A DNA stretch of 64,000 nt. Origin: Lingula anatina (taxonomy: Eukaryota > Animalia > Brachiopoda). The translations under genes and the position numbers were made by a program. The stretch spans positions 33,734,401 to 33,798,400 of the forward strand of contig CM120641.1 of assembly GCA_051362555.1 (NCBI GenBank), written 5' to 3'. Positions 1 to 64,000 of this stretch are shown here, piece after piece. Each line of letters opens with the position of its first letter. Positions within the stretch are counted from its first letter, which is position 1. The notes beneath the pieces were generated by a model. It was given only the letters and a program-made list of their open reading frames with translations. It searched no databases and had not been told where the DNA came from.

Positions 1-1092
1 ACCTGCATAATTATCACCAATTCCTAATTATGTGACACAGTTAAGAGAGCTTAACCTATAGGACTTGAATGGGAAATCTCAACGTGTTTTATGTAATCTT
101 TTTTAATGGGCACTTGAAAATTAATTAGGCAAGTAATTTTATAGCTCTGAATTTAGCTAGCGATTATCCCAAGGGACAATTACCACCATCCATAAACAGT
201 AGCCCCATATAGCACTCTATAGAGCTGCATTGCTTCCAAAACAGAAAACAATCACACTGATTTCCAACACAAGCTACACTTCAGTCCTATGAAACTTTTC
301 AGTAAGTTAGAATATCATAAGTAAAATGGTTTTTCCTTAATAGTCATCCCGGCAGCGATGTCCAAAATAGGGTTTTTTTCATGTTTTATGCAATTTAACA
401 TAATGCTTAACAGCACAATGACCATCAATTTTCAATAATAAATTTAATGTATCATAGCTATTCAAAAAAAGTGACTAGCAATGGTATTCAAGCCAATGGA
501 AGTTCAAAGACTAAGTCAAACCTTGAAAATGTCCATATGTGAAAATTTTAATTGTAACAAAAAACTATATAATTTCCAAGAAAGTCAACCGATATAACAG
601 GTTATCCAACTGAATCTATAATTTAGTGCTATGCTACATTTCTGTAAGTTTGAGAAGAGTAAGTGACTTGGTTTTCCTTTAATGGTCACTATAGAGGCAT
701 TGCCTAAAATGGGGTTGTCTTCAATTCTGATGCAATATTTCATAATGCTTAACAGCATAATGACCATCAATTTTTAATAATAAAATAAAGTATCATGGAT
801 ATTCAGAAAATTTGACATGAAAAGGTCTTCAGGGCCATGGAAGTTCAGAGTCACAACTTCAAAATGCCAAAATGTACACAAGAGATAACTGTACTGAAAT
901 GGATTTCTTTCCACTTTCAACACTTTTTTTTACATATATCAAAATAATCAATTTACTGTCGTTTTTAAATGATCAACTAAGAAAGTTGTTGATGACATAG
1001 GAAAAATATCAATAGAACAATTTTAAATGTCCAATTTGCTCCATTCTGAGATTCTGAACATGGTGAATGATTGAATCTGACAAATTAAAGAT

Positions 1093-2034
1093 CAGTGATC
1101 ATTTTACCTTTAAATATTATGAGTCCAACAGGACGCACATGATACTGAACAATGGGTCCCTGCCGATTGTGATGGGTCCCAGTCATTTTGAACAATAAAG
1201 GTTACCACAAAACTAACAATTTGTTACTTTTATTTTTTCAAGTTTCTTTATTTAAGCGATATGACAGTGACGAGTTTACTTCAGTTCATATAGGCCTATC
1301 CACGGATCTTTCACCATCCCATTACGTTTATTTGCCGATGTACATGCATCACAATACATGAAATCAGTCCCATCCTCATTTTTTATACCTTAACCAAGCA
1401 TAGAGCTTTGTCCAGTGTTGTTTGAAGGAACGGATTTTCCTTTTTGACTCCGTTTTTGCCTCCGTCAAACATTCATCAGCGTCACTCTCACTCTCAGCCT
1501 CAACGGCAGTCACAGCAATTACTGTCTCAGAAGTTTTCTCTAACTCGGCTTAACTCTGTCTCACCTTAAATATATTCTATATTGTCTGTTGGCTACTGTC
1601 CATTAATAATTGCTTTTTCGGAAGCATGGTCGGATGGTCGCTGAGCAGACGAACACGCTGCGGAAAATCTATTTTAGTCGAAAATAGGTCAAGTGTAGAG
1701 TGGAGTGTGCAAAGCAGATGAACAGTTTTGCCATTACTAACAATTGATAGTATTTGCTATTTGATGCGTAAACAGCCAATCAGCTGGCATTTAACATCAA
1801 GTCTAACGGAAGCTATTGTAACAATTCAATACAACAACGGGAAAACGAACATGATTAACGTACTTAAATGACTAGTTTTTTATGCGGATCAGCGATGCAT
1901 ATGGACAGGTTATTTACGAATCTCACACAATTTAAAATCTTTGCGTCCATGAGGACGCATATGCTATAAAACTCTGCGTCTTAGGTAAAAAATGTGCGTC
2001 AGGGACGCGGGACGCAGAGGTAAAATGATCACTG
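1093..2034 (-). mobile_element. Internally deleted hAT-type DNA transposon (6-bp TSD) with a degenerate TTF-type zinc-finger transposase N-terminus
   Basis: 17-bp TIR CAGTGATCATTTTACCT at both ends, flanked by the direct repeat AAAGAT, interrupting HINE sequence. The minus strand from ATG 1627 reads (two stops early on) ...KRKIRSFKQHWTKLYAWLRYKNEDGTDFMYCDACTS..., the R-x-F-x3-W-x3-Y-x-WL-x-Y...C-x2-C pattern of ZnF_TTF in hAT/ZNF862-like transposases. Confidence 0.8.
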
Positions 2035-2789
2035 AAAGATATGAGTTTATTTCCATTTTTGACACTTTATTACACAATGCACAATAACAGGTTTACCATC
2101 ATTTTTATATAATCAACTAACAACATTGTTAAGATGCAGAAAAAGTCAAAAGAACACCTTTACATTACTTATTAGTTCACAAATGAGATTGTTTACATGC
2201 CTAAGAATTAAATCCGAAGAAAAAAGATTTATTTACAAACAAGGCAGCAAAGCTGTCAAATGTACAGACAAAAAACAGAAAATAAAGATGCAAAATAGGT
2301 CATTTTGATGCAATAATAAATAATGCTTATAATAGCACTGTCAGTCAACACTGAATTTTAATCATGCACAACAGGTAAAATGGTCAATAACATGAGCGGA
2401 CCCAGAGATATTTTCTGACAGTATTCCGAAGTATCTATTTTGATCCATCCTCCATTTTGATGGTCTTCCAACAAAAGAAAAAATAGATACCAGGCAATAT
2501 AAACTTAATAACCTGACTGACTTCCGGAAGACCCAGAAGATGGTCTCAATCTACCCTTTCAATAAGATTACAGTTTCAGGACCATGAGTTAAAATTCACA
2601 TGATGAAAGTCTCAATATTTGAAAAATGATGACAGTGCATAAAATAATATTACATAAGTAACATAATGTTTAAAGACATAAAAAACAATACAACTGCTTA
2701 TGTGGAAATACAGAAATGTCAGAGCCTCAGGTGGATGAGAGTTAAAAGTCACAAATGCGAGTGTTTGAAAAAAATTATAAAGGAAAACA

Positions 2790-2981
2790 TAACAAAACTA
2801 GAAAAGTGCTCCGAGGGTGCAGAATTCTGCCAAGGTAGCAATTGTTGATTATTATTGATTGTTGTCCTCTTTGGCCCACTTCTGACAGTTCCTGAAAATT
2901 TCAGCAAAATCGGTCCATAACTTTCTGAGTTATGTTGATGACAAACAGGGTTGAAAACATAACCTCCTTGGCAGAGGTAAA
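2790..2981 (-). mobile_element. Short HINE of a second family
   Basis: Minus strand begins TTACCTCTGCCAAGGAGGTTATGTTTTCAACC and ends CCTTGGCAG-AATTCT-GCACCCTCGGAGCAC-TTTTCTAGTT (subTIR + 3' hairpin + CTAGTT). Helentron architecture, but a different sequence from the main family. Confidence 0.65.
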
Positions 2982-3026
2982 TATAATTCCAATGAAGCTG
3001 CTATTCAAACTTTTAATCTTTGAGTT

Positions 3027-3027
<1 letters not shown>

Positions 3028-3068
<41 letters not shown>
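3028..3068. repeat. (AT)n microsatellite
   Basis: Direct reading of the sequence. Confidence 0.95.
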
Positions 3069-3075
<7 letters not shown>

Positions 3076-6000
3076 TTATTTGCAATATTAAACAAAATTC
3101 ACCTGCATAATTATCACTGCTTCCTTATTATTAATCTAGCAGAGAGCTTAACCTATGGGAGTTTACAGGGAACTATCAACAAGTGTGCTTTATGTAATCT
3201 CATTTAATGGCCGATTAATTAGGCAAATTACTTTACAACACTGAAATTAGCTAAGTGATACCCAAGGGAAATTTACAGACTGACCCTCTCAAAGGTCTTT
3301 CAGGCCCATAAGTCACAACTTAAGAAAAGCACAAAACAATAATGCACAAAATAGGAGACTACCAATTCTGATGCAATAATACATTATGTTTAACTGCACA
3401 GTCAACATCAAATTTTAATTTTGCACCAAAGAAAGTAAAAGCATAAGGCTTCAGGCCCATCAGAGTTCAAGTTTATACTTAGAAAGTGCCAGAATGAGAA
3501 AAATGAAATTTCACACAAAATTGCATAAAATTCAATAATAAATGATGACCCAATTGACCTGGCTTTCTAATTTGAACTACATGCCAATCTTAAAAATCAT
3601 ACTCATAAGTTAAATATAATAATAAATAACACAGTTTTCTTTTCATAATGTTTGCAGTAGCAGTGCAAAAAGATTATCGTCAATTTTGATGTAAAATTAC
3701 ATAATAAATTATAGAATAATTATCACCAATTTTTGATTATTGACTATAAATAGCATGAACATGTAGAAAATGTGATTACCATCCGGCTTCATGTCCATGG
3801 GAGCTCCGAGTCCCACAATGAATATGCCAAAAAAATAATGAATATTTCACTAAAATGTATAACTTCCAGAAAAAGAAGCCAATTAGACTGCTTTTCCAAC
3901 TCGGGCTGCATTTTAATCCTGTGTTTCTTTTTTGAAAGTTTGACAATCATAAGTAACACGGTTTTTCCATAATGGTCATCATGGCAGAAGCACCAAAAAT
4001 TGTGTTTTCTTCTATTTTGATGCAACATTACATAATGCTTAACAGCATAATACATCAATTTTTAATAATAAAATATATGTGTCATGGATTTTCAGAAAAT
4101 GTGACTAGCATGGGTCTTCAAACCCGTGGAGGTTCTAAGTCGCACCTTGAAAATGCCAAGAAGTGAAAAATTAAATTTTCACAAAAAACTGTTAAATTGC
4201 CAGAAAAATTTACCAAATAGACTGCATTGCCTACTGAAGCTGTATGTTAGACCCATCATTCTTTCCTGTAAGTTTGAGAACAGTAAGTTTTTTTTTCAAA
4301 TTTTGATGCAACATTACATAATGTTTAACAGCATAATGACCATCAAATGTTATTAATAAAATATTAGTAACATGGACATTCAGAAAACATGACAAGCAAA
4401 GGTCTTCACGATCATGGAACTTCAAAGTCACACCTTAAAAATGCCAACATGTGAAAAATTAAATTTTCACAAAAAACTGTTTTACTGCCAGAAAAAGTTA
4501 CCAAACAGACTGCATTGCCTACTGAAGCTATATTTTAGTCCCATGTTTCTTTCCTGTAAGTTTGAGAACAGTAAGTGACATGATTTTCCTTAAATGGTCA
4601 TCATGGGAGCAGTGCCCAAAATAGGGGTTTCTTCAAATTTTGATGCAATATTACATAATGTTTAACAGCATAATGACCATTAAATTTTAATTATAAAATA
4701 TTAGTATCACAGATATTCAGAAAATGTGACTAGCAAAGGTCTTCAGACCCATGGAACTTCAAAGTCACATCTTAAAAATGCCAAAATGTAAACAAGACAG
4801 CACTGTTCTGAAATGGGTTTATTTCCGTTTTTAACACTTTTTTAACATAAAACAAAATAAACATTTTACTGCCATTTTTTTATGACCAACTAAGAAAATT
4901 GATGAGATGAGAAAAGTATCAATAGAACAGTGTTAAATGTCCAATTTCCTCCATTCTGAGATTCTGAACATAGTGGATGATTGAATCTGACAAACTGCAA
5001 TGATATGAGTTTATTTCTGTTTTTGACACTTGATTACACAATACATGATAACAAGTTTACCATCATTTTTACATAATCAACTAACAATGTTGTAAAGATG
5101 CAGGAAATGTCAAACAAACACTTTTACATATCATATTACTTAAATAATAAGGCTATTAACATGCCTAAGAATTAAATCTGAGGAAATCTGAGGAAATGTG
5201 AAAAAACAGCATAACTTCTAAAATAATGCCCCGATTATGCTGATTTTCGAACTCAACCTGCATTTTAGTAAGACTGACCATTCCTGTGTGTTTACTGACA
5301 ATTGGGCTTTCTGTTTTTCTTATATTGTGTTTACAGTGTTGCATATATGCTGAACAATGAAAAAACCGCATAACTACTAAAATAGTGGCCCGATCATGCT
5401 GATTTTCAAACTTGACCTGCGTTTTATGAATATTCATCAGCTCTGTAAATATAAAGCCAAAAAGTAAAACTGCCTTCCACTTATCGTGTTTACAAGGAAA
5501 GTGCACGGCGCCGGCGACGGCATCGGCATCGGCGACGACAGACGCAGGTGATGGCAATATGTACAGACACATCTGTACATAAAAAAAGGCATAATTTCAC
5601 CAAAACTGAACTAATCGAACTTATTTTCAAAACTCATCTGTATTTTAGTAAATCTGATCACCCCTGTGAATTTCAAGACAATTGGCCAATTGATTTTCCT
5701 TGAAATGTGTTATCGGTGTTGCACATATGCTGAAATGTTGATAAAACAGCATAACTTCCATAAAAATGGCCCGATCAGGCTGATTTTCGAACGTGACCTG
5801 CGTATTATGAATATTCATCATTTCTGTAACATATAAGCCAAAAAGTAAAACGGTTTTTCGCTTATCGTGTTATCGGTGTTGCATTTATGCTGAAAAAATT
5901 GAAAAAAAATTATGTTATAGGTGTTATAAAAATGCTAAAAAAAGTGAAAAAAAAACCAAAATAAACTGCTTACTGACATTTTTATATGATCAACTAAGAA

Positions 6001-6076
6001 AATTGATGAGATGGGAAAATATCAATAGAACAGTGTTAAATGTCCAATTTCCTCCATTCTGAGATTCTGAAGATAG

Positions 6077-7618
6077 TACGGTAAAGTCTTGAAAATTTCG
6101 TCGTTCTTGAAAATTTTGTCGGCAGACGATTTTCCGCCGAGGTAATTTTTTTCCCTTTGAAAACTTCGTTGACCCTGAAAATGAGGTACTCGATAATTTT
6201 TGAAAAGGTTTGTCACCAAATATGGCCGCGTTGTCCAGCTCAAACATGAAGGTAATGCGTCAGTTGATTCAAGACAATGATACGTTCAGGATATCATTGC
6301 CGATTACACTCTCAATGGGAGATAGGAACAATAGTGCGCCCCTGCGAGCGGTTACTCACAATATACAGTAGGTGGTTAAGATGTGAATTCCCGTTCTTAA
6401 TTGCAGGAAAGTCGGCCTTTTGTCTCATTACTATTACCTGGCTCAAGGTGCGTTATCAAGCCGGCAAATAGAAGTCACAGGCCGTGGCTTTGTCATTTGT
6501 AACACTGTTATTGTTATCGGCGGCTGTCCTAAATGAGGAAGACACAATGAAAAAATCAAGATATTATCTCGAAGGGAAATGTACCCGTCACTTCTATTCA
6601 TGTCCATGTTCAATTTAGGACCATTTAACGATTACCTGGCTCGTACATGGAGATCGTTCGCAATGCGAATGGGACAAGATGGCAATTTTCATATCTTCAG
6701 CAGAGAATCTTTCGCGTAATATCGTCAACAGATCGTTCGCGATCCAGACGAGAAGATAATTTTCATATTTGTAGCGGACTCCGTTCGCGTAAGATCATCA
6801 GCAGGAGATTGTTTGCGATTCAAGAGAGACGAAAAGGCAATCTTCATATCTTCATCGGGAGATCGTACGCGATGTAAACGAGAATAAAATGCACTTTTCA
6901 TATTAGTTCAAGGGAACTTCGTTCGTGAAAGATCGTCAGCAGGAGATCATTATTTTAACCCCAGTCTCCCTTTGAATTTCATAAATAACATATATTTTTC
7001 ATTTTATCTTTAACCCCCCCCTTCTCCCGCTCACGGCATATCTTCAGCGGAGAATCGCGTAAGATCATCATCGCCAGATCGTTTGCGATGTAATCAAGAA
7101 TGAAATGCAATTTTTATATTAGTTCAAGGGATTTAGGGAACTTCGTTCGCGGAAGATCGTCAGCGGGAGATCATTATTTAACTCCCTCCCCCCCCTCCCA
7201 CACACACACACTTTGGATTTAAAAAAATCATTTTCATTTGATCTTTAATCAGCCCCCCCTCCCCCGCTCACATTATATCTTCGGCGGAGAATCGTTCGCG
7301 TAATATCCTCAGAACTTTGTTTGCGTAAGATCATTTCAGAGGGATATCGTTTGCGATCCTAGCTGGACGTAAAGGCAATTTTCATATCATCTTCGGGAGA
7401 TTGTTCGCGATGTAAGCAATAATAAAATGCAGTTTTTATATTAGTTCAAGGAACTTAGTTTGCGAACGATCGTCAGTGGGAGATCATTATTTTAATCCCC
7501 CCTCCCCCTTTGAATATTATAAATAATATATATTTTTAATTTTATCTTTAACCCCCCCTTCCCCACTCACGGCATATCTTCGGCAGAGAATCGTTCACGT
7601 AAGATCATCATCGCCAGA
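6077..7618. repeat. Unclassified CpG-rich insertion with degenerate tandem units
   Basis: Interrupts HINE sequence at GATAG|TACGGTAAAG. From ~6650 there are repeated units of the type ATCTTCAGCRGAGAATCGTTCGCGTAAGATC, and blocks ~6850-7080 and ~7390-7618 are near-duplicates. Confidence 0.6.
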
Positions 7619-7877
7619 ACATTGTTAGTTGATTATGTAAAAATGATGGTAATCTGTTATTGTGTATTATGTTATAAAGTGTCAAAAATGGAAATAAACT
7701 CATATCATTGGAGTTTGTCAGATTCAATCAGCTACTATATTCATTATCTCAGAATGGAGGAAATTGGACATTTAACACTGTTCTATTGATATTTTTCCCA
7801 TCTCATCAATTTTCTTTGTTGATTATATACAAATGGTAGAAAACTGTTTATTTTGTTTTATGTTAAAAAAGTGTTTT

Positions 7878-9768
7878 AACAAGGCAGCAAAGCTGTCAAA
7901 TGTACAGACAAAAAACAGGAAATAACTATGCACAAAATAGGCTACTGTCAATTCTGATGCAAAAATACATTATGTTAAACTGCAAATTCAACATCAAATT
8001 TTAATTATCCTCAACAGGTAATACCAATGTAATTAAAATATGTGACAAGTTTACACTGTGAAAATGTATAACTTCCAGAAAAAGAAGTTCCTTAGACTGC
8101 TTTTCCAACTCAGACTGCATTTTAGTCCTGTATTTCTTTTTTGAAAGTTTGGCAATCATAAGTAACATGGTTTTCCCATAATGGTCATCATGGCAGCAGC
8201 ACCCAAAATTGTGTTTTCTTCTATTCTGATGCAATATTACATAATGGTTAACAGCATAATAACTCAATTTTAATAATAAAATATACCTATCATGGATTTT
8301 CAGAAAATGTGACTAGCATGGGTCTTCAAGCCCGTGGAACTTCAAAGTCACACCTTGAAAATGCCAATATGTGAAAAATTAAATTTTCACAAAATAACTG
8401 TTTAACTGGCAGCAAGAATTACCAAACAGACTGTATTTCCTACTGAAGCTGTATTTTAGTCCCATGTTTCTTTCCTGTAAGTTTGAGAACAGTAAATGAC
8501 ATGGTTTTTCTTAAATGGTCATCCTGGGAGCAGTGCCCAAAATAGTTTTTTTTTTTCAAATTTTGATGCAATATTACATAATGTTTAACAGCATAATGAC
8601 CATCAACTTTAATAATAAAATATTAGTATTATGGATATTCAGAAAATGTGACTAGCAAAGGTCTTCAGGCCCATGGAACTTCAAAGTCACAACTTGAAAT
8701 AAAATATTAGTATCATGGACAAATAGTAAACGTGACTAACAAAGGTTTTTAGGCCGATGGAACTTCAAAGTCACACCTTCAAAATGCCAAAATGTAAACA
8801 AGACTGCACTGTTCTGAAATGGGTTTATTTCCATTTTTAACACTTTTTTAACATAAAACAAAATTAATAGGTTACTGCCATTTTTATAAGATCAACTAAG
8901 AAAATTGATGAGATGTGAAAAATATCAATAGAACAGTGTTAAATGTCCAATTTCTTCCATTCTGAGATTCTGAACATAGTGAATGATTGAATCTGACAAA
9001 CTGCAATGATATGAGTTTATTTCCATTTTTGACACTTTATTACACAATACACGATAACAAGTTTACCATCATTTTTACATAATCAACTAACAATGTTGTA
9101 AAGATGCAGGAAATGTCAAACAAACACTTTTACGTATCTTATTACTTAAATAATAAGGCTATTAACATGCCTAAGAATTAAATCTGAGGAATTCTGAGGA
9201 AATGTGAAAAAACAGCCTAACTTCTAAAATAATGCCCCGATTATGCTGATTTTCGAACTCAACCTGAGTTCTAGTAAGACTGACCATTCCTGTGAGTTTA
9301 ATGACAATTGGGCTTACTGTTTTTCTTATATTATGTTTACAGTGTTGCATATATGCTGAACAATGAAAAAAACGCATAACTACTAAAATAGTGGCCCGAT
9401 CATGCTGATTTTCGAACTTGACCTGCGTTTTAGTAAGATTGATTATTCCTTTGAGTGTCATGACAACAGGCCTAACGGTTTTCCTTAAAATGTGTTTACA
9501 AGGTTGCATATATGCTGAAAAGTGAAAAAACAGCATAACTTCTACAATAATGGCCCGATCATGCTGATTTTCGAACTTGACCTGCGTTTTATGAATATTC
9601 ATCAGCTCTGTAAATATAAAGCCAAAAAGTAAAACTGCCTTCCACTTAACGTGTTTACAAGGAAAGTGCACGGCGACGGCATCGGCATCGGCATCGCCAT
9701 CGGCGACGGCGACGACAGACGCAGGTGATGGCAATATGTACAGACACATCTGTGTCTGTACATAAAAA
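7878..9768 (-). mobile_element. HINE copy (minus strand)
   Basis: Both termini present. Flanks GTTAAAAAAGTGTTTT | AAATGGAAGTAAACCCATT reconstitute the host sequence seen intact at ~10690-10722. Confidence 0.85.
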
Positions 9769-9932
9769 TGGAAGTAAACCCATTGCAGAACTGTGCTGTC
9801 TTGTTTCAGCATATATGCAGCACCGATAACACGATAAGTGGAAAACCATTTTACCTTTTCCCTTGAAACTTACAAAACTGATGAATATTCATAATACGCA
9901 GGTCAAGTTCGAAAATCAGCATGATCGGGTCA

Positions 9933-12611
9933 TTTTTATGTACAGACACAGATGTGTCTGTACATATTGCCATCACCTGCGTCTGTCGTCGCCGTCGCCG
10001 ATGGCGATGCCGATGCCGATGCCGTCGCCGTGCACTTTCCTTGTAAACACGATAAGTGGAAGGCAGTTTTACTTTTTGGCTTTATATTTACAGAGCTGAT
10101 GAATATTCATAAAACGCAGGTCAAGTTCGAAAATCAGCATGATCGGGCCATTATTGTAGAAGTTATGCTGTTTTTTCACTTTTCAGCATATATGCAACCT
10201 TGTAAACACATTTTAAGGAAAACCGTTAGGCCTGTTGTCATGACACTCACAGGAATAATCAATCTTACTAAAACGCAGGTCAAGTTCGAAAATCAGCATA
10301 ATCGGGGCATTATTTTAGAAGTTATGCTGTTTTTCACATTTCCTCAGATTTCCTCAGATTTAATTCTTAGGCATGTTAATAGCCTTATTATTTAAGTAAT
10401 AAGATACGTAAAAGTGTTTGTTTGACATTTCCTGCATCTTTACAACATTGTTAGTTGATTATGTAAAAATGATGGTAAACTTGTTATCGTGTATTGTATA
10501 ATAAAGTGTCAAAAATGGAAATAAACTCATATCATTGCAGTTTGTCAGATTCAATCATTCACTATGTTCAGAATCTCAGAATGGAAGAAATTGGACATTT
10601 AACACTGTTCTATTGATATTTTTCACATCTCATCAATTTTCTTAGTTGATCTTATAAAAATGGCAGTAACCTATTAATTTTGTTTTATGTTAAAAAAGTG
10701 TTAAAAATGGAAATAAACCCATTTCAGAACAGTGCAGTCTTGTTTACATTTTGGCATTTTGAAGGTGTGACTTTGAAGTTCCATCGGCCTAAAAACCTTT
10801 GTTAGTCACGTTTACTATTTGTCCATGATACTAATATTTTATTATTAAAAATTGATGATCATTATGCTGTTAAACATTATGTAATATTGCATCAAAATTT
10901 GAAAAAGACCTATTTTGGGCACTGCTCCCATGATGACCATATAAGAAAAACCATGTCACTTACTGTTCTCAAACAGTACAGTTAATATGTACAGATGTGT
11001 CTGTACATATTGCCATCACCTGCGTCTGTCGTCGCCATCGTGGCCGTCACTGTCGCTGTCGCCGGCGCCATGCACTTTCATTGTAAACACGATAAGTGGA
11101 AGGCAGTTTTACTTTTTGGCTGTATATTTACAGAGCTGATGAATATTCATAAAATGCAGGTCAAGTTCGAAAATCGGCATGATCGGGCCACTATTTTAGT
11201 AGTTATGCTTTTTTTTTTCACTTTTCAGCATATATGCAACACTGTAAACACAATATAAGAAAAACAGATAGGCCAATTGTCATTAAACTCACAGGAGTTG
11301 TCATTCCTGCTAAAACGCAGGTTGAGTTAAAAAATCAGCATAATCGGGCCATTATTTTAAAGAAATGCAGTTTTTTCACATTTCCTCAGATTTAATTCTT
11401 AGGCATGTAAACAGTTTCATTATTGAACTAATAAGATAGGTAAAAGTGTTTGTTTGGCATTTCCTGCAATTTTACAACATTATTAGTTGATTATGTAAAA
11501 ATGATGGTAAACTTGTTATCGTGTATTGTGTAATAAAGTTTCAAAAATGGAAATAAACTCATATCATTGCAGTTTGTCAGATTCAATCATTCACTATGTT
11601 CAGAATCTCAGAATGGAAGAGATTGGACATTTAACACTGCTCTGTTGATATTTTTCCCATCTCATCAATTTTCTTAGTTTATCATATAAAAACGGCAGAA
11701 AACTGATAATTTTGTTTTATGTTAAAAATTGTTAAAAATGGAAAAAAAAAAACATTTCAGAACAGTGCTGTCTCGTTTACATTTTGGCATTTTCAAGTTG
11801 TGACTTTGAAGTTCCATGGGCCTGAAGACCTTTGCTAGTCACATTTTCTGAATATCCATAATACTAATATTTTATTATTAAAGTTGATGGTCATTATGCT
11901 GTTAAACATTATGTAATATTGCATCAAAATTTGAAAAAAAAAACTATTTTGGGCACTGCTCCCATGATGACCATTTAAGAAAAACCATGTCATTTACTGT
12001 TCTCAAACTTACAGGAAAGAAACATGGGACTAAAATACAGCTTCAATAGGAAATACAGTCTGTTTGGTAATTCTTGCTGCCAGTTAAACAGTTATTTTGT
12101 GAAAATTTAATTTTTCACATATTGGCATTTTCAAGGTGTGACTTTGAAGTTCCACGGGCTTGAAGACCCATGCTAGTCACATTTTCTGAAAATCCATGAT
12201 ACGTATATTTTATTATTAAAATTGAGTTATTATGCTGTTAACCATTATGTAATATTGCATCAGAATAGAAGAAAACACAATTTTGGGTGCTGCTGCCATG
12301 ATGACCATTATGGGAAAACCATGTTACTTATGATTGCCAAACTTTCAAAAAAGAAATACTGGACTAAAATGCAGTCTGAGTTGGAAAAGCAGTCTAAGGA
12401 ACTTCTTTTTCTGGAAGTTATACATTTTCAAAGTGTAAACTTGTCACATATTTTAATTACATTGGTATTACCTGTTGAGGATAATTAAAATTTGATGTTG
12501 AATTTGCAGTTTGATATAATGTATTTTTGCATCAGAATTGACAGTAGCCTATTTTGTGCATAGTTATTTCCTGTTTTTTGTCTGTACATTTGACAGCTTT
12601 GCTGCCTTGTT
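9933..12611 (+). mobile_element. Composite (dimeric) HINE copy (plus strand)
   Basis: Both termini present, with an internal second 5' head at ~10975-11070. Flanks CATGATCGGGTCATTTTT | TTAGGGAAGTTATGCTG reconstitute the host seen intact at ~16537-16570. Confidence 0.85.
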
Positions 12612-12675
12612 TAGGGAAGTTATGCTGTTTTTCACTTTTTTCACCATATATGCAACACTGATAACATGATAAGTG

Positions 12676-15600
12676 AACAAGGCAGCAAAGCTGTCAAATG
12701 TACAGACAAAAAACAGGAAATAACTATGCACATAATAGGCTACTGTCAATTCTGATGCAAAATTTTAATGATTGAATCTGACAAACTGCAATGATATGAG
12801 TTTATTTCCATTTTTGAAACTTTATTACACAATACACGATAACAAGTTTACCATCATTTTTACATAATCAACTAATAATGTTGTAAAGATGCAGGAAATG
12901 CCAAACAAACACTTTTACGTATTTTATTAATTAAATAATGAAACTGTTAACATGCCTAAGAAATGAATCTGAGGAAATGTGAAAAAACGGCATTTCTTTG
13001 AAATAATGGCCCGATTAAGCTGATTTTTTAACTCAACCTGCGTTTTAGCAGGAATGACCACTCCTGTGAGTTTCATGACAATTGGCCCATCTGTTTTTCT
13101 TATATTGTATTTTCTGTGTTGCATATATGCTGAAAAGTGAAGAAAAAAGCATAACTACTAAAACAGTGGCCCGATCATGCCGATTTTCGAACCTGACCTG
13201 CGTTATAATAAGATCGATTACTCCTGTGAGTTTCATGACAACAGGCCTATCAGTTTTCCTTGAAATGTGTTAACAGTGTTGCATATATGCTGAAAAGTTA
13301 AAAAACAGCATAACTTCCCTTAAAATGGCCCGATCATGCTGATTTTCGAACATGACCTGCGTTTTATGAATATTCATCAGCTCTGTAAATATACAGCGAA
13401 AAAGTAAAACTGCCTTCCACTTATCATGTTTACAATGAAAGTGCACGGCGCCAGCGCCGGCGACAGTGATGGCGGCGACGGCAGATACAGGTGATGGCAA
13501 TATGTACAGACACATCTGTACATGTTTACTGTACTGTTTGAAAACAGTAAGTGACATTGTTTTTCTTAAATGGTCATCATGGGAGCAGTGCCCAAAATAG
13601 TTTTTTTTTCAAATTTTGATGCAATATTACATAATGTTTAACAGCATAATGACCATCAATTTTAATAATAAAATATTAGTATCATGGATATTCAGAAAAT
13701 GTGACTAGCAAAGGTCTTCAGGCCCATATGGAACTTCAAAGTCACAACTTGAAAATGCCAAAATGTAAACAAGACAGCACTGTTCTGAAATGTTTTTTTT
13801 TTCCCATTTTTAACAATTTTTTTAACATAAAACAAAATTAACAGGTTATTGCCATCTTTATATGATCAACTAAGAAAATTGATGAGATGTGAAAAATATA
13901 AATACAACAGTGTTAAATGTCCAATTTCCTCCATTCTGAGATTCTAAACATAGTGGATGATTGCATCTGACAAACTGCAATGATATGAGTTTATTTCCAT
14001 TTTTGAAACTTTATTACACAATACATGATAACAAGTTTACCGTCAGTTTTACATAATCAACTAATAATGTTGTAAAGATACAGGAAATGTCAACCAAACA
14101 CTTTAACATGTCTTATTAGTTAAATAATGAGACTGTTAACATGCCTAAGAATTGAATCTGAGGAAATGTGAAACAAGACAGCACTGTTCTGACATGGGTT
14201 TATTTCCATTTTTAACACTTTTTTTAACATAAAACAAAATAAACAGTTTACTGCAATTTTTATATGATCAACTAAGAAAATTGATGAGATGGGGAAAATA
14301 TCAATAGAATAGTGTTAAATGTCTAATTTCCTCCATTCTGAGATTCTGAACATAGTGAATGATTAAATCTGACAAACTGCAATGATATGAGTTTATTTCC
14401 ATTTTTGAAACTTTATTACACAATACACGATAACAAGTTTACCATCATTTTTACATAATCAACTAACAATGTTGTAAAGATGCAGGAAATGTCAAACAAA
14501 CACTTTTACGTATCTTATTAGTTCAATAATGAGACTGTTAACATGCCTAAGAGTTGAATCTGAGGAAATGTGAAAAAACAGCATAACTTCTAAAATAATG
14601 CCGCGATTATGCTGATTTTCAAACTCAACCTGCATTTTAGTAAGATTGACCACTACTGTGAGTTTAATGACAATTGGCCAATCTGTTTATCTTATATTGT
14701 GTTTACAGTGTTGCATATATGCTGAAAAATGAAAACTACTAAAACAGTGGCCCGATCATGCTGATTTTCGAACTTGACCTGCGTTTTCATAAGACTGATT
14801 ACTCCTGTGAGTTTCATGACAACAGGCCTACTGGTTTTCCTTAAAATGTGTTTACAGGGTTGCATATATGCTGAAAAAAGTGAAAAAACAGTATAACTTC
14901 CCTTAAAATGGCCTGATCATGCTGATTTTCGAACTTGACCTGCGTTTTATGAATATTCATCAGCTCTGTAAATATTAAGCCAAAAAGTAAAACTGCCCTC
15001 CACTTATCGTGTTTACAAGGAAAGTGCACGGCGTCGGCGACGGCATCGGCATCGGCGACGACAGACGCAGGTGATGACAATATGTACAGACACATCTGTG
15101 TCTGTACATAAAAATGTGACTAGCAAAGGTCTTCAGGCCCATGGAACTTCAAAGTCACATCTTGAAAATGCCAAAATGTAAACAAGACAGCACTCTTCTG
15201 AAATGGGTTTATTTCCGTTTTTAACACTTTTTTAACATAAAACAAAATAAACATTTTACTGCCATTTTTTTATGACCAACTAAGAAAATTGATGAGATGA
15301 GAAAAGTATCAATAGAACAGTGTTAAATGTCCAATTTCCTCCATTCTGAGATTCTGAACATAGTGGATGATTGAATCTGACAAACTGCAATGATATGAGT
15401 TTATTTCCGTTTTTGACACTTGATTACACAATACATGATAACAAGTTTACCATCATTTTTACATAATCAACTAACAATGTTGTAAAGATGCAGGAAATGT
15501 CAAACAAACACTTTTACGTATCTTATTACTTAAATAATAAGGCTTTTAACATGCCTAAGAATTAAATCTGAGGAAATCTGAGGAAATGTGAAAAAACAGC

Positions 15601-16164
15601 ATAACTTCTAAAATAATGCCCCGATTATGCTGATTTTCGAACTCAACCTGCGTTTTAGTAAGACTGACCATTCCTGTGAGTTTAATGACAATTGGGCTTT
15701 CTGTTTTTCTTATATTGTGTTTACAGTGTTGCATATATGCTGAACAATGAAAAAAACGCATAACTACTAAAATAGTGGCCCGATCATGCTGATTTTCGAA
15801 CTTGACCTGCGTTTTAGTAAGATTGATTACTCCTGTGAGTTTCGTGACAACAAGCCTAACGGTTTTCCTTGAAATGTGTTTACAAGGTTGCATATATGCT
15901 GAAAAGTGAAAAAACAGCATAACTTCTACAATAATGGCCCAATCATGCTGATTTTCGAACTTGACCTGCGTTTTATGAATATTCATCAGCTCTGTAAATA
16001 TAAAGCCAAAAAGTGAAACTGCCTTCCACTTATCGTGTTTACAAGGAAAGTGCACGGCGCCGGCGACGGCATCGGCATCGGCATCGGCATCGGCATCGGC
16101 ATCGGCGACGACAGACGCAGGTGATGGCAATATGTACAGACACATCTGTGTCTGTACATAAAAA
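12676..16164 (-). mobile_element. Composite HINE block (minus strand) with three 5' heads (~13520, ~15114, ~16164)
   Basis: 3' end at 12676. Flanks ATAACATGATAAGTG | TCATTTTACCTTTTGG reconstitute the host seen intact at ~16443-16478. Confidence 0.8.
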
Positions 16165-17989
16165 TCATTTTACCTTTTGGCTTGAAACTTGCAGAACTAA
16201 TGAATATTCATATTACGCAGGTCAAGTTCGAAAATCAGCATGATCGGGTCATTTTTAGGGTAGTTATGCTGTTTTTTCACTTTTTTCAGCATATATGCAG
16301 CACCGATAACACGATAAGTGGAAAACTTACAGAACTGATGAATGTTCATAATACGCAGGTCAAGTTTGAAAATCAGTATGATCGGGTCATTTTTATGGAA
16401 GTTATGCTGTTTTTCACTTTTTTCACCATATATGCAACACTGATAACATGATAAGTGGAAAACCATTTTACCTTTTGGTTTGAAACTTGCAGAACTAATG
16501 AATATTCATAATACACAGGTCAAGTTAGAAAATCAGCATGATCGGGTCATTTTTAGGGAAGTAATGCTGTTTTTTCACTTTTTTCAGCATGTATGCAACA
16601 CCTTTGTGCTATATGATGGTACTGTATGGATGGCAGTCTATAAAATTGTCCCTTGGGTGATCACTAATTAAATTAAGGTCTATAAAGTCACTTGCCTACT
16701 CATTAATTTTCAATTGGCCATTAAATGAGATTACATAAAACACTCCTTGAGATTTCCCTGTAAAGTCCCATAGGTTTAGCTCTCTTAACTGTGTCACAAA
16801 ATTAGGATTTGGTGATAATTGTGCAGAAAAATGGTGTTTAACATTGCAAATAAATTTACAACAAAAAGAATGTGTTATGCCAACATGCTATAGATGAATA
16901 ACAGTGCTTTATTTTTCTCAAACTTGGTGGGGTTATTAATATCAAGTTAATACAGCTAGATTCAAAGTTTGAATAGCAGCTTTATTGGAATTTTTTACGT
17001 TTTATTAAAAATTTTTTTGAATTTATTTTTCAAACACTAGCATCTTCAAGATGTGATTTTTTACTCCCATCCACCAGAAGTGCTGTGCATTTTCTGTATT
17101 TTTGTATATAATTGTTATTTCTTCAGATTTAATTCTTAGGCAACATTAATTAACAACATTCTTAACAGTCTCATTATGGAACTAATAAGATATGTAAAAG
17201 TGTTGTTTTGACATTTTCTGCTTCTTAACAATATTGTTAGTTGATTATATAAAAATGACGGTGAACCTGTTATAATATTGTGCATTGTGTAATAAAGTAT
17301 CATAAATGGAAAGGAACTCATCATTGCAGTTTGTCAGATTTAATCATTCACTATGTTCAGCATCTGCAAATGGAGCAAATTGGACATTGAAAATTGTTCT
17401 ATTGATATTTTTCCTATGTCAACAATTTTCCTAGTTGAACATTTAAAAATGACAGTTTATTGATCATTTTGTTTTAAAAAAGGTGTTGAAAATGGAAAGA
17501 AAATCATTTCAGTACAGTTATCTCTTGTTTACATTTTGGCATTTTGAAAGTGTGACTCTGAACTTCCATGGCCTTGAAGACCTTCCCAAATCACATTTTC
17601 TGAATATTCATGATACTTTTATTTTTTTATAAAAAATTTGATGGTCATTATGCTGTTAAGTATTATGTTTTATTGCATGAAAGTTGAAGAAAACCCTATT
17701 TTGGACACTGCTGCCAGGATAGTGAGTAAGGGAAAACCATGTTACTTACGATACTGAAACTTACTGAAAAGTTTCATAAGACAGAAGTGCAGCTTGTGTT
17801 TGAAAACCAGTGTGATTGTTTTCTGTTTTGGAAGCAATGCAGGTTTATAGAGTGCTATACTGGCATTTTCAAGTTGTGACCTATCACTCCCATCTGCCAG
17901 GAGCCCTGTACTCTTACTTTGTAACATTTTCTGTATTTTGTTAAGTTACAAGAATGATTCTTAGGATTGACATACAGCCAAAAAAAAAA

Positions 17990-18072
17990 TAAATAAATAA
18001 TAATAATAATAATAATTATATATATATATATAGATAGATAGATATAGATATAGATAGATAGATAGATAGATA
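17990..18072. repeat. Compound microsatellite (TAA)n(TA)n(GATA)n
   Basis: Direct reading of the sequence. Confidence 0.9.
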
Positions 18073-18613
18073 TTTTTTAATGAGTTTAAGCAATTTTTTT
18101 TGTGTGTAATTTTCACTGTACCTCATTCTGGCATTTCCAAAGTTTAACTCTTATCAGCCTGACACCTTAGGGACTATTTCCAGACCCTATCACGCTAACT
18201 GTGGATCGATCTATCTCCATAGGAATTCTCGCTAAATTGCAATCAATGTAAGTGGCTTAGTTGTCTGTCACACCTACTGAAACTGGCATGCCAGAATCCT
18301 AAGACTCTCAAACTGAAAGCAATTTAGTGAGAAACCCCTTGGAGTTGGATTGATCCTGTTAGATTGATCTAGGTATGGGAACTTAGTCTAATGCTTGATA
18401 CACATTTTACTTTCATCCTAATCCAATGTTATGCAGAATAGGAATTTGATGTTGGCTATGCAGTTACAGTAAGCATAATACATAATTCATCAGAATTGAC
18501 AGTATCCTATTTCCTGCGTTTTATTTTCTGGTTTTTGTCTGTACATTTGACAGCTTTGCTGCCTTGTTCTTATATTGTGTTATCAGTGCTGCATATATGC
18601 TGAAAAAAGTGAA

Positions 18614-20476
18614 AACAAGGCAGCAAAGCTGTCAAATGTACAGACAAAGAACAGAAAATAAAGATGCAAATAAGTGAAAAATTAAATTTTCACAAAAAAC
18701 TGTTAAATTGCCAGAAAAATTTACCAAACAGACTGCGTTGCCTATTGAAGCTGTGTTTTAGTCCCATGTTTCTTTCCTATAAGTTTGAGAACAGTAAGTG
18801 ACATGATTTCCCTTAAATGGTCATCATAGGAGCAGTGCCCAAAATAGGGGTTTCTTCAAATTTTGATACAACATTAAATAATGTTTAACAGCATAATGAC
18901 AATCAAATGTTATTAATAAAATATTAGTAACATGGACATTCAGAAAATGTGACAAGCAAAAGTCTTCAAGATCATGGAACTTTAAAGTCACACCTTGAAA
19001 ATGCCAATATGTGAAAAATTAAATTTTCACAAAAAACTGTTTAACTGCCAAAAAAAAAAAAAAAAAAAAAAAAAATACCAAACAGACTGCATTGCCTACT
19101 GAAGCTGTATTTTAGTCCCATGTTTCTTTCCTGTAAGTTTGAGAACAGTAAGTGACATGATTTTCTTTAAATGGTCATCATGGAAGCAGTGCCCAAAATA
19201 GGGGTTTCTTCAAATTTTGATGCAATATTACATAATGTTTAACAGCTTAATGACCATCAATTTTTAATTATAAAATATTTGTATCACAGATATTCAGAAA
19301 ATGTGACTAGCAAAGGTCTTCAGCCCATGGAACTTCAAAGTCACGCCTTGAAAATGCCAAAATGTAAACAAGACAGCACTGTTCTGAAATGGGTTTATTT
19401 CCATTTTTAACACTTTTTTAACATAAAACAAAATAAACATTTTACTGCCATTTTTATATGACCAACTAAAAAAATTGATGAGATGGGAAAAGTATCAATA
19501 GAACAGTGTTAAATGTCCAATTTCCTCCATTCTGAGATTCTGAACATAGTGGATGATTGAATCTGACAAACTGCAATGATATGAGTTTATTTCCATTTTT
19601 GACACTTTATTACACAATACATGATAACAAGTTTACCATGTTTTTTACATAATCAACTAACAATGTTGTAAAGATGCAGGAAATATCAAACAAACACTTT
19701 TAGGCATCTTATTAGTTAAATAATGAGACTGTTAACATGCCTAATAATTGAATCTGAGGAAATGTGAAAAAAACAGTATAACTTCTAAAATAATGGCCCG
19801 ATTATGCTGATTTTCGAACTCAACCTGCGTTTTAGTAAGATTGACCACTCCTGTGAGTATAATAACAATTGGCCAATCTGTTTTTCTTATATTGTGTTAT
19901 CAGTGTTGCATTTATATTGAAAATAGTGAAAAAACAGCATAAATTCCCTCAAAATAGCCCGATCATGCTGATTTTCGAACTTGACCTGCGTATTATGAAT
20001 ATTCATCAGTTCTGCAAGTTTCAAGTCAAAAGGTAAAATGGTTTTCCACTTATCGTGTTATCGGTGCTGCATATATGCTGAAAAAAGTGAAAAAACTGCA
20101 TAAATTCCCTAAAAGTGACCCGATCATGCTGATTTTCGAACTTGACCTGCGTATTATGAATATTCATCAGTTCTGCAAGTTTCAAGTCAAAAGGTAAAAT
20201 GGTTTTCCACTTATCGTGTTATCGGTGCTGCATATATGCTGAAAAAAGTGAAAAAACTGCATAAATTCCCTAAAAATGGCCCGATCATGCTGATTTTCGA
20301 ACTAGACCTGCATATTATGAATATTCATCAGTTCAGTAAATTTGAATACAAAATGTAAAACGGTATTCCACTTATCGTGTTATCGCTGAGTGCACGGCAA
20401 CAGCGACGACGGCGACGGCGACGACAGACGCAGGTGACGGCTATATGTACAGAACATCTGTGTCTGTACATAAAAA
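18614..20476 (-). mobile_element. HINE copy (minus strand) with ~161-bp tandem subrepeats
   Basis: 3' end at 18614, 5' hairpin and microsatellite at ~20395-20476, near-identical tandem units at 19961-20122 and 20123-20283. Confidence 0.8.
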
Positions 20477-21399
20477 TATTCCAAGAAAATTTTGATGACA
20501 GAGTTATTTTTCTGCATGATCAATTTTTGATTTATCCTTGAATTATTAATTTTTTAAAGGGAGGAGAGAAATTAGCACTGTGCCAATATTAGATTGTTTT
20601 CATGTTAATAAACAGGAGGATAGATTACTCAAACGCTTGCTTTATCTGCACTTGTTTTGTTGTGCCTAGCTTTTGTTCGTAATAAATATATATTACATTT
20701 AGTCAAATTTAATTGTTCCATATTGTTTTATTTAAATTTCATGTTAAGGAATTAAGTAGATTTAGTATTTTTTTAACTTTCCATATAATTGTTTTGTTAC
20801 ACTATTAAACAATGTTTATAACAGTAATGAATTATAAATTATTATTCAGTTTAAATAGAACTTAATGAGCTTATCAATGTTATAACTAACATTTTTCTTT
20901 ATTTACCCACATATCTTTGCATGTATTTTCACTTGTATATATATATAATTTTCATTTTTTTGGTTTGTTTATATCAGGAATCAAAAATGTTATTGAAATG
21001 GGAAGTGAGTATTATTAGACAAAGAGTTAATATCCTTGATCAGTAACGGATAATATATATTAAATGATACAATTTAACAAAATGAACTGAAGATACTTAA
21101 GTGTTACTAATAAAATGAGTAGTTTAACTGGTATGATTAAGTAAAATATGTTATGTTGCTTCATACAACATACACATTAGAGGATTATTTGTGTTAAATT
21201 ATTACTGAATGGCAACTTATTAATATAAACAGATAATTATGCTTAAACATATTTTAATGGATTCATAAATTTGTATTTTTATTAAGATAATGATTACAAG
21301 ATGGAAGTCATCATAATTGATTAAAAAGTGTTAATATTTTCAGAGATATGTATAAAAAGGACTGACGGAGTATTAATTATTAAGTAAATAGCCAATTAA

Positions 21400-24300
21400 G
21401 AGCGGATTCTCAACGAATTAAGCCAGGCTTTACAAAGCCGGTGACCTAAAAATGGTGGACGTACATGAAAGAAAAACCGCCTAATCTTTTAATAGTCTCT
21501 CCGCCTCCCCACACGTCGTCCCTGCGGGGTACAGTAATTAAAGCGCGTCTCCGTTCGCCATGTGGAAGCTACCTGAGAAATATTAAGTGCACATGCTCAT
21601 CAGTTAAACTCGTGGTGAAGAAAGCATGGCGGCTGAAGGCGATCGAAGGAAGAAAGCTCTTCTGTTCTATTATCTTTGAAAACAGAAACGAACAAGGCAG
21701 CAAAGCTGTCAAATGTACAGACAAAATAACAGAACAAGGCAGCAAAGCTGTCAAATGTACAGACAAAAAGCAGACAATAACAATGCACAAAACAGGCTAC
21801 TGTCAATTCTGATGCAAAAGTATATTATGCTTAACTGCAAATTCAACATCAAATTTTAATTATGCTCAACAGGTAATACCAATGTAAGTGAAATGTGTAA
21901 CAAGCGTAAGGCTTCAGGCCCATGGGAGTTTAAGTTCACACTTTGAAAATGCCAGAATGAGAAAAATGAAAATTTCACATAAAACTGCTTAAATTCAATA
22001 ATAAATGATAACCCATTTGAGCTGGCTTTCTAATTTGAACTGCATGCCAATCCTACAAATCATACTTGTAAGTTGAAAATAATAATAAGTAACATAGTTT
22101 TCTTTTCATAATGTTTGTAGTAGCAGTGCAAAAAGATTTTTGTCAATTTTGATGTAACATTACATAATAAATTACAGAATAATTATCACCAATTTTTGAT
22201 TATTGACTATAAATAGCATGGACATGTAGAAAATTTGATTACCATTTGGCTTCATGTCCATGGGAGCTTCGAGTCCCACAATGAATATGCCAACATGATA
22301 AAAATGAATATTTCACTAAAATGTATAACTTCTAGAAAAAGAAGCCAATTAGACTGCTTTTCCAACTCAGGCTGCATTTTAGTCCTTTGTTTCTTTTTTG
22401 AAAGTTTGACAATCATAAGTAACATGGTTTTCCCATAATGGTCATCATGGCAGCAGCACCCAAAATTGTGTTTTCTTCTATTTTAATGCAATATTACATA
22501 ATGCTTAACAGCATAATGACCATCAGTTTTTAATAATAAAAGATCCGTATCGTGGATTTTCAGAAAATGTGATTAGCATGGGTCTTCAAGCTTGTGGAGG
22601 TTCTAAGTCACACCTTGAAAATGCCAATATGTGAAAAATTAAATTTTCACAAAAAACTGATTAACTGCCAAAAAAATTTACCAAATAGTCTGCATTGCCC
22701 ACTGAAGCTTTATTTAAGTCCCATGTTTCTTCCTGTAAGTTTGAGAACAGTAAGTGACATGGTTTTCCTTAAATGGTCATCATGGGAGCAGTGTCCAAAA
22801 TAGGGGTTTCTTCAAATTTTGATGCACTATTACATAATGTTTAACAGGATAATTACCATCAATTTTTAATAATAAAATATTAGTATCATGGATATTCAGA
22901 AAATGTTCCTAGCAAAGGTCTTCAGGCCAAAGGAACTTCAAAGTCACACCTTGAAAATGCCAAAATGTAGACAAGACAGCACTGTCCTGAAATGTTTTTT
23001 TTCCATTTTTAACAATTTTTTAACATATAACAAAATTAACAATTTACTGCCATTTATATATGATCAACTAAGAAAATTGATGAGATGGGAAAAAATATCA
23101 ATAGAACAGTGTTTAATGTCCAATTTCCTCCATTCTGAGTTTCTGAACATAGTGAATGAATGAATCTGACAAACTGCAATGATATGAGTTTATTTCCATT
23201 TTTGAAACTCTATTATACAATACATGATAATAAGTTTACCATCATTTTTACATTATCAACTAACAATGTTGTAAAGATGCAGGAAATGTCAAACAAACAC
23301 TTTTACGAATCTCATTAGTTAAATAATGAGACTGTTAACATGCCTAAGAATTGAATCTGAGGAAATGTGAAAAAACAGCATAACTTATAAAATAATGGCC
23401 CGATTATGCTGATTTTCGAACTTGACCTACGTTTTAGTAAGACTGATTACTCCTGTGAGTTTCATGACAACAGGTCTTTCGGTTTTCCTTGAAATGTGTT
23501 AACAGTGTTGCAAATATGCTGAAAAGTGAAAAAAACAGCATAACTACTAAAATAGTGGCCCGATCATGCCGATTTTCGAACTTGATCTGTGTTTTAGTAA
23601 GATTAATTACTCCTATGAGTTTCATGACAACAGGCCTATCGGTTTTCCTTGTAATGTGTTAACAGTGTTGCAAATATGCTAAAAAGTGAAAACACAGCAT
23701 AAATACTACAATAATTGCCCAAACATGCTGATTTTCGAACTCGACCTGCGTTTTATGAATATTCATCAGCTCTGTAAATATAAAGCCAAAAAGTAAAACT
23801 GTCTTCCACTTTTCGTGTTAACGATGAAAGTGCACGGCGACGGCGACGGCGACGGCGACAGGGACGGCGACGGCGACGACAGACGCAGGTGATGGCAATA
23901 TGTACAGACACATCTGTGTCTGTACATAAAAAAGGATGCAAAAGAGGTCATTTTGCCAATTTTGATGCAATAATAAACAAGACCGTGGAACTTCAAAGTC
24001 ACACTTTGAAAATGCCAATATGTGAAACCGTTTAACTGGCAGTAAGAATTACCAAACAGACTGCATTGCCTACTGAAGCTGTATTTTAGTCCCATGTTTC
24101 TTTCCTGTAAGTTTGAGAACAGTAAGTGACATGGTTTTTCTTAAATGGTCATCATGGGAGCAGTGCCCAAAATACTTTTTTTTTTAATTTTGATGCAATA
24201 TTACATAATGTTTAACAGCATAATGACCATCAATTTTAATAATAAAATATTAGTATCATGGATATTCAGAAAATGTGACTAGCAAAGGTCTTCAGGCCCA

Positions 24301-27300
24301 TGGAACTTCAAAGTCACAACTTGAAAATGCCAAAATGTAAACAAAGACAGCACTGTTCTGAAATTTTTTTTTTTCATTTTTAACAATTTTTTAACATAAA
24401 ACAAAATAAACAGTTTACTGCAATTTTTATATGATCAACTAAGAAAATTGATGAGATGGGAAAAATATCAATAGAATAGTGTTAAATGTCCAATTTCCTC
24501 CATCTGAGATTCTGAACATAGTTAATGATTGAATCTGACAAACTGCAATGATATGAGTTTATTTCCATTTTTGACACTTTATTACACAATACACGATAAC
24601 AAGTTTACCATCATTTTTACATAATCAACTTACAATGTTGTAAAGATGCAGGAAATGTCAAACAAACACTTTTATGTATCTTATTAGTAAAACAATAAGA
24701 CTGTTAACATGCCTAAAAATTTAATCTGAGGAAATGTGAAAAAACAGCATAACTTCTAAAATAATGGCCCGATTATGCTGATTTTCGAACTCAACCTGCG
24801 TTTTAGTAAGATTGACCACTCCTGTGAGTTTAATGACAATTGGCCTATCTGTTTTTCTTATATTGTGTTTACAGTGTTGTATATATGCTGAAAAATGAAA
24901 AAACAGCATAACTACTAAAATAGTGGCCCGATCATGCTGATTTTCGAACTTGACCTGCGTTTTAGTAAGATAGATTACTCCTGTGAGTTTCATGACAACA
25001 GGCCTATCGGTTTTCCTTGGAATGTGTTTACAGTGTTGCATATATGCTGAAAAGTGAAAAAAAAAGCATAACTTCTACAATAATGGCCCGATCATGCTGA
25101 TTTTCGAACTTGACCTGCTTTTTATGAATATTCATCAGCTCTGTAAATATAAAGCCCAAAAGTAAAACTGCCTTCCACTTATCGTGTTTACAATGAAAGT
25201 GCACGGCACCGGCGACGCCGATGACGGCGACGACAGACGCAGGTGATGGCAATATGTACAGAAACATCTATATATATATTTACTGTACTGTTTGAGAACA
25301 GTAAGTGACATGGTTTTTTATGTACAGACACAGATGTGTCTGTACATATTGCCATCACCTGCGTCTGTCGTCGCCGATGCCGTCGCCGATGCCGATGCCG
25401 ATGCCGATGCCGATGCCGTCGCCGATGCCGTGCACTTTCCTTGTAAACACGATAAGTGGAGGACAGTTTTATTTTTTGGCTTTATATTTACAGAGCTGAT
25501 GAATATTCATAAAACGCAGGTCAAGTTCGAAAATCAGCATGATCGGGCCATTATTGTAGAACTTATGCTGTTTTTTCACTTTTCAGCATATATGCAACCC
25601 TGTAAACACATTTTAAGGAACACCGTTAGGCCTGTTGTCATGAAACTCACAGGAGTAATCAATCTTACTAAAACGCAGGTCAAGTTCGAAAATCGGCATG
25701 ATCGGGCCATTACTTTAGAAGTTATGCTGTTTTTTCACATTTCCTCAGATTCAATTCTTAGGCATGTTAACAGTCTTATTATTTTACTAATAAGATATAT
25801 AAAAGTGTTTGTTTGACATTTCCTGAATCTTTACAACATTGTTAGTTGATTATGTAAAAATGATGGTAAACTTGTTATCGTGTATTGTGTAATAAAGTGT
25901 CAAAAATGGAAAAAAACTCATATCATTGCAGTTTGTCAGATGCAATCATTCACTATGTTCAGAATCTCAGGATGGAGGAAATTGGACATTTAACACTGTT
26001 GTATTGATATTTTTCCCATCTCATCAATTTTCTTAGTTGATCGTATAAAAATGGCAGTAACCTGTTAATTTTGTTTATGTTAAAAAAATTGTTAAAAATG
26101 GAAAAAAAAACATTTCAGAACAGTGCTGTCTTGTTTACATTTTGGCATTTTCAAGTTGTGACTTTGAAGTTCCATGGGCCTGAAGACCTTTGCTAGTCAC
26201 ATTTTCTGAATATCCATGATACTAATATTTTATTATTAAAAATTGATGGTCATTAAGCTGTTTAACATTATGTAATATTGCATCAAAATTTGAAAAAAAC
26301 TTATTTTGGGCACTGCTCCCATGATGACCATTTAAGAAAAACCATGTCACTTACTGTTCTCAAACAGTACAGTAAATATGTACAGATGTGTCTGTACATA
26401 TTGCCATCACCTGCGTCTGTTGTGGCTGGCGTTGCCGTCACTGTCACTGTCACTGTCGCCGTGCACTTTCATTGTAAACGCGATAAGTGGAAGGCAGTTT
26501 TACTTTTTGGCTGTATATTTACAGAGCTGATGAATATCCATAAAACGCAGGTCAAGTCCGAAAATCAGCATGATCGGGCCATTATTGTAGAACTTATGCT
26601 GTTTTTTCACTTTTCAGCATATATGCAACACTGTAAACACATTTCAAGGAAAACCGTTAAGCCTGTTGTCATGAAACTCTTAGGAGTAATCAATCTTACT
26701 ATAACGCAGGTCAAGTTAGAAAATAGACATGATCGGGCCACTATTTTAGTTATGCTTTTTTTTCACTTTTCAGCATATATGCAACACTGTAAACACAAAA
26801 TAAGAAAAACAGATAGGCCAATTGTCAGTAAACTCACAGGAGTGGTCATTCCTGCTAAAACGCAGGTTGAGTTTAAAAATCAGCTTAATCGGGCCATTAT
26901 TTTGAAGAAATGCTGTTTTTTCACATTTCCTCAGATTTAATTCTTAGGCATGTTAACATTCATGTTTCATTATTTAATTAGTAAGATACGTAAAAGTGTT
27001 TGTTTGGCATTTCCTGCATCTTTACAACATTATTAGTTGATTATGTAAAAATGATGGTAAACTTGTTATCGTGTATTGTGTAATAAAGTTTCAAAAAATG
27101 GAAATAAACTCATATCATTGCAGTTTGTCAGATTCAATCATTGACATTCACTATGTTCAGAATCTCAGAATGGAAGAAATTGGACATTTAACACTGCTCT
27201 ATTGATATTTTTCCCATCTCATCAATTTTCTTAGTTGATCATATAAAAACGGCAGTAAACGGTTAATTTTGTTTTATGTTAAAAATTGTTAAAAATGGAA

Positions 27301-29060
27301 AAAAAAAATTTCAGAACAGTGCTGTCTTGTTTACATTTTGGCATTTTCAAGTTGTGACTTTGAAGTTCCATGGGCCTGAAGACCTTTGCTAGTAACATTT
27401 TCTGAATATCCATAATACTCATCATTATGCTGTTAAACATTATGTAATATTGCATCAAAATTTGATAAAAAAAAAATATTTTGGGCACTGCCCCCATGAT
27501 GACCATTTAAGAAAAACCATGTCACTTACTGTTCTCAATCTTACAGGAAAGAAACATGGGACTAAAATACAGCTTCAGTAGGCAATGCAGTCTGTTTGGT
27601 AATTCTTACTGCCAGTTAAACAGTTTTTTTGTGAAAATTTAATTTTTCACATATTGGCATTTTCAAGGTGTAACTTTGAAGTTCCACGGGCTTGAAGACC
27701 CATGCTAGTCACATTTTCTGAAAATCCATGTATATTTTATTATTAAAAATTGACGGTCATTATGCTGTTAACCATTATGTAATATTGCATCAGAATAGAA
27801 GAAAACACAATTTTGGGTGCTGCTTGAGCATAATTAAAATTTGATGTTGAATTTGCAGTTTAACATAATGTACTTTTGCATCAGAATTGACAGTAGCCTA
27901 TTTTGTGCATAGTTATTTCCTGTTTTTTGTCTGTACATTTGACAGCTTTGCTGCCTTGTCTTAAATGGTCATCATGGGAGCAGTGCCCAAAATAGGTTTT
28001 TTTCAAATTTTGATGCAATATTACATAATGTTTATCAGCATAATGACCATCAATTTTTAATAATAAAATATTAGTATCATGGATATTCAGAAAATGTGAC
28101 TAGCAAAGGTCTTCAGGCCCATGGAACCTCTAAGTCACAACTTGAAAATGCCAAAATGTAAACAAGACAGCACTGTTCTGAAATGTTTTTTTTTCCATTT
28201 TTAACAATTTTTAACATAAAACAAAATTAACAGTTTACTGCCATTTTTATATGATCAACTAAGAAAATTGATGAGATGGGAAAAATATCAATAAAGCAGT
28301 GTTAAATGTCCAATTTCTTCCATTCTGAGATTCTGAACATAGTGAATGATTGAATCTGACAAACTGCAATGATATGAGTTTATTTCCATTTTTGACACTT
28401 TATTACACAATACACGATAACAAGTTTACCATCATTTTTACAAAATCAACTAACAATGTTGTAAAGATGCAGGAAATGTCAAACAAAAACTTTTACGTAT
28501 CTTATTAGTTTAATAATGAGACTGTTAACATGCCTAAGAATTGAATCTGAGGAAATGTGAAAAATATGCTGAAAAGTGAAAAAACAGCATAACTTCTACA
28601 ATAATGGCCCGATCATGCTGATTTTCGAACTTGACCTGCGTTTTATGAATATTCATCAGCTCTGTAAATATAAAGCCAAAAAGTAAAACTGCCTTCCACT
28701 TATCGTGTTTACAAGGAAAGTGCACGGCATCGCCATCGGCATCGGCATCGGCGACGACAGACGCAGGTGATGGCAATATGTACAGACACATCTGTGTCTG
28801 TACATAAAAAGGAATAATTTGGCCCGTAGAGCAGCAATGAATCGACTATCTACGGAGATAATATCACCAGAGATATTCACGGAAATATTAATGTTCGGAG
28901 CCGAGATTTAATTACTGTACCCTGTAGGGACGACGTGTGGGGAGGCGTGTGAGAGGCGGAGAGACTATTAAAAGATTAGGCGTTTTTTCTTTCATGTACG
29001 TCCGCCATTTTTAGGTCACCGGCTTTGTAAAGCCTGGCTTAATTCGTTGAGAATGCGCTC
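21400..29060. mobile_element. PIF/Harbinger-type MITE (TAA TSD, ~140-150-bp TIRs) interrupted by a 7.1-kb HINE nest
   Basis: TAA|GAGCGGATTCTCAACGAATTAAGCCAGGCTTTACAAAGCCGGTGACC... at 21400 and ...GGTCACCGGCTTTGTAAAGCCTGGCTTAATTCGTTGAGAATGCGCTC|TAA at 29060. A 3-bp TAA duplication is characteristic of PIF/Harbinger. Confidence 0.8.
21691..28810 (-). mobile_element. Outer HINE copy containing nested copies 21733-23933 (-) and 25315-27959 (+)
   Basis: 3' ends at 21691 and 21733, 5' ends at ~23933 and ~28810. The plus copy 25315-27959 splits GTAAGTGACATGGTTTTT|CTTAAATGGTCATCATGGG, which is intact at ~24122-24158. Confidence 0.85.
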
Positions 29061-30206
29061 TAATACAACTAAGATATGTTAAATTTTTAGTATATTTGCT
29101 GGAGGGAATGAGTATTATGTAATGTTACTTTATATTTTTTTATTAATCAAAATTTTTTTGTGTGCATATAACAGTAATGAGAAGTTTCATATAAACAGAA
29201 TATGATATGATTAAATTATGATTGGGTATTTTTAATTAAGCATGATTTTAAATAAAATGGTTTAACTGTTATGATATAGAATTTTATGGAAATAGATTAT
29301 TAAATTTTAATTGTGAAAGTTTTGAGGCACAAAACTTATTTGAGCAGGAGATTAATTATGATAAGGTTTATTTAGGTGTAAAGCTGAGGGACTGTGGAAG
29401 TATTCTTTTCAGACATACTTGAATGAAGTCAAAAGTTGAAGATGTGCTGGCATGCATAAGGTGTGTGTGAAAGTTATCTTCCAGAGTTTCTCAGTGGAAA
29501 GTAAAAGAAATAAACATGAAACAATGTTATTTTGACTAGTAATCTGTAATAAAAATCTAAGTGAAATTCAATAAAGCTACTATTCTGATTTTGGAACTAA
29601 ACAGCATTTCTGTTGTTTCTGGCTCATCGCCATCGCCCGCTGATACCCCGACGAAATGTTTAAAATTTCAGATAAGTACTGCATGGAAGTTTTTGTAATT
29701 TATGCCGTGTAATGTTTATGAAATTTGCAATATTATGGCAAAAAATCATAAAAATTGAACCATGCGAAGCATAGTTTATTTGATGCGCAATATTTATAGT
29801 ACATGATCTGCACAGAAGCCATGCGCTTGTGCGGTCGCCATTTGTTTTGTTTCCATGTCATTATATTTACATAGAGCCCTGATTGTCTTAATTGGCCACA
29901 AGCAATTTGAGCCAAAGGCCCATTCACAGGCTGCTCTGCTGCAGTTGAGTGATCACTGCTGGTCATTGGTCACAGGTTTTTAGCTGAAAACTGTGGACAC
30001 TTTTGGTGAAATTTAGCATTTAAAAAACTTCAATATCTTTGTTGCTTGTTGGAATATTTTAAAAATTCCAAAAGAATTCATCTGTTTTTTGCATTACCTT
30101 TCAGAAGATATAAGTATTATAATTTTCTGATCAGTTTGAAATTTTTTCTGATATACCTTACTGAGAGAAGATCTCCAGTTGAGAAGTGAGGAGTAGGTGT
30201 TTTTAA

Positions 30207-32259
30207 GGAGCGGATGTACCCAAATATAGCTAAAAATAGCCATTTTTGGTTTTTTATGTCTAATTATTGGTTAAACGTGTATTTAACGTTTAACAGAATA
30301 AAATTTTTACATTTTGAACAAAAAATTTGTTTTTTCTGATTATTCTGATGCTGCACACATCGACAGCGGTGGCCTGGTATATGCCCCGCCTTCGTTGTCA
30401 AGGGCCGTTGGCATGGGTAAACTCGGTGGGCGGACCTTAGCAGCATCAGCACGTCTAGGGAAACAATAGAACAGGGATGCGCCATGCCCCCTTTGTCATA
30501 AACAGCGATCGGCAAAGCAATGCCTATTGTTCCGCTTAAGCTGTTTTGATAGTCTCTCTTGATTGTGATCAGCGCTAAGATGAATCTTTTCCGACACATT
30601 GGATTTGCTCGAAATACTCGTTCTCCCTTGAATATTGCTTGTTGTTACATGCGTTCTTTCAATTTTCTTGTTAACTTTTTGAGATACGCAAAAGAAAAGA
30701 AGAAAATTCCGTTGCTTGCTACCCGTGACAACAATCGTCATTCTTTCTATCCATTTTCGCCAACAGGTCGATGCAGTTTAGTGTTAGATTTTAAAAATAT
30801 ACATGGGGGTAACTAGGCATACGCACGGATGCACTGTGCGTACATTTTTTTGGCCAACCATGATATTATTTTATATAAATTGTGTATTTGTCACGGAATA
30901 TGAAGAAATTATCTGCTTATTAGAGTCACCTGTATGGAATATACTGGAATAACACACAAGATTGTTTTGCGTAAATACAAGACTTGAGCCCGCACCCTAG
31001 CATAATTATTCACTGGGTGGCGCATAGGTTCAATACATGTGCATTAAAGAAAGTAAAGCAAATAAATCTAATGATATCGCTAGACTCCGCGCGAACTATA
31101 TCAGGCTGAGGTCATGAAAGAGCTTAATATAAACATTTTGATTTTTCCGAATTATGAGCTGGAGAATTAGCCTTAGCATCAATTCTAGGTACAGTTCTGG
31201 ATTCATGTACGCACTTTAAAGGCCCACAATTTTTTTTTTTTTCTTCAACAATTATCGCAGAATTTTTCCTGACTCACCCAACTTTAGACATTTCCTCTAA
31301 CAAAGCCTTTCTGGTTGCGTCTATTTCTTGTTGTTGGTGGTCCGATCGGCGTCCTGTAACACGACCGTGTTTTCGAACCATTTTTCGCTTGGCAAATGTG
31401 GACAAGACCGCATGCGATGCTGCTATTGTGTGCACATCCTAGAGCGCATCCCTAACACTTGCCCCGACGGCAATTGACGTGGCCACTGATTGCTTGGGTC
31501 ATTAGGGCTTACTTGATTGCCTGTCAATCATTCTGGCAGTGCTAGCGGTAACCCCTTGAAGTTACTAACAGGAGGTGAGATTGATACAAAAATAAGATTT
31601 TCTGACATCCAAATACATGCAAACAAGCTAATTCCAACCGGCAAAAGAGTACTTATCTTCGCGATCGTCAGAACGATAACAGGTAAAGCTGTCAACAATT
31701 TTATTTGCTTATATGGACAATTAACTTCACTGAAAGGGTTTTTGCTCGTTTTCTTTGCTTTCAATATTGACGAGATAGCGTTATCGTAGCAAGCTATAAC
31801 TGTCTACCTGTACACCTGAGGGAGACCAAATTCACCATGTTAATTATGAACAGTATGCTCTAAAAGTGCTTTTTAAGAAATTTTGATTGATCCTCTCTTT
31901 TCTAATTTATAGACTTTGAAAATGAAAATTCCCTAATATTTTGATGTAATTTCACGTTTTTATAGATAAAATCAACAATAAGTGTCTGAAGAAAAATCCC
32001 TGACTCCATACTGTAGTACTTTGTTCAAGTGTCATAATGACATCAAAAGCAAGTTTATAGCTGTCCAGGTGCCTGAGAAAATCAGGTGTATAAAAATGGT
32101 GTTTTTGTCCCCAAAATCCCAATATTACGTCACACGATGAAGTTAAAGCTGTGTTCCAAGCATAATTAGATATTTTGAAGATCCGTTAAATGAATGTGAC
32201 AGGAATAAAAAAGCCAAGACCTTTATTTTAAGAGAAAATCTCAAACCTACATTCCCTCC
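30207..32259. mobile_element. Putative Kolobok-type non-autonomous DNA transposon
   Basis: TTAA|GGAGCGGATGTA ... TACATTCCCTCC|TTAA: a 12-bp imperfect TIR (10/12) with TTAA TSD and RR...YY termini. No recognisable transposase inside. Confidence 0.55.
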
Positions 32260-34449
32260 TTAAGTGATTGTAGTTGTAAGTGCCAGATTCCTTGCTTTAG
32301 ATTTACAAGGTGTAAGTGCTAGATTCCTTGTTTTAGATATACAAGGTGTGAGTAGTTTTCATGACTTGCGTGAGTAGCGCGCCTGTTTTGAATGTAACTG
32401 AGTCATAACACTACAGGATTTTGCACAAGTAGGGTCTCTCCTGCATTTTACTGTTATTTCCAACGTTGTATGGTGTATTGTTAGTTGTACAGAAAAATCA
32501 CTGTTAGTTGTTCTTTTTGGGTAAAAACATCGATAGTGCATGGAAATTAGGTCATCTGATTCACTCAGTAAAAACAATTTCAGAATTACTGTATAGGACT
32601 GGATCTTATGCGTAATTAGTGGTGATTGTAATGGTTATTTAACTTATGGGGACTTTCGTTTGTATTCGGCTAATACGCGGTAGTGCCTTCCGCATATCAC
32701 CGATAGTTAGCCAGTTCGGTCACTTCCAACGGTAGAAACTTGATCCATGGTGTACGAACATGTTTTACCGATTTTAAATATCCAGTCAGCATTAACGCGA
32801 TACCAGTTACTAGTACCAGTTACAGTTTTCACATCATTAATATTTTTTATTATTTTAGATTATGGTATCGTCGAGTCCTGATCAGGAAGGCATTCGTTTC
32901 CATGCAGAGGAGGCTGATACAGTGCAATGGCTAGCATGTTTCATGCACTAGCACTCCCATTCGGAATACAATATCTAATATGTACTGTTTGTGTAGCAGG
33001 AAAATATTTGCAAATTATTTTCAAGAAAAGGAGAAATTGATCAACAGCAAATATTGCTATTGTTGAACAGTGGAAATGAGTTTTTTCATTTAATTTCTAA
33101 GCAAATTCATTTGAAATTAAAATGACTCAACATTAAATTTTTGAGAAATTGATCACGATAAAAGTCATAATCTCAATCTATGACATAGATGTGAAACATA
33201 AAATGAATTCCTTGCTTTTTTACCTTATTTCATTAAAACATACCATAATGCATATATTTATGGCACTTGGAAATAGTGGTGAGAGCTGGAAGGCATTGTA
33301 TGTTAAATACCAGGCTGGCAGCAGTGAGACACTTGCCAAAATGGCAAGTCTTGAAAAATTAAGCCGTACACGCTGTACCATTGAATTAAAGGACAAAGTG
33401 TAAAACTCAAGGACTTTCAAAGGAAAAAACAATTTCAAACTCTTCTTAAAGCCTGTTTGAACCCTGCAACTTGTGAAATGAGAACGACAATAAAGCAGTG
33501 CTTCCCAACTTCTAAGTGTCAGTTTTTGTTTTAAAATTTACAACATGTCCAAATTATTGATAGTATTACTGAATATGTATTTACAAGAGTTACCTCTGTG
33601 TACTACTATGCAAACGAAATGTATCCATATTTGATGGAAATTTTCGGTCCGGCAAATTTTTCATTACTGCCGGTCCTAATGTCCGGCAGTTCTGAAAAGT
33701 TTTCAGCATGTCTGTACAATACAAGAACGTATTGGTATAATTGTCAACTAGAAAGCATTGCTGTAGCTCATTTACTGTACAGACATAAGAGATGCGAATG
33801 GCAAAACGTTAACTGAACTGAACGTTGAAATAAAGGCTAAAGCACGATCGAGTTAATATATTCTCCACTGTCTCAACGATTTCACAGTAGTTGAGGGAAG
33901 GGAGGAGGCGGCAGATTTTTTTGGAAAAGATTTCTTACCTTTCTCTTTCTTCTGACTCTTTTTTATTTTATAATCTCTTTCTCTGCGTTGACTTCACGTG
34001 TTGACACCGAAAATTTAATGTTTTCATGAAGCTACTAGTAATTAGGTCACTCAAGGCGAACTAGAAAAAAATCTTGTACTGTAGTTAAAAATGAAGAAAA
34101 TAATAATTAATGACGCAATATATATTTGTCTTGTTTTAATACTCCATGAATAATATTTCTTTGTTCCACAATATATTTTATACACAATCGGCTTTTTACT
34201 GTATTCCGCATTTTAATTATGTTCCGTTGTTCAGGTGTTCCATCTTTTAGTTTCTGCCGGGTTTTGTTTAGTTTTTTTTTTCTCCTTTAAAACAGTGCAA
34301 GACGGTACAGCGTTAAAATAGTCTGAGATACATATAAAATGTCGTAACCACTGGTACTGTTTTATCTGTTTATGTTTTTATGATATTTAAATGGCTTTGA
34401 TCTGATAAAGTCTCACTAACCACTGGCAATGTTTACAGAATCAATAATT

Positions 34450-34707
34450 GTCCTTTAAAATGTAGAAATGGTTAGAAATGGATAGAAATGGAGCGAAATG
34501 GACCAATATAGATCTCCTGTTAAGCATAGTAAACCCCCTTGAGATCGTATTTGGGTTCTAGATCATAAAAATAATCTTACATTTGCACCAGAAAGGTGAT
34601 TTGCTGAACTTTCTAGAGATACATCGTCGGAGGCTGTAATTAGGTCAAGGTCGCCAGTTTCGGGGTGGACTCCAAATCGAGGCTGGTGTTTGGAGCCCAT
34701 TTGCTCC
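34450..34707. repeat. Left copy of a ~258-bp near-perfect inverted repeat (partner 46909-47167)
   Basis: Reverse complement of 46909-47167 with only a few mismatches; (TAGAAATGGA)-type 10-mer tandem at the outer end. Confidence 0.9.
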
Positions 34708-34928
34708 ACAGCAACAGAATTAGAATGTGAAGACCTCATACATTTAACATATTATGGATTGTGTAATTGGTCCGATTTATCCAGACAAGAGCAGTTTTCT
34801 TGTTTATGTAATTGACATGTTGAGTAATTTCATGAGAAGAACATTTTCATTAAAATTAATTTGCAGAATTACTTATAAATTAATTAGGTTAATTGATATG
34901 TACAGCAAGACAAATTTGTTAATTAAAG

Positions 34929-37900
34929 CAAGGAGTTATAACAGAAGGAGATTACACGCGTTGGGGCGGAGCCCGTATTACGGTCTCTCATTGGTCGGAA
35001 TGAATAGAACCCAGAGAACAATAGATGCCTATCTCTGTTACGCTTAATTGCTACTCTCGTTTAAATCTCGTTTGTTAGTATCTGTGCCTTCGTCTGTTGA
35101 TTTTTGAGGACAGACACAGAAACGGATTCCCAAGTTTCTAAAAAATGAGAGAAATACAGAATTTATATGATATTACGTTGGACAAGGTTTTCAAAAAACA
35201 GGTAAGTGCTTTTAAATGCATAACTACACGAAATATGAAGATAAATTGCAACTTTTATGTCGTAGGGTCTCACTGTGTAAGTGTCCAGCTACACGTTGAT
35301 CTCGCGAGGTGGTGTGTGGAGAATAAATATTGCATGAAAAATATTTCCCACTCATAACAAGTGCCTATAAATATAGTATCAGATGAAGAAAGTTTGGTCT
35401 TTATACAGTTGCAATTGTTAAGTAATTTGTGACAATAGCAAAGAATAAAACTTAGGTGCACTTTCAGTAGTCGAATAACAAGCAGATGCTTAAGCCGCCA
35501 TCTTGTTAATATTTCGAAAAAAAATTACTCCAAAAGACATTTTCCTCCTACTTTTTGAAACTTGTGTCACATGACAGTCATAAAATTTAACTAATTGTTA
35601 TGTGTGCAACACACTTGCTTGAGCAGTATTGTTTTTTTTGCGATTTTACATGTGGTCTAGCTTGGATACGACAATTGACAATTTTCACGAGTTCCGATCA
35701 AAAAGTGTTACGCTTGTTACGGCCAAAAGCCTTACCGCTTTTTGTACTTTTCAAATGCAAGATTATAAAAAAATTTTGTGTGTTTAGATTCTTGAACATC
35801 TTGGTCGTGGCGTGGTATATATTGCATGGGTATTGCTCCAATATTTCTTGAAAAAAATAACCCGATTTGTTCAGAATACCAATTTTTTACTCTAGTGTTA
35901 TGGGTAAATGTACCATTTTGGCCTTTACCTTTTTCGTGTTTAAAACTAAAAAGACTTATCATGACAGTTGGTCATCATTTTTCTTCTCACCATGATGGGT
36001 GGCTTTGGAGTGGTAACTTTGTTGTTAAAGTAAGGTGCTCAGTTATTTTGACTGGAAAAGTTTTGCCTCCACCCAGCATTTTCCATCATGGCGGTCCAGT
36101 ATCTTTGGTATTAACCGATTACAGTGACGTCATATTTGCTCCGTAACACTAGTCCCGCGGCCATGCTGGAGGGAATGAACGACGGGGAATAGTAGCGTAA
36201 ATATAGGTAAACCAAATAAAATAAAGTAAACTTCATATCACGATCAAGGACACCAAAGGGAAAAGGATATATACAAGCTGAGGCTTCAGCTGATCAGCGG
36301 GATCGACCGATATGAACTCAAGACAGTCTAAAAACGTGAAATCCTACTAAATGCTACTTACCCAACATCGTGTTGTCAGAAGATAGTTCAGTTATCTTGT
36401 ACTTCATTTTTCTTGTTCATTGGGTAATAACAGTTATAGTTTGAGAGAGTTTAATGTGTAATCATAAGTTTAACCATAAATAGAAGCAACTGTTTTCATA
36501 AAGGATAGATATAAAAAATTTGAGCTGATCATTAGGATAAACCCTTGTGGATTCAAGGAAGAATGTATGATTGTCTTATGACATGAAATATTGCTGTTAG
36601 TTATGACTTATCTTTACATCGTGAAGCTGTCAGAAATTATTTCAGCATTCTTGTACTTCATATTGGTTCATTAGAAAGTACATGTAACAAGACTGTTGTT
36701 CATTCATATAAGCAGCATTGTTAGCATTTTATTATTAGTTCAGTCATTCACAGAAGCATTTGTTAGGCACTACAAATATCCTCAAACCTCAGTTTAAGTG
36801 GGACTTAGAGAATGGGAATTTGCCATGGGACTGTACACTTGATATCAATGGAGCAATAAAAACTATGTCAATGATGAAAAAGACGTGTCCTTTGTATCAA
36901 AATAAAGCTGGTGAGTTGTGTTGTAAATAAGTTTTCAAAATACATCTACTGCCATAAAAAGTATTGTATCAAACTGATTTTATAAAATTTTATATACCAT
37001 TTGCATTGAGAATATTTTGCTAGGTATTCAGTGAACAAAATTCATGTATTTTAAATTTACTTTAAAACTACAATATCAGGTATTTGTTGTTCTCTTTTTT
37101 TAATGTAAAGCCTAACTAAATTGGGGATTTTCAGATGCTATTGTTTATACAGTACAGAAGTAAAGTATGCAGAACATTTGCTCTATACCATCATCAACTT
37201 TTTAAATTATTTCAGCATTCTTGTACTTCATTTTGGTTCATTAGAAAGTACATGTACATGTAACGAGACTGTTGTTTGAGAGACTTTTATATTCACCATG
37301 AATGCAACCATTCATATAAGCAACATTGTTAGGATTTTATTATTATTCAGTCATTCACAGAAGCAAGGCATTTTTCACAATCATGTATTTATGATGTCCA
37401 ATGTAAATTAATAATTCAGTTCATGAATTGATTTCTGCAACCATTTGCTTTAACATATAGGAAAAGTGCACATTTTGTATGAATAAAAGTGAACATGAAA
37501 TGCTGAGTTCTGAGTGTCGCTTCAATTAAATAACTCCTGTCATGCACTGGATTTCACTCTCCTGATGTTCAGATCCTGTCTCCTCAGCTGGTCACAGAGA
37601 TCTAGGAATATTTTTTGCTGTTTCTACCTTGTGTGTCATCTAGCTGCCTTTTGTACCTGTCATCAAAAGCTTCGGTTTTTTTTTTTTTTATTAATAATTT
37701 ACTTGCACCCAATCAGTGTGGCTTGGTGGGAAATGCCTGATCAATTTCCTACATGAAAATCTTAATTAATAGAAAGATAACAATAGTGATTTTTATTCAT
37801 ATTATAACTTACAACATGACAGTTGAAAGGAGCAGAATTTAACATTTTTACAGAGGAAAGTGCAAAATTATTTCATGAGGTTATTAAAGTTATATGTCAA

Positions 37901-40900
37901 TTACACCTGAGCTAGAATTTACTTGCAAAATAAAATTACTCTTATCACTACACCAAATCGAAAATTAAGCCACTAACTTCCAAATACACTTCATACAGGT
38001 AATTGATTTAATTGGCCCAGCTCAGCTGTGTACAGTACAAATATAGCCTTGACACTAATTGGGAATAATGCTAACCAGGTATAAAAGAGGTAGGTGACAG
38101 CCGATAAAATCTAGAGAGCACCGTAACTGATAACAAATTACACCCAAGGCAATAGGTGAGTCTTCATTATAAAAGTCGAAACCCTGCCTTGGTATTTCCA
38201 CACGTTTTAACAAATTAACACACTCTCCATCCACACTTTTTGGGCACTACTTTAAATATATACGTGCGCCCCAAACGTAAACACCTAGGTCTTTGGTGTT
38301 CTACTGTTTTTTCTTTTATGGTAAATCTGCACAGTTGGCTCTTCATTCTTTGCTACAAAATAAATTAGTTTTATCCTTTACTTTTCCGAAGAGTCTTGAT
38401 TCAAAGCCACCTCGCCGTCTCTCCTCCGTTTATGGTTTTAGTTCCTTCACCATGGATTTTTACCACTGCAGGCAGTCTGTGAACGCTTGTAAAGTAAGTT
38501 ACCTTCTCTCGATCAAATACCCTGCAGTAATTCATCATTTTGCTCGGTTAAATATGAAAAAAATACAGAAAACGAAAACTGAACTACAGACATGGCATGT
38601 TCATGCGCAGCAGACGATTCCGGTCTCCCTCCAGTATGGCTGCCGTTTGTTTTGATGACGCAGGCTCTAATGGGTCAATAGTTATTTTAAACTTATTTAG
38701 TCTTCCTTTTACATATATATGTTTTAATTCATATTAAACCTTTGAAAAAAGAATACACATGAATCCTGGTGCTGTCTTAATTTAAAGTCTTAAGGTTTTA
38801 AGTTCACCTAGGCTCCACCAATTACTCTACCTGTTATCTCACTACACATCTCCCTTTGGGTCAAGGTGTGTTAGACACACCTTATTGTGTAAGACACCTC
38901 TATAATTAAGGGTACTTGCTTCTCTACTTTAATTATACTTCACTACTTTGGCATGTTAGGTGGCAAGCTTGGATGTTTCAGTTCATTTTAAGAAAGAAGC
39001 TTTGCCTTGGTGGTTACAAAAGAATAGAACTCTATTAAGGTTTATTCATTACTTGAAAGTAAATATTTCATCTTGCAGTGTTGAAACAGAAATTCTCTCA
39101 AAATTGATAATGAATTTTACATGCTTATCTTAACACTGCTCAAGTTTTTTTCCCCTTCTATTATAGATATGGGAGAGGGCTGCATTGAATGTATGAATTA
39201 TGGTCAGGCTGGAAAAAATTAAAAAATGTCAATGAAAAAAGGAGGTCAGCGTGTCTGGGGTAAGTTACTTTTCTCATAATGCCTACGATGCATTAAACAT
39301 TCACTAACAACAGTACAATTTTTTTTAATTTTTTTCAAAATACAACAACCTTGGGCATTTTCCTTTTAGCAACTGGCCTCTCTGAAATCCCCTTTTTGTC
39401 CTGTCAGAAGAGTAGGAACCAGGGCGGATTTAAATAATTTCTTGTAATAAGTACAATTTCTTTCAATTTCTTGGAGTTATTAGCTTGTGATCATGAATCT
39501 TGATATTCTATATAAATTTAGTTGTAAACTGTTCATTTATGTGGTGAACATTATTTCAGTCAAGTCATAACAAGATACATTAAACTTCACTGCGTAATTC
39601 CATAATGTCTACATGGATACTAGTAGTTCATAATGCTATTATGATGTTTGTTTTTTTCTAACCTACAGGTTTCTCTTTTTTCTGAGTGGCATGGCATTGG
39701 CAGGCAGAAGAAAAGGTCCTGAAGAAATTCTCACTTGAGTTGTCCTTTTTGGAGAAGAAACTGGATAAGACTGGCCAACAGAGATTGCATTAAATTAATA
39801 GTGCTCCTTCATGACATTTTAAAATATTTTCAGTCACCTAACTGATTCTATACATTTCAAAAGTTGACATAAATTTTATGTTACTGTCACGTGGAAAAAA
39901 ATTCAAAACCTATATATAATTTGTTGAGTGCCATGGTATAACAGTCTACTTGATTGCAAGTAAAATTTGGACTGTTTCAGTGAAATTTCTTTAAAGCAGT
40001 TAATTTTTTCAGCTGTAACATGTACTCCAGTTCATTTTATAAATGTTCTTACTAAGTGTTGTCTTTACTTATAATTACCTTTTGAAAATCCCATGTTTTT
40101 TATCCTATTTGTAAGAATTAGCCACTTTAACTTCTAGGTTTTTTTTTTCATCCAGCCCATTAGATTCTCAGACCTTGCTGGCCTGTGAGTGGAATAGTAT
40201 CTGGCACAGACTGGTATTAGCAAGTCAGATAAAAAAAGAATATAATTATTTCTATTTGCACGGTTGAAAAAAATGCCAACATAGACTGCATAAAACTGGA
40301 AAACTATAGCAACTTAATCATTCTTATGACTTCATTAATTACTGCTTATGTGTAAAATTTTGTTTTTGTTCTTCTATTGATATAATAAAATGGTTTTACT
40401 CACAGATGCTACTATCATGATGCTTGAGTATAGAGTTGACTTAAATGATATTTTAAGTTAATATAGTAAATAATAGTTTGAAATTAAAAATTCTCATCTT
40501 TATTTGTTTCACTTTAAAAAGCTCAATTAATACTAAAATTTCTGATATATTTTGTACATAAATATATTTATGAATGAATATTCTTAATGTTTAGCACTGT
40601 GTACTTGTTTACCGACAAATATGAAGTGTTAGTATGTGTCAAAATAATCCTAAAAAAAAGGGAGATTTCCAAGATAAAGAAATTTATAACGAGTATTTAG
40701 TAAATTGACATGTCGTGGCATTGCTTCAACCTTTGATTAAAATTTCACTTCAATGCATTAGGATATTAAAATTATACCGAGTGAGAGAAAAAAATACTTA
40801 AAGAAATTTAAAACCATGCAGTCACAAAGCTTAGGCACTGTCTCAATGTATATGTTTATGGGACCCAAGGGCAGGAGGGTCCAAACGTTTATGTATTAAT

Positions 40901-41344
40901 ATTATGTTCTTTGGCAGTGAGGACAGACGTTCACTTGAATGTCATTTTCACAAACCACAGTTGGGACGTTTTCTTTTGACTTATCCTTGGTGATTTTTCA
41001 CTGTGTTGTGCAAAAGAAAAGCCATCTATCACCGACTCAAAAAAACTCATGGCGACCATCCTCAGTCACCACCTTAAAATCGCTTTCTATGATATCGTTC
41101 CCTCCCAGCCAATCGTCCAAATAACTACCTGTGAAAAAAATCGTCAGCATACAGCGCTGCTTTGACACTACTGATTTCGAATTCTAAGGCGAAATAACGC
41201 ATATAAAATCAATCTCCGGGCGGAGGAGAGCGACCCAGACGAAACCTTGAGACAGGAGGCCCCCCGTAGCTAGCTCCGCCCACCGTAACAGACATCGGAC
41301 AATAGAGAGGCTTGCGTGTAATCTCCTTCTGTTATAACTCCTTG
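34929..41344. mobile_element. P-superfamily-like non-autonomous DNA transposon, 6.4 kb
   Basis: Perfect 31-bp TIR CAAGGAGTTATAACAGAAGGAGATTACACGC (34929-34959 / 41314-41344) flanked by the 7-bp direct repeat ATTAAAG. CANRG termini with a 7-8-bp TSD fit the P superfamily. No intact transposase ORF. Confidence 0.75.
34962..34996 (+). promoter_or_regulatory. GC box and inverted CCAAT box just inside the left TIR (promoter-like)
   Basis: GGGGCGGAGC followed by CTCATTGG, upstream of a strong donor CAG|GTAAGT at 35201. Confidence 0.35.
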
Positions 41345-42270
41345 ATTAAAGGGGGCGAATTAAAGCGACACTCCATGGCTTTGATTAATGCCAAATGCTT
41401 ATTTTTGACATTTTTAAAAGTGATGAAACCCCTTACAAACTTATTTATGAAGCATATATACCTGATGTTGATATTTCCATTGGAGTCTATTGTGGGAAGT
41501 TAAATAATGACTCACCAGTCATTTTAGGCTGGAATAACCCTTAGTGAATTAAATTAAAGGTTGAATCCAAATGCAGAGAGGGATAGATTTTTGAGTACAA
41601 GAAAAGTGCTATTTTTCCCAGGAAAATTATTTTGTTGTTAAATCCCATGGGTGTCTCTTAACAGACATTACAGACAACTTTAAAGTTATAAAAGTTCTTG
41701 ATGAAGTCAAATAGCTAGGCTGGTACATGGCCTACCATACATTAAATAAAACTATCTTTGATTAATTCAGTGTTATATCTGCATCAATTTTAGATTGATT
41801 ATTGTACAAATTTTGACTAAATCAAATTTTCAGGCTCTTTTCCCAGGTATGGGAATTTAATTCATTTATGCCACTGAAAATAGAGCAGGGATTCTACGAA
41901 CAAAACAAAGGTTGCATAAAAGATTAGGAATTATTTAGGGCATACCATCATTGTTTTCCTGTGCCCACTTGAAATGGTTTTATCAACTGTTTAAAATTAA
42001 AAACCTGCCAATTAACCTTTTGTTTCCTGTTATCTGCCACTTTCCCTCAGGATGTATATACATGCGTTAAGATTTTTCCCTTGACCGGGTAGCAAGCAGG
42101 CATTTTGCACAGAACCAGTGCAATGGTGAGGGAAAGGATATGTTGATTTTAACCAAAGATGATGTCCCTGGGGGTGAAACTGCCAACACCAAATGTTAAG
42201 GAACATACTAACAGTGTTTTGGAACTGGTTCACATGACGTGGACTAGGGTTAGCAGGAAAAGGTAAGAAC

Positions 42271-43722
42271 TTTTTTTTTATTCACGAAAATTAATTAATA
42301 CAACACAAATTATTACAACACAATAAGAGACAACTACACCTTCCACACGTCACTCACACACTACAAGTGAAGTTCTTACATATGTTGATTATAAATACAT
42401 GTATAATTTTTTTTAATAACAGAATCTTAGTATATAGGCCTAGGCTATGTACAACAAATGTTCTTTTGTATTCATATCAATATTTTTTCTATACTGTCCC
42501 ATTTTTTTCTTAGATTATCTGCCTTTTGAGGACCCAGTTGGTAGAAAGATTGAAAATCTATTTTCTTTTGCTTTTCCAAATACTTTTTGCAGGCATTCCA
42601 AAGAAGTGTGATTTTATTCTGTCTACATAGAGTGAAATATTTTTTTATATGGAGAAGCAGTAGATTAATACCTAAAAGAGGGCTGTCGTCCAGGATTCCA
42701 AATATAAACAGGCACGGTTGTTGTTGTAATGCAACAGAGTACTGTGTACGTAGGTTCTGAATGAGACATATGTCCAAATAGCTTGAACATATGTACAGTC
42801 CCAGAAAATATGCAATAAAGTTTCTTGGGTCATTACAGAAAGTGCATCGCTCATGTTCTAACATATTGTATTTAAAAAGCATTGAATTCATAAAATAGAT
42901 TCTATGCAAAATTCTAAATTGCAATGTGAGAAGTTTATGATCATTTGTTTCTTGAAAGGGCAATGCATGAACTAGCTTACACTTTTAACTTAGAAAATCA
43001 ATGTTCAGCTTTTCCCTCCACTTATCATGGATGTTAAAAGGTATTGCTTTCTTATCCGAAATAAATTTCGTGTAAAAAAAGTTTCGTTAATTTGTTTTTC
43101 GATTTTAATAGTACTAGATTTTTATTTGTTATTGCTGCAAGATACTTTTGATACCTTCTTATAACAGTTTTCCAGGCAGAATGTAAAGCGCTGATGACGC
43201 CTTGATAGTCAAGGAAATTACAATCTATATTATATTCATCACAAAAAACGTCTAGACTTTTTACTGAGCCAGTATTATCAATCAGGTCTTTAACGTAAAG
43301 CACTCCTTTTTGAAACCAAGGTTTATGGAAGATTATCTTTTTATTGATTTAATATGATCATTTCCCCATAAAGGTTGTGCTAGGATATCATCCGGAGAAG
43401 TAGTAGAAAATTCTTGTACAGAAGCCCATATTCCCAAAAGCTCTTTCCAGAAAGTATTTAGTATATTAATATTGCGTATAGACTGTAGGCCCTTCAATGG
43501 AAGTAGCAATACGTCATTTCCCCCGATTTCCGCAAATTCATTCATCAAAAGAGTTTTCCACGAAGAACAATTATGTGGATTTACCAATTTCTTTAGCCAC
43601 ATCAATTTAAGAGCTTTACAGAAGGATTTCACCTCGGGGACCTTTATTCACCGTTTTCATAAGAATTAATCATAACATTTCTCTTAACTTTATCTATTTT
43701 ACTGTTCCAAATAAAGCGATAA
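42271..43722 (-). mobile_element. 5'-truncated, frameshifted LINE (L1/Tx1-like ORF2 C-terminus)
   Basis: Minus-strand ORF pieces KSFCKALKLMWLKKL, LAQPLWGNDHIK, LYVKDL, LQFRILHRI...CTFCND/ETLLHIFWDC (RT-associated zinc-binding motif split by a frameshift). AATAAAAAAAAA tail at 42271. Possible diverged TSD AAAAGGTAAGAAC / AAAAGGTAAAAAT. Confidence 0.85.
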
Positions 43723-46700
43723 AAAAGGTAAAAATTCATAGAAAGGTACTGTGTGCACCTGAACTAGCCAAGTTAATGTTAATCTTATGTTAGGGTTAGG
43801 AAAACATTATTAGCTTAGTTAGTAATTTTCCAAACTATATTAATTGTTTGAAATACAGATAAATCAAAGTAACAGCAATATTAAAATTTGATTACATTGA
43901 AAACCAAACACATACAGTGCGTTTTAGGTTGGGGAGCATATTGCCAAAGTAGGTAATACATGAAATATCGTTATATAGCACCATATATGCTTGTGTCGTG
44001 GTTTACGGTGTTGTATCATTGCTGAATAAGTTAATACCTGATAATGTTTCCAAGGCTGCCCAGTGCATGTCAACTAGCTGAATGACTTCTTAGAATGCTC
44101 CCTCGTGTGAAAGTTATTGTCGTTATCATTAATGATTATTATTATTTCAAGCACATTTTGAAGTGCCTATGCTTAACCAGGGAGAGTCAAATTTTAAGCT
44201 GAAGTATATAAGATTTAATTATCACTTGCACAGTTGTTAGATCATTTATATTTGATTTTCCATTATCATGATCATGATATGAAGTCTGTCTTTTCTCTCA
44301 TCCTTAAAGGAATATGTCATGTAACAAGGGAAGTGCCCTTTATTAATTTTTCTCTATACTTTCAGATGCAAGACTGTACAAATGGATGTGAGCGTAGAAC
44401 AGGGGAACAAAATGTAAATCTATCACAGCAAGAGAACTCTGGAATTTTGAAACTATGACAATATTTACTAGTGGTTGGTCGAGTCCTCACCAAGGGCTGA
44501 TGCGGCATAGATCAAAGTATTTACACATTGGATACCTAACGGGGCAGGTTTATTACAAGACTTCTCCATCGTGTTCGGCAAAGGAGTTGCCTTTGCACTT
44601 GTGTGTCATCCAAAGTACACAGTTAGGCCTTATTAATGGATGAGACAGTTACTTAACACCATCCTTGGATTTATTAGCTGCAACACCCATATTAACAACC
44701 CCCAACAATAAATTAACTAGATCAACGTATAAGTACATACCACTACTTTATTGGCACCAACCTTGTTGACATTTCTGAAAGATTGATTTATTCTGGTATT
44801 GATTGAGTACATTATGTAGTTTACTGACCGGTGAATGACAGATAGAAATACATTTTGTGATTTTTTACTATTTAATACAGTTATTATCTCTTCGTCAGTC
44901 AGTGTCTGAATGGTATTTGCATTCAGGAACTGTAGATCTGTATCACCATTGCTGTTACATCTGTGGATGTGTCCAAAAAAAATGCTTCATGTTTGATAAT
45001 AACTGGTTTAAAATAGTTTTTGTTAATCTTGATGCAATATTTTGTGATGATGAACTGGATAATCATCACTGAGTTTTAAATATCTACTGTTATATGGACA
45101 TCCTACTACTTATGGAGTCATGCTCAAACACAAATTTATGTCCCACATAGAAAATGCCAATGGGTGAGAAATGAACAATCCAGTAGCAGCATTACTCCCA
45201 GAAAAATAATCGAGATAATTCAGATAAAAAAATTATTATTATTATTAGTTTCAACTCAAGCTGTATTTTGAGCCTATGTGTCTCTTAAGTGATATGAGTA
45301 TAATAAATCAAATGGTTTCCTAAAATGGGTACTATGGCTGCAGCGTTTTTTCCCAAATTTGATGCAACATTACATAATGCTTAACAGCATAATCACCACC
45401 AACTAATTATGCACTGTAGGTAGCACAGATATTCAGAAAATGTGTCAGGGCCCCATCATTTCAATGTGGTTGTCCTAGCAGCTCTTGGTCTCTTTGGTTG
45501 GTTGGGTTTCCCTTTGATGCAGATGGCATAACATGCAAACCAGTGACGGAGGAAACCATATTGCATTGCATCTTTGCCGTTTTCATGAATTTTGATAGGT
45601 GCCTTGTTCTCTGTTCTTGGGACTGATACACAATACTGAGAATGAAAATAAACATATACATATTTTCTTAGTAATAATATACTTTTGTAAAACTGAATGA
45701 AAGTTTTCAGTCTTCCAGTAGAATTGGAATGAGAATAAGGTATAAGTGTAATACTAAATGTAAGGTTCAGAATTAAATATTTATGTAATTCTCAAAATAC
45801 TTTCAGGTTTAGATACTTAACTGACTGACACTAACTCACTACAAACAACCTAAGATTTATCAAGAGATGCTTCTAATGCCAGGTTAAATTTATCAATACT
45901 TAGCACATTGATTGCACTTAAATGCCTGGACACTTAACTGACTGAGACTAACTAGTTAAATTACACACAGTTGGTAGATACAGGTAGCTAACCTGAAGTA
46001 TGCAGAGAAACTTCTGTCCAGGTAAAAGCCATGGTGTTTCAATCCTATACAGATAACCCTGAAAAAATTGAGATTATTAACCATGTTAAGTCTATAAGCA
46101 CAAGTCATTAACTTTCGCTTTATAAAGGAAATCTTCCTGAATAGATCTTCCATGAGTTAAATCTGGCTAAATCCACCAAATCACAAATTGTGATTTCCAT
46201 TTATATGTCTTAAAATTATGTTGACATTTTAATTTGTTTTATTTTTACAATTCCAACAAAGAAAAGGTTCTTTGTTTATTTTCAACCCAGTAATAAGGCC
46301 TACTGTTGATTAAAAAAAAACCCCGGTTCATTTACTAGAAAAGTTTAAGCAAAATTAATTAAAAAAGAAAAACAAAAACAGGTAAGCAATGATTAAGATA
46401 AACAAGATATTGATATAACAAATCCATTAAGTGTTTGTTTGGGGAATCCAACTTCATGGTGTTATACATACCAATAATGCAACTGGTACAAATTTGTGTT
46501 TCCCCCCCCTACATGCTGAAACATCAATATGTTAATTTGACTAGTAATTTAAAATTTGATACACGGAATGAGAAAAAGGTATAAAGTGACTGTGTTATAC
46601 TGGAACTTACATTTAGCAACTAACCGATGTTGCAGCGAGTCTTAGGTGCTAAGTTGAAACTGCAACCTCTGTTAATAACTAAATGAAAGATTCAGAATTA

Positions 46701-46908
46701 AATATTCATGTTATTCTCAAAATACTATATATTATTACTTATTAAAAATAAATAAATTATATGATAGGGAATATAATATATCAATAAATGCATAGTAAAT
46801 TAAACTTACTCCCAATACACTCAACAGCAAAACTTACCTATATTCCAATAATTTTACCCCTAAAAACACCATAGGAAGGGGGCCTGAAAATTGCGCTGTG
46901 AAAGTATA

Positions 46909-47167
46909 TGGAGCACGTGGGCTCCAAACACCAGCCTCGATTTGGAGTCCACCCCGAAACTGGCGACCTTGACCTAATTACAGCCTCCGACGATGTATCT
47001 CTAGAAAGTTCAGCAAATCACCTTTCTGGTGCAAATGTAAGATTATTTTTATGATCTAGAACCCAAATACGATCTCAAGGGGGTTTACTATGCTTAACAG
47101 GAGATCTATATTGGTCCATTTCGCTCCATTTCTATCCATTTCTATCCATTTCTACATTTTAAAGGAC
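46909..47167. repeat. Right copy of the ~258-bp inverted repeat (partner 34450-34707)
   Basis: Near-identical reverse complement of 34450-34707. Confidence 0.9.
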
Positions 47168-48073
47168 CGCTTAAAAGGGTATAATTAAGCAAGAGTGAAA
47201 GTGAAAATACCGTACATGTATTACACCAAATGTCAGAACTTAGGATAATTTTGAACGGAATTTATTAAATTTTTCAAGTTATCAGGTAAGATTGCAGATG
47301 ATCAGTCTTTTGGGTGTGCAGATGATCAATCTTTTGGGTGTGCAGATAATGTTAGTCGGTCATGATTTCAGGGATGTAAACTAAATTTAAAATCCTTCCT
47401 GCAGCTTTGACCTTACTACTGAAAAAATAGTATTTATGCTATATGTTGTGAGTGTAAATGCAAATGGGTGTTGCTGGAGTTATACTGATTATACTGATAA
47501 ATCAACGGCAATTTAGGTAACATACTGTACATGTATCTTAGTTTGTGAAACTTTTTCATTTTTAACACCTAATAAAATATAAGCACTAATTTTTATACAA
47601 ACGTGAAACTACTAGCTGTCATGAAGAAAAAGACACGTGAGTCTAAAACTTTTCAGAAACATGTTAAGAATAAGTTGTGTAAGCAGTAAGAATATAATAT
47701 TAGGAAACTTTTCAGGTCTGATAAGATACTAATAGGAATTAATTTAATAAATCTGTCAATTAATTGGCTAACAAAATTTGCTGAAATATCCATAGTTCTA
47801 CATGTTTGGAAGTTTTGAAGAGGTGATTTTTCTTATGAGAACAGGCAAAAATTAATGCGCTTGCAGATGTCATCTATAAATTGGAACAATTTGGCCTTAA
47901 ATGGAAAGAGGAAAGAGTCAAAATTGTGTTCAAAATTCATATCATGTGATTGTGCCAATGGTTTACCTCTTATATCATGTGAATAATATAATATCATGTG
48001 TATCTAAGTAGCTGGGGATTTACCTATCCCACCTCTTTTCAATTTTTTCAGTTATTATGAGAGAAACACTCCG

Positions 48074-48157
48074 ATGGTACTTAAAACTGGAGAATGCCTG
48101 GTTTTCTTGTTAATCATACATGTATTACCAGTACAGCATGTGCATTCTTATGAAATT
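48074..48157 (+). CDS. TNFR-CRD/TSP1 membrane receptor, coding exon 1 (signal peptide)
   Basis: MVLKTGECLVFLLIIHVLPVQHVHSYEI followed by a phase-0 donor GTAAGT; upstream acceptor TTTTTTCAG at ~48051. Join 48074-48157, 49018-49321, 50002-50175, 50495-52131 = 2199 nt, open throughout, ~732 aa. Confidence 0.7.
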
Positions 48158-48418
48158 GTAAGTATCTATAACACATTTGCATTGTTTAAAAGGTAATACA
48201 CGCCACTCAGTCTATTACACCTGTACAACTTGCCATTACTGCCAAAGGCAGTCACTTTAATATTCTGTGATGGGCTGTCATTCTAGAGCATGACATACTT
48301 CACAAGAAAATTTAGGTCAAGATGTAATTTCTTTTTAAATCATGAAAAGTTAATCTATTTTCTTGCTTATTTTGAAATTACCAGTAGTTTTTTGGTTCAA
48401 ACTGGAAAGAAAATATTA

Positions 48419-48952
48419 GGCTGCATTCACAACAGGTAATCCTTAGACTAACACCCCATTTCCATAGATTAGATCGACCTACTTTAGATCGACTTAACTC
48501 CCTGGGGGTTCACGCTAAATAGCTGTCAGCTGGGCGGACACGAAAGTTAATTACCCCCTTACAGCTTGTAGTAGGCGGGACGGACATTTAAGTCGGATTA
48601 TCTGAAAGTAATCCAGTGAGACTCCCCGCAGGGATAGATCGATCTAAAATCTATGGGAATAGAGCCTAACTAGTCTGTGGAAATATGGCCGACCTAGCTC
48701 ACTTGTAAGCAATGTTGCATAGTCTCCTCAGGTTCTCCCTGCCTACCACACATGCTATCCCTGCAGGGGCCTAGCAATTAAAGCTAAATCAAAACAGCTC
48801 CTAGGTTTAATTCCTAGGCTCCTGTATGGATGGTGCATGTGGAAATTAGGCTGGGAGACCATTAGGAGATTATGTGCATTACTTTAACTGGGGTTGGCCA
48901 TAATAGATCTGCAGAAAAGTTAGTTGGAAGATCATCTGTTGTGAATGTGACC
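48419..48952. mobile_element. Harbinger-like MITE in intron 1, with a nested GATCGATCTA-type MITE (~48455-48668) related to ~18168-18390
   Basis: Imperfect TIR GGCTGCATTCACAACAG / CTGTTGTGAATGTGACC after TTA. The internal element has inverted ends around ATAGATTAGATCGA / TCGATCTAAAATCTAT. Confidence 0.5.
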
Positions 48953-49017
48953 TTTGAGTGAATTAACCCAGTCAGTTGAAAACTGGAATGGGCAAAGCTT
49001 CTCTTTATTAGTTCCAG

Positions 49018-49321
49018 TTTGGGGAATCATGTGATAACAACACAAGATTAGTTGGCAGTTACAGAGCAATAAATTACTCACACTATGCCTACACCCTCGA
49101 AGGTCAGACACATGTTTGTGAGATGTGCTTCCCAGGTTACAGAGTCAAGAACCATTGCACAAATTCTTCTCGTCACCGTGGTTCAGATTGTAGGGTTTGC
49201 CCAGAAGGAACCTACAGTAACTGGACATGGGAGTGCCGGTGTAAAAATTGCACAGATAGGCCTTCAGAACAGCACATCCTTTATTCAAAGTGCACTTCAA
49301 CACAGGATGCAGTATGGATAA
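49018..49321 (+). CDS. TNFR-CRD/TSP1 membrane receptor, coding exon 2 (two TNFR-type cysteine-rich domains)
   Basis: Phase-0 acceptor (TTCTCTTTATTAGTTCCAG; alternative AG at 49011). Encodes CEMCFPGYRVKNHC...SDCRVCPEGTYS...CKNC...CTSTQDAV, the TNFR CRD signature, with five N-x-S/T sequons. Phase-1 donor A|GTAAGG. Confidence 0.8.
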
Positions 49322-50001
49322 GTAAGGATACCACACACACACGTACACATGCACACACAACCTACTTAATTAAGATCTATAGATCAACTCAAATCTACAG
49401 GGACTCTTGATGAATGCAATCAGCTAAACTAAATGACAAGTCTCCTCCATGCATTAAGTACATCACAGATATAATACTGTTGATCATAATATACAAATAC
49501 TTTTGAAACAAGAGGAAGTGTGTCATTCAGTTCAGCTGATTGCACCTAGCAAGAGTCCCCGCAGAGATAGGGTGATCACATTCACCAGTGGTGTCTATGG
49601 GAATGGGTCCTCAGTTGAAACAAAAACAAAAAATACCACTTTCTCAATTTAGGCCAAGTTCTGAATATCTCTGTCCAATTTCTGAAAGACTTACATATGC
49701 ATGGTAAAAATGAATAAGAAACAAGAATCTTTAAATTCTTGACTTTCAGGTTTTACATGCTAGAAATTATAGTATTATTTGCTTGGAGTATAAAGATGCT
49801 TTGGATCATCAGTACACTGAGAAACAATATAGTTAAGGTGTTATTGTTAATCCAGTTGTTGGCCACATTTGTACATCTGTAATGCAGTCCCTGAGGCATT
49901 TTTCTGCTGGTTGAAAATGCAGTGTCTGTAGAATATGGTGTGTGATGTTTGATATATATAGAGAGAGGTATGTATATATACTCTTGGCATTTCACTTACA
50001 G

Positions 50002-50175
50002 CTGTGATTGAGACCTGGGGACCTTGGAGCCAATGGAGCTTGTGTAGCGTAAGTTGTAGCAGTGGTGTAAAGACAAGACAAAGGAACTGCACCCAGCTGA
50101 GACATACAGGAAGTAGGAATAACTGCCAAGGAATTTCCACTGATATGTTGCCTTGTTATCGCCATGAATGTTCAG
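50002..50175 (+). CDS. TNFR-CRD/TSP1 membrane receptor, coding exon 3 (thrombospondin type-1 repeat)
   Basis: WGPWSQWSLCSVSCSSGVKTRQRNC...CQG...PCYRHEC has the WxxWxxW, CSxSC and RxRxC hallmarks. Symmetric phase 1-1 exon bounded by TTACAG and G|GTAGT. Confidence 0.9.
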
Positions 50176-50494
50176 GTAGTCTATTAGATAGATGTTTACA
50201 TATTTCTCAGTAAAACTCCGTCTTAATTGCATTCATGATCAAGCCATCATCAATTCAGCTGTGAACGATATTGTGAACAAAACTGCAATATTGACAACTA
50301 GCATTAAATTGTCAGTTGAGGAAAGTAACATGGTTATTTAATGAAAACTTTATAATGCACAATCAGTGAACCCAACCATGTTAAATCCATCCTTCTTACA
50401 TGTATGTAGTATTATATCCATTGTTTCAGCTAGCTGTACTTACAGTCACACTTGTCATCTACTATATAGTGTTTTTCATTACTTCTCATTCCAG

Positions 50495-52131
50495 CACCTA
50501 ACTTTGGACCCTATTTTGATAAATTTCCATTGGCATTGGTAATTGGCATACCCTGCTTATCCACAATCATCTTGTGCATCAGAAGAGTTATATGCAGCAT
50601 AAAAAATTCAAAACAAAGTCATACTAAAAAGAAAATAGCTTTCAACTGTATCAACTGTTGCAGTAAAAATGATGAGCAACAGTTTACAGAAAGTGCCTCA
50701 CGTAGACAAGACATACAGCCATACTCAATATTTTTTTCTTCTCCAACTGAAAATGTTTCATTGACCAACCAATCACAGGATTTGTGTCAACCTGATTGTG
50801 ATTTGTCTCACAACACTCATTGCACTATAAACTTGCATCCTGAACCTAGAAAAGAAACTTGGACTTGTCAGACATTGGTTCCACCAGTGAGCAGCTTTCC
50901 AGAACATTCAATTAATAATACATTTTCTTATCCACTATCATGTGCAGAGTCATCTGATGAAGAGACAACAGGTGGATATGCAATGGCAGACTTGGACATC
51001 AGCTGTCCTTTAAATACAAAAAGCAAAGGTCTAAAACAATACCCAAGATACAGCCAAACTGAAAATGAAGTCTCCAATTTGTCTTCTGATGAAGAGACAA
51101 CAGGTGGATATGCAATGTCATACTTAGATGTTAGTCATCCTTTGAATACTGGAAGGAAAGGCACCAAGCCATGTCTTAATACTAGGGATAGATATTACCA
51201 AACAAAAAATGATGAAGTTTCTACTTTGTCATCTGATGAAGAGACATCAGGGGGATATGCAATGGCAGACTTGGACATCAGCAATCCTTTGAATACAAAA
51301 AGCAAAGGTGCTAAACTTTACCTTAAAAGATACACCCAAATGGAAAATGAAGTGTCCAATTTGTCTTCTGATGAAGAAACAACAGGTGGGTATGCAATGG
51401 CAGACTTGGACATCAGTCCTTTGAATACAGGAAGCAAAGGTGTTAAACAGTTCACCCTTACAAAAAATAAAATGTCTATGTCACCCAATGAAGAGACAAC
51501 TGGTGGATATGCAATGGCAGACTTGGACATCAGCAATCCTTTGAATACAAAAAGCAAAGGTGCTAAACATTACCTTAAAAGATACACCCAAATGGTAAAT
51601 GAAGTGTCCAGTTTGTCTTCTGATGAAGAAACAACAGGTGGGTATGCAATGGCAGACTTGGACATCAGTCCTTTGAATACAGGAAGCAAAGGTGTTAAAC
51701 GGTACACCCTTACAAAAAATGAAATGTCTAATTTGTCACCCAATGAAGAGACAACTGGTGGATATGCAACTTCAGACTCGGGCATCAACAGTCCCTTGAA
51801 TATGGAAAAAGAATATGGAGAATATATCCATACAGGCAGTTACCCTCTTTCATCAAGGCAAGATTGTGTTAAACACTGTATGCATCCTACTTCGTGTTAT
51901 ATCTTAGTACCTGTGCCTGCACCATCACGTTTAGATTCTGTGTTGACAGGTCAAAATAGCAATGACATGTTATTAGACTACACAACCACCCAACCTGACA
52001 AAGGCAAAATTCCCAGAAATAAAGTTGAAAATAAGAAATATGAACAGTTGCAAAAAACAGAGAGTGAGTCTGCATTGGAGCCCTACACTCCACTTCTGAT
52101 CTCTGAGCAGACATTGCCCAAGGTTTTGTAA
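50495..52131 (+). CDS. TNFR-CRD/TSP1 membrane receptor, coding exon 4 (TM helix + ~510-aa cytoplasmic tail with 7 tyrosine-motif repeats)
   Basis: Acceptor CTTCTCATTCCAG, phase 1, in frame with the 533-aa ORF. Hydrophobic FPLALVIGIPCLSTIILCI followed by RR. A 1.6-kb open frame in AT-rich DNA. AATAAA signals at 52841 and 52855. Confidence 0.85.
50950..51800 (+). repeat. Coding tandem repeat, 7 units of 117-147 bp
   Basis: Units start at 50950, 51082, 51229, 51364, 51481, 51616 and 51736 (periods 132, 147, 135, 117, 135, 120, all multiples of 3). Confidence 0.95.
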
Positions 52132-52254
52132 CACATAAATCTTTTAATTCTTCTTGACAAAAATTGAAGATATCTGCTGTGGTGAAGGACACTGACAGTG
52201 AAATTGAGAGCGAAAAAAAAGAACTGTTTCTTCTTTATTGTGCATTGATCCAAT

Positions 52255-52255
<1 letters not shown>

Positions 52256-52323
<68 letters not shown>
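52256..52323. repeat. (CT)n(TA)n compound microsatellite in the putative 3' UTR
   Basis: Direct reading of the sequence. Confidence 0.95.
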
Positions 52324-52325
<2 letters not shown>

Positions 52326-52336
52326 TTTTGTGAATA

Positions 52337-52471
52337 CCCTTAGCAAAATATCTGGCCTGCTGCAAATTCACAGCAAGTTTGCTGCAATATTGCTGCAGAC
52401 TGCAATTCCTTCTTGCAAAATTACAGCAAGTTTGCTGCAATATGGCTGCAAACTTTTCATTTTGCTAAGGG
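52337..52471. mobile_element. Small MITE in the putative 3' UTR
   Basis: TIR CCCTTAGCAAAAT / ATTTTGCTAAGGG flanked by TA; a degenerate inverted second copy lies at ~52574-52640. Confidence 0.65.
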
Positions 52472-53449
52472 TATATGTAATATATATATATATGGTAGAT
52501 AGTTAAGTGTTGTTTGTTATTTGGGCAACATTTATAAGATATTTCATGATATTTGTTTTTTTTTACTTGATAACTTAGCAAAATGAAAAGTTTGCAGCAA
52601 ATTTGCTATAAATATTGCAGGCCTAATATTTTGCCAAGGGAATTTTTATAAGCATATTTTTCATAAACTGGAGAAACCAGTCTTGTCTCTATATAAAAAG
52701 AATCAAGTTTTAAATTCTAAGTACTAACTAGTTATTTATTTATAATAATACATAATACAAAATTTTCCAAATTGTTGATTGAAGTATGTACATTGTACAT
52801 CATGTATGATAGTTGTTATGACATTTACGTATGCTTTTATAATAAATACATTACAATAAATTTTCAAAGATTAATCAAAAGAGTCAATATAGCTGTGCAA
52901 TGAGAACATGCTGTGATTTACATCAATGTGATTTAATCAATGTCTACAGTGTTTATACTATTTCTAATTTGAAAACACTTAGGAATATTTTTTTTTCTAT
53001 ATTTAAAGATGTTAATTATTCCTGTCAGTATAAGCTATGTATTTTTATATGGATAATATTTTTGGTAAATTTGTTTTATAAATGTCTTGCTAGTCATGTT
53101 ATATATTGTATCCAGGATTTTATTATCGAGTATTATTAATTTTTTATCTATACTCTATTAGCTATATGAGAAAGAGATATAATGTTTATTCCTCTATTCT
53201 AGTGCAGGTGGGGAGGACAGTTTTTAATCAAAATTCAACAACTTTTGTCAATCAAATATAGAAAATGTGTTTGTACATATAGATGTCACCTGCATCTGTC
53301 GTTGCTGTTGCCATCATGCACTTTCACAGATAATACAATAAGTGGAAATCATTTTACCTTTTGGCTTTAAACGTAACAGAACTGATGAATATTCATAATA
53401 TGCAGGTGGTGTTTAAAAATTAGCATATATGCAACACTGAAAACACATT

Positions 53450-53826
53450 AAGTGGGAAACCATTTTACCTTTTGGCTTGTTTTATATGTAATTTTTCATA
53501 TAGACATGTTATTTATATCTTTAAAATAACATGTCTATATAAATTGTTTTTGTGTGTATTAATTAAAGGGACTTCTATATGTATTTAAAATATTGTTTTT
53601 GTATGTATTAGTTAAAGGAAGAAAAGTCGGCTGTAAGTGGTAAACCATTTTACCTTTTGGCTTGTTTTATATGTAATTTTTCATATAGACATGTTATTTA
53701 TATCTTTTAAATAACATGTCTATGTAAATTGTTTTTGTGTGTACATGTATTAGTTAAAGGGACTTCTGTATGTATCTAAAATCTTGTTTTTGTATGTATT
53801 AGTTAAAGGAAGAAAAGTCGGCTGTA
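53450..53826 (+). repeat. ~186-bp direct tandem duplication adjoining a degenerate HINE fragment (53264-53480)
   Basis: AAGTGG(G/T)AAACCATTTTACCTTTTGGCTTG...GGAAGAAAAGTCGGCTGTAA occurs twice in tandem. Confidence 0.85.
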
Positions 53827-54052
53827 ATTATGTGCTCCAAGCAGTTATCCATCATTACTATTCCAGAGAATGATTGAACATTTTCAGCTCTTCAGCATCA
53901 TCTTCCATGTCACCAGATACAAAGGAACAGTCTCTAGTTGCACATTTCTTTCTTTCCTGATTGAATTATTAGCTTGGCCTTCAGTTCATTGAAGTGTGTG
54001 GATGCAACTAGCCAGGCAGCAACTGTGTTCATAAGACATCCTTATGTGCTTG

Positions 54053-54220
54053 CAGGCCCGTAGCCAGGGGGGGTTCGGGGGGTTCGAAAGAACCGCCCCT
54101 TTTGCTGGAAAAAGGTCCACTCTGGATAAAATTTGATCTAAGTACATAAAGTTTTTATGGGAAAAGGTCCACTTTTTCAGAAAACGACCCCCCCTTGTGA
54201 AATTGCTGGCTACGGGCCTG
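54053..54220. mobile_element. hAT-like MITE with a 5-bp TSD
   Basis: 15-bp TIR CAGGCCCGTAGCCAG; flanking direct repeat GCTTG. Confidence 0.85.
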
Positions 54221-56126
54221 GCTTGTATTGAGATATAATTTCTAATTTTATAATTTTTTTGTTGAACTTTATTGTGAAAAATTGTAATTTATACCAATAT
54301 GCTGTACATGTGCAAGAAAGCTTCATTTATGCACTGTGATGGTAATCAATCTTTGACTCCCCTGTACTAGCATACAATCATCTGACTGTATATTTTTAAT
54401 AATTTTCAATGCTTAAAAATCAAAATATATTTAACTGTGTATGTGGTCCGAGATAGACATTTTATGAATAGTAGATGGGAAGTGTCAATAATTTAAAAAC
54501 TTACAGCTATTTTTCTGCTACACTGTTAATTAGGTACTGGTTAATGTCCTCAGTATGCCAATGTCTGCTGTAATATAAGCGTGGCAAACTATTATAAGAA
54601 GCGATAATAAATATTTGCTTACAGATAGTTTTTGTACACACCGTAAAGATTCCAAAGTTAAGACATAAAATCCAAAAACATTTAAAGATGCATACAAAGT
54701 CAATTTTTTGTCACAAAAACCAACCAAATGCCAGCATATAGTCTCAAGTAGTATAACTAAGAGAATTACCAAAAGGCATTGTTTAATTTTACCCAAAAAT
54801 GATGTTTGAACAGATTTTTCTGCTGGCATTCTAAGCTGTATGTCAATGGGGCAGGAAAGTAGGTCACGGAAGTAGGTTAAATTTACAACCATAAATTTGA
54901 AGAAAGGAGCAGTCTAAAGGTCTTTTATGGTTGATCGAGTGATCTATTCAGTTTTTCCCTTGGCATGTCGAATTTATTTGAGTCATATAAGAATCTAGTA
55001 GAAGTGGTTTACATGTGTTACTGGGAATCCACACTTCACCGATGCTCGGTTCGTATGTACCTTTAAGGAACGTTATGTTTTTGTCTCCATAACGTTAAGA
55101 ACAACATTTGGAAAATATTTCCTGGGAAAGTTTGGTCAATGTTTTTGAAAAGTTTGGGGAACATTACACAATAACATTTAGGGATTATTTAAAAAAGTTA
55201 AAATAGGGCTATATGGACCTGTAGCTCACCTGAGAGGTCCTGAACCCATTCGGTTTCTGAAAAATATATCACACCAATATTCCCCTCTTGAAATTAGAAT
55301 TCTGGCTAGTTAAATCATGGTTCTAAACTGTACCAAAGGGCATGGTTTGCTCTCCAAAACACCAATTTTTTCTGGGCCCCCCTTCAAATTATCCTGGATC
55401 CGTCCCTGTTAACACATGTCAAGTATATAAATCACCTTTTGTTTAACTTATCTGAGGTGTTATAATACCTTATTGAACATTTTTACAGGTTAAAGACATG
55501 TCCAAATGTTGCCAAAAGTGATCTTCTCAGTGATCATCTATCACCCCCGAGTAACTGACTGTCTTGAGAGAGCACATTGTACGCATATTCTAGAAGCTGA
55601 TATCTTATTTAAAAAAAGAATGCCGCTGGATGTGGAATTTAGAGACCCTATCATACGTTTACGAATCAATTAATTTTGATGTTACATGTAAATTTAGAAT
55701 TTTAATATTAAGACACTAATATAGCGTTGATATTGCCTTGGAAAAGACAAAATATAATGTCATTGTGATTCATGATTTATTACTGTACAGTACACATCAG
55801 ATTCCGTAAATAAAAGTTCAAGCGAATAATGTTCGCGTTAAAAAAACGCCCTATTTAAAGAGACTCTACCGAATGATTCTAAATCCCTAGTTGTATACTT
55901 GTTAGCAATCAACTAATTTCTATTCCATAAAACCAAACTAAGAATCATTCAAGATTTGGCTAGAATGGTGTATTCATAGGAAAACCACAAAACCACAGGG
56001 TCAGTTACGCCAAACAAAAGGTAGTGACAGTGAAAGTTGAGCTGATTGCAGGCTGAGGGAAGTACTGGTCAAGACATTACCATGTATTCTAATTTCTATA
56101 AAAGCCCTATACAGAAAGGGGTCAAA

Positions 56127-56190
56127 ATGGCAACTTCAGGGAAGAGACAACGAAAGCCCAATTATTCAACACAAGAAAATCTCTTTATTG
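56127..56190 (+). pseudogene. Start of a Harbinger Myb/SANT-like DNA-binding protein (truncated)
   Basis: MATSGKRQRKPNYSTQENLFIV resembles the R-x-x-N-F/Y-S-x-x-E-x-x-x-L start of Myb/SANT-like domains and abuts a convergent Harbinger transposase remnant. Confidence 0.5.
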
Positions 56191-56199
56191 TGTTGTTTA

Positions 56200-56599
56200 T
56201 TTATTATTTATTTTGTGGTCACAGATAACTTGCACATTGATTGAATGATATCATTTTCTGTTCACATAGTCAGCTTCGTAACAGTGAGGGGTGTTAATCC
56301 AAATGTGAGTTCCATCAACACAACCTATCACACCTGGGAAGTGTATGTTTCTCATCCTATAGAACCCATCTTTGATGTTGGCCATATTTTGTGCATTTGG
56401 AAATTCCACATAATCCCCAATCCTTGCTGCAAGAGCATTTGATACATGATGAATTGCACGCCAAGCGGTTTGCTGGGACACTTGCAAAGGGTCCCCAACA
56501 ACATATTGGAATGTGCCTGTTGCATAGTATTGCAGGGCTATCATTACCTGCTGGCATGGTAATAAGGCATGATTTCTCCTGGTTGGATGAGTAATGTCA
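56200..56599 (-). mobile_element. PIF/Harbinger (HARBI1-like) DDE transposase remnant
   Basis: QVMIALQYYATGTFQYVVGD...FPGVIGCVDGTHIWI...YVNRK*YHSINVQVICD, with an in-frame stop. The 5' part is cut off by a HINE at 56600, so the ORF-track N-terminus [13 protein letters not shown] is HINE-derived. Confidence 0.9.
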
Positions 56600-58476
56600 T
56601 TTTTATGTACAGACACAGATGTGTCTGTACATATTGCCATCACCTGCGTCTGTCGTCGCCGATGCCGGCGCCATGCACTTTCCTTGTTAACACGATAAGT
56701 GGAGGGCAGTTTTACTTTTTGGCTTTATATTTACAGAGCTGATGAATATTCATAAAACGCAGGTCAAGCTCGAAAATCAGCATGATCAGGCCATTATTGT
56801 AGAAGTTATGCTGTTTTTTCACTTTTCAGCATATATGCAACCCTGTTAACACATTTTAAGGAAAACCTTTTGCAAAATGCCCCTGCTCACAAGTCTGTCA
56901 TTGCCATGGCTGCAATCAACGAGTGTGACTTTGAACTGATAGAACATCTACTTATTCGCCTGATCTTGCTCCCTCTGACTATTATCTATTTCCCAAATTG
57001 AAAAAGGCCATTTCAGGTACTCACTTTGTGTCAGATGATGACGTCATACGTGAAGTGGAGGGGTTTCTGAACGACCAAGAGAAGGGCTTCTATAAAAGTG
57101 GCTTTTGTGGCTCTCAAAACTAGCTGGCAAAAGTGTATAGATACTCAAGGAGACTATGTTGAAAAATAAAAAAAAATAATTGTAAAATGTGTACCCCTTC
57201 TATATGAGGCTCACTACTTATCAATCAACCCTCGTATAACATATTACTTAACAGCATAATGGCTACAATTTTTTATAAAAAAATAAAAGTATCATGGATA
57301 TTCAGAAAATGTGATATGGGAAGGTCTTCAAGGCCATGGAAGTTCAGAGCCACACTTTCAAAATGCCAAAATGTAAACAAGAGATAACTGTACTGAAATG
57401 GTTTTCTTTCCATTTTCAACACCTTTTTTACATAAAACAAAATAATCAATTCTCTGTCATTTTTAAATGATCAACTAGGAAAATTGTTGACATAGGAAAA
57501 ATATCAATAAAACAATTTTAAATGTCCAATTTGCTCCATTCGCAGATTCTGAACATAGTGAATGATTGAATCTGACAAACTGCAATGATGAGTTCCTTTC
57601 CATTTTTGATACTTTATTACACAATGCACGATAACAGGTTTACCGTCATTTTTATACAATCAACTAACAATATTGTTAAGAAGCAGAAAATGTCAAAACA
57701 ACACTTTTACTAATTAGTTCCATTATGAGACTGTCAACATGCCTAAGAATTAAATCTAAAGAAAAAACACTTATATACAAAAAGGCTAATAACTTCATCA
57801 AAAGTTAACTGATCAAGCTTATTTTCAAACTTGATCTGTATACTAGTTAGACTAATCACTCCTGTGAGTTGCAAGACAAAAGGCTGCTTGGTTTTCCTTA
57901 AAATGTGTTATCAGTGTTGCATATATGCTGAATAAGGGAAAAAACAGGATAACTTTTGTAAAAAATAGTCCAATCAAGCCAATTTTCCAACTTGACCTTC
58001 GTATTATGAATATTCATCAGTTCTGTAAGTTTCAATCCAAAAGGAAAAAAAATTAACACTTATCTTATTATCCATGTTATAAAAATGCTGAAAAATTTGA
58101 AAAAAAAGAATAATTTCCATAAAAATTGCCCAATCATGCTGATTTTCAACTTTGACCTGCGTATTATGAATATTCATCAGTTTTGTAAGTTTCAAGCCAA
58201 AAGGTAAAATGGTTTTCCACTTATCGTGTTATCGGTGCTGCATATATGCTGAAAAAAGTTTAAAAAACAGCATAACTTCCCTATAAATGGCCCAATCATG
58301 CTGAATTTCGAACTTCACCTGCTTATTATGAATATTCATCAATTCAGTAAGTTTCAAGCTGAAAGAAAAAACGATTTTCCATTTTTCGTGTTATCGGTAA
58401 AAGTGCACGGCGACGACGGTGACGACAGACGCAGGTGATGGCTATATGTACAGACACATCTGTGTCTGTACATAAT
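56600..58476. mobile_element. Two outward-facing HINE 5' halves (56600-56867 +; 57237-58476 -) joined through a mariner fragment
   Basis: Same hairpin, microsatellite and ~160-bp subrepeats as the 1-29 kb family. Confidence 0.8.
56868..57234 (+). mobile_element. 5'-truncated copy of the mariner derivative
   Basis: Highly similar to 60051-60418, encodes YSPDLAPSDYYLF, and ends in the TIR ...TATCAATCAACCCTCG|TA. Confidence 0.9.
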
Positions 58477-59371
58477 AAAAAGGAATGACATAGAATGTAA
58501 AGAACCTGTCTGATGTACTCTTGTAGTCCATTTACACCATGTAACCTAAGAACAAACCACAGCTTTAAGGAGCGAAATCTACGAGCCAGAGGAATTTGCC
58601 AATGCTAGAAAAATAATAATCGATATTAAATCTGTGTAACGGCTTTTATAGTTTTTTAAATAACAATCCATGGGATTTTTCAGAAAATCAAATCAAATAT
58701 ATGATTATTGGCAGCAATCATTTTTTCATTTTGTATTTTAGGATATGTATGTATCAAATACAAAAGTTCATTAAAAAAGGCTTTAAAATCAAAAAAATTT
58801 TAGAAATATCAGAAGAGAGGCATGACTATGACTGCATTCCCATATCCCTACTGTACTAGCAGGATTGATCTATCTCAGCGGGGTTTCTTGCAAAGCAACA
58901 TGAACAAATTCATGGACTAGTTTGCTGCTGTCTTTTAACCTAAATAAAAGGCACCATGTAGTGGTTTACTTTTCATCAAAGCAATCTGGGTGATGATATG
59001 TGATTGTGCAAAACTTGTCACCAGTACAGAAATGAGGACAGTCAGTGAATAGGCAGAGAAATGTCTTTGAATATGGGCATTTTTACAATCCTGGGCTCCT
59101 TTTTTTCCCACCAAGGGTAAAAAATGGAAATCATTATTGTGTTGAAATTAGTACTTTTCTTGAAAGTATAGACCTGAAGGGTATAAGAAATGACAATCCC
59201 GAGATAAAACCTTGTGTATGTATAAAGATATGATTATTTGAATTTTGAAAATCATTTTTTAAATTTTCATAAGCTAAACCTTGAAGTGTGTGACTTTTAT
59301 GATAATTTAAGGTATTGATCTCCAAAAAAACACTTAGTTTTACTCAGAGAGTATTGCTCTTTTATGTATTT

Positions 59372-59413
<42 letters not shown>

Positions 59414-59882
59414 ATGAAAATATCCAAAATTTGAGGAATCAATGATATTTTGTGATTTTCCTGTTTCAGTATTAAATGTGACTCCATGAAGTTTTTGATT
59501 CTGAGATATTCTGAGGACTTCTGTACTTCACTTTACCTTGCATTAGTTCTTTATGTTATGCTTCATGATTGTGAAAAATATTATTTCGCACAGACATTTG
59601 TGCTAATTGCAGTGTCATGTTAAAATAAAATTTAATGTCCTTTCCGAAACATCCCTGTTTTGGAAAGAACATTTTTTAACAAGTATGATATTGTTTTAAT
59701 ATATTGTAGTATTTGAGTTTATAAGTTTTAGGTAAAGTCTTGGAAGCTGAATTAAAATTGAAGTCTTTTTATTACATTTTGCACTTGTTTTGTCTATTCT
59801 GTACTAGTAATTCATTACTGGAATTTTATTTGATTAAATATTGATTCTAAGATATATCCCAGGTATTCTTTACTCCATTATA

Positions 59883-60418
59883 TGAGGGTTGATTGATAAG
59901 TAGTGAGCCTCGTGTGGAAGGGGTTAAGCAAGGATATCCCTTTTCAGCCCTTCTATTCCCTGACTATTTAAAGGTGTGTAGCCGAAGTTTGGTGTCATTT
60001 GGTTAGTTTATGTCGACGAGGTAGCACTCTCAAATAAGCAAGGCAAGTGACTTTTGCAAAATGCCCCTGCTCACAAGTCTGTCATTGCCATGGCTGTAAT
60101 CAATGAGTATGGCTTTGAACTGACAGAACATCCACTTTATTCGCCTGATCTTGCTCCCTCTGACTATTATCTATTTCCCTAATTGAAAAAGGCCATTTCA
60201 GGTACTCACTTTGTGTGAAAAGATGACGTAATATGTGAATTGGAGGGGTTTCTGAACGGCCAAGAGAAGGCTTTCTATAAAAGTGGCACAGAGGCTCTTA
60301 AAACTAGCTGGCAAAAGTGTATAGATACTCAAGGAGACTATGTTGAAAAATAAAGAAAAATACTTGTAAAATGTGTACCCCTTCTATATGAGGCTCACTA
60401 CTTATCAATCAACCCTCG
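59883..60418 (+). mobile_element. Internally deleted mariner (Tc1/mariner) element
   Basis: TA|(T/C)GAGGGTTGATTGATAAGTAGTGAGCCTC TIRs with TA TSD. Remnant NAPAHKS...HPLYSPDLAPSDYYLFP*LKK...WQKCIDTQGDYVEK. Confidence 0.92.
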
Positions 60419-62683
60419 TATCTTATTTCCAGTTTCTTTTGTTACAGTTCATAGCTGTATAAAATATTATTTGACAATGTCAGATTTACCATGTTTAAAA
60501 TATGTCCTTTCAGACATGTCCTTGTTTCAGAATGGACATTTATTTAACATTTATGAAATTGCCTTAAGATCTCATAGTATGTTGGTACTGGGGAAGCAAT
60601 CATTGGACAAAATATGAGTTAACTAGATTAAAATTGAACTGTTTTTATTACATTAATTGGTCATTTTGGATAGTTTTGATTCTTTTTTGAAATGTTACTC
60701 TATTAGTATTTGATCATGACATAAAATAGAGTCTTCTACACTCCATTATACCCTATTCTACTTCCTTTTGATAAAGCTCATAGCTGTATGAAATAGTATT
60801 TGACAATGTCAGGTTTAAATTTAGTAATAACATTTTTAAATACGTCCTTTTAGGCATGTCCTGTGTTTATTTAACATTTACAAAATTGCTTAAATGGTAT
60901 ATATATTTATTTTTATAAATAATCACAGGAAGTTAATTTTAACCTGTGTGTGCCTGCAAGCACCTCTGTAAAACGTGCCAGTGAATTGACTCTCGCAACT
61001 TTAACATATGTAGCCTCATAACTATTTTCGAATACTTTTATGTACATCATAAGTAAGCAATATTAAAGTAAGGTAAGTTATATTATTCCAAATTATATTC
61101 TACATAAATTTGATGTGCTTTCCATCATCCTTTTCCTCATGAATAATAAATAGATGAGCAGACCAAAGAGTAAACAAGTGTTTTAGACAATCTGTTAAAA
61201 AATGTCCTTTCCGATACAAAGCATCCAAATTGCCTTTATTTCTATTTAAACTGATATAATCTCTTCAATTAATTGTTAATTTAACTTTGAAATACATGAA
61301 CTTTGGGAAAATATGCAATGGAAGTTCTAGTAGATCCAAAGAAAAGATGCTGACTTGCAAAAATGAATTTTTTTGTTGAGGATATATATAGAAATTTAAA
61401 AAGATGCCATTGTAGAAATGTTTTTCTATTATTTTTATGTCATATTCATGATGCTCTAACAGTAATTTGCTCATGTCAAGTGAAACATACAGCATTAAAG
61501 ACAGAATTCTCTCTATTTATAACATTGGCAATGTAAAGGTACTTTGTTTCGGAATGGACAATTTTTAACAAGCATCTCAAAGAAGGCCTCAGTTAAATGG
61601 GTTTCTGTGCACTGGGGTTTTCTTATATAAAAATAAATATCACATGTCCTGGGCTTTAAAGAAATATATATTGTTACAGGCTAGGTGTCAACATGTTCTT
61701 TTTATGTAAGAGAAACCCAATGTTTCGGAATGGACAAATTTAACGTAAAAACACAGTAGGGTTATTTTGCACTCCATGTCAAGCTCAAGAATCATCGCGC
61801 AGATTTCATTATTTGATACAAACAATACCAATACATCCAAATAATGATTAACATGGTTAATTATACTGTATGTTTTATGATATATTTTCTGAAAGTAATT
61901 TATTTTTGTTTCGGAATGGACATTTCGTTTAACGGAAATACCAGCATCCCATTTAAAGACTTTTTTTCTAGGATACACCTCTCTACTTCTTTGCTTCCAC
62001 CGTACTACTGAGTGTTTAATAATCCAAAAAAATGCAATGTCAAACACTGTTTTAATTTATTTCAGATTCCCTTTTATATCATATGACCAAAACGGGAAAA
62101 TTTTTGGTCATTTTTTACTTTGGACTCGGTGGTGATATTTGGTTTCTATTTTCAGTGTTTATCTTCACTTACACCATTCTCTAACATAGTGATAAAATAA
62201 TTCTTTGATCATATGTATGTAATTTGTTAATTAGCAATATGTGGGAAAATCTGAAAAGTGCCCAGGATTGTAAAAATGCCCATATCTAAGTGAAAGAATC
62301 TCTGTGACTCTAGTAGAGGATTTCAAAAGTTTCCTTAATTAATTCAGATTTAATGCATGCAAGTTTCTTTATTTATTGCTAATATGTCTTTGATTTGAGT
62401 AATAAGTAAAATAGTTGAAACAACTAGTTATAATATTTAGCTTTAAACAAGATCCCCTTGAGATAAGAATACTTAAATGACAGAAAAACATATAAATGAC
62501 AAATATAATTGAAAAAGAAATCAAGTACTGTTTTGAAAAAATCATTTTGAGCCTCCATATAATCAAGCCATTTAAATTTATGAGCAGGAATAAGTGAAAA
62601 TTTGAAAAATAAAAAAGATGGCAACAGTTCCATGTATGTTGTTGGCGAAACGCCACTTAATCAATTCTGTTGACTGGTCTTAC

Positions 62684-63865
62684 CTGAATGACCCCGCCCC
62701 CTTTGCCTCCAGAGCAGAATAGAAACTGCTCTGGCAAATCCAGCATCTTCCCCAACCAGTCCATCATAATCATCTCCAGCTCTGTGCATGCCGGATTGGC
62801 TGTCTGGGAAAAGAACATAAGCCCGTGTTTTCCTTTATTAATAAGAAAATAACAAAAAGGTCTTTGCTTCACCCTGAGTTTCAGAGGGCTGGAAACTCGC
62901 CTCATTGTGCGTGCTTTCAGCATGCATGGCAGGGACAAGCTGGTAACATATAGATGTGAGTTTCAAGTCACACATGGATCTCAGACAGCTTGATTTAGAT
63001 GTCTTGAAGAGTCTCATTTCTAATGGTATCGAACAACAAATAAAATACAAGTCAGTTTCCAGCCCCCCCTCCCCCCCCCCCCCCCCCCCCCCCCCCACTT
63101 TTGTGAAATCTTGGGTCCTCCGGTGTACAGTAGAAAAATCAGCTTACTCAGGTAAATCCAAGACCACCCATAGCATCGGAGAGCATGTCGGCACAGATGG
63201 CAGCGTAGGATCTGACTGAAGGGAAATAGCCATGGAACTGCGGGTGATTCCAGTGCGTTGTCTAGAGTATTGTTTGATTTAGATTAGACACAAAATATAT
63301 AAATCGTGCCAAAAATATAATATAGAGATTATTAACCATCAACTTCTTAGCAGAAATGTTACAAACAATATTCTATTTCATATACAACATTTTTTGTATG
63401 ATTATGATTTTGAATTAGATTTCTGTGATTTAGCTGCCTTTTTCTCAAGTGAGGAAACCGACTAAAACGAAGCAATTCAGATTCAATTAAAAAACAATCC
63501 TCTTTAAACTACAACCCTTGTACACTAAACTATTGCTCATCTCTTAAAGACAGTAAAGCCAATATACTAAAAATCAACTGTATATTTTGCCATGTGTATT
63601 TTATATTTAGCCGCGTGGCGCATGCGCAAACGATAATTTACCTGTGTGCCTATAAGCACTTACCCCAGGCATAATAACCCGCTCTAAGTCACCAATAACG
63701 TCCTTTCCATGACTCAGCAGTATCTGGGGCAGTTTCCGGAAGGAGCTGGCGCTTATATCCGGCTATGCAGGATATACTGGACGATTCTGCACATTCTCTA
63801 AGTAATATATCAGCCACCATGTCTACTATTTCTTTCCCACGAACACGGAACTCTGCAGCATCCAT
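62684..63865 (-). pseudogene. Ddc: Aromatic L-amino-acid (DOPA) decarboxylase-like gene; three coding exons 63865-63664, 63261-63148, 62803-62684; disabled as assembled
   Basis: MDAAEFRVRGKEIVDMVAD / YLENVQNRPVYP / GYKRQLLPETAPDTAESWK / DVIGDLERVIMPG; TTHWNHPQFHGYFPSVRSYAAICADMLSDAMGGLGFT*; [40 protein letters not shown]. Canonical GT-AG boundaries. Three frameshifts in the first exon and TGA in place of the conserved Trp at the end of the second. Confidence 0.85.
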
Positions 63866-64000
63866 TTGGCTGTCAATTGCCTATGAAAAAATAACAAAGA
63901 GTAGCTTGCGTTTTGGTATCTATATCAGCAACAACTAAACTTTTTCAACGCTGTTTAAAAGGAAAGATCATGAAAGATGGAACATTGCGACATATGCGTT

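What the first reader, a model, noticed from the sequence alone, without database searches (positions are those of the whole stretch)
48074..52131. Unusual receptor architecture: TNFR cysteine-rich domains + TSP1 + TM + repeat-rich tail without a death domain
Seen: four exons with compatible phases (0, 1, 1) give an open ~732-aa protein with a signal peptide, two TNFR-type CRDs, one TSP1 repeat on a symmetric phase 1-1 exon, six extracellular N-glycosylation sequons, a TM helix and a ~510-aa low-complexity tail. Known: canonical TNFR-superfamily ectodomains consist of CRDs and signal through death domains or short TRAF motifs, and TSP1 is a classic phase 1-1 shuffled module. I do not know a characterised TNFR with a juxtamembrane TSP1. 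Inference: an exon-shuffled, lineage-specific immune or adhesion receptor, and the best candidate for a new signalling system in this window.
Basis: partly seen in the sequence, partly recalled or inferred. Interest (0 to 1): 0.8.

Follow-up and report, generated by a model that had tools for sequence, protein, structure and literature searches.

The report
TNF-type receptor with thrombospondin stalk
A lamp-shell (Lingula) gene has four in-frame exons for a predicted membrane receptor that joins two TNF-receptor modules to a thrombospondin module and carries seven repeats of a likely TRAF-adaptor docking motif instead of a death domain, so it would be an exon-shuffled variant of known non-death TNF receptors, with ligand and signalling untested.

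Summary
Observation confirmed. Exons 48074-48157, 49018-49321, 50002-50175 and 50495-52131 (phases 0, 1, 1) give 732 aa: signal-like helix, two TNFR cysteine-rich domains, one TSP1 repeat, a TM helix and a tail with no Pfam domain. A Lingula anatina RefSeq model (XP_023932733.1) has the same CRD-TSP1 and TSP1-TM joins. RNA reads cover the exons thinly; no junction read row was listed. New here: both CRDs are incomplete (4 and 5 of 6 cysteines; OPG/DR6/DcR3 type), and TSP1 sits where related receptors have CRD3-4. The tail holds seven 39-49 aa repeats (five in RefSeq) whose core shows purifying selection. Each has [SP]x-E-E-T, and two match the strict TRAF1/2/3/5 motif (compare CD40 PVQET). Best reading: a death-domain-less, TNFR2/CD40-like receptor with a multivalent TRAF-docking tail; ligand unknown and possibly not a TNF. 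No second CRD+TSP1 protein or paper was found, though the searches were weak for this. TNFRs without death domains, with repeat tails, or fused to other domains are already known in invertebrates. Verdict: real, apparently single-lineage, a new variant of a known kind; not shown to be a new signalling system.

The parts
48074..48157 (+). Exon 1: start codon and predicted signal peptide (about aa 1-25); phase-0 donor
   Evidence: 89% identical to aa 31-58 of the RefSeq model; thin RNA depth
49018..49321 (+). Exon 2: spare Cys33, CRD1 (about aa 52-86, lacks the C1-C2 pair) and CRD2 (aa 89-128, sixth Cys is Trp). The RefSeq model uses the acceptor 6 nt upstream, at 49012
   Evidence: Pfam TNFR_c6; PDB hits to TNFRs; alignments; RNA depth
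50002..50175 (+). Exon 3: one TSP1 repeat on a symmetric phase 1-1 exon; six Cys, WxxWxxWxxC and CSVSCSSG
   Evidence: Pfam TSP_1; PDB hits thrombospondin-1 and properdin; motifs
50495..52131 (+). Exon 4: short stalk, TM helix, whole cytoplasmic tail and stop codon
50524..50580 (+). Predicted TM helix (aa 198-216) with a central Pro, followed by basic residues and several juxtamembrane Cys
50947..51852 (+). Seven tandem in-frame repeats (132, 147, 135, 117, 135, 120, 120 nt); core [SP][DN]EET-[TS]-GGYA with a TRAF-type motif and one Tyr each
52039..52095 (+). C-terminal YxxL-x11-YxxL pair (ITAM-like); reached by 10% of tail shuffles, so weak
48057..48113 (+). Out-of-frame upstream ATG and 18-codon ORF overlapping the start in this haplotype; the matching Met is in frame in the RefSeq model

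Best explanation
The gene has exons for a predicted type I membrane receptor, likely made when a thrombospondin (TSP1) exon replaced the membrane-near half of an OPG/DR6-type TNF-receptor ectodomain, and it likely signals like TNFR2 or CD40 by docking TRAF adaptors on seven tandem tail motifs rather than through a death domain. Shown: exon structure, domain identities, the repeat array, and an excess of synonymous change in the repeat core. Inferred: (1) CRD1-2 mediate self-association and/or ligand contact, with TSP1 as a rigid glycosylated stalk or second binding surface; (2) clustering, possibly helped by the TM proline, presents the [SP]xEET motifs to trimeric TRAF2/3-like adaptors; (3) several motifs on one chain raise avidity, so repeat number would tune the threshold for NF-kB/JNK output. 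The ligand is unknown and may not be a TNF, because CRD3 is absent and CRD2 lacks its sixth cysteine.
For: The frame, phases and domains are confirmed. A RefSeq model from another assembly has the same two joins and 18 substitutions in 648 aligned residues. CRD hits are TNFRs: 15 of 16 PDB rows, with OPG, DcR3 and DR6 on top for a profile made only of this exon and a clam TNFR. The closest named invertebrate relatives are 4-CRD Mya receptors without a Pfam death domain. In the tail, 7 of 7 units carry [PSAT]xEET and 2 of 7 carry strict PNEET, matching Px(Q/E)E and Px(Q/E)xT as given in PMC6125299 and PMC7215387. E-E-T is invariant, and S changed to P at the P-2 position. In the first 23 codons of the unit there are 14 synonymous and 15 non-synonymous changes, ratio 0.34, p 0.004, against 1.0 in the spacer. 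TRAF binding is known to rely on avidity (PMC9597381). Snail TNFRs without death domains are proposed to use TRAF2. A TM proline motif is common in TNFRs.
Against: No binding or signalling was tested. Five of seven units have Ser, not Pro, at P-2; that Ser is tolerated (TNFR2, CD30) is recalled, not from a call. The copies descend from one ancestor, so they count as one event: a shuffled 44-aa unit has the broad motif 9.6% of the time and the T-extended form 1%, and that extended pattern was chosen after seeing the sequence. SDEE is also a generic acidic CK2 site, and the equally conserved GGYA suggests another partner. The 13-codon core alone is not significant with all seven units (p 0.075), and without unit 7 the spacer also falls to 0.45; these are rough event counts. 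The CRD score is below Pfam's cut-off. Fas binds its ligand with CRD2 and CRD3, and CRD3 is missing here. Expression is low and no junction row was listed. The Mya tails have no such motif, so it is not inherited family-wide.
Confidence: 0.5

Rival explanations
1. An adhesion or recognition receptor that signals through phosphotyrosine: TSP1 and the CRDs bind a non-TNF surface ligand, and the seven acid-preceded tyrosines plus the C-terminal YxxL pair recruit SH2/PTB proteins.
For: GGYA is invariant in 7 of 7 units. There is an ITAM-like pair at aa 703-721. The TSP1 keeps its Trp ladder and resembles thrombospondin-1 and properdin. The top single-sequence PDB hit is the short viral receptor UL144, recalled to bind a non-TNF partner.
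Against: The repeat tyrosine is followed by A-M-A, which fits neither YxxL/I nor YxxM. YxxPhi motifs are not enriched (7 against 5.0 expected), and the ITAM-like pair arises in 10% of shuffles. This reading can coexist with the TRAF reading.
Confidence: 0.25
2. A young or decaying chimeric gene, or a decoy, with little signalling of its own.
For: Apparent singleton, incomplete CRDs, low RNA depth, an out-of-frame upstream ATG in this haplotype, and four CRD1-region differences between the two versions.
Against: The frame is intact in two assemblies, all repeat length changes are multiples of three, the repeat core shows synonymous excess, and CRD2 and TSP1 have no amino-acid differences between the versions.
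Confidence: 0.15
3. The CRD exon and the TSP1/TM exons are not mainly in one transcript; for example exon 2 reads on to the stop at 49410 and gives a small secreted two-CRD protein.
For: No splice joint was listed in two read lays. The exon-2 frame stays open for about 30 codons into the intron. Whether the RefSeq joins rest on reads was not seen.
Against: The same joins occur in the RefSeq model. Splice sites are canonical and phase-matched. Exon 3 has no start or signal peptide of its own. The intron-3 bin has depth 0 in 4 of 4 runs, and the last intron-2 bin 0-0.17, while the exon-3 bin has about 1 in 3 of 4 runs.
Confidence: 0.1

Closest known systems
Non-death TNFRs that signal through TRAFs (TNFR2, CD40, CD30, OX40; snail BgTNFR1-3, PMC8995041)
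   Same: Type I topology, tandem CRDs, no death domain, Px(Q/E)E/T-type tail motif (CD40 PVQET, PMC6125299).
   Different: A TSP1 domain next to the membrane, only two incomplete CRDs, and the motif repeated seven times in a tail of about 510 aa.
OPG / DcR3 / DR6-type ectodomains and the Mya arenaria 'TNFRSF11B-like / TNFRSF5-like / TNFRSF16-like' models (XP_052800965.1 and P0011-P0013)
   Same: CRD1 without the C1-C2 pair; 27-38% identity over CRD1-2; two Mya proteins also have tandem-repeat tails with no death domain.
   Different: They have four CRDs with an intact sixth Cys in CRD2 and no TSP1. Their tail repeats are unrelated (best E 0.13).
Invertebrate and chordate TNFR hybrids (amphioxus TNFR-caspase, PMC2575513; a TNFR+Ig cluster in the Atlas)
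   Same: TNFR CRDs recombined with a foreign domain.
   Different: Other partner domains. TSP or thrombospondin is not mentioned in that paper's main text.
Single-pass receptors with TSP1 next to the membrane (UNC5; PDB hits)
   Same: A TSP1 directly before the TM helix (layout recalled).
   Different: UNC5 has Ig domains outside and ZU5/UPA/death domains inside (recalled); no CRDs.
Lingula anatina LOC112042432 (XP_023932733.1)
   Same: The same gene in the reference assembly, named 'uncharacterized'; precomputed Pfam lists only TSP1 families.
   Different: Five repeats instead of seven, acceptor at 49012, a 30-aa longer N-terminus and 18 substitutions.

Membership tests
TNFR superfamily | One or more extracellular TNFR-type CRDs | tested here: met
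   Pfam TNFR_c6 E 7.7e-6, below the curated cut-off; 15 of 16 PDB hits are TNFRs; 18 of 18 with the two-sequence profile; Atlas structure neighbours are TNFRs at TM 0.58-0.66
TNFR superfamily | Six-cysteine CRD pattern (C1-C2, C3-C5, C4-C6) | tested here: not met
   CRD1 has 4 Cys, as in the OPG/DR6 type; CRD2 has 5, with Trp128 at C6 in both gene versions; Cys33 is spare
TNFR superfamily | Signal peptide and a single TM helix | tested here: met
   Hydropathy only; SignalP and DeepTMHMM were not available
TNFR in the strict sense of bioRxiv 10.1101/2021.12.26.474206 | No functional domain other than CRDs in the ectodomain | tested here: not met
   TSP1 is present; criterion read
TNFR superfamily | Binds a trimeric TNF-family ligand | not testable with these tools
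   No Lingula TNF sequence was held; CRD3 is absent
Death receptors | Cytoplasmic death domain | tested here: not met
   No Pfam family in exon 4 at E up to 1
TRAF-coupled TNFRs (TNFR2/CD40 type) | TRAF1/2/3/5 motif Px(Q/E)E or Px(Q/E)xT in the tail | tested here: met
   Strict match in 2 of 7 units, Ser variant in 5 of 7; no TRAF6 motif
TRAF-coupled TNFRs (TNFR2/CD40 type) | Actual TRAF binding and NF-kB/JNK activation | not testable with these tools
   Needs bench work
TSP1 (thrombospondin type 1) repeat | Trp ladder, CSxxC, RxR, six Cys | tested here: met
R-spondin (cysteine-rich pair plus TSP1; layout recalled) | Furin-like repeats, secreted, no TM | tested here: not met
   No furin-like Pfam hit or R-spondin PDB hit for exon 2; a TM helix is present
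ITAM-bearing receptors | YxxL/I-x6-8-YxxL/I (spacing recalled) | tested here: inconclusive
   One pair with an 11-residue spacer; 10% of shuffles have one at spacing 6-12

The most novel reading that the evidence does not exclude
A brachiopod receptor that feeds a non-TNF cue, such as matrix, cell contact or a microbial surface read by TSP1 plus truncated CRDs, into TRAF/NF-kB signalling. One chain would carry enough TRAF sites to engage TRAF trimers without a trimeric ligand, and allelic copy number of the motif (five or seven) would set signalling strength.
Probability: 0.15. Interest if true: 0.72.

Novelty: new variant of a known kind. Interest (0 to 1): 0.45.

Why it matters
What death-domain-less invertebrate TNFRs do and what they bind are listed as open questions (PMC4979521). 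This gene offers a clean test case: a modular ectodomain swap and a tail with a countable, apparently variable number of predicted TRAF sites, which can be assayed in a reporter cell line. If one chain can engage TRAF trimers, it departs from the rule that TNFR signalling needs ligand-driven trimer clustering. If not, it is one more lineage-specific shuffle in a genome that has many.

Tried and rejected
No whole genome is held, so paralogues, TNF ligands and TRAFs of this animal could not be searched. No RNA holder was listed in the run index; nine same-species raw-read runs were offered and six were laid (X1, X4, X7, X8; X7, X8, X9, X2). Neither lay listed a splice joint of this gene. One search was swamped by intron repeats and hid 20 joint rows. 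One search used 97% likeness, which proved too strict for this polymorphic animal and lost most exon reads; rows need three reads. The AlphaFold2 model of the ectodomain had pLDDT 39, so no fold search was run. The profile search is partly circular because the alignment held a fish DR6 row; one search repeats it without. Atlas feature searches gave only TSP1 clusters under 0.8 or no usable hit, which shows neither absence nor novelty. Word-based searches had very few candidates (3, 84) and cannot survey architectures. Three of the six non-self HMMER hits (P0002, P0003, P0006) are ephrin-receptor-like cysteine repeats and were set aside. No second CRD, TSP1 or repeat copy lies in the window. 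The TSP-1/RANK/OPG paper concerns another part of thrombospondin and was rejected as support. TRAF6, NPxY, dileucine and tankyrase motifs are absent. One paper on UL144 was not held. No complex prediction was sent. In one search the motif letters printed for P0007 are mis-indexed and were not used.
Full report
Observation. I read window 46500-53500 and tested 56 splice-site combinations. Two give one open frame: exons 48074-48157, 49018-49321, 50002-50175 and 50495-52131 (732 aa), or the same with the acceptor at 49012 (734 aa). Phases are 0, 1, 1 and all introns are GT-AG. Hydropathy shows a signal-like helix at residues 8-18 and a TM helix at 198-216 followed by basic residues. Six sequons lie outside the TM. 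Pfam gives TSP_1 for exon 3 (E 1.1e-10, above cut-off), TNFR_c6 for exon 2 (E 7.7e-6, 26.7 bits, under the cut-off of 29.4) and nothing for exons 1 and 4. Exon 4 is open for 544 codons where shuffles give 37 stops on average.

Identity and support for the joins. The only protein found with the tail (1 of 7991 scored candidates) is XP_023932733.1 of Lingula anatina, an 'uncharacterized' RefSeq model. It differs at 18 of 648 aligned residues and has five tail repeats against seven, so it comes from another haplotype or assembly. It reads through the same CRD-TSP1 and TSP1-TM joins. It is a prediction, and I did not see its read support. It also has a 30-residue longer start; in the window the matching upstream ATG (48057) is out of frame.

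RNA. Six of nine listed same-species runs were laid. At 90% likeness depth was 0.15-4.3 in the exon-2 bin, about 1 in the exon-3 bin in 3 of 4 runs, and up to about 4.6 in exon-4 bins. It was 0 in the intron-3 bin in 4 of 4 runs and 0-0.17 in the last intron-2 bin. In run X1 all exon-4 depth was on one mate orientation, which fits a + strand RNA under the usual library convention. The first half of intron 2 and part of intron 1 had depth that I attribute to repeats. No splice joint of this gene was listed (20 rows hidden) or (97% likeness, too strict). So the gene is weakly transcribed, and the joins are well predicted but not observed here.

Ectodomain. Exon 2 hits TNFRs in the PDB (15 of 16 rows, best UL144, DR6, HVEM). 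With a profile of this exon and one clam receptor, OPG, DcR3 and DR6 come first. The Atlas's own model matches TNFR clusters at TM 0.58-0.66. My AlphaFold2 model was uninformative (pLDDT 39). CRD1 has only four cysteines, as in the OPG/DR6 type. CRD2 has Trp where all six aligned relatives have the last Cys, in both gene versions. That leaves Cys106 and the extra Cys33 without canonical partners; they may pair with each other or between chains (inference). The nearest named invertebrate relatives are four-CRD receptors of Mya arenaria, so TSP1 stands where CRD3-4 would be. The TSP1 has six Cys and a full Trp ladder, and matches thrombospondin-1 and properdin best. Fas binds its ligand with CRD2 and CRD3 and self-associates with CRD1 (PMC7214685, passages), so binding of a TNF is uncertain here.

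Tail. Seven in-frame units of 117-147 nt span 50947-51852. Units 3-4 and 5-6 form a 252-nt duplication at 93%; its absence in RefSeq may be allelic variation or assembly collapse. Counting each codon change once, the first 23 codons have 14 synonymous and 15 non-synonymous changes (ratio 0.34, p 0.004) and the ungapped spacer 8 and 31 (ratio 1.0). The 13-codon core alone gives p 0.075, and without unit 7 the spacer ratio is 0.45. The core is therefore probably constrained as protein. All seven units have [SP]-x-E-E-T. Two read PNEET, which meets both Px(Q/E)E and Px(Q/E)xT, the TRAF1/2/3/5 motifs (PMC6125299 and PMC7215387, passages; CD40 is PVQET). Tolerance of Ser at that position is recalled. 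The copies are one evolutionary event, and a shuffled unit has the broad motif 9.6% of the time, so this is suggestive only. An invariant GGYA follows, and a YxxL-x11-YxxL pair ends the tail (10% in shuffles). These keep a phosphotyrosine reading open.

Mechanism. I favour (0.5) a death-domain-less receptor that clusters through its CRDs and TM and docks TRAF trimers on the repeated motif, as TNFR2 and CD40 do. Avidity of this kind is described for TRAF6 (PMC9597381, passages). Rivals are phosphotyrosine signalling by an adhesion or recognition receptor (0.25), a decoy or decaying gene (0.15) and unjoined exons (0.10). Every step beyond the sequence anatomy is inferred.

Distribution and literature. 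HMMER over 1.84 billion representatives found 7 proteins at E up to 0.001 for exon 2: the gene itself and six weak hits at 34-40% identity, none with TSP1. The profile search added three Mya proteins, none with TSP1. These searches cannot exclude diverged CRD+TSP1 proteins elsewhere. Eight paper searches bore on the architecture or on invertebrate TNFRs (listings only), and none listed a CRD+TSP1 receptor. 'TSP' and 'thrombospondin' do not occur in the main text of PMC4979521 or its one held supplement, bioRxiv 10.1101/2024.07.27.603686 (supplements not seen) or PMC2575513. Of bioRxiv 10.1101/2021.12.26.474206 I read part 1 of 4 and passages; by its definition a protein with a non-CRD ectodomain module is not a TNFR proper. 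PMC11463336 (passages) had nothing on this. A 2018 survey of Lingula immune genes that I recall did not appear in these searches and may bear on novelty.

Comparison and verdict. Several features are already known: all three Biomphalaria TNFRs lack a death domain (PMC8995041, passages), two Mya receptors have tandem-repeat tails, and TNFR hybrids exist in amphioxus and as a TNFR+Ig Atlas cluster. Two unchecked notes of this scan report TNFR-protease hybrids in the same genome; I did not test them. What I could not find elsewhere is the CRD+TSP1 ectodomain and the seven-fold TRAF-type array. The gene works most likely like a TRAF-coupled TNFR but fails the strict family definition. It is a new variant of a known kind, so far from one lineage; interest 0.45.

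Noticed in passing
window 34450-34708 and 46909-47167: A 259-nt inverted repeat at 99% identity, 12.2 kb apart, ending about 900 nt upstream of the start codon. It looks like the ends of a recent DNA transposon, but I saw no clear target-site duplication or intact transposase between the arms.
   Followed up: partly
window 48450-48670: A short repeat in intron 1 that draws thousands of RNA reads from other loci, with opposite-strand joints; MITE-like.
   Followed up: no
window 62657-62959 (-): Exon-sized piece of a pyridoxal-dependent decarboxylase (PF00282, E 4.3e-11), probably a neighbouring gene.
   Followed up: partly
window 56254-56724 (-): Transposase fragment with HTH_Tnp_4 (E 8.7e-6, under cut-off), Harbinger-like by recall.
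   Followed up: partly
window 42472-43647 (-): ORF pieces that look like a decayed non-LTR retrotransposon (by eye; no Pfam hit for the two tested).
   Followed up: partly
window 5000-29000, 53265-53500, 56600-58500: A dispersed satellite-like family with a period of about 160 nt, many copies on both strands, abundant in RNA reads.
   Followed up: no
window 49035, 49050, 49109: Three reads of run X7 show a further allele of exon 2: one Asp-to-Glu, one silent and one Thr-to-Ile change.
   Followed up: partly
proteins P0005, P0011 (Mya arenaria): Clam TNFR models with their own tandem acidic/basic tail repeats and no Pfam death domain; repeat expansion of TNFR tails may recur in lophotrochozoans.
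   Followed up: partly
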